DNA of 64,000 nucleotides from Eubacteriales bacterium (GCA_045544255.1 JAZPYP010000058.1:23520-87519); one strand, 5' to 3'; positions 1-64,000 are shown, counted from the stretch's first letter. Translations and numbers: made by a program. The notes: a model not told the origin generated them from the sequence alone.

Positions 1-1
1 T

Positions 2-358
2 GAGCTTGGCTTTGCGTCCGTTAGCCGCTTGAGCCCCGAAAAGCATGATGAGATGATCGCCTTTCTTTCCCAACTTACTCATTGCATTGCTGTTTCCTTA
101 ATGTGCTGTAATAACGCGGAAAATTTGGAGGATTATACAGGCGATTCCTTCCGCGATCTTACCAGAATTGCCCGAATCAACGAAAAAATGTGGAGTGAGC
201 TTTTCGCGATGAATAAGGAGCAGCTCCTTTTGCAAATGGAGCTTTTTTCCAAAACCTTTGAGGAGCTCAAAACTGCCCTTAAAGAAGATGATATTTCAAA
301 AATGCAAGAGATGATGCGGTTGTCCACAGCGCGGCGGGCCCGCTTTGATAAGGAGTAA
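2..358 (+). CDS. tyrA: Prephenate dehydrogenase, C-terminal part (gene starts upstream of window)
   Basis: Open frame from base 2; HDEMIAFLSQLTH and GDSFRDLTRIA motifs of the TyrA dimerisation domain; next to DAHP synthase. Confidence 0.85.
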   Translation, partial: ELGFASVSRLSPEKHDEMIAFLSQLTHCIAVSLMCCNNAENLEDYTGDSFRDLTRIARINEKMWSELFAMNKEQLLLQMELFSKTFEELKTALKEDDISKMQEMMRLSTARRARFDKE

Positions 359-362
359 AACC

Positions 363-1397
363 ATGATGAACATGAATTTTTTAAGAAAGCTGCCCATTCC
401 TGTGGATATCAAAGCGCAATATCCCGTTTCGGAAGAGATGGCGCGGGTAAAGGCTGCCCGCGATGAAGAGATCGCCAAGATCTTTAAAGGCGAGAGCGAT
501 AAATTTATTTTGGTCATCGGCCCTTGCTCTGCTGATGATCGGGAGGCGGTTTTGGATTATATCGGCCGCCTGCGCTCCTTGGAAGATAAGGTGCGGGATA
601 AAATCCTGATCATTCCCCGCATCTATACCAATAAACCCCGTACAACCGGAGATGGCTATAAGGGAATGCTTCATCAGCCTGATCCCAATGATCATCCCGA
701 TATGCTGAAGGGGATTGTGGCGATCCGCGAGCTGCATATGCGCGCCCTTGCCGATTATGCGTTCAGTTGCGCCGATGAAATGCTTTATCCGGAAAACCAT
801 CGGTATCTCTCTGATTTGCTTTCTTATGTGGCTGTGGGGGCAAGATCTGCCGAAGATCAGCAGCATCGGCTCACAGCGAGCGGTCTTTCCATCCCTGTGG
901 GCATGAAGAATCCAACCGGCGGGGATCTTTCTGTTATGATGAATTCCATTACTGCCGGTCAGCATTCTCATACCTTCCTTTATCGCGGTTGGGAAGTGGT
1001 CAGCGAAGGAAATCCTTTAACCCATGCCATTTTGCGGGGTTATGTGGATAGCAGCGGAAGAAGCTTGCCCAATTATCATTATGAGGATCTTACCAAACTG
1101 ATCGAATTGTATGATAAGAGCGGCCTTGCAAACCCTGCTGTAATTGTGGATACCAACCATGCCAATTCCGGCAAGCAGTGCCTGCAACAGGTGCGGATTG
1201 CCAAGGATATTTTGTATAGCTGCCGCCATAATGCAGATATCCGCAAACTGGTCAAGGGGCTGATGATCGAAAGCTATATTGAAGATGGCGCCCAAAAGAT
1301 CGGCGAAGCGCATATCTACGGTAAGTCTATTACCGATCCCTGCCTTGGTTGGGAAAAAACCGAAAAATTGGTTTTGGAAATTGCCGAAAGTCTTTAA
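363..1397 (+). CDS. aroF: 3-deoxy-7-phosphoheptulonate (DAHP) synthase, class I
   Basis: IGPCS, KPRTTGDGYKG, VGARSAE, VGMKNPT, DTNHANS, GLMIESY and SITDPCLGW motifs; AAGGAG RBS before ATG 363. Confidence 0.93.
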   Translation: MMNMNFLRKLPIPVDIKAQYPVSEEMARVKAARDEEIAKIFKGESDKFILVIGPCSADDREAVLDYIGRLRSLEDKVRDKILIIPRIYTNKPRTTGDGYKGMLHQPDPNDHPDMLKGIVAIRELHMRALADYAFSCADEMLYPENHRYLSDLLSYVAVGARSAEDQQHRLTASGLSIPVGMKNPTGGDLSVMMNSITAGQHSHTFLYRGWEVVSEGNPLTHAILRGYVDSSGRSLPNYHYEDLTKLIELYDKSGLANPAVIVDTNHANSGKQCLQQVRIAKDILYSCRHNADIRKLVKGLMIESYIEDGAQKIGEAHIYGKSITDPCLGWEKTEKLVLEIAESL

Positions 1398-1401
1398 GCA
1401 T

Positions 1402-1430
1402 AAAAAGAGCACCCGATGGGTGCTCTTTTT
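1402..1430. terminator. Bidirectional intrinsic terminator after aroF
   Basis: AAAAAGAGCACCC-GAT-GGGTGCTCTTTTT inverted repeat. Confidence 0.85.
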
Positions 1431-1444
1431 ACATGGGAAAAAGG

Positions 1445-1470
1445 AAAGCGCCTTCCGAGGAAGGCGCTTT
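1445..1470 (-). terminator. Terminator of RNase P RNA
   Basis: AAAGCGCCTTCC/GGAAGGCGCTTT-type hairpin followed by a T-rich run on the minus strand. Confidence 0.7.
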
Positions 1471-1811
1471 AGATCGGGCCTGTAAGCCGAGTTCTGTCGA
1501 GAGCAGTCATCTATCTGGATCCCTCGTTGCCGAAGGCCTCAAGCCACTCTTTCAAGGCTGCAAGCGGGCGGGCCACCCTCGCCTTTATCGGTGTTGCATC
1601 GGATAGGGTTTACAGACCCCCTATGTCACCATAAGGGGTGGTGAGCTCTTACCTCGCCTTTCCACCCTTACCGGCTAAAAGCCGGCGGTATATTTCTGTT
1701 GCACTTTCCCTAAGGTTACCCTCGGTGGGCGTTACCCACTATCCTGACCCGCGATGCTCGGACTTTCCTCCGCCATGCATATAGCATAACGGCGACTGCT
1801 CAGCCCGGTCC
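1471..1811 (-). ncRNA. rnpB: RNase P RNA (bacterial type A)
   Basis: Minus strand carries GAGGAAAGTCCGAGC near the 5' end and ACAGAACTCGGCTTACAGG near the 3' end; ends pair (GACCGGGC/GCCCGATC). Confidence 0.95.
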
Positions 1812-1818
1812 GAGGCTC

Positions 1819-1883
1819 ATTGTACCATAGAAAATAAAAAAATGCAAATAGTTATTGCTAAATCCCATAATAAATTATATAAT
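1819..1883. promoter_or_regulatory. Divergent sigmaA promoters for rnpB (-) and murD (+)
   Basis: Minus: TTGCAT-17-TACAAT with extended TG (1847-1819); plus: TTGCTA-17-TATAAT (1855-1883). Confidence 0.7.
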
Positions 1884-1931
1884 ATATTATATATGCGCAA
1901 ATTTCTTTTTTATCCATAGGAGGTGCGGTGA

Positions 1932-3317
1932 ATGAAAGAGCAACTGGAGCAGATTAAAAAGGCATTGAGCGATAAAACGATTGGCGTTGTCGGAGTCGGC
2001 ATTTCCAATACTCCTATTATTACCATGCTGGCAGAATTTGGGCTGAAGGTCCGCGCCTTTGATAAAAGATCCTTTGAGCAACTTGGGGATTCAGGAAAGA
2101 TCTTAAAGGAGATGGGCGTTGAGCTTTTCTGCGGCGAGGATTATATGGATCATCTTTCGGGCGATGTGATCATTAAAACGCCCGGTATGCGCTTTGATCA
2201 TCCCGCCCTCCTGCGCGAGAAGGCAAAAGGGAGCCTGATCACCAGCGAGATGGAGCTTTTCTTTGAATATTGCCCTTGCCCGATTCTTGGCATCACCGGA
2301 AGCGACGGAAAGACAACGACGACGAGTTTGGTCTATGAAATGATCTCTCGCACCGGCCGCAAAGTGCATCTTGGCGGCAATATCGGCTTCCCGCTCTTTT
2401 GCCGCTTGGGCGAGATCGCGCCCGATGATCTGGTGGTTGCCGAGCTTTCCAGCTTCCAGCTTCATACTTTGCGAAAAAGCGCTTCCGCCGCCATTGTAAC
2501 CAATCTTTCCCCCAATCATCTTGATATGCATAAGGGAATGGAAGAGTATGTGGAGGCTAAAACCAATCTTTTCCGCTTCCAAAATCAGCAAGAACTTTTG
2601 GTTCTGAACCATGATAATGAAATTACCGCCTCTTTTGAAAAAGAAGCGAAAGGTCGATTGAGAGTATTTTCCTTTAAGGGCGATCATGGAATGGTCGGCG
2701 CATTCTATCGCGATGATGCGGTATGGATGCGGATAGAGGCGGGCGCGGAGCCTGAAAAACTCATCGATCGCAAGGATCTTTTGCTGCGGGGCAACCATAA
2801 TGTTGAAAACTATATGGCCGCCGCCCTTCTGGCTTGGGATTATAGCGATGCCGAGGCAATGCGCAAGGTGGCCAAAGAATTTGGCGGTGTGCGCCATCGA
2901 ATGGAGCTGATCCGAGAGATTCGCGGTGTAAAATTCTATAATGATTCGATTGGCTCTTCGCCTACCCGCACCATTGCAACTCTTTTAAGCTTTGATAAAA
3001 AGGTTCGCCTTCTGGCGGGCGGCTATGATAAAAAGATTCCCTTCGATGCCCTTGGCGATATTGTGCCCGATCATGTGGAAAAGCTTTATCTTTGCGGTGT
3101 TACTGCCGAAAAGATCCGCGATGCGGTTCTTGCAAAGGCGCCGCGCTTCCCCTATGAGATCTTTGATTCCTTGGAGCAGGCAATCAAGGCGGCTTATGCA
3201 GAAAGCAAAGAGGGCGATATTGTGCTTCTTTCTCCTGCCTGCGCAAGTTTTGATCAGTTTAAAAATTTTGAAGAACGAGGCGATTTCTTCGCTTCCGTAG
3301 TAAAGGAACTTTCATGA
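1932..3317 (+). CDS. murD: UDP-N-acetylmuramoyl-L-alanine--D-glutamate ligase
   Basis: GITGSDGKTTT P-loop, GGNIG, ELSSFQL, NLSPNHLD, FYNDS and LLSPACASFDQF motifs. Confidence 0.96.
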   Translation: MKEQLEQIKKALSDKTIGVVGVGISNTPIITMLAEFGLKVRAFDKRSFEQLGDSGKILKEMGVELFCGEDYMDHLSGDVIIKTPGMRFDHPALLREKAKGSLITSEMELFFEYCPCPILGITGSDGKTTTTSLVYEMISRTGRKVHLGGNIGFPLFCRLGEIAPDDLVVAELSSFQLHTLRKSASAAIVTNLSPNHLDMHKGMEEYVEAKTNLFRFQNQQELLVLNHDNEITASFEKEAKGRLRVFSFKGDHGMVGAFYRDDAVWMRIEAGAEPEKLIDRKDLLLRGNHNVENYMAAALLAWDYSDAEAMRKVAKEFGGVRHRMELIREIRGVKFYNDSIGSSPTRTIATLLSFDKKVRLLAGGYDKKIPFDALGDIVPDHVEKLYLCGVTAEKIRDAVLAKAPRFPYEIFDSLEQAIKAAYAESKEGDIVLLSPACASFDQFKNFEERGDFFASVVKELS

Positions 3318-4348
3318 AACAACTGCAAAATTATCTTTTTGAATTATGCGGCGAAACCCTTCCTTCCGGCTTCGAGAGCGAAGCCAAAGGGGTGGAAGCG
3401 CTTCTTGCCCCATTGGTAGACGAATGCTATAAAGATTCTGTCGGCAATGTGATCGGTGTGCGCAGATCGGCCTTTCCAAACCCTAAAAAGGTTCTTTTAG
3501 ATGCTCATTTGGATGAGATCGGCCTGATGGTTACCAAGATCGACGATGCAGGATTTATCCATTTCACCAATCTTGCAGGCTTTTCGCCCGTTGCCCTGCC
3601 GGCAACAGTTGTCTCGGTTAAAGGAAAACGCACTCTTCCGGGTGTGGTGGCCACTCTGCCCCCTCATCTTTTGAGCGAAGAAGAGCGAAAAAAGCCCATC
3701 GAAATGAAAAAAATGGTTATCGATGTGGGCTATCCTGCCGAAAAGGTGCGGGAGTTTGTAAAGGTGGGGGATCCCATTGTCCTTCGTCAGGGGTGCAATG
3801 AGCTGATCAATGATCGAATCAGCGGCAAAGCGCTGGATAACCGCGCAGGGGTTGCAGTCCTTTTGGATATGCTTCAAACCTTGCAAAAGATGCCTCTTGC
3901 GGTGGAGCTTTATGTTGTTTTTTCCGCCGGCGAGGAATTCAGCGGCTTTGGCGCCAAAAAAGCCGCGATGGAGATCGGGCCCGATGAGGCGGTTGTGATC
4001 GATGTAACCCATGGGGAATCAAAGGGAACTCCTTCCGGCAAGGCCTTTCCTTTGGGCAGCGGTGCTGTTATCGGTGTTGCGCCCATTCTCAGCGGAGCGG
4101 TAACCGATCGATTGATCGAGATGGCAAAGCAATATCAGCTTTCCTATACCATTGAGGCCATTTCCGGCCGCACCGGCACCAATAGCGATTGCATTGCCGC
4201 CAGCCGAAAGGGTGTGCCCACCGGCCTTGTTTCGATCCCTCTTCGCTATATGCATAGCGGATGCGAAGTGGCCGATCTTCATGATTTGAAGGTGGTTTCC
4301 GATCTCTTAAGCCGCTATATCAACCGCGGAGGTGCTCGCTATGAATAA
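3314..4348 (+). CDS. M42 family (TET/FrvX-like) aminopeptidase, copy 1
   Basis: AHLDEIG, ALDNRAG, GEE, IDVT and RYMHS metal-binding motifs. Confidence 0.88.
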   Translation: MKQLQNYLFELCGETLPSGFESEAKGVEALLAPLVDECYKDSVGNVIGVRRSAFPNPKKVLLDAHLDEIGLMVTKIDDAGFIHFTNLAGFSPVALPATVVSVKGKRTLPGVVATLPPHLLSEEERKKPIEMKKMVIDVGYPAEKVREFVKVGDPIVLRQGCNELINDRISGKALDNRAGVAVLLDMLQTLQKMPLAVELYVVFSAGEEFSGFGAKKAAMEIGPDEAVVIDVTHGESKGTPSGKAFPLGSGAVIGVAPILSGAVTDRLIEMAKQYQLSYTIEAISGRTGTNSDCIAASRKGVPTGLVSIPLRYMHSGCEVADLHDLKVVSDLLSRYINRGGARYE

Positions 4349-5354
4349 AGAACTCAGCTATCTTACCTCTCTTTTCGGCGCCTCCGGAAGCGAGAGCGAT
4401 GTGCGGCAGGCGATCTTAAATGAGATCCGCCCCTATTGCAAAAATATTGAAGTAGATGCCCTTGGAAATATTATCGCCTTTAAGCAGGGCGCGGAGCCTG
4501 CTCCTTGCCCGATCATGCTTTGCGCTCATATGGACGAAGTGGCTCTGATGGTAACCGAGATCGATAAAAGCGGCTATCTTCATTTCGATAGCGTTGGCGG
4601 AATTGATCCGCGGATCCTGCCGGGCACTCATGTGGTGATCGGTAAAAAGAAGTACCATGGTGTGATCGGTGTTCTTGCTCCTCATTTTGAAAAGAGCGGG
4701 GAAGAAAAGGTGCCGAAGATGGAAGATCTTTATGTTGATTTCGGCGCTAAAGATCAAGAGGATGCTCAAAAATATGTTTCGGTAGGGGATCTTATCGGCT
4801 TTGAAACCGCCTATCGCGAGTTTGGCGAAGATCTTGTTCGGGCAAAAGCCTTGGATGATCGGGCAGGCTGCCATATCCTTTTAAACCTGATCAAAAAAGA
4901 GCTTCCCTTTGATGCTTATTTTGTTTTCTCTGTTATGGAAGAGATCGGATGCGTTGGTGCGCAAACCGCCGCTTTTTCCATTCTTCCGCAATATGCTTTG
5001 ATTTTAGAGGGGACCACTGCAGGAGATATTCATACCGACGAGAGCAAAAGCCCTGTATGCCGTCTTGGCGAAGGGCCGGTGGTTTCTTTTATGGATCGAA
5101 GCGCAATTTATGATCGCGAGCTTTTCGCCCTTGTGATGCAATCGGCAAAGGAGCAGGGGATTTCGGTGCAAGTGAAGCAGGCGGTTGCCGGCGGGAACGA
5201 AAGCGGCCCCATTCAGCGCGCTCTTAATGGGTGCAGAGTGATCGCTCTTTCCGTGCCCTGCCGCTATATCCATTCTCCGGTCAGTATTGCCAATTTGAAG
5301 GATATCGAAAATACTGAAAAATTGGCAGAGGCTGTTTTAAAAAATTTGTTTTAA
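4341..5354 (+). CDS. M42 family aminopeptidase, copy 2
   Basis: AHMDEV, ALDDRAG, MEE, LEGTTAGD and RYIHSP motifs; GGAGG RBS before ATG 4341. Confidence 0.88.
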   Translation: MNKELSYLTSLFGASGSESDVRQAILNEIRPYCKNIEVDALGNIIAFKQGAEPAPCPIMLCAHMDEVALMVTEIDKSGYLHFDSVGGIDPRILPGTHVVIGKKKYHGVIGVLAPHFEKSGEEKVPKMEDLYVDFGAKDQEDAQKYVSVGDLIGFETAYREFGEDLVRAKALDDRAGCHILLNLIKKELPFDAYFVFSVMEEIGCVGAQTAAFSILPQYALILEGTTAGDIHTDESKSPVCRLGEGPVVSFMDRSAIYDRELFALVMQSAKEQGISVQVKQAVAGGNESGPIQRALNGCRVIALSVPCRYIHSPVSIANLKDIENTEKLAEAVLKNLF

Positions 5355-5366
5355 GAGGATCAAGTT

Positions 5367-6329
5367 ATGATAAATCAATTAAAAGAATTGGTGAGCAAAA
5401 ACTGTGTTTCCGGCAATGAGCGGGAGCTTGCGGCCTATATTAAGGCGCAGATTGCTCCCTTTGCAGATAAAGTTTATGAAGATACCCTCGGCAATCTGAT
5501 CGCAGTGCGCAAAGGGGAGGGGCCGAAGGTTATGGCCATGGCTCATATGGACGAGATTGGTCTGGTTGCCTCTTTTGTGGATGAAAAGGGCTTTATCAGA
5601 GTGGCTGCCGTTGGCGGAGTTTCCCCTAAAAAATTTGCCGATCGCGCTGTTATTTTTGAAAATGGCGTTAAGGGCGTTTTTGTATGCGGGAAAGATGCCA
5701 AGATGGATGAAAGCTTTGTGGATATTGGCGCCAAGAGCCGCAGAGAAGCGCTTTCCCGCATCGAAATCGGAATGACTGCCTCCTTCCTCAGCGAAACCTT
5801 TGAAGCAGGCGAGCGGATCGTTTCCGGCGCTTTGGATAACCGCATCGGTTGCTTCTGCCTGATGGAAGCATTTAAGAAAATGCGCTATAATTCTTGTGAA
5901 TTTTATGCAGTCTTTACCGTGCAGGAAGAGGTGGGATTGCGCGGGGCAAAGGTAAGCGGCTATGAAATTTCGCCGGATGTTGCCTTGGCAATCGATGTAA
6001 CCTTGAGCGGCGATTATCCCGATGCCGATGAAACCACCGCTTCCTTGGGCGAAGGGTGCGCCATAAAAATGCGCGACCGCTCCGCGATCTGCAGCAGGGA
6101 AGTGATCGAAGATCTCGAAAACCTTGCTTCCCGCAAGGGAATCCCTGTGCAAAGAGATGTTTTATCTCGGGGCGGCACCGATATCGGGAGCGTGCAGCTT
6201 TTGGGTAACGGTGCGCAGGTTGGCGGCCTTTCCATTCCTATTCGCTATTGCCATTCTTCCATTGAGATGGCCGATCGCAGAGATGTGGAAGCCACGATTA
6301 ATCTCCTTGTTGCATACCTTGAAAAATAG
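5367..6329 (+). CDS. M42 family aminopeptidase, copy 3
   Basis: AHMDEIG, ALDNRIG, QEEVG, IDVT and RYCHS motifs. Confidence 0.88.
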   Translation: MINQLKELVSKNCVSGNERELAAYIKAQIAPFADKVYEDTLGNLIAVRKGEGPKVMAMAHMDEIGLVASFVDEKGFIRVAAVGGVSPKKFADRAVIFENGVKGVFVCGKDAKMDESFVDIGAKSRREALSRIEIGMTASFLSETFEAGERIVSGALDNRIGCFCLMEAFKKMRYNSCEFYAVFTVQEEVGLRGAKVSGYEISPDVALAIDVTLSGDYPDADETTASLGEGCAIKMRDRSAICSREVIEDLENLASRKGIPVQRDVLSRGGTDIGSVQLLGNGAQVGGLSIPIRYCHSSIEMADRRDVEATINLLVAYLEK

Positions 6330-6358
6330 TTGCTTATTTATTAATCGTTTGCTATAAT
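6330..6358 (+). promoter_or_regulatory. sigmaA promoter of the smc operon
   Basis: TTGCTT-17-TATAAT with extended TG. Confidence 0.7.
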
Positions 6359-6390
6359 ATAATTTAACATTTGAGTAAGGATGTGTAAAT

Positions 6391-9300
6391 TTGCGTTTAA
6401 AATGTTTGGATATGCAGGGATTCAAATCATTCCCTGATAAAATCAATATCGGATTTGATCATGGCATTACTGCGATCGTGGGCCCTAATGGTTCGGGAAA
6501 AAGTAATGTTTCCGATGCGATCCGCTGGGTATTGGGAGAGCAGTCCAATAAAAGCTTGCGCAGCACCAAGATGGAGGATGTTATCTTCTCCGGTACCGCA
6601 AAGCGCAAGCCCCAAGGCTTTGCAGAGGTGAGCCTCACCATTGATAATGAAGATCGCGCCCTGAATGTGGATTATAATGAAGTAATGATCACCCGTCGCT
6701 ACTATCGGAGCGGCGAGAGCGAATATTTCATCAATAAATCTCCGGCCCGCCTTCGGGATATCCATGAAATGTTTATGGATACCGGTATCGGCCGCGATGG
6801 TTATTCCATCATCGGTCAGGGCACTATTGATCAGATTCTTTTGGGCAAAAGCGAAGAGCGCCGCTCCATGCTGGAGGAAGTGGCGGGAATTTCCAAGTTC
6901 CGCTATCGTAAAAATGAAGCGGAGCGCAAGCTTGCAACTACCGAAGAAAATCTGATTCGCTTGAATGATATTGTTGGCGAGTTGAGAGAGCGGCTTCCTA
7001 ATTTGGAGCGGCAGGCCGATAAAGCGAAGAAATATCTCGCCATGTATGAGGAAAAGAAGAGTCTTGAGATTGCTATCTGGCTGCAGGAGCTGGACCAAAT
7101 CAAGATCAATGCTCAGAAGATCGAGGAAAACCATGCCATCGCCAAAGGGCAGTTGGATGATCTTTCCATCGAAGTTGAAAATATGGAGCAAGAGATCAAT
7201 GATCTTTTCCAAAAGAATGTTGATATTAATGCCGAGATCGAGCAGATTCGTTTGCAGCAAAGCGAATGGGATGAGCAGATCAGCGCATTGAATGCCCAAA
7301 AGGCTGTGTTGGAAAGTCAGGCCGCCTTTGAGCAGGAAACCATCGCCCGCTTGGAGCAAGAGCTTTCTTCGGTGAATACCCGCAAGGAAGAGCTTCATGG
7401 CCGCGTTGGCACCCATCGGGCAGAGATTGCCGAAAAGGAAGAAAAGATCCGCGAGATCGAGCAGCAGATCGCCGCTGTTTTTAAGGAAACAGAATCCATC
7501 ATCGCTAAAAGCGAAGATCAGCGCAAGCGTGCAGAAGAGCTGCAAGAAAAATTGCAGGCCAATGCCGCCGAGCGCAATCGATTGCAGATGGATAGCATCT
7601 CTCTTTCTTCTTCCATGGATTCTCATCATCAGCGTGTGGCTGAATTGGAAGAGGCCGCCAAGGAGCAGCAGGCCAAGATCGATGAAGTGGTTGCCGAGCT
7701 GGAAGCCATCGATCGGGAGCAGCTTCAAAAGGCCGAAGAGATCGAAAGTGAGCAGAATGCAAGAGCCGGCCTGAAAAAGATGCTGGAGATCAAAGACCGC
7801 AATTATCAAGAGGCCCTTGAAGCAGAGCAAAAAAGCGCGCAAAAAATGGATGCCCTTGCCCAAAGAGAGAAGATCCTTTCCGAAATGGAGCGGCATTTGG
7901 AGGGCTTTGGCGGCGCAGTCAAGCTTGTTGTGGAGCAGAGTAATCGCGGGATCCTGCAGGGGATTGTCGGCCCTGTTTCCAAGCTGATCAAGGTGGAAGA
8001 GGAATACCTTATTGCAGTGGAAACCGCCTTGGGGGCCGCAATTCAAAATATCGTTACCAAAGATGCAAAGGCCGCTAAAAATGCCATGCTGATGCTCAAA
8101 AATAAAGGCGCCGGCCGCGCCACCTTCCTGCCCCTTAATGAGATCACTCCTAAAGGGGTGCAAGAAGATTTCTCCGATCAAGCCGGATTTTTGGGCATTG
8201 CCGATTCTTTGGTAAAAACCGATGCAGCCAATCAAAAGGCGATTGCCTTCTTGCTTGGTCGCACTCTGGTTTGCCAAACCATTGATGATGCTTTGAATCT
8301 TGCCAAGGTCTGCAAGAATAAATATAAAATCGTTACATTAGATGGTCAGGTGATCAACGCAGGCGGTTCCATGACCGGCGGTAGCGCTGCAAAGAGCGCA
8401 GGGCTTCTTTCCCGCGGGATCGAGCTTCGCCGGATCGCAGAGGAACTGGAGGAAACCACCAAGCGCCATGAGGAGCTGCAGGGCAAGCTTGAAAAGGCCG
8501 CTGCAGAAAAGGCAACTCTTGATGCCCGCTTGCAGGGCGCAGAAGATGCGATCCATCAGTTGACCGAAGAGCGCCTTCGCCTTGCCGGCCTTTATGAAAA
8601 TAAAGCGGTGGTCAAGGAATCCTATGAGGCTATTTTAGAAGGATATCATCGTGAAAAAGAAACCGTTCTGACCGCCTTTGGCGAAAGCGAATCCCGCCTT
8701 GGCGAAAATCAAAAGAAGCAAGAGGTTCTTTTGGCGGAAGGAAAAGCGCTGGAAGAGCAGCTAACCTCGCTGCAAGGGCTTGGCGCTGATGATCAGGCGA
8801 AAATGGAAGCCTTGAAGGCAAAAAACGCATCCTTCGAGATGGAAAAGGTTTCTCTCTTTAAGGAAATCGAAGGCTTGAATTCCTTGATCGGTCAGTTGGA
8901 AGGTCAGCTTCTTCTGATCGATAAGGAAGAGGAAGAAAAAGCCGCTCATATCGAAGCCTCTCGCGCCAAGATTGAGCAGGCAAAGGCAGAGGCCGCTTCT
9001 ATGGAAGAGCAGGCCGAATCCCTGAAAAATCAGCATAAAGGCGGAAAGGATCGCATTGATGCTTTGGTGCAAAGCCGCCAAGATTATGAGCAAAAGCAAA
9101 CGCAGTATCGCGCTGATCTGAAGAGTAAGAATGAATCAAAGGCAAAATTGATCGAAGAGGTTACCCGCCTCGATCATCGCCTTGCCGGAATTACCGATCA
9201 ATCCGATCGAATTATTGCCCAGCTTTTGGATGTTTATGAGCTGACCGTAACCGAGGCAAAAGAAGTTTCGTTGCCTCTTGATGATTATGCCGAAGGAAAG

Positions 9301-9960
9301 CGCCGCGTGCAATCCCTGAAGGCAAGTATCAAGAATCTCGGTGCAGTTAATATCGAATCGATCGAGGAGTATAATGCGGTTAAAGAGCGCTATGATTTCA
9401 TGGACGGTCAGGTTCGCGATCTTACCGAATCCAAAATCGAGCTGGAAAAGATCATTCGTGAGCTTTTGAGCCAGATGCGGGATATCTTCAGCGAGAAATT
9501 TGCGCTGCTTAACAGCGAATTCCAAAAGATTTTCTCCGAGCTGTTTGGCGGCGGTACTGCAAAGCTGGTATTGAGCGATCCCGAAGATGTGCTTAATTGC
9601 GATATCGATGTAAAAGCAGCGCCTCCCGGAAAGATTATTAAGAACTTGGTTTCTCTCTCCGGCGGCGAGCGTGCTTTTACTGCGATCTGCCTCTATTTTG
9701 CGATCCTGAAGGTTCGCCCCACTCCGTTCTGTGTGGTCGATGAGATCGAGGCGGCGTTGGATGATGTGAATGTTACCCGCTTTGCCAATTATATGCGGCA
9801 TTATAGCGATAAAACGCAGTTTGTTTGTATTACCCACCGCCGCGGCACCATGGAAGAGGCCGATGTCCTTTATGGTGTAACCATGCCGGAGCAGGGGATC
9901 TCCAAATTGCTCACCATTAATGTGAATGAGATCGCGGAGCAGGTTGGGATCGAAAACTGA
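6391..9960 (+). CDS. smc: Chromosome segregation protein SMC
   Basis: GFKSF, GPNGSGKSN Walker A, hinge GGSMTGG, LSGGE signature, VDEIEAALD, ITHR; long coiled coils; TTG start. Confidence 0.97.
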   Translation: MRLKCLDMQGFKSFPDKINIGFDHGITAIVGPNGSGKSNVSDAIRWVLGEQSNKSLRSTKMEDVIFSGTAKRKPQGFAEVSLTIDNEDRALNVDYNEVMITRRYYRSGESEYFINKSPARLRDIHEMFMDTGIGRDGYSIIGQGTIDQILLGKSEERRSMLEEVAGISKFRYRKNEAERKLATTEENLIRLNDIVGELRERLPNLERQADKAKKYLAMYEEKKSLEIAIWLQELDQIKINAQKIEENHAIAKGQLDDLSIEVENMEQEINDLFQKNVDINAEIEQIRLQQSEWDEQISALNAQKAVLESQAAFEQETIARLEQELSSVNTRKEELHGRVGTHRAEIAEKEEKIREIEQQIAAVFKETESIIAKSEDQRKRAEELQEKLQANAAERNRLQMDSISLSSSMDSHHQRVAELEEAAKEQQAKIDEVVAELEAIDREQLQKAEEIESEQNARAGLKKMLEIKDRNYQEALEAEQKSAQKMDALAQREKILSEMERHLEGFGGAVKLVVEQSNRGILQGIVGPVSKLIKVEEEYLIAVETALGAAIQNIVTKDAKAAKNAMLMLKNKGAGRATFLPLNEITPKGVQEDFSDQAGFLGIADSLVKTDAANQKAIAFLLGRTLVCQTIDDALNLAKVCKNKYKIVTLDGQVINAGGSMTGGSAAKSAGLLSRGIELRRIAEELEETTKRHEELQGKLEKAAAEKATLDARLQGAEDAIHQLTEERLRLAGLYENKAVVKESYEAILEGYHREKETVLTAFGESESRLGENQKKQEVLLAEGKALEEQLTSLQGLGADDQAKMEALKAKNASFEMEKVSLFKEIEGLNSLIGQLEGQLLLIDKEEEEKAAHIEASRAKIEQAKAEAASMEEQAESLKNQHKGGKDRIDALVQSRQDYEQKQTQYRADLKSKNESKAKLIEEVTRLDHRLAGITDQSDRIIAQLLDVYELTVTEAKEVSLPLDDYAEGKRRVQSLKASIKNLGAVNIESIEEYNAVKERYDFMDGQVRDLTESKIELEKIIRELLSQMRDIFSEKFALLNSEFQKIFSELFGGGTAKLVLSDPEDVLNCDIDVKAAPPGKIIKNLVSLSGGERAFTAICLYFAILKVRPTPFCVVDEIEAALDDVNVTRFANYMRHYSDKTQFVCITHRRGTMEEADVLYGVTMPEQGISKLLTINVNEIAEQVGIEN

Positions 9961-9978
9961 TAAAATAGGAGTATTGAT

Positions 9979-10884
9979 ATGGGCTTTTTTGAAAAATTAA
10001 AGCAGGGCCTTGCCAAAACTTCCAAAAATATTTCTCAGAAAATCGATTCGGTTCTTGCCGCATTCGGTAAGATCGATGAAGAGCTCTTTGAAGAATTGGA
10101 AGAGGCGCTGATTATGGCGGATATCGGGGTGGATACCACTCTTGAGATCATCGATCGCCTTCGCAAGGAAGTGAAGAACGGCCGCCTTACCGATCCCTCT
10201 CAAATCAAGGACCGCTTGGTTGAAATCATTGGATCCATGATGGAAGAAGAGGTGGAACCGATCCGCCTTGAGAGCAGCCCTTCTGTAATTTTGATGATTG
10301 GTGTGAATGGCGTTGGTAAAACAACTACCGCCGCTAAACTTGCTAAAATCTATAAAGATCAAGGAAAACGAGTGATCTTTGGCGCAGCCGATACTTTTCG
10401 CGCCGCCGCAGCCGAGCAGCTCACCACTTGGGCTGAGCGTGTCGGGGTAGATATCATTAAGAGCCGGCAGGGCGCCGATCCTGCGGCAGTCGTTTTCGAT
10501 ACCATTGCTGCCGCAAAGGCAAGGGGCTGCGATCTGATCATTTGCGATACCGCAGGGCGCCTGCATAATAAAGTGAATTTAATGAATGAGCTTTCCAAGA
10601 TCGAAAAAGTGATCGCAACCCAGCTTCCCGAAGCAGATAAAGAAATTTTCTTGGTCTTGGATGCCACCACCGGTCAAAATGCTATGAATCAGGCAAAGGA
10701 ATTTAAAAAGGTTACTCCGCTGACCGGTGTGGTTCTTACCAAATTGGATGGCACTGCAAAAGGCGGTATGGCGATCCCCCTGAAATGCGAAATGGGGCTC
10801 CCCATTCGCTTTGTAGGTGTTGGGGAGCAGATGGATGATCTGCAGCCCTTCGATGGCCATGATTTTGCAAAAGCATTGTTTTGA
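9979..10884 (+). CDS. ftsY: Signal recognition particle receptor FtsY
   Basis: [22 protein letters not shown] and [10 protein letters not shown] motifs. Confidence 0.97.
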
Positions 10885-10895
10885 GGAGTAGGAGA

Positions 10896-11609
10896 ATGAG
10901 AGCAGACGGAAGAAAGCAAGATCAGATCCGCAAGATCGAGATCATAAAGGATTTTACCATGCATGCAGAGGGGAGTGTCCTCTATTGTCAGGGCAATACC
11001 AAAGTGCTCTGCAATGCAACGGTCGAGGATAGCGTCCCCCCTTATCTGGCGGGAACAGGTAAAGGCTGGGTTACCGCCGAATATGCCATGCTCCCTCGCG
11101 CCACCGGCACTCGAAATAAGCGGGATATCAGCAAATTAAAGCAAGCTCCCCGCAGCACCGAAATTCAGCGCCTTGTGGGCCGCGCGCTTCGGGGCGCGGT
11201 GGATCTTTCAAAGCTTGGTGAGCGCAGTATCATCATTGATTGCGATGTGATTCAGGCCGATGGCGGCACTCGTTGCGCTTCTATCAGCGGCGGCTTTATC
11301 GCCCTCTCCCTTGCCATTAATCGCTTGATGGAGCAAGGGCTTCTTCAGGAAAATCCTATTAAAAAGCAGGTGGCGGCCATCTCTGTTGGTGTTGTTAATG
11401 GGGCGCCTTGCGCCGATCTTTGCTATCAGGAGGATAGCAGAGCCGATACAGATATGAATGTGATCATGTCCTCTCTGGGCGGCTTTATCGAAGTGCAGGG
11501 CACTGCAGAAGGGGAAGAGTTTGATAAAGAGCAGCTTGATACCCTTCTTTCCCTTGCCGCAAAAGGTTGTGAGGCTATTTTCGAGGCCCAAAGAGAGGTG
11601 CTGAAATGA
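10896..11609 (+). CDS. rph: Ribonuclease PH
   Basis: [29 protein letters not shown] and EVQGTAE motifs. Confidence 0.96.
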
Positions 11610-12202
11610 GCCAAAAGTTTGTGATTGCCACTAATAATCCCCATAAAGTGGTGGAATTTAAGAAAATTTTAGAGCCTCTTGGCATCTCCTGCTTTTCCTT
11701 GAAGGAGATGGGGATCGAATGCGATGCCGAGGAAAATGGTGTTACCTTTGCCGAAAATGCAAAGATCAAGGCGCAGGCGGTCTATGATATCTGCGGTCTG
11801 CCTTCTGTGGCTGATGATAGCGGCATTTGTGTAGATGCCCTTGGCGGAGAACCGGGAGTTTATTCCGCTCGCTATGGCGGCGAAGGCTATGATGATGAAG
11901 GGCGTATGTTTCTTCTTTTAAAGAATATGGAAGGGGAAGAAAACCGTGCCGCTCATTTCACTTCTGCCATCTGCTGCGTTTATGATGATCAAACCATCAT
12001 TGAGGCAGAAGGCTATATCTTCGGTCAACTGACTCATGAGCCAAGGGGCGCCCATGGCTTTGGCTATGATCCGATCTTTCTTCCCGATGGCTATGATCAA
12101 ACCACTGCCGAGATGGAAGGGGAAGAAAAGAATGCCATCAGCCATCGCGGCAATGCCCTTCGGGCTTTTGTAGAAAAACTTAAGGAGAATAAAAAGTGCT
12201 GA
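11606..12202 (+). CDS. rdgB: Non-canonical purine NTP pyrophosphatase (RdgB/HAM1)
   Basis: [28 protein letters not shown] and SHRG motifs. Confidence 0.95.
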
Positions 12203-12480
12203 ATAGTAAGCAACGCGCCAAATTGCGCGGCCTTGCATCGGTGGAAGATACAATTTTTCAGCTGGGCAAGGAAGGAATAACAGAAAATTTCATTAAAGCA
12301 GTCGATACTGCTCTGGCAGCAAGAGAACTGATCAAATTCAAGGTTCTTGAAAATGCTCTTTTAGATCGCAGGTTGGCTGCCGAAGAGATCGCCAAAGCAA
12401 CCAATAGCGAGGTTGTTACCGTGATCGGTACCAAAATAGTGCTTTATCGGCCTGCAGAAAAGCCGATTATAAAACTATAA
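12196..12480 (+). CDS. yhbY: YhbY/CRM-domain RNA-binding protein
   Basis: [21 protein letters not shown] and IGTKIVLYR; GTG start; usual position before nadD. Confidence 0.85.
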   Translation: MLNSKQRAKLRGLASVEDTIFQLGKEGITENFIKAVDTALAARELIKFKVLENALLDRRLAAEEIAKATNSEVVTVIGTKIVLYRPAEKPIIKL

Positions 12481-12482
12481 AA

Positions 12483-13589
12483 ATGGAAAAACTATTAGTA
12501 TTCGGCGGAACCTTTGATCCGCCCCATAAGGGCCATCAGCACCTTTTAAATGAGGCGATGAAGCAGGCGGAATTTGATAAGGTTTTGCTGATTCCCGCCT
12601 TTATTCCGCCCCATAAATCCCATAATCCCGCCCTATCCTTCGAGGCGCGGCGGGGGATTCTTGCGGATTATTTCAAGGAAATAAAAAATCTTGAGATTTC
12701 CGATATCGAGCAAAGGCGAGGAGGCAGGAGCTATACGGTTGATACCGTTGCGGCCCTTAAAGAAGAATTCCCCCAAGCCGAGATCTATTTTTTGATCGGT
12801 AGCGATATGTTTTTAAGCTTTGAAACATGGCGGGAATATGAGCGGCTTTTAAAAGAGATCTATCTGGTGGTCGGCTCCAGAGAGAGCGGGGATGCAGAGC
12901 GGCTTTTGGCTCATAAAAAGCGTTTAGAAAAAGCCTATGAGTGTAAAGGAATTATCCTTTGCAAGATGGAAGCGGTGGAATGCGCCTCTTCCGCCCTTCG
13001 CGCCCAAGGCGGCGGGCTTGCAGAGCGCGCTCTTGCCCATATTAGTAAGGAATTAAGCCTATCTCGCGCGCGGCATACCATGCAGGTGGCGGAATATGCG
13101 CGTGCTTTAGCCGAAAAATGCGGCGTTGATCCCCAAAAGGCTTGGCTTGCAGGCCTTTTGCATGATTGCACCAAATGCCGCCCCCATGATTGGCAGATCG
13201 AATATTTGAATGCCCATGGCTATTCTCTTTCGGATGCCGATCTTGCTTCTCCTCAAATTTTGCACCAATATAGCGGCGCAATCTTTGCAAAAGAAGAATT
13301 GGGCGCGGAGGATCCTGAAATCTTATCCGCAATCGAATGCCATACAACGGGAAAAGAAGAAATGAGCCCTTTGGATATGCTTCTTTTCTTTGCCGATAGC
13401 TGCGAGCCATCAAGAGATTATCCCGATGTGGAGCTTCTTCGCCAAAAAGGGGAGCAGGATCTGAAAAAAGGCGTCTTGGCCCTCTTGGACCATACCGCCG
13501 CCTATTTAAAATCGAAAAATCTTTCTATGCATCCGCAAAGCGCGCGTGCAAGAATGAGCATATTAAAGGAGTTAGAGAAAAATGGATAA
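12483..13589 (+). CDS. nadD: Fused nicotinate-nucleotide adenylyltransferase (NadD) and YqeK-type HD-domain Ap4A hydrolase
   Basis: N-terminal GGTFDPPHKGH, PPHK, SYTVDT, IGSD; C-terminal RHT..HD..LH..CHTTG..ADSCEP in one uninterrupted frame. Confidence 0.88.
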   Translation: MEKLLVFGGTFDPPHKGHQHLLNEAMKQAEFDKVLLIPAFIPPHKSHNPALSFEARRGILADYFKEIKNLEISDIEQRRGGRSYTVDTVAALKEEFPQAEIYFLIGSDMFLSFETWREYERLLKEIYLVVGSRESGDAERLLAHKKRLEKAYECKGIILCKMEAVECASSALRAQGGGLAERALAHISKELSLSRARHTMQVAEYARALAEKCGVDPQKAWLAGLLHDCTKCRPHDWQIEYLNAHGYSLSDADLASPQILHQYSGAIFAKEELGAEDPEILSAIECHTTGKEEMSPLDMLLFFADSCEPSRDYPDVELLRQKGEQDLKKGVLALLDHTAAYLKSKNLSMHPQSARARMSILKELEKNG

Positions 13590-13959
13590 GGCTGTAAAAA
13601 TCGCAGTCAATGCGCTGGATAGCCGCAAAGGTCTTGATATTGAGATCTTGAAGGTAGAGGAAGTTACCTCTATGGCAGATTATTTTATCATCTGCTCCGG
13701 TACTTCTAATACCCAGATCCGTACCCTTGGAGATGAGGTTGAATTCAAGCTCAAGGAAGAGCTTGGTCTGGAGCCTCTCCATCGGGAAGGGTATCAAAGC
13801 GCAAGCTGGTATTTATTGGACTATGGGTTTATGATCGTTCATGTTTTCCATCAGGAAGCAAGAACCTTTTATAATCTGGGCCGCCTTTGGGCAGATGCCG
13901 AAAGGATCGATCCTGCAACATTGATTAACCAAGAGGGGGAAGAGAAAAATGAAATATGA
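13582..13959 (+). CDS. rsfS: Ribosome silencing factor RsfS
   Basis: [18 protein letters not shown] and FYNLGRLW motifs; context after nadD/yqeK. Confidence 0.92.
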
Positions 13960-16354
13960 TTATAGTGCCATTGAGAAAAAATGGCAAGCCTATTGGGATG
14001 AGCATGAGAGCTATAAGGTTGAGATCGACCATAATAAAGAAAAGTTCTTTGCCTTGGTAGAGTTCCCTTATCCTTCGGGTCAGGGCCTCCATGTTGGCCA
14101 TCCCAGAAGCTATACTGCGCTGGATATTGTAAGCCGCAAAAAGCGGATGGAAGGGTATAATGTCCTTTATCCCATGGGTTGGGATGCTTTCGGCCTGCCC
14201 ACCGAAAACTTTGCAATTAAAAATAAGATCCATCCCGCTATCGTTACCAAGAATAATATTGCCCGCTTTAAGAGCCAGCTGAAATCCTTGGGGCTTTCCT
14301 TCGATTGGTCCCGCGAGATCAATACCACCGATCCTGAATATTATAAGTGGACTCAATGGATCTTCCTGCAACTCTTCAAGAAGGGCCTTGCATATAAGAA
14401 AGAAATGAATGTTAATTGGTGCACCGGCTGTAAGGTGGTGCTTGCCAATGAAGAGGTGGTCAATGGTGTTTGCGAGCGTTGCGCAAGCCCCGTTGTCCAT
14501 AAGGTCAAGAGCCAATGGATGCTGAAGATCACCGAATATGCCGAAAAGCTGATCAATGGCCTTGATGATGTTGATTTCATCGACCGTGTTAAAACCCAGC
14601 AGCTCAACTGGATCGGCAAATCCACCGGCGCAACCGTTCGCTTCGGTACCACCGTTGGGGAGGAGCTGGAAGTTTATACCACTCGCCCCGATACCCTCTT
14701 CGGCGCTACTTATATGGTTATCGCCCCCGAGCATCCCATGATCGATGCCCATAAGGCCGAGATCAAGAATTATGAGGATGTGATCGCCTATCGGGAGGCT
14801 GCTGCCGCCAAGAGTGATTTCGAGCGTACCGAGCTGGTGAAGGAAAAGACCGGTGTGAAGCTTGATGGCATCTGCGGCATCAATCCCGTAAATGATAAGG
14901 AGATCCCCATCTTCGTATCCGACTATGTATTAATGTCGTATGGTACCGGCGCCATCATGGCCGTTCCCGCCCATGATACCCGCGATTATGAGTTTGCCAA
15001 AGTATTCGACCTGCCCATCGTTCAGGTGGTGGCAGGGGGCGATATCGAGAAGGAAGCCTTCACCGATGTTGCCACCGGCACTATGGTCAATAGCGGCTTC
15101 TTGAATGATCTTTCTGTGGAAGAAGCCAAGAAAGCCATCATCGAGCATCTCGCCAAGAGCGGCAAGGGCGAGCCTAAAACCAATTATAAGCTTCGCGATT
15201 GGGTATTCTCCCGCCAGCGCTATTGGGGTGAGCCGATTCCTATCGTTCATTGCCCCTGCTGCGGCCCTGTGGCTGTGCCTGAAGAGCAGTTGCCTCTCTT
15301 GCTCCCCGATGTAGATAGCTATGAGCCTACCGATAATGGCGAGAGCCCCTTGGCGGCTATGGATAGCTTTGTGAATACCACTTGCCCCAAGTGCGGCGCT
15401 GCTGCTAAGAGAGAAACCGATACCATGCCTCAGTGGGCAGGCTCTTCTTGGTATTTCCTCCGCTATATGGATCCCCATAATACCGAGGCTCTTGCCTCCG
15501 AGGAAGCCCTTTCCTATTGGGGCCCTGTGGATTGGTATAACGGCGGTATGGAGCATACTACCTTGCATCTCCTTTATAGCCGCTTCTGGCATAAGTTCCT
15601 CTATGATATCGGTGTGGTGAAAACTGCCGAGCCCTATGCCAAGCGCACCTCCCATGGTATGATCCTTGGCGAGGGCGGCGAAAAGATGAGCAAATCCCGC
15701 GGCAATGTGGTCAACCCCGACGATATCGTTCGGGATTACGGTGCCGATACCCTGCGCACCTATGAGATGTTTATCGGCGATTTCGAAAAGAGCGCCCCCT
15801 GGAATACCTCCAGTATTAAAGGCTGTAAGCGCTTCTTGGAAAAATCCTTTAATCTCTTAGAGATCCTCTGCGAAGGCGACGAAATTTCTAAAGAGCTGGA
15901 GCGCTCCTTCCATCTTACCATTAAGAAGGTGGGCGACGATATCGATCATCTCAAGATGAATACCGCTCTTGCTTCTTTGATGAGCCTGATCAATGAGATC
16001 ACCGCTAAAGGCTCTATCAATAAGAAGGAACTGGAGATCTTCATTAAGATGCTCTATCCCTTTGCCCCCCATCTTGGGGAGGAAATGTGGCAGCAGGCAG
16101 GCTTTGAGGGGGATATGACCTATGCTCCCTGGCCCGCCTACGATGAGAGCAAGACCAAAGCTTCCGAAGTGGAGATCGCTGTTCAGCTTCTCGGTAAGCT
16201 GAAGAGCCGCATTATGATCCCTGCCGAGGCAAGCGAGGACGAAGTGCTTTCCCTTGTCAAAGCCGATGAAAAGATGATCCCCCTCTTGGATGGCAAAAAT
16301 ATCGTAAAAGTCATCTATGTAAAGGGTAAACTCATCAACTTGATCGTAAAATAA
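13949..16354 (+). CDS. leuS: Leucine--tRNA ligase
   Basis: [13 protein letters not shown] (HIGH), GWDAFGLP, editing domain [23 protein letters not shown]. Confidence 0.98.
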
Positions 16355-16357
16355 ATT

Positions 16358-16390
16358 AAAAAAGAGTAGTCCATCGGACTGCTCTTTTTT
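16358..16390. terminator. Bidirectional intrinsic terminator after leuS
   Basis: AAAAAAGAGTAGTCC-ATC-GGACTGCTCTTTTTT. Confidence 0.85.
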
Positions 16391-16395
16391 GATAT

Positions 16396-16466
16396 AAAAA
16401 ACAGAGGTTGACCAAATCATCCTACCTCACGCAAAAAGCGCTTCAGAAATACAAGGGTCAACCTCT
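16396..16466 (-). ncRNA. Candidate ~65-70 nt hairpin small RNA (RNA-1)
   Basis: Starts 7 nt after a TATACT -10; perfect 11-bp closing stem AGAGGTTGACC/GGTCAACCTCT, inner stems with G-U pairs on the minus strand, then GTTTTTT. Confidence 0.5.
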
Positions 16467-16473
16467 AATAAAG

Positions 16474-16502
16474 AGTATAGCAAAATGCGTCAATTTTGTC
16501 AA
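16474..16502 (-). promoter_or_regulatory. sigmaA promoter of candidate RNA-1
   Basis: TTGACA-17-TATACT on the minus strand. Confidence 0.75.
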
Positions 16503-16714
16503 TAAAGAAAAAACGATACAACGCAAGTTAATGAGCGGGCGGCAAAATGTCCCGGACGTTGTTAACGTTGTATCGTTTCACATTGCTGAAACGGCGGGCG
16601 GAGCTCCTAGGCGCTCAGGCTTATCGCCAACAGACAATGATTGAAAGAGAAGCTGACGTCATGGGGGCAGAGCAAATTCAAAATGAATCCGGGCCGCCCC
16701 TGCTGTCAACTTCT
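16503..16714 (-). ncRNA. Candidate ~190-210 nt structured RNA (RNA-2), possibly 6S-like
   Basis: Starts 6 nt after a TATACT -10; 5' hairpin AGAAGTTGAC/GTCAGCTTCT, 3' perfect 13-bp stem AAACGATACAACG/CGTTGTATCGTTT plus T-rich tail; alternative 5'-3' long-range pairing. Confidence 0.55.
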
Positions 16715-16720
16715 AATATT

Positions 16721-16749
16721 AGTATATCCAAACTTTTTGAAAATGTCAA
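16721..16749 (-). promoter_or_regulatory. sigmaA promoter of candidate RNA-2
   Basis: TTGACA-17-TATACT on the minus strand. Confidence 0.75.
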
Positions 16750-16784
16750 TCCGAAAGAGCAGGGGATAGGAAAAATTGTTTAAA

Positions 16785-16854
16785 ACCATCAATCTGCGCC
16801 GATAGGCTTGCCCGAAGGCGTATATAGATACGCCGAGTGGCGCAGATTGGTGGT
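16785..16854. other. 70-nt hairpin element of unknown function (candidate RNA-3)
   Basis: ACCATCAATCTGCGCC/GGCGCAGATTGGTGGT 16-bp arms with one imperfect pair; inner GGCGTAT/ATACGCC stem. Confidence 0.4.
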
Positions 16855-16870
16855 AGCAAAGGGCATAAAA

Positions 16871-16899
16871 GAAAAGCGTTGCATTTTGCAACGCTTTTC
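16871..16899 (-). terminator. Probable terminator of the MlrC-like gene
   Basis: GAAAAGCGTTGCA-N3-TGCAACGCTTTTC followed by TTTTAT on the minus strand. Confidence 0.7.
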
Positions 16900-16986
16900 C
16901 ACCTTTTGTTTGAACAAGGATAAGTCTACGGAATATACTTTGTTCGTTTTGACCTTTGCGTTTTAAGCAATTTTAACATCCCCGTT

Positions 16987-18483
16987 TTACCAAAGTTTTG
17001 CTTTTTCGGGAGTATATCCTTCGGGAAGATCAAAGGGATAAAGGCCTTTGCGCAGGTTTTTCCATTCGAATCTCTTTAAGTTGGAAGCTCCTGCACCTGG
17101 AGTATCTGCCATATAAATCAAGGGGCTGATTTCGGCATAAGGCACCTTAAAGGAGGTATTTGCTTTCACAACGACCAGATCATAATGATAAGGCTCCATC
17201 CAGAATGCGCGGAAGAGGGTGGGGCTTCCGGAAAGCGCACCATGGTCGCAGAGCAAAACTTCAATGTTGCCAAAATGAACCACCGCAGAAAGACCGATAT
17301 AGCTGGAAGCATTTTTCATATAGCGGAAATGCCCATCGTGCAACGAGTGAACAACGCCCTCTGCTTTGAATGGACCGGGCATTCCGGGGGTAAAGCCTGC
17401 GCCGATAGAGAATTCTGCTTTGGCGCCAACACCCAGCTCATGAGCCTTCTTAGCGCCCTCGGGATCAACGATAAACATGCAAGTTCTTAATTTACTGCCC
17501 CGCTCCTGCAATCTCAAAGCAACTGCAGGGCTATCGCCAACGCACCCACCATTGGGGGAATCGGCGGAATCAGCCAAAATGACAGGTCTGCCGGTATCGT
17601 TTTTCTCTGCAATATCAATAATCTCATCAATGCTCATTAAATCGGGTTGGACATCATCCCGCAAAGCCAAAAGCCCCTCAGCAAGCTCATCGGCGCAAGC
17701 AAGCGTTATTTCTGCATCCTCGCCAATGGTAATGATGCGGCTTGCAATCTCTTGAATGTCCAACCAAGGCTGGGCGGCAAAGATGGTGAAATCGGTGATC
17801 TTGCCGTCTTTTACCATTTGGTGGGCTTTATCGGTCAGCTCTTTGAAAGGACCATCGATGGTGGTAAAACCGGCAGGGGGAATCAGGATATCCACCGTGG
17901 TGCTGGCAACCTTATATTCCTTGCCCTGCAGAGTTTCCATCATCAGCTTTGCGGCGCGGTAGCCTGCGCTGTAATGATCCACATGAGGGTAAGTATTATA
18001 TCCGCAGATAATATCAACGCTTCTCATGGTGCGATCGGTGATGTTGGCATGAAGATCATAGGAGGAAGCGATCACCGCATCAGGGGCAAGAGCGCGCAGA
18101 TGCTCCACCAAAACGCCGCAGGCATCATCGCAGGTCTCGGTGCAGGTGGCGCCATGGAGATGGCAGCAGATGCCATCCAATTCGCCTGCTTCTGCAACTG
18201 CTTTGGTAAGGGATTCCTTCAAATATTCCAAAACAGCATCATCTACCCGACCACCGGAAGGTGCATGCATATAAACAGAAGGAATCACTTCGCCGCCCAT
18301 CTCCTTAATGGCGGCAACAGAACCGCTAATGCAACCCATGGCGGCAGCCCGCGCATCCAAGCAGGCCTTGCCTTCAAAAACCTTGGCAGGATTGAAAAAT
18401 TCAAAAGAACATACAATAGGATTGAAAGTGTTGGTTTCTTCATGGAATTCCATGACTAAAACACGAGGTTTTTGCTTGCTCAT
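16987..18483 (-). CDS. M81 family metallopeptidase (MlrC-like)
   Basis: HEETNTF, LHGA, DLHAN, YPHVD and DSPNGG motifs; start reset to ATG 18483 after AAGGAG. Confidence 0.85.
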   Translation of the reverse strand: MSKQKPRVLVMEFHEETNTFNPIVCSFEFFNPAKVFEGKACLDARAAAMGCISGSVAAIKEMGGEVIPSVYMHAPSGGRVDDAVLEYLKESLTKAVAEAGELDGICCHLHGATCTETCDDACGVLVEHLRALAPDAVIASSYDLHANITDRTMRSVDIICGYNTYPHVDHYSAGYRAAKLMMETLQGKEYKVASTTVDILIPPAGFTTIDGPFKELTDKAHQMVKDGKITDFTIFAAQPWLDIQEIASRIITIGEDAEITLACADELAEGLLALRDDVQPDLMSIDEIIDIAEKNDTGRPVILADSADSPNGGCVGDSPAVALRLQERGSKLRTCMFIVDPEGAKKAHELGVGAKAEFSIGAGFTPGMPGPFKAEGVVHSLHDGHFRYMKNASSYIGLSAVVHFGNIEVLLCDHGALSGSPTLFRAFWMEPYHYDLVVVKANTSFKVPYAEISPLIYMADTPGAGASNLKRFEWKNLRKGLYPFDLPEGYTPEKAKLW

Positions 18484-18609
18484 GACTCGGATCTCCTTAT
18501 GATATAAAGCATTTTTTGTTTCTATCTTGGATTTTATCATAATGGATAGCGGAATGCAATAAGAATACCGAGTTTTTCTTGTATAAAACATAGAAAATAG
18601 TAAAGAAAA

Positions 18610-19023
18610 TTAAAGAAACCCTTGCATCTTTTCGAGGCTTTGTTCCCCTGCATGCTTCAGATCCTTGGCAAGAGCAAGCACCAGCGGGTCATCTCCCTTA
18701 TAATTTTGAACCATTTTTTTACTTTTGGCGAGATTGCCGTTCTCCTGCTTGATTATTCCGCTCGCAAGATCAGAGGCGGAGCGGCATCCGCCGATGGAAA
18801 GATGGCTATTGATCCGCGCGGTTAACTTTGCGCTTTTGGGTGGAATTCCGCGGGCAATTAAATAATTGGCAGAGGTGCCGTAGATATCCTGATATTTTCG
18901 GTATTGCCTGTGGAGGGCTTGCCGAAGGGCGGGATCATTGGTATTTCGAAGCGCGTTTTCAGCGTGGAGCTTTCCAAGCTCTGCCGATTGATGAATTTGC
19001 TGGAGCAGTTTAATATCTTGCAT
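18610..19023 (-). CDS. Small helical hypothetical protein of a Clostridia-conserved (ferritin-like) type
   Basis: GAGGTG RBS; LLQQIHQSAELG..ALHRQYRKY..LKHAGEQSLEKMQGFL pattern recalled from clostridial hypothetical proteins. Confidence 0.55.
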   Translation of the reverse strand: MQDIKLLQQIHQSAELGKLHAENALRNTNDPALRQALHRQYRKYQDIYGTSANYLIARGIPPKSAKLTARINSHLSIGGCRSASDLASGIIKQENGNLAKSKKMVQNYKGDDPLVLALAKDLKHAGEQSLEKMQGFL

Positions 19024-19125
19024 ATAGATCACCTCATTATGAGTATTTCCTGATTTTCTCTTTTTATTTCAGAAAATGCTTGACATTTGCAGGTGTTTTG
19101 TGCTAATATATTTGAGCAAATTCAT

Positions 19126-19200
19126 GCGGGTGTAGCACATCGGCTAGTGCATCGGCCTTCCAAGCCGAGGAGGTGGGTTCGATTCCCATCACCCGCTCCA
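19126..19200 (+). tRNA. tRNA-Gly (anticodon TCC)
   Basis: GCGGGTG/CACCCGC acceptor stem, TCGGC-CTTCCAA-GCCGA anticodon arm, TTCGATT T-loop, encoded CCA. Confidence 0.97.
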
Positions 19201-19205
19201 TCAAT

Positions 19206-19282
19206 GCGCTTTTAGCTCAGCTGGATAGAGCAACTGCCTTCTAAGCAGTAGGCCGGGGGTTCGAGTCCCTCAAAGCGCGCCA
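19206..19282 (+). tRNA. tRNA-Arg (anticodon TCT)
   Basis: GCGCTTT/AAAGCGC acceptor stem, ACTGC-CTTCTAA-GCAGT anticodon arm, TTCGAGT T-loop, encoded CCA. Confidence 0.97.
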
Positions 19283-19285
19283 AGT

Positions 19286-19418
19286 GAAAAAGTGGCTTAA
19301 ATCAAGCATTCATGCGGGTTTAGGCCACTTTTTCTTTTTGTTTTTTGAGGCTTTCGAGAGGTGAAAAAGTGGATAAATTGGTTGAATTGGTTGAAAAAGT
19401 GGCACACAGGTGGCACAC
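19286..19418. repeat. Hairpin and short direct repeats after tRNA-Arg, resembling an integrase attachment-site scar
   Basis: AAAAAGTGG x3, TGGCACAC x2 (19400, 19411), AATTGGTTG x2; hairpin AAAAAGTGGCTTAAA/TTTAGGCCACTTTTT. Confidence 0.45.
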
Positions 19419-19448
19419 CTGGCGCCGTAAAAAGATCACATATTTTCA

Positions 19449-20387
19449 ATGGAAGAGGTGCTGGATCAATTCTATGCGCTTTTTGAAAATGCCGCTCTCG
19501 ATGCGGCTGCCAATTATCAGGCGGCGGAAGGATCGGTGGATCTTAAGGGTATAATAAAGGAACAGGCAAAGGGTGTGGCTAACGATAATTATTCTCGGAG
19601 GATAAATGATTACGATATAGCGCCAATTGTGTATACGATTAGGTACGAGAAACCACAAAGAGGGCATGACCTTATATCGCTTGAAAAAATGCCGCACATA
19701 TATAGGAAAATGTTCGATTTAAGTGGTAAGGTTCATGTGAGCCATGCGCACTTATACTGTTGTATGGTATCAAAAGAAACTGCAATAAAAGAAGGGCGTT
19801 ATCAATCGGAAAATAGCGATGATTATCATGAATTACCAGAAGAAAAACTTATAAACGCAATTGAGCAAATACAGGATCCTTTGGTTATAATGGAATCGTT
19901 AAAAAATTACGAAACTCTACGATTGGTTGCTCTTTTGGAGGAAAAAGGCCATGGCGAAATTCCCTTAATTGCTGTTATGACTTTATATGACGAAAAAGTG
20001 GCGTTTGGCGAAAGTAGAGGGCGAAATCATGTGCTTCTTACGATATATGAAAAAAACAGTCTTTCTGATTACATCGAAAAGACTAGAAATGAAAGTCGTA
20101 TTCTGCATATAAAAAAAGGAGTTTCCGAAGATGCATTAGCCGACTTCCAATTAGTCGGGAACGTATCTAAAGAAACTCTCAACAATAATATACGCAATTT
20201 TAATAAAAAAGTCAAGGCTTTCAAAGAAAAATATAAAATCAACTATGAAAGGAAGCATTCTCACAATATCGCCCCCGGTCGCAATGATGTGGTGGCAGAG
20301 TTGCTCCGCCTAAAATATATAAAGAAAATTGCGAGGAATAAAAAAGATTGGATTTCCAAAAGGAAATCCAATCTTTTTTTATCTTAA
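19449..20387 (+). CDS. AT-rich ORF with a MuF-C/PBECR-like nuclease domain (fragment of a phage/ICE polyvalent protein)
   Basis: YHELPEEKLINAIEQIQDPLVIMES..LVALLE..PLIAV..NHVLLTIYEK pattern; about 30% GC in a sampled line; codon usage unlike neighbours. Confidence 0.55.
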   Translation: MEEVLDQFYALFENAALDAAANYQAAEGSVDLKGIIKEQAKGVANDNYSRRINDYDIAPIVYTIRYEKPQRGHDLISLEKMPHIYRKMFDLSGKVHVSHAHLYCCMVSKETAIKEGRYQSENSDDYHELPEEKLINAIEQIQDPLVIMESLKNYETLRLVALLEEKGHGEIPLIAVMTLYDEKVAFGESRGRNHVLLTIYEKNSLSDYIEKTRNESRILHIKKGVSEDALADFQLVGNVSKETLNNNIRNFNKKVKAFKEKYKINYERKHSHNIAPGRNDVVAELLRLKYIKKIARNKKDWISKRKSNLFLS

Positions 20388-21077
20388 ATGCATTGGTATT
20401 TTTTGATTAAGTTTCTCAATAAGTTCCTTGCCGCAGGCAGGAGTATCCGCAAGGGGAAAGGGGCGGGAGAGCTCCTCATATTTATGGGTGCAGATCTTTC
20501 GAAAGGGCAAGAGCTGCAGCTTTTGAAGATTGGGAAATTCCATCGCGATTTTTACAATTTCATCGATATCTTCATCGGTCAATCCCGGCACCACTACATG
20601 GCGGATCCAAAGAGGAATTTCTCTTTTTGCTGTTTCTTCCAAAAAGGAAAGCACTGCTTCCAAAGAGCCGCCTGTATATTGGCGGTAGAGATCATCTGTT
20701 GCAAATTTCAAATCGCAAAGAACCAAGTCGGTATGTTCTAAAATCGCGCCGCCATGGGAAATTCCGGCGGTATCAAGCGCGGTGTGAAGGTTATTTGCTT
20801 TACACTTTTTCAGGAGTTCTTCCGCAAATTCTCTCTGCATCAGCGGCTCTCCGCCGGAAAGGGTAACCCCGCCATCGGCTCCGAAATAGGGCGAATAGCG
20901 CAAGATCTTCTTCACTAAATCATCGGCAGAGATTTCCTCGCCACCCGTAAAACTTTGAGTTTCAGGATTATGGCAATAGGGGCAGTGCAGGGGGCAACCT
21001 TGAAAGAAAACAACCGATCGAACCCCCGGCCCGTCTGCGCAACCCATCGATTGAAAGGATGCAATCTTGCCTATCAT
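20379..21077 (-). CDS. pflA: Pyruvate formate-lyase activating enzyme (radical SAM)
   Basis: DGPGVRSVVFFQGCPLHCPYCHNPET, GGVTLSGGEP. Confidence 0.95.
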   Translation of the reverse strand: MIGKIASFQSMGCADGPGVRSVVFFQGCPLHCPYCHNPETQSFTGGEEISADDLVKKILRYSPYFGADGGVTLSGGEPLMQREFAEELLKKCKANNLHTALDTAGISHGGAILEHTDLVLCDLKFATDDLYRQYTGGSLEAVLSFLEETAKREIPLWIRHVVVPGLTDEDIDEIVKIAMEFPNLQKLQLLPFRKICTHKYEELSRPFPLADTPACGKELIEKLNQKIPMHLR

Positions 21078-23306
21078 TTAAAATTCCTCGTGGAAGGTGC
21101 GGGAGATCACTTCATCCTGCTGGGCAGGAGAAAGCTTATGGAAATCAACCGCATATCCGCTAACCCGAATGGTTAAATTGGGGTATTCTTCGGGATGCTC
21201 TTTGGCTTTTATCAGCGTTTCCCGATCCAAAACATTGATATTGATATGTTGCGCCCCTTTTCCAAAATAGCCATCGATGATATTGGTCAGATTTTGCTCG
21301 CGGGTTTGCTGATTCTCGCCAAGGGCAGCGGGAATCATGGTAAAGGTATTGGAAATACCGTCTTTGCAAATATCATAAGAAAGCTTGGCCACCGAATTCA
21401 GGGAGGCAAGAGCGCCGTTTTTCTCCCTTCCGTGCATAGGATTCGCTCCGGGGGCGAAGGGCTGGCCTGCTTTGCGGCCATCGGGAGTAGCGCCGGTCTT
21501 TTTTCCGTAAACCACATTAGAGGTAATCGTTAAGATAGAAAGAGTGTGCTCCGCGCCTCTGTAAGTGGGAATTGCTTTTAAAGCATCGGCAAAAAGCTTG
21601 GTTTGCTCCACTGCGATGGAATCTACCCGATCGTCATCATTTCCGTAGGTTGGAAATTCGCCGATGGTTTCAAAATCAGTGATGATGCCGCGCTCATCTC
21701 GAATGGGGCGCACTTTTGCGTAGCGAATGGCGGAAAGGGAGTCGGCCAGCACCGAAAGCCCCGCAGCGCCAAAGGCCATAAAGCGATGCACATCGGTATC
21801 GTGAAGCGCCATCTGAGTTTTTTCATAGGCATATTTATCATGCATATAATGGATCATATTCATGGCCGAAACATAGGTTTTAGCAAGCCATCCGCGATAA
21901 AAATTCATCCGCTCCAGCACCACATTATAATCCAGGATCTCCCCTTCATATACAGGCATGGGCGGCGCCACCTGATCGCCGGTCTTTTCATCTCGGCCGC
22001 CGTTGAGGCTGTAAAGCAAAAGCTTTGCAAGATTGGCTCTTGCACCGAAGAATTGCATATCCTTACCAACGCGCATAGCAGAAACGCAGCAAGCAATAGC
22101 ATAGTCATCGCCAAAGCCCTCCCGCATCACATCGTCGTATTCATATTGAATTGCGCAGGTCTCGCAGGAGAGCCGATTGCAAAAATGCTTGAAGGGGAGC
22201 GGAAGCTGCTTGGACCAAAGCACAGTGAGATTCGGTTCGGCGGAAGGGCCCAAATTCCGCAAGGTATTGAGCATGCGGAAGGTGGAGCGGGTAACAAGGG
22301 TTCTGCCATCGATTCCCATGCCGCCGAGGGCTTCGGTGATCCACATAGGGTCGCCTGCAAAAAGCTCATTATATTCTGGGGTGCGCAGATGGCGCGCCAT
22401 CCGCAGCTTTAAAACAAAATCATCGATCAACTCTTGCGCTCCGGCTTCATCAAGAAGGCCTCTTGCCAGATCGCGCTCTAAATAAATATCCAAAAAGGTG
22501 GAAACTCTTCCAAGGCTCATGGCTGCGCCGTTTTGCTCCTTATTGGCGGCAAGATAGCCGAAATAAAGCCATTGCACCGCTTCCTTTGCGTCCTTTGCAG
22601 GGGCAGAAATATCATAGCCATACATAGCGGCCATTTCCTTAAGCTTGCCCAAAAAAGCGATTTGCTGAAAAAGTTCTTCCAATTGCCGCACATTTTCGGT
22701 ATTGGGCACCCGATCGGCGATCTGATCTTTATCCTTTTGCTTTTCTTCAATCAGCCGATCGATTCCATAGAGAGCAATTCGGCGGTAATCGCCGATGATG
22801 CGGCCTCTTCCGTAGGCATCGGGCAGGCCTGTAATAATGCCGCTATGGCGGGCGGCCCGAATATCTTTGCTATAAACGCGGAAAACGCCATCGTTATGGG
22901 TGGTGCGATAGGTGAATTCCTCTTCGACCTTATCCGAGAGGGTATACCCGTAGGCTTTGCAAGCCTTTCTTGTCATATTAATGCCGCCGAAGGGGTTCAC
23001 ACCGCGCTTCAAGGGAGCATCCGTTTGAAGGCCAACAATCAGCTCGTTTTCTTGATCAATATAACCCGGCTTATAGCTGGTGAGGGAGCTTACGGTTTCG
23101 GTATCAATATCTAATACTCCGCCTCGCTTTTGCTCTTCTGCCATCAGAGCGCGGCATTTGGCTAAAATTCCTTTTGTGCGCTCGGTGGGGCCGGATAAAA
23201 ATGCATCATCGCCTGTATAAGGGGTATAATTGCGCTGAATAAAATCCCGAACATTGATTTCATCCTGCCATTTTCCTGCTTTAAATCCATTCCATTGATC
23301 CATCAT
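21078..23306 (-). CDS. pflB: Formate C-acetyltransferase (pyruvate formate-lyase)
   Basis: AIACCVS catalytic Cys pair, RVSGYAV glycyl-radical motif, [17 protein letters not shown]; GGAGG RBS. Confidence 0.97.
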
Positions 23307-23330
23307 TTTATCCTCCTGATCAGGCAATAT

Positions 23331-23436
23331 AAAAGGGCAGTGAAGAAAAGATTTCCTCACTGCCCAGACGGTCGGCTTTACTCATTTTCTCGGTTACACG
23401 ATGGTTCTTTCCATCTTACTTCCGTCAGAAACCGAA
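23331..23436 (-). promoter_or_regulatory. ZMP/ZTP (pfl motif) riboswitch with terminator expression platform
   Basis: Minus strand TCGGTTTCTGACGGAAG..AACCGA..GCCGACCGTCTGGGCA; the 3' GGGCAG overlaps terminator GGGCAGTGAG/TTCACTGCCC-TTTT; upstream promoter TTGACT-17-TATCCT (23484-23456). Confidence 0.9.
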
Positions 23437-23568
23437 AAAATCTTTGTTCACCTAAAGGATACCATGAAGATTAAAAAAAGTCAATCAATTTTTGGAAGAT
23501 ATCCGGTTGAAAAGTGCCGAAAATTATGGTACTATATCCATAATATATTGTTTAAAAGGATGAAACCT

Positions 23569-24687
23569 ATGGAAAAGATGAAGGGCTGCGTGCCCTGTTT
23601 GTTCGGTTTGGAGGCAATGGTGGCTGATGAACTGAAAAAAATCGGTGCTGATGAGGTACGGGCCGAGAATGGGCGCGTTTATTTCGAAGGGGCTCCCGAA
23701 ATATTTGTCGATGCCAATTTATGGATCCGATGCGGCCAGCGGGTAGAGATCGTTTTGGGGAGTTTCCCCGCCAAAACCTTTGAAGAGCTGTTTGAAGGGG
23801 TGAGAAAACTGCCTTGGGAGCGCTTCATTCCGGAAGATGGCCGCTTTCCTGTGAAAGGCCATGCGCTCAACTCTAAACTCAATAGTGTGCCGGCCTGCCA
23901 ATCAATCGTTAAAAAGGCTATTGTGCGGCGGTTGGAAGGGCATTATAAAAGAAGTTTATTTCCCGAAACGGGAATGCTTTTCAGCATTCGTTTTTCTCTT
24001 TTGAAGGACCAAGCGGTCTTAATGCTGGATACCACCGGCACCGCCCTTCATAAGCGCGGCTATCGCCCTGCTGCCATGCCTGCCCCTATTCGGGAAACCT
24101 TGGGCGCGGCTTTGGTGAGCATTGCCCGCCCTTATCCCGATACCGTTCTATATGATCCCTTTTGCGGCAGCGGTACTCTTCTGATTGAAGGGGCTATGAT
24201 TGCCCGCAATATGGCGCCGGGGCTTTTGCGCGGCTTTATTTCAGAAGGTTGGGAGCTTTTTCCCAAAGAACTTTGGAAAGCGCGGCGGGAAGCGGCAAGA
24301 GCGGCTCAAAAAGAAGTGCCTTTTAGAGGAGCGGGGAGCGATATCGATCCCAAAGCAGTTAAAATGGCTCTTGATAATGCCAAGCGGGCAGGGGTTGCCG
24401 ATTGCTTGGAATTTAAAGTGGCTGATGTGAAAGATTTTAAGATCGAAACGCCCCGTGGCATGGTTGTAACCAACCCGCCTTATGGGGAGCGGCTTTTGGA
24501 AAAAGAAGAGGCTCAAGCTCTCTATCGCATCATGGGCGAGGTTTTTCCGAAAGAGCCGGGGAAGCGGTATTTTATTATCGCGCCTGATCCGCAGTTTGAG
24601 TCTTTGTTCGGCAGAAGAGCCGATAAAAAGAGAAAGCTATATAACGGAATGTTGGAATGCAATTATTTCCAATATTTTAAAAATTAA
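23569..24687 (+). CDS. THUMP-domain class I SAM-dependent rRNA methyltransferase (RlmL/YpsC-like)
   Basis: LHKRGYR, APIRETL, DPFCGSGTLLIE, GSDID and NPPYGER motifs. Confidence 0.9.
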   Translation: MEKMKGCVPCLFGLEAMVADELKKIGADEVRAENGRVYFEGAPEIFVDANLWIRCGQRVEIVLGSFPAKTFEELFEGVRKLPWERFIPEDGRFPVKGHALNSKLNSVPACQSIVKKAIVRRLEGHYKRSLFPETGMLFSIRFSLLKDQAVLMLDTTGTALHKRGYRPAAMPAPIRETLGAALVSIARPYPDTVLYDPFCGSGTLLIEGAMIARNMAPGLLRGFISEGWELFPKELWKARREAARAAQKEVPFRGAGSDIDPKAVKMALDNAKRAGVADCLEFKVADVKDFKIETPRGMVVTNPPYGERLLEKEEAQALYRIMGEVFPKEPGKRYFIIAPDPQFESLFGRRADKKRKLYNGMLECNYFQYFKN

Positions 24688-24707
24688 AATGAAGGAGAAT
24701 GTTTAAA

Positions 24708-25439
24708 ATGGAATTCAGCTTGAATCATCCGATTTTATTCGTCATCGTTGGTGCTATATTGCTTTTGGTGCTGGCGCAATCGATCTTTTTCTTGGTTCGT
24801 GCTTGGCAAGCAGGTAAGGAGATGGGGATCGATGGGGCCAAATTGCGCAAAACAGTGATTTCATCTGCGGTCTTCACCATTGCGCCTGCAGTATCCATTC
24901 TGATGGGAGTAATCGTTCTTTCCAAAAAGCTTGGTTTGGCCCTTCCTTGGCTTCGCCTTTCTGTTATCGGCGCCCTTACATATGAGCTGACTGCTGCGGA
25001 AAACGCCGCCAATGCCGCCGGAACCTCTCTTTCCGAATCGGCAACGCAGGTTTCCGGCGAGCAATTTTTGAATATCACCATTGTTATGACCCTTGGCATT
25101 ATCGTTGGCCTTGTGTTGGTGCCGATTCTTTGCAAAAAGATTCAAGGCGGCATGGATAAGATGAAAAAGAAAGATACCAAATGGGGCGAGATTTTAACCA
25201 ATGCTCTTTTCATGGGTATGATCTCTGCCTTTATGGGTATGATCTTTACCGATATTCGAAGCGGCCTTGTTGGTTGGATCCCTGTATTTATTATGCTGAT
25301 ATCAGCGGTCTGCATGGCGCTGATGGGGCTTTTGATGAAAATCACCAAATGGCAATGGCTCAATGATTATGCCTTGCCCATTTGTATGCTGATCGGTATG
25401 GCTTCCGCCATTCCTGTAACGAATCTGATTGGAGGTTGA
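24708..25439 (+). CDS. DUF5058-family membrane protein
   Basis: About 6 hydrophobic segments; SSAVFTIAPAVSI and LPWLRLSVIGALTYEL motifs recalled from DUF5058. Confidence 0.7.
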   Translation: MEFSLNHPILFVIVGAILLLVLAQSIFFLVRAWQAGKEMGIDGAKLRKTVISSAVFTIAPAVSILMGVIVLSKKLGLALPWLRLSVIGALTYELTAAENAANAAGTSLSESATQVSGEQFLNITIVMTLGIIVGLVLVPILCKKIQGGMDKMKKKDTKWGEILTNALFMGMISAFMGMIFTDIRSGLVGWIPVFIMLISAVCMALMGLLMKITKWQWLNDYALPICMLIGMASAIPVTNLIGG

Positions 25440-25445
25440 TGAGCA

Positions 25446-26105
25446 ATGAAAAAAAGACCTTATGAAGAGCAAATTCATATCGATGGCCGCGTATGGGGCG
25501 CTATTGCAGGCGTTGCCATCTGCGCCTTCCCTTTGCTGGTTGCCGTTCTTTTTCAGCTAAAGCCCGATTGGGGTGTAGTCCTTAAAGGTTTGATCGGTGT
25601 TGCTCCTATTTTCTGGACCGTTGGCCTTATTGAAGTCTTCACCTATATTCCCATGCTTGGGGCCGGAAGCTCCTATCTGGCCTTTGTTACCGGAAATATT
25701 ACCAATTTGAAGGCGCCCTGCGCCATCAATGCCATGGAGAATACCGGAGCAAAAGCAGGCTCCAAGGAAGCGGAGATTATCTCCACTATCGCAGTTGCCA
25801 CTTCCTCGATTGTAACCATTCTGATCATTGCCTTGGGTGTTCTGATGATCGTTCCCCTTACTCCGATTTTGGAAAATCCTGCTCTGACGCCTGCCTTCGA
25901 TAATATTTTGCCTGCTCTTTTTGGGGCTCTCGGTGTTGTTTATATTTCTCGGAATTGGAAATTGGCGATTGCGCCGGTTCTCTTTATGCTGATCCTCTTT
26001 ATTGCAGTGCCCGGCCTTTCCGGCGCAGTGGGAATGTTGGTTCCCGTTGGGGCCATTATTGCCATCGCTGTGGCAAGAGTTCTTTATAAGAAAGGGAAGC
26101 TTTGA
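25446..26105 (+). CDS. Uncharacterised membrane protein, partner of DUF5058
   Basis: Multiple hydrophobic segments; SYLAFVTGNITNLKAPCA motif; 6 nt after the previous stop. Confidence 0.65.
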   Translation: MKKRPYEEQIHIDGRVWGAIAGVAICAFPLLVAVLFQLKPDWGVVLKGLIGVAPIFWTVGLIEVFTYIPMLGAGSSYLAFVTGNITNLKAPCAINAMENTGAKAGSKEAEIISTIAVATSSIVTILIIALGVLMIVPLTPILENPALTPAFDNILPALFGALGVVYISRNWKLAIAPVLFMLILFIAVPGLSGAVGMLVPVGAIIAIAVARVLYKKGKL

Positions 26106-27544
26106 TCATGATGATCTTTTGGTGTATTTTAGGTTTATTCATTCTTTGGCTTTTGATTTTGGTGATTCGCGCCCTTGCTTTTCGCCCTCTTCCGGAGGAA
26201 AGAAAGGCTCCCGCCTCCTTTGATTATGATAAGGAAAAGGCAGTTTGCGATCTTGCGGATATGATTCGTTGCAAAACGATCTCCGATAAAGATCCCGCGA
26301 AAGAGAATGAGGCGGAATTTGAAAAATTCCTCTCCCTTCTTGAGGAGCGCTTCCCCTTGGTTTACCAAACCTGTGCGCTTTATCGCCCCAATAAAAGAGC
26401 ATTGCTCTTTGAATGGAAGGGCAGGGAAGAAGGGGATCCTACTGTGTTGATGGCTCATTACGATGTGGTTTCCGTGGTGGAAGAAAATTGGAGCCGCGAT
26501 CCCTTCTCCGGCGAAATTGAAGAGGGTGTTCTTTGGGGGCGGGGCACCCTTGATACCAAGGGCACCCTGAATGCCATTCTTCAAAGCGTGGAATATTATA
26601 TTAAAAAAGGTTTCAGCCCGAAAAATACCATTTATCTTGCCTTCGGCGGCGATGAAGAAATCAATGGCAACGGCGCTCCTTCTATTGTGAAATGTTTTAA
26701 GGATCATTCGATCCATCCCGCCTTGGTGGTGGATGAGGGCGGCGCTGTGGTGGAAAATGTATTCCCCGGTGTTAAGCGTTCCTGCGCTGTGGTTGGTATT
26801 GCCGAAAAGGGACTGATGAATGTATCTTTTGAGTTTCGTGGAAATGGCGGCCATGCATCAGCCCCTCCTGCCCATACCGCTGTGGGGCTTCTTTCTCGCG
26901 CATGCGTGCGTTTGGAGAGCCATCCCCCTAAAGCAAGGCTGACCAAACCGGTCAAGGAGCTTTTCAATACCCTTGGCCGCCATAGCTCTTTTGCTTATAA
27001 ACTGATTTTTGCAAACCTTTGGTGCTTCAGGCCCTTGCTCTTTTTGATCTGTAAGATCTCCGGCGGTGAGTTGAATGCCTTGGTGCGCACCACCTGCGCC
27101 TTCACCACCATGCAGGGAAGCAAGGGGCTTAATGTGATGCCTCCCTATGCAAAAATGACTGCGAATATGAGAATTATCTGCGGCGAAACAAAAGAGAGCG
27201 CCCTCGATTATGTGCGGAAAACTGTCAATGATCCCAAGCTTGAAATTCGCTGCATGGAGGGTTGCGATCCTTCGCCTGTTTCTCAAACAGAAGGAAAAGG
27301 TTGGGAGGATGTGAAGAGCGCTATTAACCAAACTTGGCCCGAAGCCCTTGTTTCTCCCTATCTTATGATGGCCTGCTCCGATTCCCGCCATTATGGCTCC
27401 TTGAGCGATTGCGTTTATCGCTTTTCCGCTATGGCGCTCTCCAAAGAAGAGCGCGCCATGATCCATGGAAATGATGAGCGAATTCCGGTAGAGACCATTC
27501 ATAAAGCAGTGGAATTCTATCTCCATTTGATCGCCAACCGCTAA
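26102..27544 (+). CDS. M20/M25/M40 family metallopeptidase with N-terminal membrane anchor
   Basis: MAHYDVV, GRGTLDTKG, GDEE, VDEGG, DSRHY and IHGNDERI motifs; start could be ATG 26108. Confidence 0.88.
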   Translation: MIMMIFWCILGLFILWLLILVIRALAFRPLPEERKAPASFDYDKEKAVCDLADMIRCKTISDKDPAKENEAEFEKFLSLLEERFPLVYQTCALYRPNKRALLFEWKGREEGDPTVLMAHYDVVSVVEENWSRDPFSGEIEEGVLWGRGTLDTKGTLNAILQSVEYYIKKGFSPKNTIYLAFGGDEEINGNGAPSIVKCFKDHSIHPALVVDEGGAVVENVFPGVKRSCAVVGIAEKGLMNVSFEFRGNGGHASAPPAHTAVGLLSRACVRLESHPPKARLTKPVKELFNTLGRHSSFAYKLIFANLWCFRPLLFLICKISGGELNALVRTTCAFTTMQGSKGLNVMPPYAKMTANMRIICGETKESALDYVRKTVNDPKLEIRCMEGCDPSPVSQTEGKGWEDVKSAINQTWPEALVSPYLMMACSDSRHYGSLSDCVYRFSAMALSKEERAMIHGNDERIPVETIHKAVEFYLHLIANR

Positions 27545-27546
27545 AT

Positions 27547-27582
27547 AAAAATGCTGAAGAGCGTTTGCTCTTCAGCATTTTT
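27547..27582. terminator. Bidirectional terminator
   Basis: AAAAATGCTGAAGAGC-GTTT-GCTCTTCAGCATTTTT. Confidence 0.9.
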
Positions 27583-27584
27583 GC

Positions 27585-28997
27585 TTATTCAACAATGTTA
27601 TTGATCCATATGCCGGATTTGATGAGAAACCCGCCAACAATGCATTTTACTGCCTCAATGGCTTGAATGATAAAGAATAGGGGCAGAATCGGAAGCGGGG
27701 TAAGATGCGCCAAAATCAGCGCCAGCGGCACTGCGAGGCCCCATGTGAACCCGCAATCGAAGATAAAGGTGATCAGCGTTTTCCCGCCGGAGCGAAGGGT
27801 GAAATAGCAGCAATGGCAGAAGGCCATAAAAGGCATCATCAATCCAACAATTTGAATGAGGTTGCTTGCAAGGGTGCGAACCTCATGGCTTGTATTATAG
27901 ATAAGAGGAATCACCGGCGCCAAAAGAATCATGATCAGCCCTAAAAGGGCGCAGCAGGCAACCGATAAGGCTAAAAGCCGCCAAACGGTTGTTTTGGCAT
28001 CTTTGATCTGATTAGCGCCAAGCTGCTGCCCAACTATGATGGCAAGGGCGCTGCCCATCGAGAGAAAAACAACGTTAAAGAGATTGGCAACCGTTGAGGA
28101 AATATTACTTGCGGCAACAACCTCAAGCCCTCTTGCGGAATAAGCTTGCATCAGCATGGCCATGCCAAGAGACCAAAGAAATTCGTTGATCAGAAGGGGA
28201 AGGCCGCGCTTTGCGATGCGATTGCAAAGTTCCATGGGAATTTTGAGGCTCCGATAGGCGCCCTGAATAAAGGGGAAGCGTTCTTTGTTTTTATGCGTAA
28301 ACCAAAGAATAATAACGGCTTCCATATAGCGGGAAAGCACTGTTGCAATCGCCGCACCTGCCACGCCCATTGGTTCAAACCATAAAAAGGGAAGGCCCTC
28401 ATTACCAAAAATGAATATGTAATTGAAAATTAAATTGATCAGAATCGCGGCCACGCTTGCGATCATCGGTAATTTGGTTTCGCCGAGTTCCCGCAGGGTG
28501 CTTCCATAGGATTGGGAAAGGGCGAAGGGAATCAGGCCGATCAGCATAATTGCAAGATAATCCTGCGCAAATCCCATGGTTGCTTCCGCTTCAGCGGCAG
28601 AGGTTCCTTCCGCAAGATACATAGCGATCAAAGGCTTCGGTATCAGAAGGAAAACGCAGAAAGCAATCAAGAGCATGGCCGCGGAAATGTAGATCTTTGC
28701 GCGGAAGCAATGGCGAATGCCGCGGTGATCTGCAGCGCCCGCATATTGCGCTGCAAAAATTCCGGCACCGGCTAACCCGCCGAAAATACAGAGATTAAAG
28801 ATGAAGAGCAGTTGATTTACAATGGCAACTGCCGACATCGGCAGCGTGCCTACCCGTCCGACCATCACATTGTCAAGAAGGCTTACCACATTGGTAACGG
28901 TGTTTTGGATAATGATGGGCAGTAAGATTAAAAGCACCTTGCGGTAAAAATCTCTATTTCCGATCAGATTGGTTTTAACTTGCTGAATATTCGTCAT
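27585..28997 (-). CDS. MATE family efflux transporter
   Basis: LDNVMVGRVG, LRELGET, GVAGAAIATVLSR and LRSGG motifs; about 12 hydrophobic segments. Confidence 0.9.
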   Translation of the reverse strand: MTNIQQVKTNLIGNRDFYRKVLLILLPIIIQNTVTNVVSLLDNVMVGRVGTLPMSAVAIVNQLLFIFNLCIFGGLAGAGIFAAQYAGAADHRGIRHCFRAKIYISAAMLLIAFCVFLLIPKPLIAMYLAEGTSAAEAEATMGFAQDYLAIMLIGLIPFALSQSYGSTLRELGETKLPMIASVAAILINLIFNYIFIFGNEGLPFLWFEPMGVAGAAIATVLSRYMEAVIILWFTHKNKERFPFIQGAYRSLKIPMELCNRIAKRGLPLLINEFLWSLGMAMLMQAYSARGLEVVAASNISSTVANLFNVVFLSMGSALAIIVGQQLGANQIKDAKTTVWRLLALSVACCALLGLIMILLAPVIPLIYNTSHEVRTLASNLIQIVGLMMPFMAFCHCCYFTLRSGGKTLITFIFDCGFTWGLAVPLALILAHLTPLPILPLFFIIQAIEAVKCIVGGFLIKSGIWINNIVE

Positions 28998-29136
28998 AAT
29001 TTTCCTCTTTTTAAAAGTCTTTCAATACTATACCATAAGAAACAAAGGAATACAAGGCGTGAAATATTTTTTCTTTACAACCTCATAAAAGTATTGTATA
29101 ATAAAAGTGAAAATAATCGAAAGGATGAATCATAGT

Positions 29137-29724
29137 ATGTCTTACCCCATTATTACCATTGCTCGTCAGTATGGCTCCGGCGGTCGCTCCATCGGAGAAA
29201 AGGTGTCCACCCTTTTGAATATTCCCTTTTACGATCGTAAACTGGTAGAATATATTGCAGAAAAAAGCGGTTTTTGCGCCGCAGTTGTGGAGCAGATGTC
29301 TCAAAAGAAGCCTGCAAGCCTTCTCTATGCTCTCTCCGGTGCAACCATTGAGTTTCCGCTGCAGGATCAGGTTTATTTTGCGCAAGCAAAGGTGATCCGC
29401 GAGCTTGGGGAAAAGGGGCCTTGTGTAATCGTAGGCCACTGCGCCGATAGCATCTTGGAAGAAAACCATCGTGTGTTGAAGGTGTTCCTCTATGCCGATG
29501 CTGAAAACCGCGCCCGCCGCTCCAAGGAAGAATATAAAGACGAAGCTAAAAATCATGTTGATTATGTTCGCCGCATGGATAAAAAGCGCAAAGGGCATTA
29601 TGATTATTTCACTCATCGCACATGGGGAAAATCCGAAAACTATGATCTTTGCATCAATACCGATATCGGCCTCGATCTGGTTGCAGATATTATCAGCCGT
29701 GTTGCAAGAGAAATGGAATTTTAA
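29137..29724 (+). CDS. Cytidylate-kinase-like family protein
   Basis: ITIARQYGSGGRSIG, GPCVIVGHCAD and YDLCINT motifs. Confidence 0.8.
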   Translation: MSYPIITIARQYGSGGRSIGEKVSTLLNIPFYDRKLVEYIAEKSGFCAAVVEQMSQKKPASLLYALSGATIEFPLQDQVYFAQAKVIRELGEKGPCVIVGHCADSILEENHRVLKVFLYADAENRARRSKEEYKDEAKNHVDYVRRMDKKRKGHYDYFTHRTWGKSENYDLCINTDIGLDLVADIISRVAREMEF

Positions 29725-29732
29725 TCAAATAT

Positions 29733-29767
29733 AAAAAAGAGAAGGAGCGTTGCTCCTTCTCTTTTTT
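29733..29767. terminator. Bidirectional terminator
   Basis: AAAAAAGAGAAGGAGC-GTT-GCTCCTTCTCTTTTTT. Confidence 0.9.
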
Positions 29768-30245
29768 AGTTTTCGATAAATTCATAAGCAAGGCGGGGAT
29801 CTCCGTTTTCTAAATAGATGATGCCGCAGCGCTTATAGCCATGCTTTTCAACGGTATGCTGCATGATCTTATTATCCTCATGGGTATCGATCCGCAGATG
29901 ATTGATTTTGCTTTTGCAAAATTCGAAGGCCTCTTTGAAAATGCCGCGCTCCTCCTCGGCTCCGGTGATGCGATGAATGGTGCCGTAGGGCGAGGAATCC
30001 AGCCATTCGCCTTCAATATAGTGATATGTGGGATCCTCGCCGATATAGAAATAAAACACGCCGCAAACCTTATTATTTCGCTCTATAGTGAAAAGGCGCT
30101 CCTTTTGAATATCATCTATTAAAAGCTCCTTCGGGAAGGGCTCTGTCCATTGATGAAGATTGCCGGTTTTTCGCATAAAGGCTCTTGCTTTTTCATAAAG
30201 CTCCATGATGATCGGCAGATCCTGCTCAGTTGCTGCTCGAACCAT
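29766..30245 (-). CDS. GNAT family N-acetyltransferase
   Basis: YGTIHRI, LRIDTHEDNKIMQ and GYKRCGII motifs. Confidence 0.85.
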   Translation of the reverse strand: MVRAATEQDLPIIMELYEKARAFMRKTGNLHQWTEPFPKELLIDDIQKERLFTIERNNKVCGVFYFYIGEDPTYHYIEGEWLDSSPYGTIHRITGAEEERGIFKEAFEFCKSKINHLRIDTHEDNKIMQHTVEKHGYKRCGIIYLENGDPRLAYEFIEN

Positions 30246-30656
30246 TTAAGCGCCCTCCTTCTCATAAATGGATAATTCCATCTTATCGGCTTCGATGCGG
30301 TAAAGCGTTTTTCCGCTCTTTTCATAGGAATTCCAAGTTCCGTAAACATACATGATCTTTTCTTCGTCCGGATATTTTAGGCCCTCCGCAAGCTTGATCT
30401 CCAAATATTCGCTGCAGCAGCCGGCAGTATCGGCAATTTCGATCAAATAGTGATCTCCGTCGGCAAAAATGCAGCCTTCTGCGCGAATGGTCTGCCCCAG
30501 ATAATCCTTGGGGTTTGCATTCATGTTGGCAGCCTCGGCATAAGCCATAGAGGGGCTGATAATCTCGCTAACAATCAGGTCGATATCATATTCCGCGTTT
30601 CCGCAGCTGCAAAGGAGCAGCGCGAAGGCCAATAATAAAACTAAAAGTCGCTTCAT
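30246..30656 (-). CDS. Lipoprotein with a CC motif at the end of the metal ABC operon
   Basis: Lipobox-like LLCSC; IADTAGCCSEYLEI; overlaps the permease stop. Confidence 0.65.
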   Translation of the reverse strand: MKRLLVLLLAFALLLCSCGNAEYDIDLIVSEIISPSMAYAEAANMNANPKDYLGQTIRAEGCIFADGDHYLIEIADTAGCCSEYLEIKLAEGLKYPDEEKIMYVYGTWNSYEKSGKTLYRIEADKMELSIYEKEGA

Positions 30657-31501
30657 GATCTTGCTCCTTTCAATTTACCAATGAGGGTGAACAGCAGGAA
30701 GATAACAATATTTACCGCCACAATAGTGGGGCCAACAGGGGTGCCCATCAAGGAAATCATAATTCCAAGGGCCGCCGCAAAAACAGAAATAGTCCCTGCG
30801 CAAAGAATAACCGAAAGGAAATTCTTGAAAACGCGCATAGCAGAAAGGGCAGGGAAAATAATAAGAGCAGAGATGAGCAAGGAGCCCACCAAATTCATGG
30901 CCAAAACAATGACCAAAGCGGTAATGATTGCAATCATCAGGTTATAAAGACCGGCGCGCACTCCTGTGGCAGCGGCAAAGCTTTCATCGAAGGTAACCGC
31001 AAAGATTTGCCGATAGAAAAGAATAAAGAAGAGCAAAACCAGGATCGAAACGCCAATGCAGAGTATTACATCCAGCTTGGTCAGCGTTAAAATCTGATCC
31101 GAACCAAAAAGAGTGGTGCAAACATCCCCGTTGGTATTGGCCGAGGCAGGGAAGAGGCATACCAAAAGGTATCCAAGCCCCATGGAGCTGGAAGAGATCA
31201 TGGCGATGGCCGCATCCCCTTTAATTCTGGTGGATTGGCGGGTGCGAAGCAATAAAATTGCTGTGATAATGGTAATGGGTAAAACAATCAGCATATTGCC
31301 GGAAACATGCAAAACCGTTGCAATGCAAAGGGCGCCGAAGGCAACATGAGAAAGCCCATCGCCGATAAAGGAGAACCGCTTGAGTACAAGGGAAACCCCT
31401 AAAATGGAGGTACATAGCGCAATCAAAATGCCAACTATCATTGCGTTTTGCATCATGGGCTTGGAAAAATAGTAGGCAACTGTTTGGAAAAAGAGATTCA
31501 T
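30653..31501 (-). CDS. Zn/Mn ABC transporter permease (ZnuB-like)
   Basis: FSFIGDGLSHVAFG, LFGSD and VGSLLISAL motifs. Confidence 0.9.
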   Translation of the reverse strand: MNLFFQTVAYYFSKPMMQNAMIVGILIALCTSILGVSLVLKRFSFIGDGLSHVAFGALCIATVLHVSGNMLIVLPITIITAILLLRTRQSTRIKGDAAIAMISSSSMGLGYLLVCLFPASANTNGDVCTTLFGSDQILTLTKLDVILCIGVSILVLLFFILFYRQIFAVTFDESFAAATGVRAGLYNLMIAIITALVIVLAMNLVGSLLISALIIFPALSAMRVFKNFLSVILCAGTISVFAAALGIMISLMGTPVGPTIVAVNIVIFLLFTLIGKLKGARS

Positions 31502-32202
31502 TTCAGCCCACCTCCCAGTTCAATAAATGCTTTTCCGACCGGAGTTTGCAAATAATCCTCGGTGGTGCCGAAGAAGAGGGGCTCGCGGCTGATATGCAGA
31601 ATTTTGGTGGCATAGCGCACTGCCGCGGAAATATCATGGGAAACCATGATGATTGTAATGTTTTCTTCTCGGTTAAGCTTTGCAATCAGTTCGTAGAGCT
31701 CTTGGGTAACCAAGGGATCCAAGCCCGCTACCGGCTCATCTAAAAGAATCATATCCTGCGCCGCCGAAAGGGCTCTTGCCAAAAGAACGCGCTGCTGCTG
31801 CCCGCCGGAAAGCTCGCGATAGCAGCGGTTTTGCAGCTCTAAAATGCCCATTCGCTCCATATTGCGCCGCGCAAGTTCCTTTTCTGCCTTTGTATAAAAA
31901 GGGCGCAGACCGCCGCGGTTTAGGCAACCGGATAAAACCACTTCCTTTACCGAGGCGGGAAAATCCTTTTGGATCAATGTCTGCTGGGGAAGATAACCGA
32001 TCTGCTTGCGATCGGCAAAGTGGATTGCGCCCCCCAAAGGCTTCAGCAGGTTTAAAAGGGTTTTCATCAAGGTGGTTTTGCCGGAACCGTTTTCGCCGAC
32101 AATGCAGAGGTAATCTCCTTTTTCAACATGGAAATTCAGATTCTCTGCAATAACCTTGCCCTCATAGCCAAGGGATAAATCTTTAATAAGCAGTTGTGTC
32201 AT
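31498..32202 (-). CDS. Zn/Mn ABC transporter ATPase (ZnuC-like)
   Basis: GENGSGKTT, YLPQQ, LSGGQQQR, LDEP and VSHD motifs. Confidence 0.92.
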   Translation of the reverse strand: MTQLLIKDLSLGYEGKVIAENLNFHVEKGDYLCIVGENGSGKTTLMKTLLNLLKPLGGAIHFADRKQIGYLPQQTLIQKDFPASVKEVVLSGCLNRGGLRPFYTKAEKELARRNMERMGILELQNRCYRELSGGQQQRVLLARALSAAQDMILLDEPVAGLDPLVTQELYELIAKLNREENITIIMVSHDISAAVRYATKILHISREPLFFGTTEDYLQTPVGKAFIELGGGLK

Positions 32203-33155
32203 CAATTTGCTCCTAATGCTAATTTTAAGGTCTTATAATTTTTTTCCATCAGATCAAGATAAGCGGCGCCTTCTTCAATCTGCTTTATCGTTACCGATTG
32301 AATGGAATTAAGAGTAAGGATTTTGCCGGATTTTTCTTTGCTGTTGTTGATAACCGATTGGGCAACGCTTTGATTGGCGCTTTCTGTTACCAAAAGATAG
32401 GGGAGTTTTAAGTCATCCAGCGTTTCCGATAAATGGGCGATGGTTTTAAAGCTCGCTTGGGTTTCGGTTGAGCAACCCTCAAAAGCGGCCTCGTAAGAAA
32501 GCCCATAATCACTGGTTAAATATAAGAAGGGGAAGCGATCGGGCACCAAAAGGGTTTTATATTTTGCCCTTGCAACCATATTCTCAAATTTTTTATCCAA
32601 TTCATGGAGTTTACCGCAATAGTTTTTGGCGTTGCTTTTATAAATCTCTTTATTTTCGGGATCAAGTTCTCCAAGCGCATCGGCGATCTTTTGCGAGATC
32701 AGCTCGGCGCGCTTAAGAGAGAGCCAGATATGCTCGTCGCATTCATCAATTTCGTGGTCATGAGCATCATTTTCCTCATGCTGATGCGCAGAGCAAAGGG
32801 GATTGGTATCTAAAAGCTTGATGGTTTTTCGATTTTTGTTAATTGGATCCTTTAGCGCATTTTCAGCCCACTGGTCCGAAACCCCGCCCACATAGATGAA
32901 GAGATCGCATTCCGAAATATTCATCAGATCCTCTGCAGTGGCCTGATAATTATGAAGATCAGCCCCGTTATCCATTAGTAAGGTAAGGGTATTATTTTCA
33001 AGCTCTTCTCCCAAAATATTGCGCACCCAATCATATTGAGGAAAAACAGTGCAAATGATATGCATTCCTTTTGTTTGCCCCGGTAAGGATCCGCAGCCTG
33101 CAAGAGAAAGAAGCAGAATAAAAGCAATAATTCCTGCTAAAATTTTTCGTTTCAT
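32202..33155 (-). CDS. Zn/Mn ABC transporter substrate-binding lipoprotein (ZnuA/AdcA-like)
   Basis: Lipobox LAGC; DLHNY, His-rich HQHEENDAHDH loop, DEHIWLS. Confidence 0.88.
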   Translation of the reverse strand: MKRKILAGIIAFILLLSLAGCGSLPGQTKGMHIICTVFPQYDWVRNILGEELENNTLTLLMDNGADLHNYQATAEDLMNISECDLFIYVGGVSDQWAENALKDPINKNRKTIKLLDTNPLCSAHQHEENDAHDHEIDECDEHIWLSLKRAELISQKIADALGELDPENKEIYKSNAKNYCGKLHELDKKFENMVARAKYKTLLVPDRFPFLYLTSDYGLSYEAAFEGCSTETQASFKTIAHLSETLDDLKLPYLLVTESANQSVAQSVINNSKEKSGKILTLNSIQSVTIKQIEEGAAYLDLMEKNYKTLKLALGAN

Positions 33156-33565
33156 GAATTGGCCTCCTTTCTGCACCCGCCGCATCGGCCATAAAGGATG
33201 GTTTTATGGCCATCTACCCAAAATTGAAATCCTGCATTGATTTCTTGCAGAAGCAAGCGGGAAGCTTCGTTGTTCATATGAATTAGTTTGCCGCAATCTG
33301 TGCATTGCAGGTGGAGATGCTCATGGCAATGGTGCTCCATAAATTGATAATAATTGCAATGGGATCCATCGGTTTCGAAGCGGCGGATCATGCCTTCCTC
33401 TGCAAGGCGCGGAAGAAGGCGGTAAACAGTGCTTTTTCCCGGCGCTTCGGATTGATATTTTTGGCGCAGGGCATCTGCCAGCTCGTCGGCGGAATAGCTT
33501 CTTTGAGGATTTTCCTGCAGAAGGGCTAAAATCAGTTGCCGCTGCTTTGTTTGATAATGCTTCAT
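33152..33565 (-). CDS. Fur-family transcriptional regulator (probably Zur-like)
   Basis: TKQRQLIL, GKSTVYRLL, HEHLHLQCTDCG and CGGC motifs; first gene of the metal ABC operon. Confidence 0.88.
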   Translation of the reverse strand: MKHYQTKQRQLILALLQENPQRSYSADELADALRQKYQSEAPGKSTVYRLLPRLAEEGMIRRFETDGSHCNYYQFMEHHCHEHLHLQCTDCGKLIHMNNEASRLLLQEINAGFQFWVDGHKTILYGRCGGCRKEANS

Positions 33566-33579
33566 AATTTCCTCCAAAT

Positions 33580-33630
33580 TGAGAATAGTTCTCATATTGA
33601 GAGTATAGTCTATTTATTATGGGATGTCAA
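33580..33630 (-). promoter_or_regulatory. Promoter and Fur/Zur-type operator of the metal ABC operon
   Basis: TTGACA-17-TATACT (33630-33602); palindrome TGAGAA-N3-TTCTCA (33580-33594) just past the start site. Confidence 0.7.
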
Positions 33631-33691
33631 GAAAAATAAAAAATAAAAAGGATATCATATTTGAATAATCAGTTAAATTTTGCCCTTATGC

Positions 33692-33720
33692 TTGCATTCG
33701 GTGCATTATTTGTATATAAT
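33692..33720 (+). promoter_or_regulatory. sigmaA promoter of the dehydrogenase/epimerase pair
   Basis: TTGCAT-17-TATAAT. Confidence 0.7.
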
Positions 33721-33749
33721 AAAAGAAAAAATCGAATGAGGAAGATAGA

Positions 33750-34754
33750 ATGCAAGAAAAAATGAAAGCCGCAAATCTCCATGGAATTATGGATCTGCGG
33801 TATGAAGATATTGATAAACCTAAATGTGAAAAAGAAGAAGTGCTTGTTGCGCTGAAAAGCTGCGGCGTTTGCGGCAGCGATGTTCCCAGAGTTTATTCAA
33901 AGGGAACCTATCATTTTCCAACTGTGATCGGCCATGAATTTTCCGGTCTTGTTGTGGAGGATGAAAGCGGAGAATGGCTCGGGAAGCGAGTGGCAGTTTT
34001 TCCGCTTCTTCCATGCTTTGAGTGTGAGAGTTGCAAAGGGCAAAACTATGCAACCTGCAGCAACTATGATTATTATGGTTCCCGCAGAGATGGCGGTATG
34101 GCTGAATATCTGGCGGTCAAAAAATGGAATTTGATCGAGCTTCCCGATTCTCTTAGCTTCGATGAGGCGGCTATGTGCGAGCCGGTTTCGGTGGGGCGCC
34201 ATGCCATCGGCAAATTGGAGATCAAGGAGGGGGAAAACCTTTTGATCTCCGGTGCGGGCCCGATCGGGTTGATTGCAGGTCAATGGGCAAAGCTCTATGG
34301 CGCAAAAGATGTTTATTATTTTGATATTGATGAGCGCAAGATCGATTTCGCAAAGGAAATGGGCTTCAAGGCATATACCGGCGCGGAGAAGATCGATTGC
34401 GTGCTGGAGGGCACCGGCCATGGTGCTGCCCTTGCTAAATGCCTTGCGGCCATTAAGCCCTTTGGCAAAATGGTGCTGATGGGCAATCCTGCAGGCGAGG
34501 TCGCGCTTTCCCAAGAAACCTATTGGCATATTTTGCGCAAAGAATTAAAGATTTATGGTACTTGGAATTCTTCTTATAGTGAAATGCAAAATGATTGGAA
34601 GGAAAGCATTAAAGCCATTGCCGAGGGAAAGCTGAATGTGAAGCCTTTGATTACCCATAAATTTCCTTTGGAGCAAGTTCATGAAGCCTTTGAACTGATG
34701 AAGGAGCGCAAGGAATTCTTCAATAAGGTTATGCTGAATATGAATGAGGATTAA
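33750..34754 (+). CDS. Zn-dependent alditol-phosphate dehydrogenase (galactitol-1-P 5-dehydrogenase-like)
   Basis: CGSD, GHEFSG, four-Cys structural Zn site, GAGPIG and FDID motifs. Confidence 0.8.
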   Translation: MQEKMKAANLHGIMDLRYEDIDKPKCEKEEVLVALKSCGVCGSDVPRVYSKGTYHFPTVIGHEFSGLVVEDESGEWLGKRVAVFPLLPCFECESCKGQNYATCSNYDYYGSRRDGGMAEYLAVKKWNLIELPDSLSFDEAAMCEPVSVGRHAIGKLEIKEGENLLISGAGPIGLIAGQWAKLYGAKDVYYFDIDERKIDFAKEMGFKAYTGAEKIDCVLEGTGHGAALAKCLAAIKPFGKMVLMGNPAGEVALSQETYWHILRKELKIYGTWNSSYSEMQNDWKESIKAIAEGKLNVKPLITHKFPLEQVHEAFELMKERKEFFNKVMLNMNED

Positions 34755-34757
34755 AAA

Positions 34758-35423
34758 ATGAAAAATCAGATTTCTCCTTCCATTATGTGTGTCGATTTCT
34801 TTGATTTGGAGCAAAGTATTCGCGCATTTGAAAGAGCGGGAATTGAGTATATCCATGTTGATATCATGGATGGCCAATTTGTTCCGAATTTCACTCTTGG
34901 CACCGATTTTATCAATCAGTTAAAAAAGCATACAAAGATTCCCTTGGACATTCATTTGATGATCGAAAATCCCGAAGAGAAGCTCTCTTGGTTTTCCTTT
35001 GGAGAAGGAGACTATGTGGGGATTCATTATGAATCGACCGATCATTTTAAAAAAGCGCTTTCCATGATCCGTGAGCGGGGGGCAAAAGCGATGGCTGTTC
35101 TGAGTCCGGCTACTCCTTTCAATGTTTTGGAGGATTCCCTTGATCTTCTCGATGGGGTTTTGATTATGACGGTGAACCCCGGTTTTGCCGGCCAAAAAAT
35201 GATCGAGAGCACTTTGCCGAAAATTTCGGAGCTTAGAAGATATCTTGATGAGCGGGGCTATTCTCATATTGAGATCGAATGCGATGGAAATGTAAGCTTT
35301 GAAAATGCAAAGCGGATGAGGGATGCAGGCGCCAATATCTTTGTTGGCGGCAGCTCTTCGGTTTTTTCAAAGGATGGCTCCATTGAAGAAAATATTGCAA
35401 AGCTTCGCAAAATAATCGAATAA
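34758..35423 (+). CDS. Ribulose-phosphate 3-epimerase family protein (AlsE/Rpe-like)
   Basis: ISPSIMC, IHVDIMDGQFVPN, DIHLM, MTVNPGFAGQ and ECDGNV motifs. Confidence 0.88.
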   Translation: MKNQISPSIMCVDFFDLEQSIRAFERAGIEYIHVDIMDGQFVPNFTLGTDFINQLKKHTKIPLDIHLMIENPEEKLSWFSFGEGDYVGIHYESTDHFKKALSMIRERGAKAMAVLSPATPFNVLEDSLDLLDGVLIMTVNPGFAGQKMIESTLPKISELRRYLDERGYSHIEIECDGNVSFENAKRMRDAGANIFVGGSSSVFSKDGSIEENIAKLRKIIE

Positions 35424-35453
35424 AAAAGAGAGATGCATCGCATCTCTCTTTTT
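35422..35453. terminator. Bidirectional terminator
   Basis: AAAAAAGAGAGATGC-ATC-GCATCTCTCTTTTT. Confidence 0.85.
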
Positions 35454-35474
35454 ATATGGTGAAATTCTCCCTTT

Positions 35475-35930
35475 TTAATAATAAAGCTGATCCTCGGTCC
35501 AATTCTCCAGAACTTTGACCATATCGGCAGCATCGGCCTTGGCGCCTGAAAGATCATGCTCCAAATAGTTGCCGCATTCCTTTTTGCCGACTCCGGGAAC
35601 CTCTCCCTCAAAATCGGCGGCAAAAGCAAAGGCATCGCGCACCAACTGAATGGCATCATTATAAGAAACCGTATCTCTTAAAAGCAGATAAAAACCGGTG
35701 CGGCATCCCATGGGCCCAACATAGACCACTTCATTTTCAAATTTACTGTTCCGCGCAAAGGTGGCGAAAAGATGCTCGAAGGTATGCATGGCTCCGTTTT
35801 GCAGGTAATCGCCGCCATTTGGCTTTCTCATGCGAATATCATAGGTTACAACATCTCCGTCCTTTCTGGAGATATACATTCCCTTTTCCAGTTTATTATG
35901 ATCAACCGTAAAACTTGCGATTGTTTTCAT
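35475..35930 (-). CDS. luxS: S-ribosylhomocysteine lyase LuxS
   Basis: IASFTVDH, HTFEH, GPMGCRTGFY and CGNY motifs. Confidence 0.93.
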   Translation of the reverse strand: MKTIASFTVDHNKLEKGMYISRKDGDVVTYDIRMRKPNGGDYLQNGAMHTFEHLFATFARNSKFENEVVYVGPMGCRTGFYLLLRDTVSYNDAIQLVRDAFAFAADFEGEVPGVGKKECGNYLEHDLSGAKADAADMVKVLENWTEDQLYY

Positions 35931-36059
35931 GGCTTGCCCTCGTTTCTGTAATTTTTCAATATTTTATCAGTTTTTTTCAAAAAAATCAATCTAAAGAATA
36001 AATCTCCTATGCAAATGCCAAAATATATGCAGAATATTTTAGCAAGGAGGTTAAAACCG

Positions 36060-37367
36060 ATGAAACGGTTTTTAGCAGTTATTTGTATTTTGATTTTGTC
36101 CCTTGGGCTTTTCTCTTGCCAAAGAATGGAAACAGGGGAAGGGGAGGTCTATTACCTGAATTTTAAGCCGGAGCAAGATAAGCAATGGCAGGCCTTGGCC
36201 GATGCTTATACCAAGGAAACAGGAGTGAAGGTAACGGTGGTTACCGCTGCGGCAGGCACTTATGAAGATACTCTCTCCGCCGAGGTTGTTAAAAGCAATC
36301 CGCCAACGCTCTTTCAGGTAAATGGTCCTATGGGCCTTGCGGGGTGGAAAAATTATTGCTATGATCTTTCCGATACTGCTCTTTACGAGCAACTGACCGA
36401 TGATGATTTTGCGCTGGAGATTGATGATAAGGTGGTCGGTGTTGCTTATGCAATTGAAACCTTTGGTATCATTTATAATAAAGCTCTTTTGAATAAATAT
36501 TTTGCTTTAGCTGATGCAAAAATCAAATCTCTTGATGAAGTTAAGGGCTTTGAATCCTTCAAAACGATGGTTGAGGATATCCAAAGCAAGAAGGAGGCTC
36601 TTGGCATAAAAGGTGCGTTTACCTCTGCGGGCATGGATTCCTCCTCCGATTGGCGCTTTAAAGGCCATCTTGCCAATCTTCCGATCTATTATGAATATAT
36701 GGAAAATGATATCGATAAAACGGATGCTATTAAAGGCGAATTTTTAGATGGATTTCGCCGAATCTGGGATCTTTATCTTACCAATTCCACTGTGGAACCC
36801 GCAGCCATCGGCGCAAAAACCGGCGATGATGCGTTGAATGAATTTAATAATGGTGAAGCGATCTTTTATCAAAACGGCACTTGGGCATGGAATGAAACCA
36901 TGGAAGAGAAGATCGGCGCCGAAAATGTTGGAATGCTGCCTATTTATATCGGGGCTGATGGAGAGGAAGGCCAAGGCCTTTGCACCGGCAGCGAAAATTA
37001 TTGGTGTGTAAATGCCAAGGCAAGCGAGCAGGATATTCAGGTAACCCTTGATTTTCTGGAATGGGTGGTTACCAGCGAGGAGGGAACCACTGCTTTGGCA
37101 GAAGAGATGGGATTTGTGAGCCCCTTTAAGAAGGCGAAAAAATCCGATAATCCCTTAATTCAGGCTGCCGATGATGATCTTGCCGCAGGGCGGGAACCGG
37201 TGGATTGGAGCTTTTCCACTATCCCCGGTGAAAATTGGAAGGATGGAGTTGGCGCCGCGCTTTTGGCCTATGCCCAAGGTGATCGCACCGATGCCCTTTG
37301 GGAAGAGGTGAAAAATGCATTTGTTGGCGGTTGGTCTAAAGAATATAGCGCCAACTATGGAGGATAA
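36060..37367 (+). CDS. Sugar ABC transporter substrate-binding lipoprotein (MsmE/raffinose-melibiose type)
   Basis: Lipobox LFSC; YYLNFKPEQ, TLFQVNGP, SSDWRF, FYQNGTW; AAGGAGG RBS before ATG 36060. Confidence 0.82.
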   Translation: MKRFLAVICILILSLGLFSCQRMETGEGEVYYLNFKPEQDKQWQALADAYTKETGVKVTVVTAAAGTYEDTLSAEVVKSNPPTLFQVNGPMGLAGWKNYCYDLSDTALYEQLTDDDFALEIDDKVVGVAYAIETFGIIYNKALLNKYFALADAKIKSLDEVKGFESFKTMVEDIQSKKEALGIKGAFTSAGMDSSSDWRFKGHLANLPIYYEYMENDIDKTDAIKGEFLDGFRRIWDLYLTNSTVEPAAIGAKTGDDALNEFNNGEAIFYQNGTWAWNETMEEKIGAENVGMLPIYIGADGEEGQGLCTGSENYWCVNAKASEQDIQVTLDFLEWVVTSEEGTTALAEEMGFVSPFKKAKKSDNPLIQAADDDLAAGREPVDWSFSTIPGENWKDGVGAALLAYAQGDRTDALWEEVKNAFVGGWSKEYSANYGG

Positions 37368-37370
37368 AGA

Positions 37371-38225
37371 GTGAATAATAAAACCCTCGGCAGGTGGTTT
37401 CCGCTCTTCCTTTTGCCAACCCTGATTGCTTTTATTATGGGGTTTGTGGTGCCCTTCTTCATGGGGATATGGCTATCCTTTTGCGAATATGGCACAATCG
37501 AGGATCCCACCTTTGTTGGTTTTTCAAATTATCTTCGCGTTTTTACTGCCGATAGCGGATTTTGGTCCTCTTTTGCTTTCACCGCAGTTTTCACTCTGCT
37601 TTCCGTTGTGGTGATAAATGTTTTAGCCTTTTTGGTAGCATTAGGGCTCACCCGTGGAATTCGCGGTACTAATTTATTCCGCACCGTTTTCTTTATGCCC
37701 AATTTAATTGGTGGAATTGTTCTTGGCTATATCTGGAAGATGCTGATCAATTATGGAATTTTAATTCCTCTTTTCGGCAAGGATCTTTCTTATAGCACTT
37801 CCTATGGTTTTTGGGGGCTTTTGGCGGTGGTGGCATGGCAGCAAATCGGCTATATGATGATCATTTTCGTCAGCGGCCTCCAATCGGTGCCGGAGGAACT
37901 GATCGAAGCCTCCCGCATCGATGGGGCCACCCGATGGCAAACTTTAAAGAATGTAACCATTCCGATGGTGATGCCTTCTATTACCATCTGTGTATTCCTG
38001 ACTTTAACCAATTCTTTTAAATTATATGACCAAAATCTGGCGCTCACAGACGGGAAACCGGGGCGTACAACCGAAATGCTGGCCATGGCTATTCGGAATG
38101 CCTATGGCACTACTCCTCGCGCCCATGGCACCGCGCAGGCAATGGCGGTGATCTTTTTCCTGATTGTGGCTGCAGTGGCGCTTTTGCAGCTTTGGTCCAC
38201 CCATCGAAAGGAGGTGCGCCGATGA
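37371..38225 (+). CDS. Sugar ABC transporter permease (MsmF-like)
   Basis: FFMPNLIGGIVLG and EAA-type loop LIEASRIDGA. Confidence 0.9.
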   Translation: MNNKTLGRWFPLFLLPTLIAFIMGFVVPFFMGIWLSFCEYGTIEDPTFVGFSNYLRVFTADSGFWSSFAFTAVFTLLSVVVINVLAFLVALGLTRGIRGTNLFRTVFFMPNLIGGIVLGYIWKMLINYGILIPLFGKDLSYSTSYGFWGLLAVVAWQQIGYMMIIFVSGLQSVPEELIEASRIDGATRWQTLKNVTIPMVMPSITICVFLTLTNSFKLYDQNLALTDGKPGRTTEMLAMAIRNAYGTTPRAHGTAQAMAVIFFLIVAAVALLQLWSTHRKEVRR

Positions 38226-39064
38226 TGCATGAAAAAAAGCAGAACCGATGGCTAACAGCGCTCTTCGCCATCTGCTCTGCTATTTATATGATCCCCCTTT
38301 TGGTTTTGCTGATCAATTCCTTCAAAACGAAAGAAGCAATTACCGGCAGGGTTTTTGCTCTTCCGGATCGGGAGTCTTTTGCAGGCTTTTCTAATTTTAT
38401 TCGGGGCATAACCTCTATTGATTTTTTCTCCTCTATTGGATATAGCTTGATTATAACAGTGATTTCGGTTGGCTTGATTCTGCTTTGCACCTCGATGTGT
38501 GCTTGGTTTTTGGATCGTGTAGGCGGAAGGCTTTGCAGAGGGCTCTATTACCTTTTTGTTTTTTCTATGGCAGTTCCTTTTCAAATGGTAATGTTTACCT
38601 TGCCCTATATTGCAGATCGATTGGGGCTAACTTCGCCTTGGTCGATTCCTCTTGTTTATCTTGGCTTTGGGGCAGGCCTTGCTGTCTTTATTTTTGCAGG
38701 CTTTATTAAGGGAATCCCGCTGGAGATCGAAGAGGCCGCCATGATCGATGGGTGCAATGCCCCTGCGACCTTTTTTCGGGTTGTGCTGCCCATTATGCGC
38801 CCCACCTATATCTCGGTGGCGATTCTGCAGGCAATGTGGATCTGGAATGATTATCTTTTGCCAACCTTGGTTTTGGATAAAACCAAAGGATATTATACCA
38901 TTCCCATGGCGATTCAATCGGCAACCACCGATAGCTATGGCTCGGTAGACTATGGCGCTTTCATGGCTCTTCTGACCCTTGCGGTTATTCCTATTATCAT
39001 CTTTTATGCAATAGGTCAACGCCATATTATCAAAGGGGTTATTTCCGGCGCTGTGAAGGGCTGA
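38222..39064 (+). CDS. Sugar ABC transporter permease (MsmG-like)
   Basis: IEEAAMIDG loop, WIWNDYLLP, IIKGVISGAVKG. Confidence 0.9.
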   Translation: MMHEKKQNRWLTALFAICSAIYMIPLLVLLINSFKTKEAITGRVFALPDRESFAGFSNFIRGITSIDFFSSIGYSLIITVISVGLILLCTSMCAWFLDRVGGRLCRGLYYLFVFSMAVPFQMVMFTLPYIADRLGLTSPWSIPLVYLGFGAGLAVFIFAGFIKGIPLEIEEAAMIDGCNAPATFFRVVLPIMRPTYISVAILQAMWIWNDYLLPTLVLDKTKGYYTIPMAIQSATTDSYGSVDYGAFMALLTLAVIPIIIFYAIGQRHIIKGVISGAVKG

Positions 39065-39162
39065 TGCCAAATCTCTTTTTATAGGCGCGGTAAAATTAGT
39101 AACCGATACTTTGCCTGTTGCAGGGCTTGCGGAAAAGAAATCCGCTAATTTTAAAAAAATAC

Positions 39163-39191
39163 TTGCAATTTGGAAATCTCTTTGATATAAT
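39163..39191 (+). promoter_or_regulatory. sigmaA promoter upstream of the glycine riboswitch
   Basis: TTGCAA-17-TATAAT with extended TG. Confidence 0.75.
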
Positions 39192-39220
39192 GATTGCATT
39201 ATTTTTAAAATAGAATATCT

Positions 39221-39400
39221 AGTTGATCCTTGCAGGAAGACTGTAAGGGGATAGAACTTTGGAGAATCCCATTTAATTGGGTGCCGAAGGGGCAAGCGTT
39301 TTTGCGCGAAACTCTCAGGCAAAAGGACAAAGATTTTTAAAAAAGAATTCTTTTGATTTTTGCAGATCGTTTGTGCAATAGCGCGGGCGGTCTGTTTTAT
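39221..39400 (+). promoter_or_regulatory. Glycine riboswitch (single aptamer) with downstream terminator-like hairpin
   Basis: CTTTGGAGA..CCGAAGGGGCAA..AAACTCTCAGGCAAAAGGACAAAG (39257-39332); hairpin CAGATCG..CGGTCTG plus T-run before the symporter. Confidence 0.88.
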
Positions 39401-39433
39401 TTTGCGTTAATGAAGAAAGGGGATTTTTTAAAC

Positions 39434-40984
39434 ATGAACGCGTTTATAGAAAAAGTAACTGAGATCAATGGTGTGATCAACACTTGGATTTGGACGGACT
39501 TTGGTCTTTATCTGCTGCTGATAGCAGGTGTTATTATGACTGCCGTTACCGGAGTTTTCCAAATCAGCCATCTCAAGCACTGGTGGGTTAATACCATCAT
39601 GACCATCTTTAAGAAGGATAATACCTCTACCAAAAAGACTGATAAGAAATCCATTTCCCAGTTCCAAGCTTTATGCACTGCATTGGCTGCAACCGTTGGT
39701 ACCGGTAATATCGCAGGTGTTGCGGCAGCAATTTGCATCGGCGGCCCCGGTGCTGTTCTTTGGATGTGGGTTGCGGCGTTCCTCGGAATGATGACCAACT
39801 ATTCCGAAAATGTGCTTGGTATTTTCTATCGCCGCAAGAATAAAGATGGCGAGTGGTCCGGTGGCGCTATGTACTATCTGAAAGATGGTATGGGCAAGAA
39901 AAAAGGCCTCAAATGGATCGCTTCTGTTTTGGCGGTTCTTTTTGCAATCTTTGCTATTCTTGCCTCCTTCGGTATCGGTAATATGGGGCAGGTCAATAAG
40001 ATTACCCTGAATATGGAATCTGCATTTTTCTCTAATGTAGAATGGAATGTAGGCGGCGTTAATATGATCAATCTGATCATCGGCCTTGTGTTGCTTGTTA
40101 TTGGTGCATTGATCATCATTGGCGGTTTGCAGAGAATTGCTTCCGTTGCCGAGCGGGTTGTTCCTTTCATGGCAGTTGCTTATATTGTTTTGGGTTTGAT
40201 CCTTGTGGGGATTAATTACGATCTCGTTCTCCCTGCATTTAAGTCTATTTTTGTTCATGCTCTTGGTGCAAAAGCTTTGGCCGGCGGTGCTGCAGGTGCT
40301 GCTTTGAAGCTCGCGATCGTGCAGGGCTGCAAACGTGGCGTATTCTCCAATGAGGCAGGCCTTGGCTCTTCTGTAATGGTTCACTCTTCTTCCAATGTTA
40401 AAGAGCCTGTCAAGCAGGGGATGTGGGGCATTTTTGAAGTATTCTTCGATACTATGATTGTTTGTACTATGACTGCTCTCATTGCTCTTACTTCCGGTGT
40501 TATCGATTTAGAAACCGGTGTTGTTGCCGCAGGCACTAATGATGCAACCTTGATCAGCAAGGCATTCGGTAGTGTTTATGGTCAGGCCGGTGAATGGTTT
40601 GTGGCTATTGCTATGCTGCTCTTTGCATTCACTACCGTTCTGGGCTGGTCTCAATATGGTTCCAAAGCTGTTGAGTATCTCTTTGGTACCAAAGCGGTTA
40701 AGGTTTATAAGGTGATCTTTGTTCTGATGATCGTTTCCGGTGCGGTGATGACTTCTTCCTTGGCTTGGGATATTTCCGATACCTTCAATGGTCTGATGAT
40801 GATTCCCAACTTGATTGCGGTTGTTATCTTGAGTCCCTTGGTATTTAAAATTACCCGCAATTATATTGATCGCAAACTTAAAGGAAAAGATGTTAAACCC
40901 CTCTATTCCTATGATGAGCAGATTCAGGCAGAGGCTGAAGCAAGCCCCAGCGATGATGTAATCATTCCGGCTGAATCTAAATAA
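39434..40984 (+). CDS. Alanine/glycine:cation symporter (AGCS family)
   Basis: ALAATVGTGNIAGVA, GGPGAVLWMW, FSNEAGLGS, FDTMIVC and NGLMMIPNL motifs. Confidence 0.93.
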   Translation: MNAFIEKVTEINGVINTWIWTDFGLYLLLIAGVIMTAVTGVFQISHLKHWWVNTIMTIFKKDNTSTKKTDKKSISQFQALCTALAATVGTGNIAGVAAAICIGGPGAVLWMWVAAFLGMMTNYSENVLGIFYRRKNKDGEWSGGAMYYLKDGMGKKKGLKWIASVLAVLFAIFAILASFGIGNMGQVNKITLNMESAFFSNVEWNVGGVNMINLIIGLVLLVIGALIIIGGLQRIASVAERVVPFMAVAYIVLGLILVGINYDLVLPAFKSIFVHALGAKALAGGAAGAALKLAIVQGCKRGVFSNEAGLGSSVMVHSSSNVKEPVKQGMWGIFEVFFDTMIVCTMTALIALTSGVIDLETGVVAAGTNDATLISKAFGSVYGQAGEWFVAIAMLLFAFTTVLGWSQYGSKAVEYLFGTKAVKVYKVIFVLMIVSGAVMTSSLAWDISDTFNGLMMIPNLIAVVILSPLVFKITRNYIDRKLKGKDVKPLYSYDEQIQAEAEASPSDDVIIPAESK

Positions 40985-40986
40985 AG

Positions 40987-41028
40987 CAATAAAAAACTTC
41001 CCATCGCAGGATGGGAAGTTTTTTATTG
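40987..41028. terminator. Bidirectional terminator
   Basis: CAATAAAAAACTTCCCATC-GCAG-GATGGGAAGTTTTTTATTG. Confidence 0.9.
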
Positions 41029-41040
41029 CTTTAAAATATT

Positions 41041-42357
41041 TTAGTTGAACTTCGGCAGATAATCGCCATGGGCTTGGATCAGATCATCAACCATCTTCTT
41101 AATGGTATCGATATCCAGCTCGCTGCCGGTATGGGGATCCAGCATGGCGGCCTGATAAATATGATCCTTCTTCAAGGTGCGGGCGGCTTCGATGGTCAGA
41201 AGCTGCACATTGATGTTGGTCATATTCATGGCAGCGCATTGAACAGGAAGCGCGCCAACATGGCAGGGATGAATGCCATGGCCATCGACCAAGCAGGGAA
41301 CCTCAACGCAAGCCTCTGCAGGCAGGTTGGTGATCAGGCCGTTATTGAGCACATTACCGCCGATCTTATAGGGATTGCCGGTAACCATCGCTTCCATAAT
41401 GCGGGAAGCATATTCCTTGGAACGGGTATGCTCTTTTACTCCGCCGGCAAGCAGCTCTTTATATTCATCTTTCCATTTGGCAATTTGATTAACGCAGCGG
41501 CGAGGATATTCGTCCAAGGGAATATTATAGCGCTCGATCAATTCCGGATACTTGCTCTTGATGTAGAACATATTGTATTCCGCATTGTGTTCGCTGGATT
41601 CGGTGCAATAATAGCCGAAATTGTTGATGTAGTCGAGGCGAACCTTATCCTTGAATTCGGGGTCTGCCATCTTTTCGGGAACTCTTTCTTTAATAAGAGG
41701 ATAAAGGTCGTTGCCCTCTTTATCCTTAATCTCAAGAAGCCATGCCATATGGTTAATACCGGCGATCAGCTCCTTTCGGCCCTCCAGCTTATCCTCAAGG
41801 CCAAGCTCTTTCAGAAGCCCACCGGAGCAAACCTGCACACTATGGCAAAGACCAATGGTATTAATATTGGTATATCGTTGCATATAACCGGTCAGCATCG
41901 CCATGGGATTGGTATAGTTGAGGAAGAGCGCATCGGGGCAAACCTCCTCCATATCCTTGGCAAAATCTGCCATAACAGGAATGGTGCGCAAAGCCCGCAT
42001 AATGCCGCCGATCCCGAGAGTATCGCCGATGGTTTGCTGCAGACCATATTTCTTGGGCACCTCAAAATCAATGATGGTGCAGGGATCATAAAGGCCAACT
42101 TGAATGGCATTAACAACGAAATTGGCTCCTCTTAAAGCCTCTTTTCTTTGTTCAACGCCAAGATAGCATTCGATCTTGCCATAGCCGCCCATGGTTTTTT
42201 GCATGGCTTTTAAGATGGTTTCGCTCTCTTTGAGGCGCTCGCCATCAATGTCGTAAAGAGCAAAAACGCTATCCCGCAGATGCTCGCTACACATGCAGTC
42301 GCCAATAACATTGCGGGCAAAAACAGTGCTTCCCGCGCCCATAAAGGTGATCTTCAT
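41041..42357 (-). CDS. melA: GH4 family NAD+-dependent alpha-galactosidase/alpha-glucosidase (MelA-like)
   Basis: KITFMGAGSTVF, GDTLGIGG, NYTNPM, GLCHSV, GINHMAW and TESSEH motifs. Confidence 0.85.
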   Translation of the reverse strand: MKITFMGAGSTVFARNVIGDCMCSEHLRDSVFALYDIDGERLKESETILKAMQKTMGGYGKIECYLGVEQRKEALRGANFVVNAIQVGLYDPCTIIDFEVPKKYGLQQTIGDTLGIGGIMRALRTIPVMADFAKDMEEVCPDALFLNYTNPMAMLTGYMQRYTNINTIGLCHSVQVCSGGLLKELGLEDKLEGRKELIAGINHMAWLLEIKDKEGNDLYPLIKERVPEKMADPEFKDKVRLDYINNFGYYCTESSEHNAEYNMFYIKSKYPELIERYNIPLDEYPRRCVNQIAKWKDEYKELLAGGVKEHTRSKEYASRIMEAMVTGNPYKIGGNVLNNGLITNLPAEACVEVPCLVDGHGIHPCHVGALPVQCAAMNMTNINVQLLTIEAARTLKKDHIYQAAMLDPHTGSELDIDTIKKMVDDLIQAHGDYLPKFN

Positions 42358-42480
42358 TTGAGGTTTCCTCCATTTGATTGGTTTATTTGTATTCATTCTA
42401 TCAGGAAAAAATCAAAAAATGAATTGATTTTTGTGTGTAAAACTTGTTATAATGTGAGATATAGATAGGAGGGATATCCT

Positions 42481-43245
42481 ATGAAAAACAATGTTATTAT
42501 TATGGATCAGGGCTATGCCACCTTAAGCCCCATGCAATTCGGTTGGGAGGCTTGCAAGCCCTCCCATGCCTATGGTCCTGCGGTGCGGGATCATATGTTG
42601 ATCCACTATGTCTTAAAAGGAGAGGGTACGTTTTATCGGGAAGGAAGAGCCTATTCTCTCGGTGCCGGAGATTTGTTTATTATCGAGCCCGAAATGGAAA
42701 CCTATTATGAGGCCGATAAAACGGATCCATGGGAATATATCTGGATCGGCTTTATTGCAGGAAAGGCGATGCCCGATTGCTTTTCTTCTCCGGTGATCCA
42801 TTGCCCCAAGGCGGGGGAGATTTTTTTAAGGATGAAGCAATGCGCGCAAAAAGAGGGCGGTCGCTCTGCATTTCTTGCGGCGCGGCTTTGGGATCTGATC
42901 TCCTTGCTTCAGGAGCAGGAAAGGATTTCGGCAGGCTATGTGGAGCAGGCGATCCAATGCATGCGTGCAGAATATCATACCGGTATTACTGTGCAGATGA
43001 TTGCAAGCCGCCTCAATTTAGATCGCAGCTATTTTTCTAATTATTTCAAAAAGGAAACCGGAATTTCCCCGCACCGGTATTTAACAGATCTTCGCATGGA
43101 GCGCGCGGCAACTCTTTTGCGGGATGAAGGGGTGCGCCCCACTATTGCCGCTGTCTCTACCGGTTTTTCCGATCTTTTTACCTTTTCAAAGGCCTTTAAA
43201 AACTATTTCGGGGTTTCTCCGCGGGAATATCAGAAAAAGTTGTAG
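42481..43245 (+). CDS. AraC family transcriptional regulator (MsmR/MelR-like)
   Basis: Cupin N-terminus (HYVLKGEG, PWEYIWIGF) and double HTH (FKKETGISP, FKNYFGVSPREY); divergent from the GH4 gene. Confidence 0.9.
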   Translation: MKNNVIIMDQGYATLSPMQFGWEACKPSHAYGPAVRDHMLIHYVLKGEGTFYREGRAYSLGAGDLFIIEPEMETYYEADKTDPWEYIWIGFIAGKAMPDCFSSPVIHCPKAGEIFLRMKQCAQKEGGRSAFLAARLWDLISLLQEQERISAGYVEQAIQCMRAEYHTGITVQMIASRLNLDRSYFSNYFKKETGISPHRYLTDLRMERAATLLRDEGVRPTIAAVSTGFSDLFTFSKAFKNYFGVSPREYQKKL

Positions 43246-43357
43246 AGATGCACAAAAAATTGAAAAGAAAAAATCAAAAATCTATGTAATTTTTTATTGC
43301 AATTTAAAAAATGCGGTGGTATAATTTTTCCATCTTTTTAAATTGGAGTGATGAATC

Positions 43358-44710
43358 ATGTCGATCAAGAATGCATATTTGAGCGATCTTTATGCAAGAG
43401 TTGAAAAGCGCAATGCAGGAGAAAAGGAATTTTTGCAGGCAGTTTATGAGGTTCTGGAGTCTTTGGAGCCTGTTGCTGATCAGCGGCCCGATTTGATCGA
43501 GGCCGGTGTTTTCGAGCGGATGGTTGAGCCTGAGCGGATGATCTCTTTCCGTGTACCTTGGGTAGATGATAGCGGTAAGGTTCAGGTGAACCGCGGCTTC
43601 CGCGTTCAGTTCAATAGCGCCATCGGCCCCTATAAGGGCGGGATTCGCTTCCATCCCACTGTAAATGCTTCTATTATGAAGTTCCTTGGTTTTGAGCAAA
43701 CCTTTAAGAATAGCCTGACCAGCCTGCCTATGGGCGGCGGTAAAGGCGGCGCCGATTTTGATCCCACCGGCAAGAGCGATGGGGAAGTAATGCGCTTCTG
43801 CCAAAGCTTTATGACCGAGCTTTCCAAATATATCGGTGCCGATACCGATGTGCCTGCCGGTGATATTGGCGTAGGTGCCCGCGAGGTTGGCTATATGTTT
43901 GGCCAATATAAGAGATTGCGCAATGAATTCACCGGTGTTCTGACCGGTAAGGGCATCTCTTTCGGTGGTTCCTTGATTCGCCCTGAAGCAACCGGCTATG
44001 GTGCTGTTTATTATGTTGTTGAGCTTCTGAAATCCCTTGGCGAGACTGTTGAGGGCAAAACCTTTGCAGTTTCCGGCTTTGGTAATGTTGCTTGGGGTAC
44101 TGTGAAGAAGGTTCATGAGCTTGGTGGTAAGGTTGTAACCATTTCCGGCCCCGATGGCTATGTTTACGATGCCGATGGCATCAGCACCCCTGAGAAGATC
44201 GATTATCTTCTGGAGATGCGCGCTTCCGGCCGCAATAAGGTGCAGGATTATGCCGATAAGTTCGGTGTTCCTTTCTATGCAGGCAAGCGCCCTTGGGAGC
44301 AGAAGGTTGATGTTGTGATGCCTTGCGCAACCCAAAATGAGGTTGATGTTGCCGATGCTAAAAATATCATCGCCAATGGCGTTAAATACTATGTGGAAGT
44401 GGCCAATATGCCCACCACTGCCGAGGCTGTTGCTTTGATGAAAGAAGCCGGCCTGATCATTGCTCCTTCCAAGGCTGTTAATGCAGGCGGTGTTGCCGTT
44501 TCCGGTTTGGAAATGAGCCAGAATTCCATGCGTTATAGCTGGACTGCTGAAGAAGTGGATGCCAAGCTTTATCAAATCATGGCAAATATCTTTAAGGCTT
44601 CTTCCGAGGCAGCCGAAAAGTATGGCATGAAGGGCGATCTGATCGCCGGCGCCAATATTGCAGGCTTCTTGAAGGTGGCCGAAGCAATGAAGGCTCAAGG
44701 CGTTGTTTGA
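43358..44710 (+). CDS. gdhA: NADP-specific glutamate dehydrogenase
   Basis: GPYKGGIRFHP, LPMGGGKGG, DVPAGDIGVG, RPEATGYG and KAVNAGGVAVS motifs; promoter TTGCAA-17-TATAAT at 43297-43325. Confidence 0.96.
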   Translation: MSIKNAYLSDLYARVEKRNAGEKEFLQAVYEVLESLEPVADQRPDLIEAGVFERMVEPERMISFRVPWVDDSGKVQVNRGFRVQFNSAIGPYKGGIRFHPTVNASIMKFLGFEQTFKNSLTSLPMGGGKGGADFDPTGKSDGEVMRFCQSFMTELSKYIGADTDVPAGDIGVGAREVGYMFGQYKRLRNEFTGVLTGKGISFGGSLIRPEATGYGAVYYVVELLKSLGETVEGKTFAVSGFGNVAWGTVKKVHELGGKVVTISGPDGYVYDADGISTPEKIDYLLEMRASGRNKVQDYADKFGVPFYAGKRPWEQKVDVVMPCATQNEVDVADAKNIIANGVKYYVEVANMPTTAEAVALMKEAGLIIAPSKAVNAGGVAVSGLEMSQNSMRYSWTAEEVDAKLYQIMANIFKASSEAAEKYGMKGDLIAGANIAGFLKVAEAMKAQGVV

Positions 44711-44730
44711 TTCCTACATATCGAATAGCA

Positions 44731-44768
44731 AAAAGGGGAGCGGAACCAAATGGTTCTGCTTCCCTTTT
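44731..44768 (+). terminator. Terminator after gdhA
   Basis: AAAAGGGGAGCGGAACC-AAAT-GGTTCTGCTTCCCTTTT. Confidence 0.8.
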
Positions 44769-44797
44769 CTTCTATTATATACTAATTGGCAATAGTC

Positions 44798-44826
44798 TTG
44801 ACTTTATATTGAAATTTTGGTATGAT
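44798..44826 (+). promoter_or_regulatory. sigmaA promoter of the teichoic-acid-like cluster
   Basis: TTGACT-17-TATGAT with extended TG. Confidence 0.7.
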
Positions 44827-44865
44827 TATCACGATGGCATAATCCGACTTTTTTAAAGGAGAGCA

Positions 44866-45561
44866 TTGATTTTGAATACTGCAATCATTCTTTCGGGCGG
44901 GATCGGATCCCGTATGGGCGCCGATTGCCCGAAGCAATATATTATGGTTCGCAAGCAACCGATTATTTCTTATTGCCTGGATATTTTCGAAAAGCATCCG
45001 ATGATCGATCATATTGTGATCGTGGCTGATGAGCAATGGCAAGGGTTTATCCATGAGTGGATCGAGCGGCTTAAAATTTCCAAATTTTTCCGATTTGCGC
45101 CGGCGGGGCGAACCCGTCAGCATTCCATTTATAATGGCCTAAAGGTTGCAGGGGAATGCACCCCCGATGAAGGTGTTGTTATTATGCATGATGCAGCCCG
45201 CCCTTTGGTTTCCGATCAAATTATTTCCGATTGCTTGATCGGCGCCAAAGAAGATGGCGGCGCCATGCCGGTGATTACCGTTAAGGATACTGTGTATTTC
45301 AGTAAGGATGGTGCTGCTATCGATCAGCTTCTTGATCGAAGCTGCCTTTATGCCGGTCAGGCGCCGGAGGCTTTTCGCTTTGGTGAATATCTTGCGATCC
45401 ATGATGCAGCCGGCGATGAAGAAATCGCCGCCACTGTCGGAACCAGTCAAATTGCCTATCGCCATGGTATGAAAGTTCGCTTGGTTAAGGGAAGTGAGCG
45501 GAATATTAAGATCACAACGCCTGAAGACCTTTCCACCTTTGAAACGATTCTATCGGAATGA
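44866..45561 (+). CDS. IspD/TarI-family cytidylyltransferase
   Basis: IILSGGIGSRM..PKQY, HDAARP, QAPEAF and NIKITTPEDL motifs; TTG start (44866 or 44872); first gene of the cluster. Confidence 0.87.
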   Translation: MILNTAIILSGGIGSRMGADCPKQYIMVRKQPIISYCLDIFEKHPMIDHIVIVADEQWQGFIHEWIERLKISKFFRFAPAGRTRQHSIYNGLKVAGECTPDEGVVIMHDAARPLVSDQIISDCLIGAKEDGGAMPVITVKDTVYFSKDGAAIDQLLDRSCLYAGQAPEAFRFGEYLAIHDAAGDEEIAATVGTSQIAYRHGMKVRLVKGSERNIKITTPEDLSTFETILSE

Positions 45562-47345
45562 GGAGTAAATTGTTGAAATACCAATTAGATTTTTCTCTGT
45601 TTTCTATCAGTGAGCATTCGCTGAATGTTGAATTTTCCGGATATGTGGAGGATGAAGCGATCCTTCAGGGCGGATATAGCCGCCCCAAAGCCATTCTCTA
45701 TTTTGATAACGGAAAAGAGAACCGCAGGATCCCGCTTGTGATTCAGGATTTGCAATATCTTGGAAATCGCTGTGTATTCAGCGGCAAATATCGTTATCAG
45801 CTTGATCATGTATTTTGGTCTACCAGAGGAATGAATTTGGAAACCAAGCTTTCTGTTCATTTTTCTTATGGTTCCGAATATTTAGAGGATGCTGCTTTTT
45901 CCCTTTTGGAAAAAGCCTATTTTTGCGATGAAAAAAATTGGAAATGCGCATTGGGCGAAAATCATTTTGTGATGAGCCCCGTTGCAGCAAAGAAGGCCAA
46001 TCCCTTTAAGCGCTTTGTTATTCAGCCGCTGGCATGGCTCTTTGATCAGATTACGCTTCTTCTTGGGCTTTGCATGATTCCTTGGTTTTTCTTGGAAGCG
46101 CTTCTTTGCTTTATCGGGATTGCCCAATGGGATAAAAAGGTGCGCTCCCATAATCCTATCCGCCGCATCATCGGCCATATCAACCGAAGAGTTCTGGGCT
46201 TTGCGCGGCGGAAGATTACCCTTGTGAAGATGTTTAAAACAGTGATTCAGCTGTTGTATCGCGTCTTTTGCATTTTCCCCATTAAGAAAAATCGCATCAC
46301 CTTTATTTCTATGCGCCGCACCGAGCTTTCGGGCAATTTTGCTTTTGTATATGAGCAGATGAAGGAGCGCAAGGATCTGGATATTCATTTTATTTTGAGC
46401 TATAGCAATTCAGTATGGATGTCTCTGCGGGATACTTTTCGGTTTTGCTATGCCTGCGCAGTAAGTAAGGTGATCGTTTTAGATGAGTTTACTCCTCAGA
46501 TCCATTATCTGGATTTAAGGAAGGAAACAAAGCTTGTGCAGCTTTGGCATGCATGCGGCGCTTTTAAAACCTTTGGCTTTACCCGTCTTGGAAAGCCTGC
46601 GGGCTCCCCGCAGGTTACGCGCAATCATCGTAGCTATGATTATGTTACTGTAAGCTCCACCTATTGTAAGCGCTGCCATTCCGAAGGGTTTGGTATTTCG
46701 GATGAAAAGATCATTCCCACCGGTATTGCCCGAACCGATGTTTTCTTTGATGAAGAATATAAGCAAAAGGTGCAAGCGGCATTTTATGAAAAATATCCCC
46801 GGCTTCGCGAGAAAAAGCTTCTTCTCTTTGCGCCAACCTTTCGGGGTACAGTGAAAGAAACTGCCCATTATCCCATGGAGCGCATGGATTTGAAGGCTCT
46901 GTATGAGGAGATCGGGGATGAATATGCCATTTTGGTTAAGCATCATCCCTTTGTTAGCGAAAAGCATCCGATCCCTGCGGAATATAAGGATCAAATATTG
47001 GATCTCTCGGAAGAAACAGAATTGAATGATCTGCTTTTTGTAACCGATCTGATCATTACCGACTATTCTTCTCTGATCTTTGAAGCAGCTCTTTTGAAGA
47101 TCCCGATGCTTTTCTATGTTTTTGATTTAAATGAGTATATCCGTCAGCGGGATTTCTATTTTGATCTTCGGCTGGAATCTCCCGGCAAATTGGTCTATTC
47201 TCAAAAAGAGCTGACCGATGCGATCCTCTCCAAGGATTTTGAAGCCGAGCAGATGGATGCATTTGCAAAAAAGTTCTTCGATGATTTTGATGGCCGATCC
47301 ACCGAGCGGATCGTTGCCTTGATTGAAAAAGCATTAAAAGAGTAA
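45558..47345 (+). CDS. CDP-glycerol/ribitol glycerophosphotransferase (TagF/TarL-like) with N-terminal extension
   Basis: QLWHACGAFKTFG, FAPTFRG, KHHP and ITDYSSLIFE motifs. Confidence 0.87.
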   Translation: MRSKLLKYQLDFSLFSISEHSLNVEFSGYVEDEAILQGGYSRPKAILYFDNGKENRRIPLVIQDLQYLGNRCVFSGKYRYQLDHVFWSTRGMNLETKLSVHFSYGSEYLEDAAFSLLEKAYFCDEKNWKCALGENHFVMSPVAAKKANPFKRFVIQPLAWLFDQITLLLGLCMIPWFFLEALLCFIGIAQWDKKVRSHNPIRRIIGHINRRVLGFARRKITLVKMFKTVIQLLYRVFCIFPIKKNRITFISMRRTELSGNFAFVYEQMKERKDLDIHFILSYSNSVWMSLRDTFRFCYACAVSKVIVLDEFTPQIHYLDLRKETKLVQLWHACGAFKTFGFTRLGKPAGSPQVTRNHRSYDYVTVSSTYCKRCHSEGFGISDEKIIPTGIARTDVFFDEEYKQKVQAAFYEKYPRLREKKLLLFAPTFRGTVKETAHYPMERMDLKALYEEIGDEYAILVKHHPFVSEKHPIPAEYKDQILDLSEETELNDLLFVTDLIITDYSSLIFEAALLKIPMLFYVFDLNEYIRQRDFYFDLRLESPGKLVYSQKELTDAILSKDFEAEQMDAFAKKFFDDFDGRSTERIVALIEKALKE

Positions 47346-47360
47346 AAGGAGAAGGCGGCC

Positions 47361-48500
47361 TTGAATTTTCGTAATCTCTGCCCCGATTTTTTGTTTCCGC
47401 ATCTTCAGCGTTTAGCGGCGCTCTCCGATGTGGTGCAATTTTGGTATTATCAAAAAAGAATTAAAGATGATCCTCGGGCAGTGCTGATGATCTGCCCCTC
47501 TCGTAAGGCGCTCTCCGGCAACTGTGCGTTTATTGCAAAGGCGCTGGAAAACAGCGAATTTTCTGTGGATACCCTTTTGGAAGGGGACGGAACTTCCCGC
47601 AAGGAAGCCTTAAAGAAGATGGCTGCATGCCGCAATATCATCGTTGATGATTATACTGCTTTTCTCTATCCGCTGATCTTTCGTAAGGAAGCAAAGGTGA
47701 TTCAGGTCTGGCATTCCACCGGCGCATTTAAGCGCATGGGCTTTGCAAGAATGGGGAAGCGGGGGAGCACTGTGAAGAGCTCTTTAACCCATCGGAATTA
47801 TACCCATGTGATCGTGAGCGCCGAAGGCGTTGCGGAAGATTTTGAATGGGCTTTTGGCCAGCCCAAAGAGCATATTTATCCGCTGGGTGTTCCTCGCACC
47901 GATCTTTTCTTTGATCAGGCGGAAATCGATAAAAGCAGGGCCGATTTCTTTGCGCGCTATCCTTTTATGAAGGATAAAAAGCTCATTTTATTTGCCCCAA
48001 CTTTTCGGGGAGATACCCGCGCAAAGGCCCATTATCCGAAAGAGTTTTTAGATATTGAAAAATTAATGTCTGCTCTTCCGAAGGAATATGTCCTTGGATT
48101 GAAGCTTCATCCTTTTATTACCGAGCGGATGGAGATTCCCGCCCATCTTTCCGATCGGGTGATCGATCTGTCTGAAGAGCGAGAAATTAATCAGTTGCTT
48201 TTTTCTGCAGATTTGCTGATTACCGATTATTCTTCGGTGATCTTCGAATATGCCTTTTTGCAAAAACCGATTATTTTCTATGTGCCCGATCTTGCGGAAT
48301 ATGATCGGGACCGCAGCTTTTTCTATGATTTTGAAACCTATACCTATGGTAATGTGGCAAAAAATCAAGAGGAGCTGATGGCGGCGATCCTGCAGCCTTC
48401 GGTGGATGCCGAAAAGCGGGATGCATTTTTTGATAAGTTTTTAGGAAGCTGCGATGGTCAAAGCACCGCGCGCTTTATAGAAGAGATTTTAAAAGGATGA
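47361..48500 (+). CDS. CDP-glycerol glycerophosphotransferase family protein 2
   Basis: QVWHSTGAFKRMG, FAPTFRG, KLHP and ITDYSSVIFE motifs; TTG start. Confidence 0.87.
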   Translation: MNFRNLCPDFLFPHLQRLAALSDVVQFWYYQKRIKDDPRAVLMICPSRKALSGNCAFIAKALENSEFSVDTLLEGDGTSRKEALKKMAACRNIIVDDYTAFLYPLIFRKEAKVIQVWHSTGAFKRMGFARMGKRGSTVKSSLTHRNYTHVIVSAEGVAEDFEWAFGQPKEHIYPLGVPRTDLFFDQAEIDKSRADFFARYPFMKDKKLILFAPTFRGDTRAKAHYPKEFLDIEKLMSALPKEYVLGLKLHPFITERMEIPAHLSDRVIDLSEEREINQLLFSADLLITDYSSVIFEYAFLQKPIIFYVPDLAEYDRDRSFFYDFETYTYGNVAKNQEELMAAILQPSVDAEKRDAFFDKFLGSCDGQSTARFIEEILKG

Positions 48501-48507
48501 TTTTGTT

Positions 48508-49701
48508 ATGCTGAATGCATTTTTAATGCATTGCTTCTGTATTTTGCTTCGTGGTCTTTATCTGCCTTTTAAACTGTTGCCCACTCGTCATAAGGTGGTG
48601 TTTATCAGTAGGCAGGGGGATCAGCCAAGTCTTGATTTCTTGGCTCTCGCCGAAGAAATGAAGAAGCAGGATAAAACGCTCAAGGTTGTTATTCTTTGCA
48701 AATTTATTAAATCAGGCTTTTGGCCCAAGATCGCCTATGGATTTCATATGCTTTTGCAAATGCTCCATCTGGCAACTGCAAAGGCTTGCGTCTTAGATGG
48801 TTATTGCATTGCGGCCTGTGTATTAAACCATAAGAAAACGCTGAAGATTTATCAGCTTTGGCATGCAGTGGGGCTTTTGAAAAATTTCGGTTATGCCGCC
48901 ACCGGCCTTAAGGAGGGCTCCTCGCCCCGTACTGCAAAAATTATGCGGATGCACCGAGGCTATCATCGGATCCTTTGCTCTTCTAAAGAGCTGATCTCCG
49001 ATATCGCGCGCTGCTATGATGCGCCGGAAGAAAAGTTTATGCCTTTAGGGCTTCCTCGAATTGATTTTCTAACCAATAAGGAGCAGATGCTTGCTGCCCG
49101 CGAGAAGATTTTATCCTATTGCCCCTTGCTTCAGGGGGATAAAAAAATCATTCTTCATGCGCCAACCTTTCGGAAAACTCAAAATGCAGATCTCCGGTCT
49201 TTGGCAGAGAATGTGGATTTCAGCCGCTATCATTTGGTTGAAAAAAGCCATGGCGGCAGAGTGCTTGTTCATACTGCGGAAGGGAAAAAGAGCTTTCCCG
49301 ATCCCTTTTCCGGCGTGGAATGGATCAGTGTTGCAGATTATGTGGTAACCGATTATTCCGCTATTTTATTTGAAGCCCTTGCAGCAGATCGGCCGGTGAT
49401 CCTCTTTTGCTATGATTTGGATAATTATCTGCAGGATCGGGGCTTTTCCATCGATTATTATCAGCTGCCCCTGCCCGTTTGCAAAACCGCAGAGCAAACG
49501 ATAAGCGTGATCGAAGGTGAAAATTTTAATAGAAAGAAAATGAAATCATTTTGCGATCATTATGTGGCCGCGCGCTATTTAAGATCGACTAAAGCAATCA
49601 GTTATATGATTTTGGAAGAGTTGCAGGGCAGAAACGTCTCTTATGAGCAGATCTGCCAAGATAGTCAATTCCAAAAGAAAAAGGAAGTGCATCATGTTTA
49701 A
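48508..49701 (+). CDS. CDP-glycerol glycerophosphotransferase family protein 3 (TagB-like)
   Basis: QLWHAVGLLKNFG, HAPTFR and VTDYSAILFE motifs. Confidence 0.82.
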   Translation: MLNAFLMHCFCILLRGLYLPFKLLPTRHKVVFISRQGDQPSLDFLALAEEMKKQDKTLKVVILCKFIKSGFWPKIAYGFHMLLQMLHLATAKACVLDGYCIAACVLNHKKTLKIYQLWHAVGLLKNFGYAATGLKEGSSPRTAKIMRMHRGYHRILCSSKELISDIARCYDAPEEKFMPLGLPRIDFLTNKEQMLAAREKILSYCPLLQGDKKIILHAPTFRKTQNADLRSLAENVDFSRYHLVEKSHGGRVLVHTAEGKKSFPDPFSGVEWISVADYVVTDYSAILFEALAADRPVILFCYDLDNYLQDRGFSIDYYQLPLPVCKTAEQTISVIEGENFNRKKMKSFCDHYVAARYLRSTKAISYMILEELQGRNVSYEQICQDSQFQKKKEVHHV

Positions 49702-50509
49702 TGTTTTTAAAGAAATCTGGCGCGATCATTTGGGGAATCTTTCTCAAATTTTTAAAATGGCAAAAGCCGATTTGGTTAAAACCTATCGGGGCGCTGCCCT
49801 TGGATGGTCCTGGGCCCTTCTTCGCCCCGCGCTAACTCTTTTTACCTATTGGTTTGCCTTTAATTTCGGGCTTCGTAGCGGCGGAGATGTGAATGGCTAT
49901 CCTTTCTTTCTATGGTTGGCGCTTGGGATCACTCCGTGGTTTTATATGAGCGATATGCTCCATGCCGGCACCGAAAGTATTCGAAAATATAAGTATCTTG
50001 TGAATAAGATGAAGTTCCCCGTTTCGGTGATCCCAACCTTTGTGAGTCTATCCAAGCTGATGGTTAATATGATCCTGATGCTTTTGGTTTTGGTGATCTT
50101 CTGGTGCTCCGGCTATGGGCCGACAATTTATTATATTCAATTGCCCTTCTATCTTCTTTGCTCCTTCCTTTTCTGGACTCTTTGGGCGCAGCTTGCTTCT
50201 CTTCTCGCAGCCGTCAGCAAAGATTTTCTCAATCTTGTTAAATCCTTTGTTACTCCGCTTTTTTGGCTTTCAGGCATTCTTTGGAATTCCGATACTTTGC
50301 TGGCAGATAAGGGCTGGCTTTCTTGGGTGCTGAAATGTAACCCTGTAACCTTTATTATCAGCGGCTTCAGAGATTGCCTTATCTATGGGCGCTGGTTCTT
50401 TGAAGCGCCCGAAAAGGTGCTGATCTTTGCGGCATGGCTATTGGTGCTTTGGATCCTTTCGCTTTGGGCCTATCGCCGGTTGCGCAAAGAAATTCCGGAT
50501 GTATTATAA
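49694..50509 (+). CDS. tagG: Teichoic acid/polysaccharide ABC exporter permease (TagG-like)
   Basis: YRGAALGWSW, YLVNKMKFP, LFWLSGILW and NPVTFII motifs. Confidence 0.8.
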   Translation: MFNVFKEIWRDHLGNLSQIFKMAKADLVKTYRGAALGWSWALLRPALTLFTYWFAFNFGLRSGGDVNGYPFFLWLALGITPWFYMSDMLHAGTESIRKYKYLVNKMKFPVSVIPTFVSLSKLMVNMILMLLVLVIFWCSGYGPTIYYIQLPFYLLCSFLFWTLWAQLASLLAAVSKDFLNLVKSFVTPLFWLSGILWNSDTLLADKGWLSWVLKCNPVTFIISGFRDCLIYGRWFFEAPEKVLIFAAWLLVLWILSLWAYRRLRKEIPDVL

Positions 50510-50521
50510 AAGGAGTTGTAT

Positions 50522-51265
50522 ATGGGTAAGAAAACAGTAATTCGCTTTACTGATGTTTGTAAAGTGTATTATCTCTATAAAAGCAGTAAGCAACGCTTGA
50601 TCGGCGCCCTTTTCAATCATCATAATTGCAAAAAGAAATTGGCAGTAGATCATCTCTCTTTTGAAATTTTGCAAGGGGAGTCGGTGGCCTTTTTTGGGCG
50701 CAACGGTGCCGGAAAATCCACTGTTTTAAAGATGGTAACAGAAGTCGCGTTCCCCACTTCCGGTGAAGTATATGTAGATGGTCGGGTAGGCGCGCTCTTG
50801 GAGCTTTCTGCCGGCTTTGATCCGGAATTTACCGGTCGGGAAAATATTTATCTTAAAGGCCATCTTTTGGGCCTCAAAGACCGCGAGATCGCCAAGCTTG
50901 AGGATTCTATTGTGGAATTTGCGGATCTTGGGGATTATATTGATCAGCCTGTCCGCACCTATTCCAGCGGTATGAAAGCCCGCCTTGGCTTCTCTGTTAA
51001 TGTTAATATTCAGCCGGATATTTTGATTGTAGATGAAGCGTTAAGTGTGGGGGATGATGCTTTTAAGAGAAAGTGTACTTCAAGAATCAATGAATTGCTT
51101 TCCCAAGGGGATATCACCTTGATGTTTGTAACCCATGCGGTGGGTGTGGCAAAAGAATTTTGCAAACGCGGCATTGTGCTCAATAATGGTAAGGCTGTTT
51201 TTGATGGCCCCATTGATGAAGCGGCAGCCTATTATGATAAGATGATCGGAAAGAAGAAAAAATAA
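50522..51265 (+). CDS. tagH: Teichoic acid/polysaccharide ABC exporter ATPase (TagH-like)
   Basis: GRNGAGKST, LTGREN-like FTGRENI, YSSGMKARL, DEALSVGD and VTH motifs. Confidence 0.82.
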   Translation: MGKKTVIRFTDVCKVYYLYKSSKQRLIGALFNHHNCKKKLAVDHLSFEILQGESVAFFGRNGAGKSTVLKMVTEVAFPTSGEVYVDGRVGALLELSAGFDPEFTGRENIYLKGHLLGLKDREIAKLEDSIVEFADLGDYIDQPVRTYSSGMKARLGFSVNVNIQPDILIVDEALSVGDDAFKRKCTSRINELLSQGDITLMFVTHAVGVAKEFCKRGIVLNNGKAVFDGPIDEAAAYYDKMIGKKKK

Positions 51266-51601
51266 ATGAAAGTTGCCGTTATTGGATCTCGGTCGCTTTA
51301 TCTGCAGGATTTATCGAAATATCTGCCCGATGATACCGACGAGATCGTCTCCGGTGGTGCAAGAGGAATCGATTCCTGCGCCGCTCGCTTCGCGAAAGAG
51401 CATGGGTTAAAGCTTCGGGAATTTCTTCCCGATTATGAGCGTTTTGGCCATAAAGCGCCGCTCCTTCGCAATTTGGAAATTATAGAATATGCCGATCTTG
51501 TTCTGGCTTTTTGGGATGGGGAATCCAGAGGGACTCGATTTGTAATTGAAAATTGCAGAAAAACCAATACCCCTATAAGGATTTTTCGAATAAAAAAATG
51601 A
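51266..51601 (+). CDS. SLOG-family protein (YspA/DUF2493-like)
   Basis: VAVIGSR, IVSGGARGID, APLLRN and AFWDGESRGT motifs. Confidence 0.78.
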   Translation: MKVAVIGSRSLYLQDLSKYLPDDTDEIVSGGARGIDSCAARFAKEHGLKLREFLPDYERFGHKAPLLRNLEIIEYADLVLAFWDGESRGTRFVIENCRKTNTPIRIFRIKK

Positions 51602-51626
51602 GTTGGAAAACCAACTCATTTTTTTG

Positions 51627-52271
51627 TTAAATTTCATCAATGATTTTCAGCAATTCCTTTGCATCGGAGATTATATAATCGGCATCCTTGATCTCTTCCT
51701 TTGTTCCGAGCCCCCAATCGCAGGCAACCCCGATTACCCCTGCATTATTGGCCACATGCACATCGAATCGCATATCGCCCATATAGATGCATTCCTGCTC
51801 GGTGCAGTTATTGGCCTCAAGGATCATCTTTAATGCGGTGGGATCCGGCTTCATGGGAATGCCTTCTCTCTGACCGCAAACTTCATCTAAAAGATCGGGA
51901 AGAGTGGAAGCAACAATGGGGCAGGTTTGGCTATGGGGCCGATTGGAGAGCACCACGCGCCGCACTCCGCGTTTTCCTAATTCCAAAAGCATCTCTTCAA
52001 TTCCGGGGTAGGGCACCGCGGAAGGGATCTTATCTGGGGTATAAAAGCTATCATAAACCTTGAACATTTCTTCCGGATCGATTTCTGCTCCCGCTTCGGC
52101 GCTGATTCCTTTTAAGAGATTGATAGCCCCGTGGCCAACATGGATGAGGATTTTTTCAGGGGGCAGGGGCGGAAAGCCATAGTGGGCTAATGTGCGATTA
52201 ACGTTTGTGGTAATAATTCCGGTGGAATCCACTAAAGTTCCGTCCATATCAAAAGCAATCAACTTGATCAT
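51627..52271 (-). CDS. HAD family hydrolase (phosphoglycolate phosphatase-like)
   Basis: FDMDGTLVDS, VLSNR, KPDP and YMGDMRFD motifs. Confidence 0.88.
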   Translation of the reverse strand: MIKLIAFDMDGTLVDSTGIITTNVNRTLAHYGFPPLPPEKILIHVGHGAINLLKGISAEAGAEIDPEEMFKVYDSFYTPDKIPSAVPYPGIEEMLLELGKRGVRRVVLSNRPHSQTCPIVASTLPDLLDEVCGQREGIPMKPDPTALKMILEANNCTEQECIYMGDMRFDVHVANNAGVIGVACDWGLGTKEEIKDADYIISDAKELLKIIDEI

Positions 52272-52377
52272 TTTATTTCACATCCTTTTAAATCTTTCTT
52301 TATTCTATCATATTTTCTTGTGGTAATCAACCGAAAAGTATGGTATAATGATAAAAAAAGAAAGGAGGAGGCTCATT

Positions 52378-54177
52378 TTGCAGTTTTCAGATAAAATTAA
52401 TCAAAAACTCAAGGTTCTTACTGCTCGCCCCGGTGTTTATCTGATGAAAGATAAAGAAGGCAAGATCATCTATGTGGGCAAAGCAAAGAATTTAAAAAAT
52501 CGGGTTTCCTCCTATTTTACCGGCGTTAAGAGCCATACTGCGAAGGTAATGGCTATGGTGCAAAAGGTGGAGGATTTCGATTATATCTGCGTTAATTCAG
52601 AAATGGAAGCGCTGATCCTTGAAAATAATCTTATCAAAGAGCATAGCCCGAAATATAATATTCTGCTGAAGGACGATAAAACCTACCCTTATGTAGGTAT
52701 TCGTTTGAAGGATGATTATCCCGCTTTAAAGGTTCTGCGGCAGGAGCCCAAAGAGGGCTATCGTCTTTTTGGCCCCTATCCGCAAATGGGCGCCGCTTTT
52801 GAAATTGTGCGCACTGCTAATGATCTTTTCGGCCTTGCTACCTGCGGAAAGGTCTTTCCGCAGGATTTCAAAAAAGGGCGGCCCTGCCTTCGCTATCATA
52901 TCGGGAATTGCGCCGGAGTCTGCACAGGGAAGGTTTCTAAAGAAAAATATCGCGAGCGCTTGAATGAAGCCTTTGAATTTTTAAAAGGGGACTATAAAGC
53001 GCTTACCAATGATTTAAAAAAGAAGATGGATGAGGCGGCAGAAAAGCTCGATTTTGAGCGCGCCGCAGCCCTTCGCGATCGGATTCGTAAGCTTGAAAAA
53101 TTGGGGCAAACCCAAATTGTTGATCGGGATGGAGGCGTGGATCGGGATTTCTTCGATGCCGTTTCTTTAGGGGAGCTAACAGCTGTTGGGGTTCTGACAG
53201 TGCGTGGCGGCCGCCTGCTGATGCAGGATACTTTTCTCTTTCGGGAAAGCTTGGAAGAGGATTGGATCTCTCCCTTTATCCGCCAATATTATCAAGAGGC
53301 TGAATCGGTTCCGAAAGAGCTTCTTTTGCCCTCTCTGCCTGCTGATGCATCGCTTTTGGAGGAATATCTTTCCAATCTTCGCGGAAGCAATGTATCGCTT
53401 CGGGTTCCTCAGCGCGGTGATAGCAGCTCCCTTTTGGCCCTTTGCCGAAAAAATGCAGCCGAAAAATTGGCGGAGCGGGAAGCAGGCGGGGATCGCACTC
53501 GAAAAACCGCTCTCCTAATCGGCCAAACCCTTGGCCTTTCCGCGCCTCCTCGGCGGATAGAAATGTATGATATCTCAAATTTCGGCGAAAGCTCGATGGT
53601 TGGCGGCATGATTGTATGGGAAGAGGGGCGCTTTAAAAGAAGCGCCTATCGCAAATTTAAAATCGACCAGCTCGGTCAGGATGATTATGCTGCCACTCGG
53701 CAGATGCTTGACCGCCGCCTATCTCATCTTGGCGATGAAGAATTTGGCGGCAAACCGGATCTTATTTTAATGGATGGCGGGAAAGGGCATATGGAGGCGG
53801 TGCGCGATCTTTGCGGGGATATTCCTCTCTATGGCTTGGTGAAGGATCGGCGGCATCGCACTCGCGGCTTGGTTTCTTTTGAGGGGGAATTGGACCTGCG
53901 CTCTGATCCAACTCTCTATGCTTTTTTTACCACTCTGCAAGATGAAGTGCATCGCTTTGCGATCTCTTTTATGAAGAAAACGCATACCAAGGCCATGACG
54001 CGCTCCCCGTTGTTAGAGATCAAGGGTATGGGAGAGGCAAGGCTTAAAAAGCTGAAGAAGGCATTTCCTAAAAATTTAAAAGCCGCTTCGGTGGAAGAAA
54101 TGCAGAGCAAGGCTTCTCTTCCAAGAGAAGTGGCGGAAGCGGTATATGCTTATTACCATGGGGGTGAGCAATCATGA
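52378..54177 (+). CDS. uvrC: Excinuclease ABC subunit C
   Basis: GIY-YIG PGVYLM..YVGKAKNLKNRVSSYF, FERAAALRD, YDISN, MDGGKG and DEVHRFA motifs; TTG start after AGGAGG. Confidence 0.95.
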   Translation: MQFSDKINQKLKVLTARPGVYLMKDKEGKIIYVGKAKNLKNRVSSYFTGVKSHTAKVMAMVQKVEDFDYICVNSEMEALILENNLIKEHSPKYNILLKDDKTYPYVGIRLKDDYPALKVLRQEPKEGYRLFGPYPQMGAAFEIVRTANDLFGLATCGKVFPQDFKKGRPCLRYHIGNCAGVCTGKVSKEKYRERLNEAFEFLKGDYKALTNDLKKKMDEAAEKLDFERAAALRDRIRKLEKLGQTQIVDRDGGVDRDFFDAVSLGELTAVGVLTVRGGRLLMQDTFLFRESLEEDWISPFIRQYYQEAESVPKELLLPSLPADASLLEEYLSNLRGSNVSLRVPQRGDSSSLLALCRKNAAEKLAEREAGGDRTRKTALLIGQTLGLSAPPRRIEMYDISNFGESSMVGGMIVWEEGRFKRSAYRKFKIDQLGQDDYAATRQMLDRRLSHLGDEEFGGKPDLILMDGGKGHMEAVRDLCGDIPLYGLVKDRRHRTRGLVSFEGELDLRSDPTLYAFFTTLQDEVHRFAISFMKKTHTKAMTRSPLLEIKGMGEARLKKLKKAFPKNLKAASVEEMQSKASLPREVAEAVYAYYHGGEQS

Positions 54178-54719
54178 TGAGAATTGTTGCGGGGAAGGCG
54201 CGCGGGAAAAAATTGCTAACGCTCCCCGGCGAGGATACCCGCCCAACTTTAGAGCGGGTAAAGCAAAGTTTATTTTCTGCTCTGCAATTTGAGTTGGAGG
54301 ATCGAAAGGTATTGGATCTTTTTGCGGGAAGCGGCCAGCTTGGATTGGAAGCGCTATCTCGCGGGGCCTCCTATTGTTGGTTCAATGATCTCAATTCCAA
54401 GGCGGTAGAGGTGGTCAAAAAGAATATTTCTGCCTGCGGATTTGAAAAGAATGCAAAAGTATCTTGCATGGATGGTATCACTTGTGTTAAAATGATAGAA
54501 AGAGCGGGTTTTCGCCCGAATCTTGTCTTTTTAGATCCGCCCTATCGGGGTGAACTATTGCAAAAGGTGCTTCTTCTTCTGCCTTCGCTTTTGGAGGAAG
54601 GGGCTATTGTGGTGGCGGAAACCGATAGCGGGGAGCAATTTTCTTATGAGGGCCTTGCTCTGCGAAAGGAATATCGCTATGGGCCGATTAAGTTAACTGT
54701 TATGGAGAAAAGGGGTTAA
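54174..54719 (+). CDS. rsmD: 16S rRNA (guanine966-N2)-methyltransferase
   Basis: RPTLERVK, LDLFAGSGQLGLEALSRGA and DPPY motifs. Confidence 0.92.
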   Translation: MMRIVAGKARGKKLLTLPGEDTRPTLERVKQSLFSALQFELEDRKVLDLFAGSGQLGLEALSRGASYCWFNDLNSKAVEVVKKNISACGFEKNAKVSCMDGITCVKMIERAGFRPNLVFLDPPYRGELLQKVLLLLPSLLEEGAIVVAETDSGEQFSYEGLALRKEYRYGPIKLTVMEKRG

Positions 54720-54725
54720 TTTAAA

Positions 54726-55220
54726 ATGAGAATTTGTATCTGCCCCGGATCCTTTGATCCGGTTACCCTTGGGCATTTAGATATCATCAAGCGGGCTAGC
54801 CGCCTTTTTGATAAAATTTATGTGGCGGTTTTATCCAATAGCGCCAAAAGCGCTTTGTTTACAGCCGAAGAGCGAAAGGCCCTTTTGGAAAAATGCTTGA
54901 TCGATGTGCCCAATGCCGAGGTGATCTGCTTTAGCGGTCTTTTGGTTGATTGCGTTAGGGAATATAAGGCTAATGCGGTTATTAAGGGCTTGCGCGCTGT
55001 TACTGATTTTGAATATGAATTTCAGATGTCCCTTATTAATAAAAAGCTGAACCCCGATATGGAAACATTATTTATCAATACCAATGCAAAGTATATGTAT
55101 CTCTCTTCAAGTGTGGTGAAAGAAATCGGAAGCCATGGCGGCGATATCTCTGATTTTGTTCATCCTGCTGTTGAGGAAGAGATTCGAAATAGAATTCAAG
55201 AAAAAGGAGCAAAAAAATGA
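54726..55220 (+). CDS. coaD: Pantetheine-phosphate adenylyltransferase
   Basis: PGSFDPVTLGHLDII, KGLRAVTDFEYE and LSSSVVKE motifs. Confidence 0.96.
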   Translation: MRICICPGSFDPVTLGHLDIIKRASRLFDKIYVAVLSNSAKSALFTAEERKALLEKCLIDVPNAEVICFSGLLVDCVREYKANAVIKGLRAVTDFEYEFQMSLINKKLNPDMETLFINTNAKYMYLSSSVVKEIGSHGGDISDFVHPAVEEEIRNRIQEKGAKK

Positions 55221-55672
55221 AAGTAGAAGAAATCTTGGTTGCAATGGAAGATCTTTTGGAGGATGCGTGGAACCTGCCGATGAGCGGCGGAAAGCGTGTT
55301 GTCAGCACCACTGAACTGTTGGAATTGATCACCGACCTGCGCAATGCTCTCCCCGGCGAGATCCGCGAAAGCAACGAAATCATCGCAAAGCGCGATAAAA
55401 TTATTCTTCAGGGCCGCGATGAAGCAGAGCTGACCTTGAAGGCTGCCCGCGCAAAGGCCGATAAGCTTGTTTCTCAAGAGGAAGTTTATCAGCAAGCGCA
55501 GCAAGAGGCGCAAGAGATTATTGCTCAAGCCCAAAAGAGCGCAAAAGAATTGAAGAATGCTACCGTTGAGTATTGCGAGAGCATCCTTTCCCGTACTGCT
55601 GAAAATCTGGCCAAGAGCTCTGCCGCTATCGAGGAGACCCGCAAGAGCGTTCGTAAGCAGAAGAATGACTAA
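55217..55672 (+). CDS. Conserved coiled-coil protein downstream of coaD (often annotated ATPase subunit/DivIVA-like)
   Basis: LEDAWNLPMSGGK, LRNALPGEI, helical heptads; overlaps the coaD stop. Confidence 0.7.
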   Translation: MKVEEILVAMEDLLEDAWNLPMSGGKRVVSTTELLELITDLRNALPGEIRESNEIIAKRDKIILQGRDEAELTLKAARAKADKLVSQEEVYQQAQQEAQEIIAQAQKSAKELKNATVEYCESILSRTAENLAKSSAAIEETRKSVRKQKND

Positions 55673-56393
55673 AGAGCGCGTCTATTTTCTTGATTGGCTT
55701 CGAGGCGCGGCTGTAATAGGTATGATTTTGCATCATAGCCTTTTTGCAGTGGAAATGGTTTCTTATTTCTTTGGCAAGCCTATTGAGTTTGCTATCTTGA
55801 AAACATGGGCCTTTTGGATCCTTCAAGAAATTTTTGTCGGCCTTTTTTTGCTGATCAGCGGAATCTGCACTGCTTTTTCCAAAAGCGTGTTGCGCCGCGG
55901 TGTCATTGTTGCGGGTGCAGCCCTTTTGATCACTCTTGTTACCGGCCTGATTCTTCCGGCCTTTGGTATGAGCGGCCTTGAGATTTGGTTTGGCATTTTG
56001 CATCTATTCGGTGCTTCTATGCTGCTTTATGGCTTGTTTACCTATCGAAAAAAATGGGTTCCGATTGCCACCGCATTGGTGCTGTTTCTCATTTTTTTGA
56101 TAACAGTATCGTTTGTGGAGTTGGATTTTTCCCTATGGGTAAGAGCCATTCTCGGCTTCCCGTTTGAAGGGTTTGCCTCTGCGGATTATTATCCGATCCT
56201 GCCTTATTTCCTTGTTTTCTTGGCAGGCACCTTTCTGGGCCCTCTTGTGCGGGAGCGGCGGCTTCCTTCTTCTCTTTATGGGTTGCGGGTAAAGCCCCTT
56301 GAATGGATTGGCCGTCATTCTCTTTGGATTTATATTGCTCATCAGCCAATTATTTTTGGTGTTGTTGCTCTTATTTATTATATTTCGGCATAA
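55665..56393 (+). CDS. DUF1624/heparan-alpha-glucosaminide N-acetyltransferase-like membrane protein
   Basis: LDWLRGAAVIGMILHH, FGILH, SADYYPILPY and IGRHSLWIY motifs. Confidence 0.8.
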   Translation: MTKERVYFLDWLRGAAVIGMILHHSLFAVEMVSYFFGKPIEFAILKTWAFWILQEIFVGLFLLISGICTAFSKSVLRRGVIVAGAALLITLVTGLILPAFGMSGLEIWFGILHLFGASMLLYGLFTYRKKWVPIATALVLFLIFLITVSFVELDFSLWVRAILGFPFEGFASADYYPILPYFLVFLAGTFLGPLVRERRLPSSLYGLRVKPLEWIGRHSLWIYIAHQPIIFGVVALIYYISA

Positions 56394-56423
56394 AAAATAC
56401 GGACCAAATGGTCCGTATTTTTT
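56392..56423. terminator. Bidirectional terminator
   Basis: AAAAAATACGGACC-AAAT-GGTCCGTATTTTTT. Confidence 0.9.
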
Positions 56424-58408
56424 TATTTGATTTTGAATATGGCCGCTGTTCGGGCGGGAAGATAGGTGAGAAAACCTTTCTTTCCGTTTTTAATACCGTT
56501 AACAGTATAGTCCATATGATGAATGCGCCCAAATCCGCCCATATCGAAATCATCGGTGGTAAAGAGGGTTTTGCAGCCTTTTCCCATATCTTGAGGAATA
56601 AAAAGCTGCTTTTGAGAATCGCTATGATGAAAGTTGAATGCAAAAATGATCTTGCCCTTGCGGTAGATAAGAATTTTTTCATTCTGATCGATCCAAAGGG
56701 AGATGGGCTCCTTCTTTAAAAGGGTTTCTTTTTTCAAAAGATCAATCATTCGCCGGTCAAATTCCTGCAGATATTGGTATCGCAGGTTTTCATTATCGGC
56801 AAGGCTCCATTGGCGGCGGCAATAATGATAGCTCCACCCGTTGCCTTCCCGCGGAAAATCGATCCATTCAGGGTGCCCGAATTCATTGCCCATAAAGTTG
56901 AGATATCCTTCTCCGCCCAATGTGGCGGTGAGCAAGCGAATCATTTTATGAAGCGCGATGCCGCGATCAATTATCGGGTTATTGGAATTCTTTTCCATTC
57001 CGGTATACATTTCGGCATCGCAAAGCCGAAAGATCAGCGTTTTATCGCCAACAAGCGCTTGGTCATGGCTTTCGGTATAGCCGATATTCTTTTCTTTCGG
57101 TCTGCGGGAGCAAAGCTCATACCAGAATTTATGAAGATCCCAATCCTCATCTTTATATTCCTTTACTGTTTTGATCCAAAGATCAGGCACTCCCATGGAA
57201 AGCCGATAATCAAATCCGATGCCGCCCCAGCTTATGGGGAGGCACATTCCCGGCATTCCCGACATATCCTCTGCTACCGTCAGCGCCTCTTTATTGATCT
57301 CATGAATCAGCTCATTGGCAAGCTGAAGATAGGTAACCGCTTCTGTATCGGTATTAAGAGAGAAATACATGGAATAATCGGTAAAGGCGCTCCCAAGCCC
57401 ATGGTCATGATAGAGCATGGAAGTAACACCATCGAAGCGAAATCCATCAAAATGGAAGATCTCCATCCAATATTTCAGGTTGGATAAAAGGAAATGAAGA
57501 ACCTCGTTTTTATCATAGTTAAAAAGTTTGGTGCCCCAAGCGCTATGGTCTCCGCGATCACCTTCATGGAAGAATTGATGCACAGTGCCGTCGAATTCAT
57601 TAAGCCCCTCATTGGTGTTCTTAACTGCATGGGAATGAACAACATCGAGAAGGACAGCAATCCCCATCTCATGGGCAGTATTGATCAATTCCTTGAGTTC
57701 ATGCCCTGTTCCATAGCGAGAAGAAGGGGCATAAAAATTGGAAACCTGATAGCCAAAGGAGCCATAATAGGGGTGCTCCATGATAGCCATGATTTGAATC
57801 GTGTTATATCCAAGGTTTTTAATGCGGGGGAGAATGCGATCAATAAACTCCCGATAGGAGCCAACCTTTCCTTCCTCTTGGGCCATGCCGATATGGCATT
57901 CGTAAATGAAGGGGGTATCCTCGCGCTTAAAGCCCTTATCGGTCCAAGGGAAGGGGGCAAAGGTATCCTCAATTTCGGCGCAGAAAAGGGTGGTGGCAGG
58001 ATCCTGCACCACTCTGGTGGCATAAAGAGGAATCCTGCGAAGCATCTGCCCATTATGCCAAATCAAAGCCTGCACCTTTTGCCCGATCTTTAAGGCATCA
58101 AAGCCCTCTAAATAAAGCTCAAAAATGCCGTTTTCAGCGATTTTGTTCATTGGGTGGGAATCAATGCTCCAATCATTGAAATCTCCGGTCAGAGCCATTT
58201 TTTCGGCAGCAGGAGCCCATTCTCTGTAAACCCAGCCGGTTTCGGTGCGATGGAAACCGAAATATTCATATCCGTTGGCAAAATCAGAAAGCTTTTGCCC
58301 CTTTGAAAGGATCTGCTTTTTTTTATTTTTAAAATTATCCATTCTAAGCCGGATATCCGCCTCAAAGGGCGAAAGAAGGGGGTCTGCTTGAATGATTTTA
58401 TATGCCAT
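56423..58408 (-). CDS. glgB: 1,4-alpha-glucan branching enzyme (GH13)
   Basis: YREWAP, IYECHIGM, GYQVSNF, DVVHSH, GFRFDGVTSM, AEDMSG and ESHDQ motifs. Confidence 0.92.
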   Translation of the reverse strand: MAYKIIQADPLLSPFEADIRLRMDNFKNKKKQILSKGQKLSDFANGYEYFGFHRTETGWVYREWAPAAEKMALTGDFNDWSIDSHPMNKIAENGIFELYLEGFDALKIGQKVQALIWHNGQMLRRIPLYATRVVQDPATTLFCAEIEDTFAPFPWTDKGFKREDTPFIYECHIGMAQEEGKVGSYREFIDRILPRIKNLGYNTIQIMAIMEHPYYGSFGYQVSNFYAPSSRYGTGHELKELINTAHEMGIAVLLDVVHSHAVKNTNEGLNEFDGTVHQFFHEGDRGDHSAWGTKLFNYDKNEVLHFLLSNLKYWMEIFHFDGFRFDGVTSMLYHDHGLGSAFTDYSMYFSLNTDTEAVTYLQLANELIHEINKEALTVAEDMSGMPGMCLPISWGGIGFDYRLSMGVPDLWIKTVKEYKDEDWDLHKFWYELCSRRPKEKNIGYTESHDQALVGDKTLIFRLCDAEMYTGMEKNSNNPIIDRGIALHKMIRLLTATLGGEGYLNFMGNEFGHPEWIDFPREGNGWSYHYCRRQWSLADNENLRYQYLQEFDRRMIDLLKKETLLKKEPISLWIDQNEKILIYRKGKIIFAFNFHHSDSQKQLFIPQDMGKGCKTLFTTDDFDMGGFGRIHHMDYTVNGIKNGKKGFLTYLPARTAAIFKIK

Positions 58409-58453
58409 ATGATTTTCAACCTCCTGCCTTTAATATAGTCTTCTATAATATAA

Positions 58454-58514
58454 ATATACACCTTTAAAGCGTCAGATGTCAACTATTGACATCAAGGGCA
58501 ATTAATAATATAAT
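58454..58514. promoter_or_regulatory. Back-to-back promoters for glgB (-) and pdxK (+)
   Basis: Plus TTGACA-17-TATAAT (58486-58514); minus TTGACA-18-TATATT. Confidence 0.65.
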
Positions 58515-58546
58515 ATTATAGATCATTTTGAAAGGGGAGAGTCGTC

Positions 58547-59371
58547 TTGTATAATAGAATACTAACGGTGCAGGATATCTCCTGTCTTGGGCAATGCTCC
58601 CTCACCGTTGCCTTGCCTATTCTATCTGCCTGCGGCATGGAAACCTGTATCATTCCGTCGGCGGTTCTTTCCAATCATACCGCTTTCGAGAGCTTTACAT
58701 TTAGAGATCTTTCCAAGGAGATTCCTGTAATATGCAAAAAATGGCAGGATCTGGGGATTCAATTTTCCGCGCTATATACCGGCTATTTGGGAAAGGCCGA
58801 GCAGGTCGAATATATTAAAGAAATAAAAGAGACCTGCCTTTTGCCCGGCGCTCCTTTGATCGTTGATCCCGCCATGGCTGACCATGGAAGGCTCTATACC
58901 GGTTTTGATGCCGCTTATATTAATGCGATGGAAGACCTATGCAAAGCAGCCGATATTATTCTTCCCAATCTTACCGAAGCTTGCTTTTTATTGGGAAAAG
59001 CCTACCGCGAGGATTTTTCCGAAGAAGAAATTGAGAGGATGGTGCGGGAGCTCGGTGCAAAGTTTCAATGCAAAGTAATACTCACCGGTGCGGTTGCTTC
59101 ATCCGAACAAAGCGGTGTTGCAGTTTTGGATGGGGAAGAGTTAAAATTTTATCTTCACCAAAAGCATGCCAATAGCTGCCATGGTACCGGAGATGTTTAT
59201 GCCTCGGTTTTTACCGGCGCCTTAATGAGAGGAAAAGAGCTCTATGAAGCGGCCTGCCTTGCGGCAGATTTCACCGCCGATTGCATCGGCTATACTGCAG
59301 AAGATCCTGATCATTGGTATGGGGTCAAATTCGAGCCGCTCATTGGAAATTTAATAGAAAAGTTGAAATAA
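58547..59371 (+). CDS. pdxK: Pyridoxal/pyridoxamine kinase
   Basis: QDISCLGQCSL, LSNHT, YTGYLG, VDPAMADHG, PNLTEA and HGTGDVYAS motifs; TTG start. Confidence 0.88.
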   Translation: MYNRILTVQDISCLGQCSLTVALPILSACGMETCIIPSAVLSNHTAFESFTFRDLSKEIPVICKKWQDLGIQFSALYTGYLGKAEQVEYIKEIKETCLLPGAPLIVDPAMADHGRLYTGFDAAYINAMEDLCKAADIILPNLTEACFLLGKAYREDFSEEEIERMVRELGAKFQCKVILTGAVASSEQSGVAVLDGEELKFYLHQKHANSCHGTGDVYASVFTGALMRGKELYEAACLAADFTADCIGYTAEDPDHWYGVKFEPLIGNLIEKLK

Positions 59372-59372
59372 T

Positions 59373-59403
59373 AAAAACAGGTTGCAAAGCAACCTGTTTT
59401 TTT
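59373..59403. terminator. Bidirectional terminator
   Basis: AAAAACAGGTTGC-AAA-GCAACCTGTTTTTTT. Confidence 0.9.
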
Positions 59404-59407
59404 AGTC

Positions 59408-60745
59408 TCAATTTTTCTCTAACAGAATCAGATAAGAATTGAAAAGAGGGAGTTTCAATGGAATTTTATAGCAATTCCCTGTAAAGGTTTCTTCCTTTGC
59501 AAGCTCAAAGTCTTCTTCCTCGCTCAACCGATAAAATTTAGCTCTGATGCCATTTTCTGCGGAAAACCCGCTGATATCAAGCAAGGTATCTTTCGGAGCT
59601 GTTTCATCATCATCGTTAAAATGAGTTACCATGATAGCGGCGTTAGTATCATTTTTTGCGGCGCAGGAATAAATATTGTTTGCGTCTTCGGTTTTGGTAT
59701 ATTCGCCCAGCTGATAAAGCTGATTAAACATATAGAAGGGGTAGTAGCCTTTTAAGCGATCGCAAACAAAGTCGGTGGAGAAGAGCCCGTTCATGCCGCA
59801 GGGGCGGGCATCGTAATACATCAGCATATCCAATGCTTCTCTCTGACCGAGGCACATGACCATAGCGGTAAAGGCGGAGCCTTTTAATCCTTTTTCTTGC
59901 CGTAGGGAATAGAGCCAATCGTCTCCGCGGAAGGAGCGCACATAGTTCCATTCGTTGAGGATGCTCTCGGTATCTCGAAATCCATAGGTATCCAGAAGTT
60001 CTCTTACCTTGCGGATTTTCATCAGCACCTTTTCATCATCTTTTGCATAAACATGCCAGGAGAAGAAATCAAGGGGTGCTTTGAGTTGCTTGAGGAAATC
60101 TTCAGCCCAATCAAGTTTTCCGGCCAGAGCAGGCCCGCCGATCTTTAAATGGGGAAAGCATTTTTTCAGGTGGGTTGCGGCAATATGGTAGAGCTCGAAA
60201 AACTGCTTTTTGGTGCCGCCCCAGGTGCGCTTATGGGTGGAATCATCGGGATCCAGATCCGGCTCGTTCCAGATCTCCCAATAGGTCATCTTATAATGGA
60301 ACCCTTCGGCCCAGCCTTCGGTATAATGGCGGATGATATGCTCGCAGATAACAGCCCATTTATGAAAATCCTTGGGTGGCAGGGTGCCGTATTTTTTGGG
60401 CCAATGCTCGATCTTGGAGCCAAGGCGATAAAAAGGCTCCACCCCTGCGTAAACCATAACCTTCATATATTCATCGGTGCAAACAAAGTCGTAAGAAGCG
60501 GGATCGGTGGGATCTTTATCAAAATCGGGGAAGATGGCATGGATATCAACGGTATGCTCCCCGCCATAGGTGGCGTAAAAGGCTGCATCATGGGTGCGGG
60601 CATAGGGAATAGCGGCGGCGCGGAAATGGTCAATATTGGTGATGCGCTGGTCCTCTGCAAATTTATAAACAGGGCCGTTATTTACCGCGTGCATCGGTTT
60701 CATGATCCCGTCGTTTCTTGAAAAATCAATCTTTATTTCGTGCAT
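59408..60745 (-). CDS. GH39-like glycoside hydrolase
   Basis: YARTHD, WEIWNEPD (acid/base Glu), IGGPA, FFSWHVY and ILNEWNY (nucleophile Glu) motifs; no signal peptide. Confidence 0.75.
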   Translation of the reverse strand: MHEIKIDFSRNDGIMKPMHAVNNGPVYKFAEDQRITNIDHFRAAAIPYARTHDAAFYATYGGEHTVDIHAIFPDFDKDPTDPASYDFVCTDEYMKVMVYAGVEPFYRLGSKIEHWPKKYGTLPPKDFHKWAVICEHIIRHYTEGWAEGFHYKMTYWEIWNEPDLDPDDSTHKRTWGGTKKQFFELYHIAATHLKKCFPHLKIGGPALAGKLDWAEDFLKQLKAPLDFFSWHVYAKDDEKVLMKIRKVRELLDTYGFRDTESILNEWNYVRSFRGDDWLYSLRQEKGLKGSAFTAMVMCLGQREALDMLMYYDARPCGMNGLFSTDFVCDRLKGYYPFYMFNQLYQLGEYTKTEDANNIYSCAAKNDTNAAIMVTHFNDDDETAPKDTLLDISGFSAENGIRAKFYRLSEEEDFELAKEETFTGNCYKIPLKLPLFNSYLILLEKN

Positions 60746-60825
60746 AAAAAAGCACCTCCCTTTCTGCCCTTATTTTGGCATAGGGAAGGTGCTTTGTCAA
60801 GCGAATTGGCAACGAAACTTTTTCG

Positions 60826-61413
60826 TTATTTCTTCAAAAGATCGCGGATCTCTTTCAGCAGATCTTCGGCGGTTGGATTGGCTGCGCGCTCCGCGGCTGC
60901 AGCCTCTTCCTCAGCCTTCTTGGCATCTTCTTCGGCTTTTGCTTTTGCTTCAAAATAAGCGGCAACTGCATCTTTATCCTTGCGGTTGATGCCTTGCTCT
61001 TTCATGGCTTTTTTATCTTCTTTGCTAATCAAATTGGCAGTCAGCTTTCCGATCATTTTATCCTGCTGGCTTTTCATGGAATTGATAAATTTGATGATAG
61101 AGAAAAGAACAATGGCAACAATAAAGAAATTGATTACAGCATTGATAAAGAGGCCCCAATCAATATAGATAGATTGGGTAAGATCCACTGCACCATCCTC
61201 GCCCATCACCTTTTTCAGGAAGGTGAAGCAATCGCTCAAGGAATTGGCACCAAAGATTAAGGAAATCAGCCAATCAATGGCAGGCTTTAAGATATTGGTG
61301 CTGAGGGCGTTCACGATAGCAGTAAAGGAGCTACCAACGATAACACCGACAGCCATATCGATCACATTGCCGCGGGTAATAAATACTTTGAATTCTTCAA
61401 AAAATTTTTTCAT
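60826..61413 (-). CDS. mscL: Large-conductance mechanosensitive channel (extended form)
   Basis: FEEFKVFITRGNVIDMAVGVIVG, GLFINAVINFFIVA and LLKEIRDLLKK motifs. Confidence 0.92.
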   Translation of the reverse strand: MKKFFEEFKVFITRGNVIDMAVGVIVGSSFTAIVNALSTNILKPAIDWLISLIFGANSLSDCFTFLKKVMGEDGAVDLTQSIYIDWGLFINAVINFFIVAIVLFSIIKFINSMKSQQDKMIGKLTANLISKEDKKAMKEQGINRKDKDAVAAYFEAKAKAEEDAKKAEEEAAAAERAANPTAEDLLKEIRDLLKK

Positions 61414-61471
61414 AGATCTATCTCTCCTTTGTTTTTCTTTAATTATCCAATAAAAAGCATATTTTGTCAAT

Positions 61472-61501
61472 AAAAAAGGAGCAGAAATTCTGCTCCTTTT
61501 T
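61472..61501. terminator. Terminator after the GH2 gene
   Basis: AAAAAAGGAGCAGAA-A-TTCTGCTCCTTTTT. Confidence 0.85.
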
Positions 61502-61504
61502 CAA

Positions 61505-63889
61505 TTATCGAATATCGTAAACCGAGCGCAGGCGAAGATTTTTAGCCTCACCCTCCAATACCTTGATGGTGCGGGTGCCGGCTTCCATGTCAAAGAAATT
61601 ATCTTCCAAGATAAAATCGCAATCAGGAGAGTCGATCTCCACCCACATGGCATAGGCATCGGATTTGATGGTAATGGTGTCGCCGTCAATGGTAGCGGTA
61701 AGATGGGGATCTTCAAAGCAATAGTGCTTGGGCGCAGTAAAGAGCACCGAACCATAAGATACAACTTTTCCATCCATCTCAAAAGTATAGAAGAGATGGT
61801 TGTTGAGGCAATCAGTCTGCTCAAAATCCATTTTTTCAAGAGTAACTACCGAAAGGGCGGGAACTGTAATGTTCTCGGAGCCGCTCTTTATAATATTGCT
61901 CTTGGCATCGCAAAGCTTCCAGGTAACCTTGCCACTGATTCCGTTCATGGTATCATTATTGACCGAAAGAGTAGCGCTTGTTTCCAAGGGATAGAAGTCC
62001 GGTTGCGCATTTATGCTCTTGCGGTTGGAGGTTTCTCCGATTTCTTCGCAGGAGATCATGATTGGTTGATAGAACCGCTTGGCGGCATATTGCAGCGCCT
62101 TATATCTTCCATAATAGTCGATACTTGCCCAAGAGGCTACCGGCCAGTTATCATTGAACTGCCAATAAAGAGCGCCCATGCAGCGACCGCGATTGCGTCG
62201 CAGATGCTCCACTCCGTATTTGATGGCAGTTGCCTGCAGAAGCTGTGAAGCATAAAGCAGGGTACTGAAATCAGCGGGGTAGAGGAAGGTATTAGCAAGG
62301 TAGGAGAGGATCTTTCCGTTGGCGGCGCCATTTCTTTGATGGCGCTCCATAATACGGGAGAAGATATTGCGATCCTCGGGCAGAGTGAAAGAATTAACTG
62401 TCTTCTCGTTGGGAAAGGATTGGAATCCGAATTCACTTAAGTAGCGGAAATAGTGATTTCTATATTCGGAGTAGGGCTTGTTTCCGTGCCAGACAGTCCA
62501 ATAATGTGCGTCGCCATAGTCCTCGTTGGTGGGCTCGATAAAATGACCGCAGCTGCTGGGAGATGAGGGCACATAGCTGATCTCCGGGCATAGCGCTTTG
62601 ATAGCTTCTGGAATCATTTTCTCAAACATATAGAGGTAATTGCTTTTAAGATACTCATCCTTTTTGCCGCCGAATTCCTCTGCCTCGTTATTACCGGAGA
62701 TAACTGCAATGCATGCGTGATGACGAATACGGCGAAGATTATCATAAACTTCCGCTTTAAATTCTCCGCGCATCTCATCGGTATCGGGCAGGAAGCAGCA
62801 AGCTACCATCATATCAAAGAAGAGGATAATGCCCAGCTCATCGCAAAGATCAAAGAAGAATTCATCGGGGTAATAACCGCCGCCCCAGATGCGAATAGCA
62901 TTGAAGTTGCAATTCTTGGCATCCATCAAAAGCTTGCGGCTGCGCTCGGGGGTAACATTGGAAAGAATGTTATCCTCGGGGATATAATCGGCGCCCATGG
63001 CAAAGAAACGAACACCGTTTACCTCATGGCAGAAGCTTTGACCCCATTCGTCATATTCGCGGATAAGCTTCAAGGTGCGAAGACCGATTCTCTTTTCGCT
63101 CTTATCCCCATCGATCTCGGCGCAGATGGTATAAAGAGGCTGCTCGCCCATGCCGCTTGGCCACCAAAGCTTGGGATCCTGAATTTCGGTTTCTTCGTTG
63201 GCGGGGATCTCAATAGCCTTGCCGCAAGGATCGGTAAGGGTAACCTTAATGGCGCAGGGTGCATTGGTTTCAACCATTGGTGTGATATAAACCTTGCCGC
63301 CCTCATGGCGCTGGATGATGCGGTGATCGGTGATACGGGCAGAATCCTTCACCAAAAGATAGATCTCTCTCCAAATGCCTGCGTCGGGCAGCCTTGCGCC
63401 CCAATCCCAACCAAACATATAGTTGGCTTTGCGAAGATAAGGGTAGCCCTTTAATGCATCTCCGCATCCACCAACCTTTTGATCCCATTTTTCTCTTTGC
63501 TCAATGAGATAAGGGGGAGCGGGATCAAAGCGCAGGCTGATCTCATTTTCTCCGTCTTTTAAATCATCGGTAATATCAAATTCATATCGCCGATGCATGT
63601 TTTTGGTATAGCCGATCTCTTTCCCGTTGATAAAAAGGGCGCAAAGGGTATCCAGCCCATTGCAATGGAGCAGGATCCGGTTGCCGTCGTGCTTGAAATC
63701 AAATTTGCGGCTAAAGGTATAAGGATGATCCATCAACGCAAGAGCCTCCAGCTCGTTTTCGCGATAATAGGGATCTTCCATCAGATTATTGCTGAGTAAA
63801 AAAGAGTAAACAGAGCCGGGAACGGTTCCCTTGCAATCAAAGCCATTGCCCGTCATCTGCCAAATTCCGTTCAAATCAATTTTTTTCAT
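61505..63889 (-). CDS. GH2 family beta-mannosidase
   Basis: RKANYMFGWDWG, RIWGGGYY, GNNEAE, GDAHYW, SEFGFQS and WQFNDNWP motifs. Confidence 0.88.
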   Translation of the reverse strand: MKKIDLNGIWQMTGNGFDCKGTVPGSVYSFLLSNNLMEDPYYRENELEALALMDHPYTFSRKFDFKHDGNRILLHCNGLDTLCALFINGKEIGYTKNMHRRYEFDITDDLKDGENEISLRFDPAPPYLIEQREKWDQKVGGCGDALKGYPYLRKANYMFGWDWGARLPDAGIWREIYLLVKDSARITDHRIIQRHEGGKVYITPMVETNAPCAIKVTLTDPCGKAIEIPANEETEIQDPKLWWPSGMGEQPLYTICAEIDGDKSEKRIGLRTLKLIREYDEWGQSFCHEVNGVRFFAMGADYIPEDNILSNVTPERSRKLLMDAKNCNFNAIRIWGGGYYPDEFFFDLCDELGIILFFDMMVACCFLPDTDEMRGEFKAEVYDNLRRIRHHACIAVISGNNEAEEFGGKKDEYLKSNYLYMFEKMIPEAIKALCPEISYVPSSPSSCGHFIEPTNEDYGDAHYWTVWHGNKPYSEYRNHYFRYLSEFGFQSFPNEKTVNSFTLPEDRNIFSRIMERHQRNGAANGKILSYLANTFLYPADFSTLLYASQLLQATAIKYGVEHLRRNRGRCMGALYWQFNDNWPVASWASIDYYGRYKALQYAAKRFYQPIMISCEEIGETSNRKSINAQPDFYPLETSATLSVNNDTMNGISGKVTWKLCDAKSNIIKSGSENITVPALSVVTLEKMDFEQTDCLNNHLFYTFEMDGKVVSYGSVLFTAPKHYCFEDPHLTATIDGDTITIKSDAYAMWVEIDSPDCDFILEDNFFDMEAGTRTIKVLEGEAKNLRLRSVYDIR

Positions 63890-63987
63890 GAAAGAATACC
63901 TCCTTGTAATTTATATTTTATTATGATATAATAGTTCAAACAAGTGCAAAAACAACTGATTTTTTATATTTTCTTATTGGAGTGGCT

Positions 63988-64000
63988 ATGAAGATTTCTT
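63988..64000 (+). CDS. Start of a divergent gene running off the window
   Basis: GGAG RBS then ATG AAG ATT TCT; only 4 codons visible. Confidence 0.35.

Follow-up and report, generated by a model that had tools for sequence, protein, structure and literature searches.

The window analysed here is a stretch of 64,000 nucleotides (contig C58:23520-87519) from the 2.17 Mb, 85-contig genome (G000; 46.6% G+C) of a member of an uncultured genus of gut Clostridia. Within it, a spacer of 632 nt separates two convergent genes whose identities were confirmed by Pfam, leuS and the M81/MlrC peptidase gene mlrC. The spacer contains two promoters, P1 and P2, and four hairpins, hpA, hpB and hpC behind P1 and hpD behind P2. 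With two terminators, the whole array takes up ~355 nt, and no spacer in it exceeds 8 nt (Table 1). The original prediction, that two minus-strand promoters with identical hexamers and spacing lie here, holds at the exact positions proposed: each matches the consensus at 11 of 12 positions, with a 17-nt spacer. Over both strands of the genome (4.3 Mb), TTGACA-17-TATACT has just 18 exact matches; a pair 247 nt apart on one strand is therefore not a chance occurrence. The P1 block is conserved in homologues of the cassette and, when read on the plus strand, supplies the codons S-I-S-K-L-F-E-N-V-N of a relic open reading frame.

Table 1. Positions of the features discussed, in window coordinates unless a contig or protein residues are indicated
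Feature	Position	Strand	Remarks
leuS	13949-16354	+	
hpD with T-run	16396-16466	-	hairpin 16466-16403; T6 16401-16396; -28.7 kcal/mol, z -5.7
Promoter P2	16474-16502	-	-35 TTGACA 16502-16497; -10 TATACT 16479-16474; TG extension
hpC with T-run	16503-16578	-	hairpin 16578-16511; T-run closes the P1 transcript and abuts the -35 box of P2
hpB	16581-16639	-	second P1 hairpin
hpA	16648-16714	-	first P1 hairpin; -35.0 kcal/mol, z -5.3; internal motif CCAUGACGUC conserved
Polyvalent-gene relic	16661-16783	+	40 codons (MGAEQIQNESGPPLLSTSNISISKLFENVNPKE...); first ~33 codons match the relatives' polyvalent protein
Promoter P1	16721-16749	-	-35 TTGACA 16749-16744; 17-nt spacer; -10 TATACT 16726-16721
Inverted-repeat element, 222 nt	16762-16983		terminal inverted repeats 16983-16960 and 16786-16762
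mlrC	16987-18591	-	
Solitary MuF_C (PBECR-type) gene	19449-20387	+	Pfam MuF_C E = 3e-10, residues 121-222
Module in MuF_C gene	20111-20215	-	-35 TTGACT 20215-20210; -10 TATATT 20192-20187; 17-nt spacer
RNA part of the same module	20111-20178	-	hairpin 20178-20119 (60 nt, z -4.35); T7 20117-20111
Canonical repeat copies in G000, examples	C3:7950-8300; C55:10100-10400; C16:35800-36000		
Module in host frame L062	residues 1294-1323		PBECR3 at residues 1159-1285
Module in host frame L024	residues 480-513		MuF_C at residues 377-480
Module in host frame L049	residues 500-537		LPD3 at residues 396-495

On the minus strand, the 210 nt between 16714 and 16505 fold as three separate hairpins, hpA, hpB and hpC. 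A T-tract had been described as ending one RNA directly at the -35 box of the next; the tract exists, but it terminates hpC, the third hairpin of the P1 unit, and not hpA. Because a good T-run is found only after hpC, that of hpA being degenerate (CTCTTTCAATC), the P1 product is probably an RNA of ~210 nt with the three hairpins hpA-hpB-hpC, and the predicted product of P2 is an RNA of ~70 nt containing hpD. Each cassette would be a self-contained small-RNA gene, with a near-consensus sigma-A promoter, a start 6-7 nt past the -10 box, and an RNA that folds into a hairpin of ~60-70 nt and terminates at a U-run. This agrees with the proposal that strong promoters are dedicated here to short structured minus-strand RNAs, the near-consensus boxes and the stable hairpins being predicted from sequence.

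The pairing of a 10-mer of the form AGA(A/G)GTTGAC at the start of the hairpin with its complement downstream, also proposed originally, was confirmed both in hpA, where AGAAGTTGAC (16714-16705) pairs with GTCAGCTTCT (16657-16648), and in hpD, where AGAGGTTGAC (16466-16457) pairs with GTCAACCTCT (16412-16403). A 14-nt direct repeat is all that the hairpins have in common; the closing stem beginning 5' AGARG, to which the predicted shared terminal stem corresponds, recurs throughout the wider family.

The expectation that the cassettes belong to no recognised RNA family was borne out by Rfam 15. A search of positions 16300-17050 at E ≤ 10 gave nothing relevant (best score 25.9 bits against a gathering score of 60), and a search of the whole window at gathering thresholds detected, besides two tRNAs, only a class A RNase P RNA (1467-1811), a ZTP riboswitch (23355-23442) and a glycine riboswitch (39249-39340). 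Several established classes were considered individually. A 6S-like rod spanning 16503-16714 is ruled out by the presence of three independent hairpins with separate homologues. For a type I toxin-antitoxin system, a small (<60 aa) hydrophobic toxin frame opposite the cassettes was sought and none was found: the plus-strand frames beneath them are of 78, 78 and 42 aa and have no Pfam matches, and the frame of interest is a hydrophilic relic of a polyvalent-protein linker. A type III (ToxIN-like) system was rejected, as the 14-nt direct repeat is the only repetition and there are no tandem repeats of one unit, and as the RNA in its home context, described below, is antisense to the gene encoding the RNase domain rather than upstream of it and co-oriented. 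A single-strand-DNA promoter or single-strand origin was likewise rejected, the -35 and -10 boxes lying outside the hairpin and the pairing being strand-biased at the RNA level.

A third hairpin of ~70 nt, lying upstream of P1 and originally taken for a cassette of similar build, exists (16852-16785, z = -5.6), but it is the core of a dispersed repeat and has no cassette-type promoter. Together with the mlrC terminator hairpin (16871-16899) it is included in the 222-nt inverted-repeat element. In BLAST searches of the spacer against the genome, the stretch around 16866-16762 was found in more than 25 copies at 70-84% identity, which rules out a paralogous cassette; the cassettes themselves have no further copies. 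Two other genomic copies share both ends of the 222-nt element, which with its many copies and terminal inverted repeats has the features of a dispersed, MITE-like repeat, and Rfam has no match for the window copy. Canonical copies are ~260 nt long and flanked by TTTTTACAGCCCC, with at least 17 near-identical ones, many at contig ends. In them, a good ribosome-binding site comes after a three-way-junction fold and precedes a hydrophobic frame of 26 codons (MGENIENSIFSIIILGFLQFLCKKAL), which a 12-nt palindrome overlaps; this overlap, and the absence of the frame from the window copy, led to its being set aside as a candidate type I toxin. The ~260-nt repeat may be a MITE-like element or, alternatively, a small-peptide locus present in many copies. 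Its inner hairpin, CTCGGCGTATC..ATACGCCTTCGGG, is also found in five tandem ~110-nt units after the end of an FtsK-like gene elsewhere in the genome (G000:C72:107740-108270), and the inverted-repeat element of the window contains a promoter-like sequence, TTGAAC-18-TATACT (9/12), at 16910-16939 on the plus strand, directed towards the 3' end of mlrC.

Homologues of the individual hairpins were sought at the DNA level in 40 relatives. The hpA cassette, promoter and hairpin together, is present in six other genomes of the genus, and a covariance model built on it (R1) identified further members in two other genera; hpA homologues are known from seven other genomes in three genera. On the promoter strand the members score 79-89 bits with R1 (84.5 bits for hpA of the window), and on the opposite strand 25-28 bits. 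A homologue of hpD is found in G013, in a copy without a T-run, and homologues of hpB or hpC occur in G024, G007, G006 and G004, most of them with their own promoter of the same kind; those of hpB in G007 and G024 retain theirs. The notion of a local cluster of paralogous chromosomal small RNAs has therefore to be abandoned, because every hairpin type has its own homologues elsewhere, several of them antisense within genes for polyvalent proteins. The regions downstream of leuS in 25 genomes of the genus contain modules only in the window genome and in G017.

Conservation and covariation in relatives, which had been set out as a check, are observed for hpA, hpB and hpC alike. Compensatory changes affect 13 of the 25 pairs in the alignment of eight hpA sequences, 11 of 21 for hpC (five sequences) and 8 of 25 for hpB (three sequences), these alignments being small (3-8 sequences) and their members phylogenetically related. 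For hpA, 91% of the alignment cells are paired, compared with 28-45% when the partners are slid, and none of 500 shuffles was as good. The covarying positions in the closing stem of hpA change the amino acids encoded there (in G001, for instance, A to V and, with it, S to P), and the constraint on the stem is consequently one of pairing and not of peptide sequence.

The genomic context of the homologues offers a view of the origin of the cassettes. In most relatives the strand opposite the hpA cassette is open, with a frame of 183 to more than 560 aa, and for the homologues of hpD and hpC the corresponding frames are of 482 to more than 1000 aa: the hpD homologue (G013:C93) is antisense within a 482-aa frame, and an hpC homologue (G006:C2) is intragenic and placed after a MuF_C domain. 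A conserved 3' motif, CCATGACGTC, translates on the opposite strand as GACGTCATGG, and the promoter itself, as AGT ATA TCC ... GAA AAT GTC AA, is read there as S-I-S ... E-N-V-N. The coding strand thus specifies a linker that begins with KK, continues for a variable ~20 aa and ends with S-I-S-x-x-x-E-N-V-N, while the other strand carries the RNA gene. As the promoter block is also a conserved peptide motif, part of the intragenic conservation could be at the protein level, for example in a processing site.

When GTDB genomes were scanned for TTGACATT-N9-10-TNGGATATACT, the promoter block, 120 loci were returned, a sample chosen by the promoter pattern itself. At 37 of these a hairpin and a T-run directly follow the promoter, and approximately 30 of the 37 units are antisense in frames that run without a stop for 500 to over 2600 aa; the genomes concerned are those of Oscillospiraceae, Acutalibacteraceae, Lachnospiraceae and other gut metagenome-assembled genomes. 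Pfam searches detected LPD3, LPD38 and PBECR3 in the host frames, which identifies them as large polyvalent proteins. In 14 of 18 cases the 240 aa before the module contain PBECR3 (6), LPD3 (5) or MuF_C (3), and in L062, L024 and L049 the domain ends 5-10 residues ahead of it (Table 1). A single polyvalent gene can hold several modules, spaced more than 1 kb apart in the giant genes. In 28 of 33 distinct hairpins the promoter strand gives the more stable fold (mean difference -5.5 kcal/mol; Wilcoxon p = 4e-6), a comparison mildly biased by the selection of hairpins through folding of that strand, and G-U pairs number 91 on the promoter strand against 36 on the opposite one. A generic finder applied to 83 kb of giant frames recovered 17 antisense modules, three of which had not been seeded by the search pattern, and no sense modules.

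Among the domains that precede the modules, those of the PBECR group, which includes MuF-C, have been described by Iyer et al. (2017, PMC5512222) as predicted RNase or RNA-binding domains of proteins that phages and conjugative elements inject. That paper covers proteins only, and the words 'antisense', 'noncoding' and 'immunity protein' are absent from it; no antisense or small RNA tied to polyvalent, PBECR or MuF proteins was found in the literature. The cassette family is undescribed, with no Rfam match and no report found in the literature. The comparison of genomic contexts shows that it normally resides antisense in the giant polyvalent-protein genes that phages and conjugative elements carry in gut Clostridia, where it fills the linker directly behind a PBECR3, MuF_C or LPD3 domain.

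The window itself contains a second example. We define an antisense module as a near-consensus pair of -35 and -10 boxes followed, after a gap of 4-13 nt, by a single hairpin of 35-90 nt and a T-run. All of these features are found both in P2/hpD and in a module on the minus strand of a solitary MuF_C gene, just past the MuF_C domain and 3.4 kb from the leuS-mlrC cassettes; P1/hpA shares them except for the T-run, which is present only after hpC. A genome-wide module finder returned 12 matches only, and in few of them, P2/hpD and the MuF_C module included, does a single clean hairpin follow a promoter close to the consensus. The MuF_C gene is AT-rich, lies directly after tRNA-Gly(TCC) and tRNA-Arg(TCT), and its stop codon overlaps a convergent radical-SAM activase gene. 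Three homologues exist in the genus, all three with an antisense module at the same place, and because two of them are parts of frames of 2796 and 3137 aa, the window gene is probably a fragment of an integrated element in which the antisense module was retained. As a class, the modules show compensatory changes and favour pairing of the promoter strand; a location within a polyvalent-protein frame, after PBECR3, MuF_C or LPD3, is seen for the module at 20215-20111 and for the hpA, hpC and hpD homologues of relatives, and the leuS-mlrC cassettes themselves retain the relic of ~33 codons and no domain. Between mlrC and the MuF_C gene, a 140-aa frame without a Pfam match (18610-19032, minus strand) is conserved beside the same tRNA pair in G017.

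The statement that no credible protein gene lies under the promoters is correct for the present state of the locus and incomplete in that a 40-codon relic of a polyvalent-protein gene remains. When the polyvalent proteins of relatives were compared with the genome by tblastn, the only match was at 16649-16780 of the window, with 50-52% identity, and this homology stops where the inverted-repeat element begins. A protein gene is missing, then, because the partner gene was lost. In the closest relative, G017, whose leuS is 87% identical at the DNA level, a polyvalent fragment of 319 aa closely follows the same tRNA pair and still encloses the hpA cassette; the promoter and closing stem of that cassette are 95% identical to those of the window and the interior of the hairpin is unalignable. 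The comparison shows the leuS-mlrC cassettes to be orphans, whose protein partner is gone but for ~33 codons.

Trimmed orphans with near-consensus promoters also occur in G015, G024, G006, G007, G004 and G188. Those of G015 and G024 occupy the same site after a tRNA cluster with different hairpin types, the former starting at the tRNA terminator and the latter separated from it by ~400 nt of other sequence; the orphans of G006 (two in tandem), G007, G004 and G188 lie in intergenic DNA. The intervening sequence in G024 (L014, G024:C96, 990-1420) contains several short hairpins in a row, all with ATGATG or CATCAT at their end, and then a short frame ending in ...ETGYWLDLLLKTNYIDEQLYKKLSSKCTSLRVMLIASCRTAKENL that is similar to four-helix-bundle proteins of the 23S rRNA IVS type. 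For hpA-hpD, no complementary target was found in the window genome. Phage and plasmid collections yielded no true homologues of the window cassettes, IMG/VR gave chance matches only, and JGI metagenomes gave none or chance matches.

On the basis of these data we consider it probable, at roughly 60%, that the cassettes are small-RNA genes that came from polyvalent-protein genes, in which they would act as cis-antisense regulators, and that they are orphaned at the present locus. In the home context such an RNA would be perfectly complementary to the host mRNA and is expected to repress it in cis through duplex formation followed by cleavage or a block of translation, the presumed effect being that an RNase-bearing gene is kept quiet in the carrier cell, in a manner similar to type I antitoxin RNAs and IS10 RNA-OUT. 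Orphans might, more speculatively, be retained because related elements that enter the cell carry a matching module with which the RNAs pair or which they otherwise neutralise; that they are young relics is just as possible. Their compact arrangement and undamaged promoters speak for the retention of the orphans, and the lack of a target in the genome and the decayed terminator of hpA argue that they are relics. An extension in which chromosomes or rival elements collect the stripped RNA genes as compact arrays near integration hotspots, and in which the RNAs silence or neutralise incoming PBECR-type RNase modules, strikes us as decidedly unlikely. Such arrays would amount to a heritable, protein-independent RNA immunity, loosely comparable to a piRNA cluster or to a Cas-less spacer array, and the hypervariable hairpin interiors would then be the outcome of an arms race.

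The cassettes could instead be neutral relics, the last fragments of polyvalent genes decayed from one or more integrated elements, perhaps still transcribed but of no benefit to the cell. This is a serious, if rather unlikely, explanation: the partner is reduced to ~33 codons, the nearby tRNA integration hotspot carries another polyvalent fragment in the MuF_C gene, the hpA terminator has decayed, a repeat element is inserted beside P1, hpB and hpC of the window lack promoters of their own, unlike those of G007 and G006, and the genome offers no complementary target. Decay, however, would not be expected to strip all coding DNA between the modules and yet spare four stable hairpins, two terminators and two promoters that match the consensus at 11 of 12 positions, leaving spacers of at most 8 nt where the modules of giant genes are more than 1 kb apart; moreover, similarly trimmed orphans with near-consensus promoters are found in at least six other genomes.

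It is also conceivable, but improbable, that the hairpin functions as an RNA antidote that binds and inhibits the adjacent PBECR-type RNase domain, or serves as its pseudo-substrate, in analogy to type III antitoxins; orphan arrays would then shield the cell from injected RNase domains. The strict association of the module with the C-terminal border of PBECR3, MuF_C or LPD3 and the prediction of PBECR domains as RNases or RNA binders (PMC5512222) are compatible with such a role, as is the resemblance of multi-hairpin transcripts to ToxI arrays. The hpA internal-loop motif CCAUGACGUC, furthermore, is invariant amid covarying stems and persists, free of coding constraint, in two of the three hpA orphans. 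Against this, the hairpin interiors are hypervariable even among close relatives with 95% identical flanks, and beyond the closing stem no motif is common to the hairpin types. Hypervariable interiors suit cis-antisense action, in which the RNA is complementary automatically, better than a conserved protein-binding fold. In a further reading the cassette is no RNA gene at all and acts as DNA, its conserved ~30-nt 'promoter' and its palindromes serving either as recombination joints for domain shuffling or as single-stranded hairpins in conjugative transfer. Polyvalent genes are highly mosaic (PMC5512222), one promoter block is joined to unrelated hairpins, and hairpin interiors are swapped among close relatives; nevertheless, the strong bias of G-U pairs and folding energy to the promoter strand, the occurrence of the T-run after the hairpin only in the direction of the promoter, and the position of the -35 and -10 boxes outside the hairpin, so that no single-strand promoter is formed, make a DNA-level element exceedingly improbable.

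If the cis-antisense reading is correct, a whole class of small-RNA genes in the giant genes of phages and conjugative elements has been missed because they are written antisense, and in frame, within genes annotated as pure coding sequence. The predicted effector domains PBECR, MuF_C and LPD3 would gain a dedicated RNA partner, and the long-standing question of how carriers tolerate RNase-bearing cargo proteins would become directly testable. Stand-alone arrays, of which that of the window is a clear example in an uncultured lineage of gut Clostridia, would constitute a legible archive of earlier contacts with such elements and might also serve as a defence based on RNA. Programs that predict small RNAs, and annotators, should search long reading frames for units of promoter, hairpin and terminator.

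IS10 RNA-OUT and lambda OOP RNA are short, single-hairpin, cis-antisense RNAs of mobile elements, transcribed from a strong promoter that opposes a protein gene, either from within it or from its edge. The units described here resemble them in consisting of a stem-loop of ~70 nt with its own terminator, fully complementary to the host mRNA and borne by a mobile element. They differ in lying in frame, in an inter-domain linker deep within a giant gene, instead of at its 5' end or ribosome-binding site, in their tie to PBECR3, MuF_C and LPD3, in the possibility of several per gene, and in the additional occurrence of stand-alone arrays without a target. The txpA/RatA and bsrG/SR4 pairs of B. subtilis are type I toxin-antitoxin systems with a 3'-overlapping antisense RNA, and share with the modules a convergent antisense RNA over the region just after the toxic module and a presumed silencing in the carrier. 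In contrast to these pairs, the partner here exceeds 100 aa and is a predicted RNase domain within a polyvalent protein, not a small membrane peptide, and no small hydrophobic frame lies opposite the cassettes. A tentative parallel is EcOnc36, a phage-encoded candidate small RNA of an Stx2 prophage detected by Hfq-CRAC, whose target is listed as unknown (PMC7873438) and which has no sequence relation to the RNAs of the window. On the protein side, the host genes of the modules correspond to the polyvalent proteins described by Iyer et al. (2017, PMC5512222), carrying as they do LPD3, LPD38, PBECR3 and MuF_C domains.
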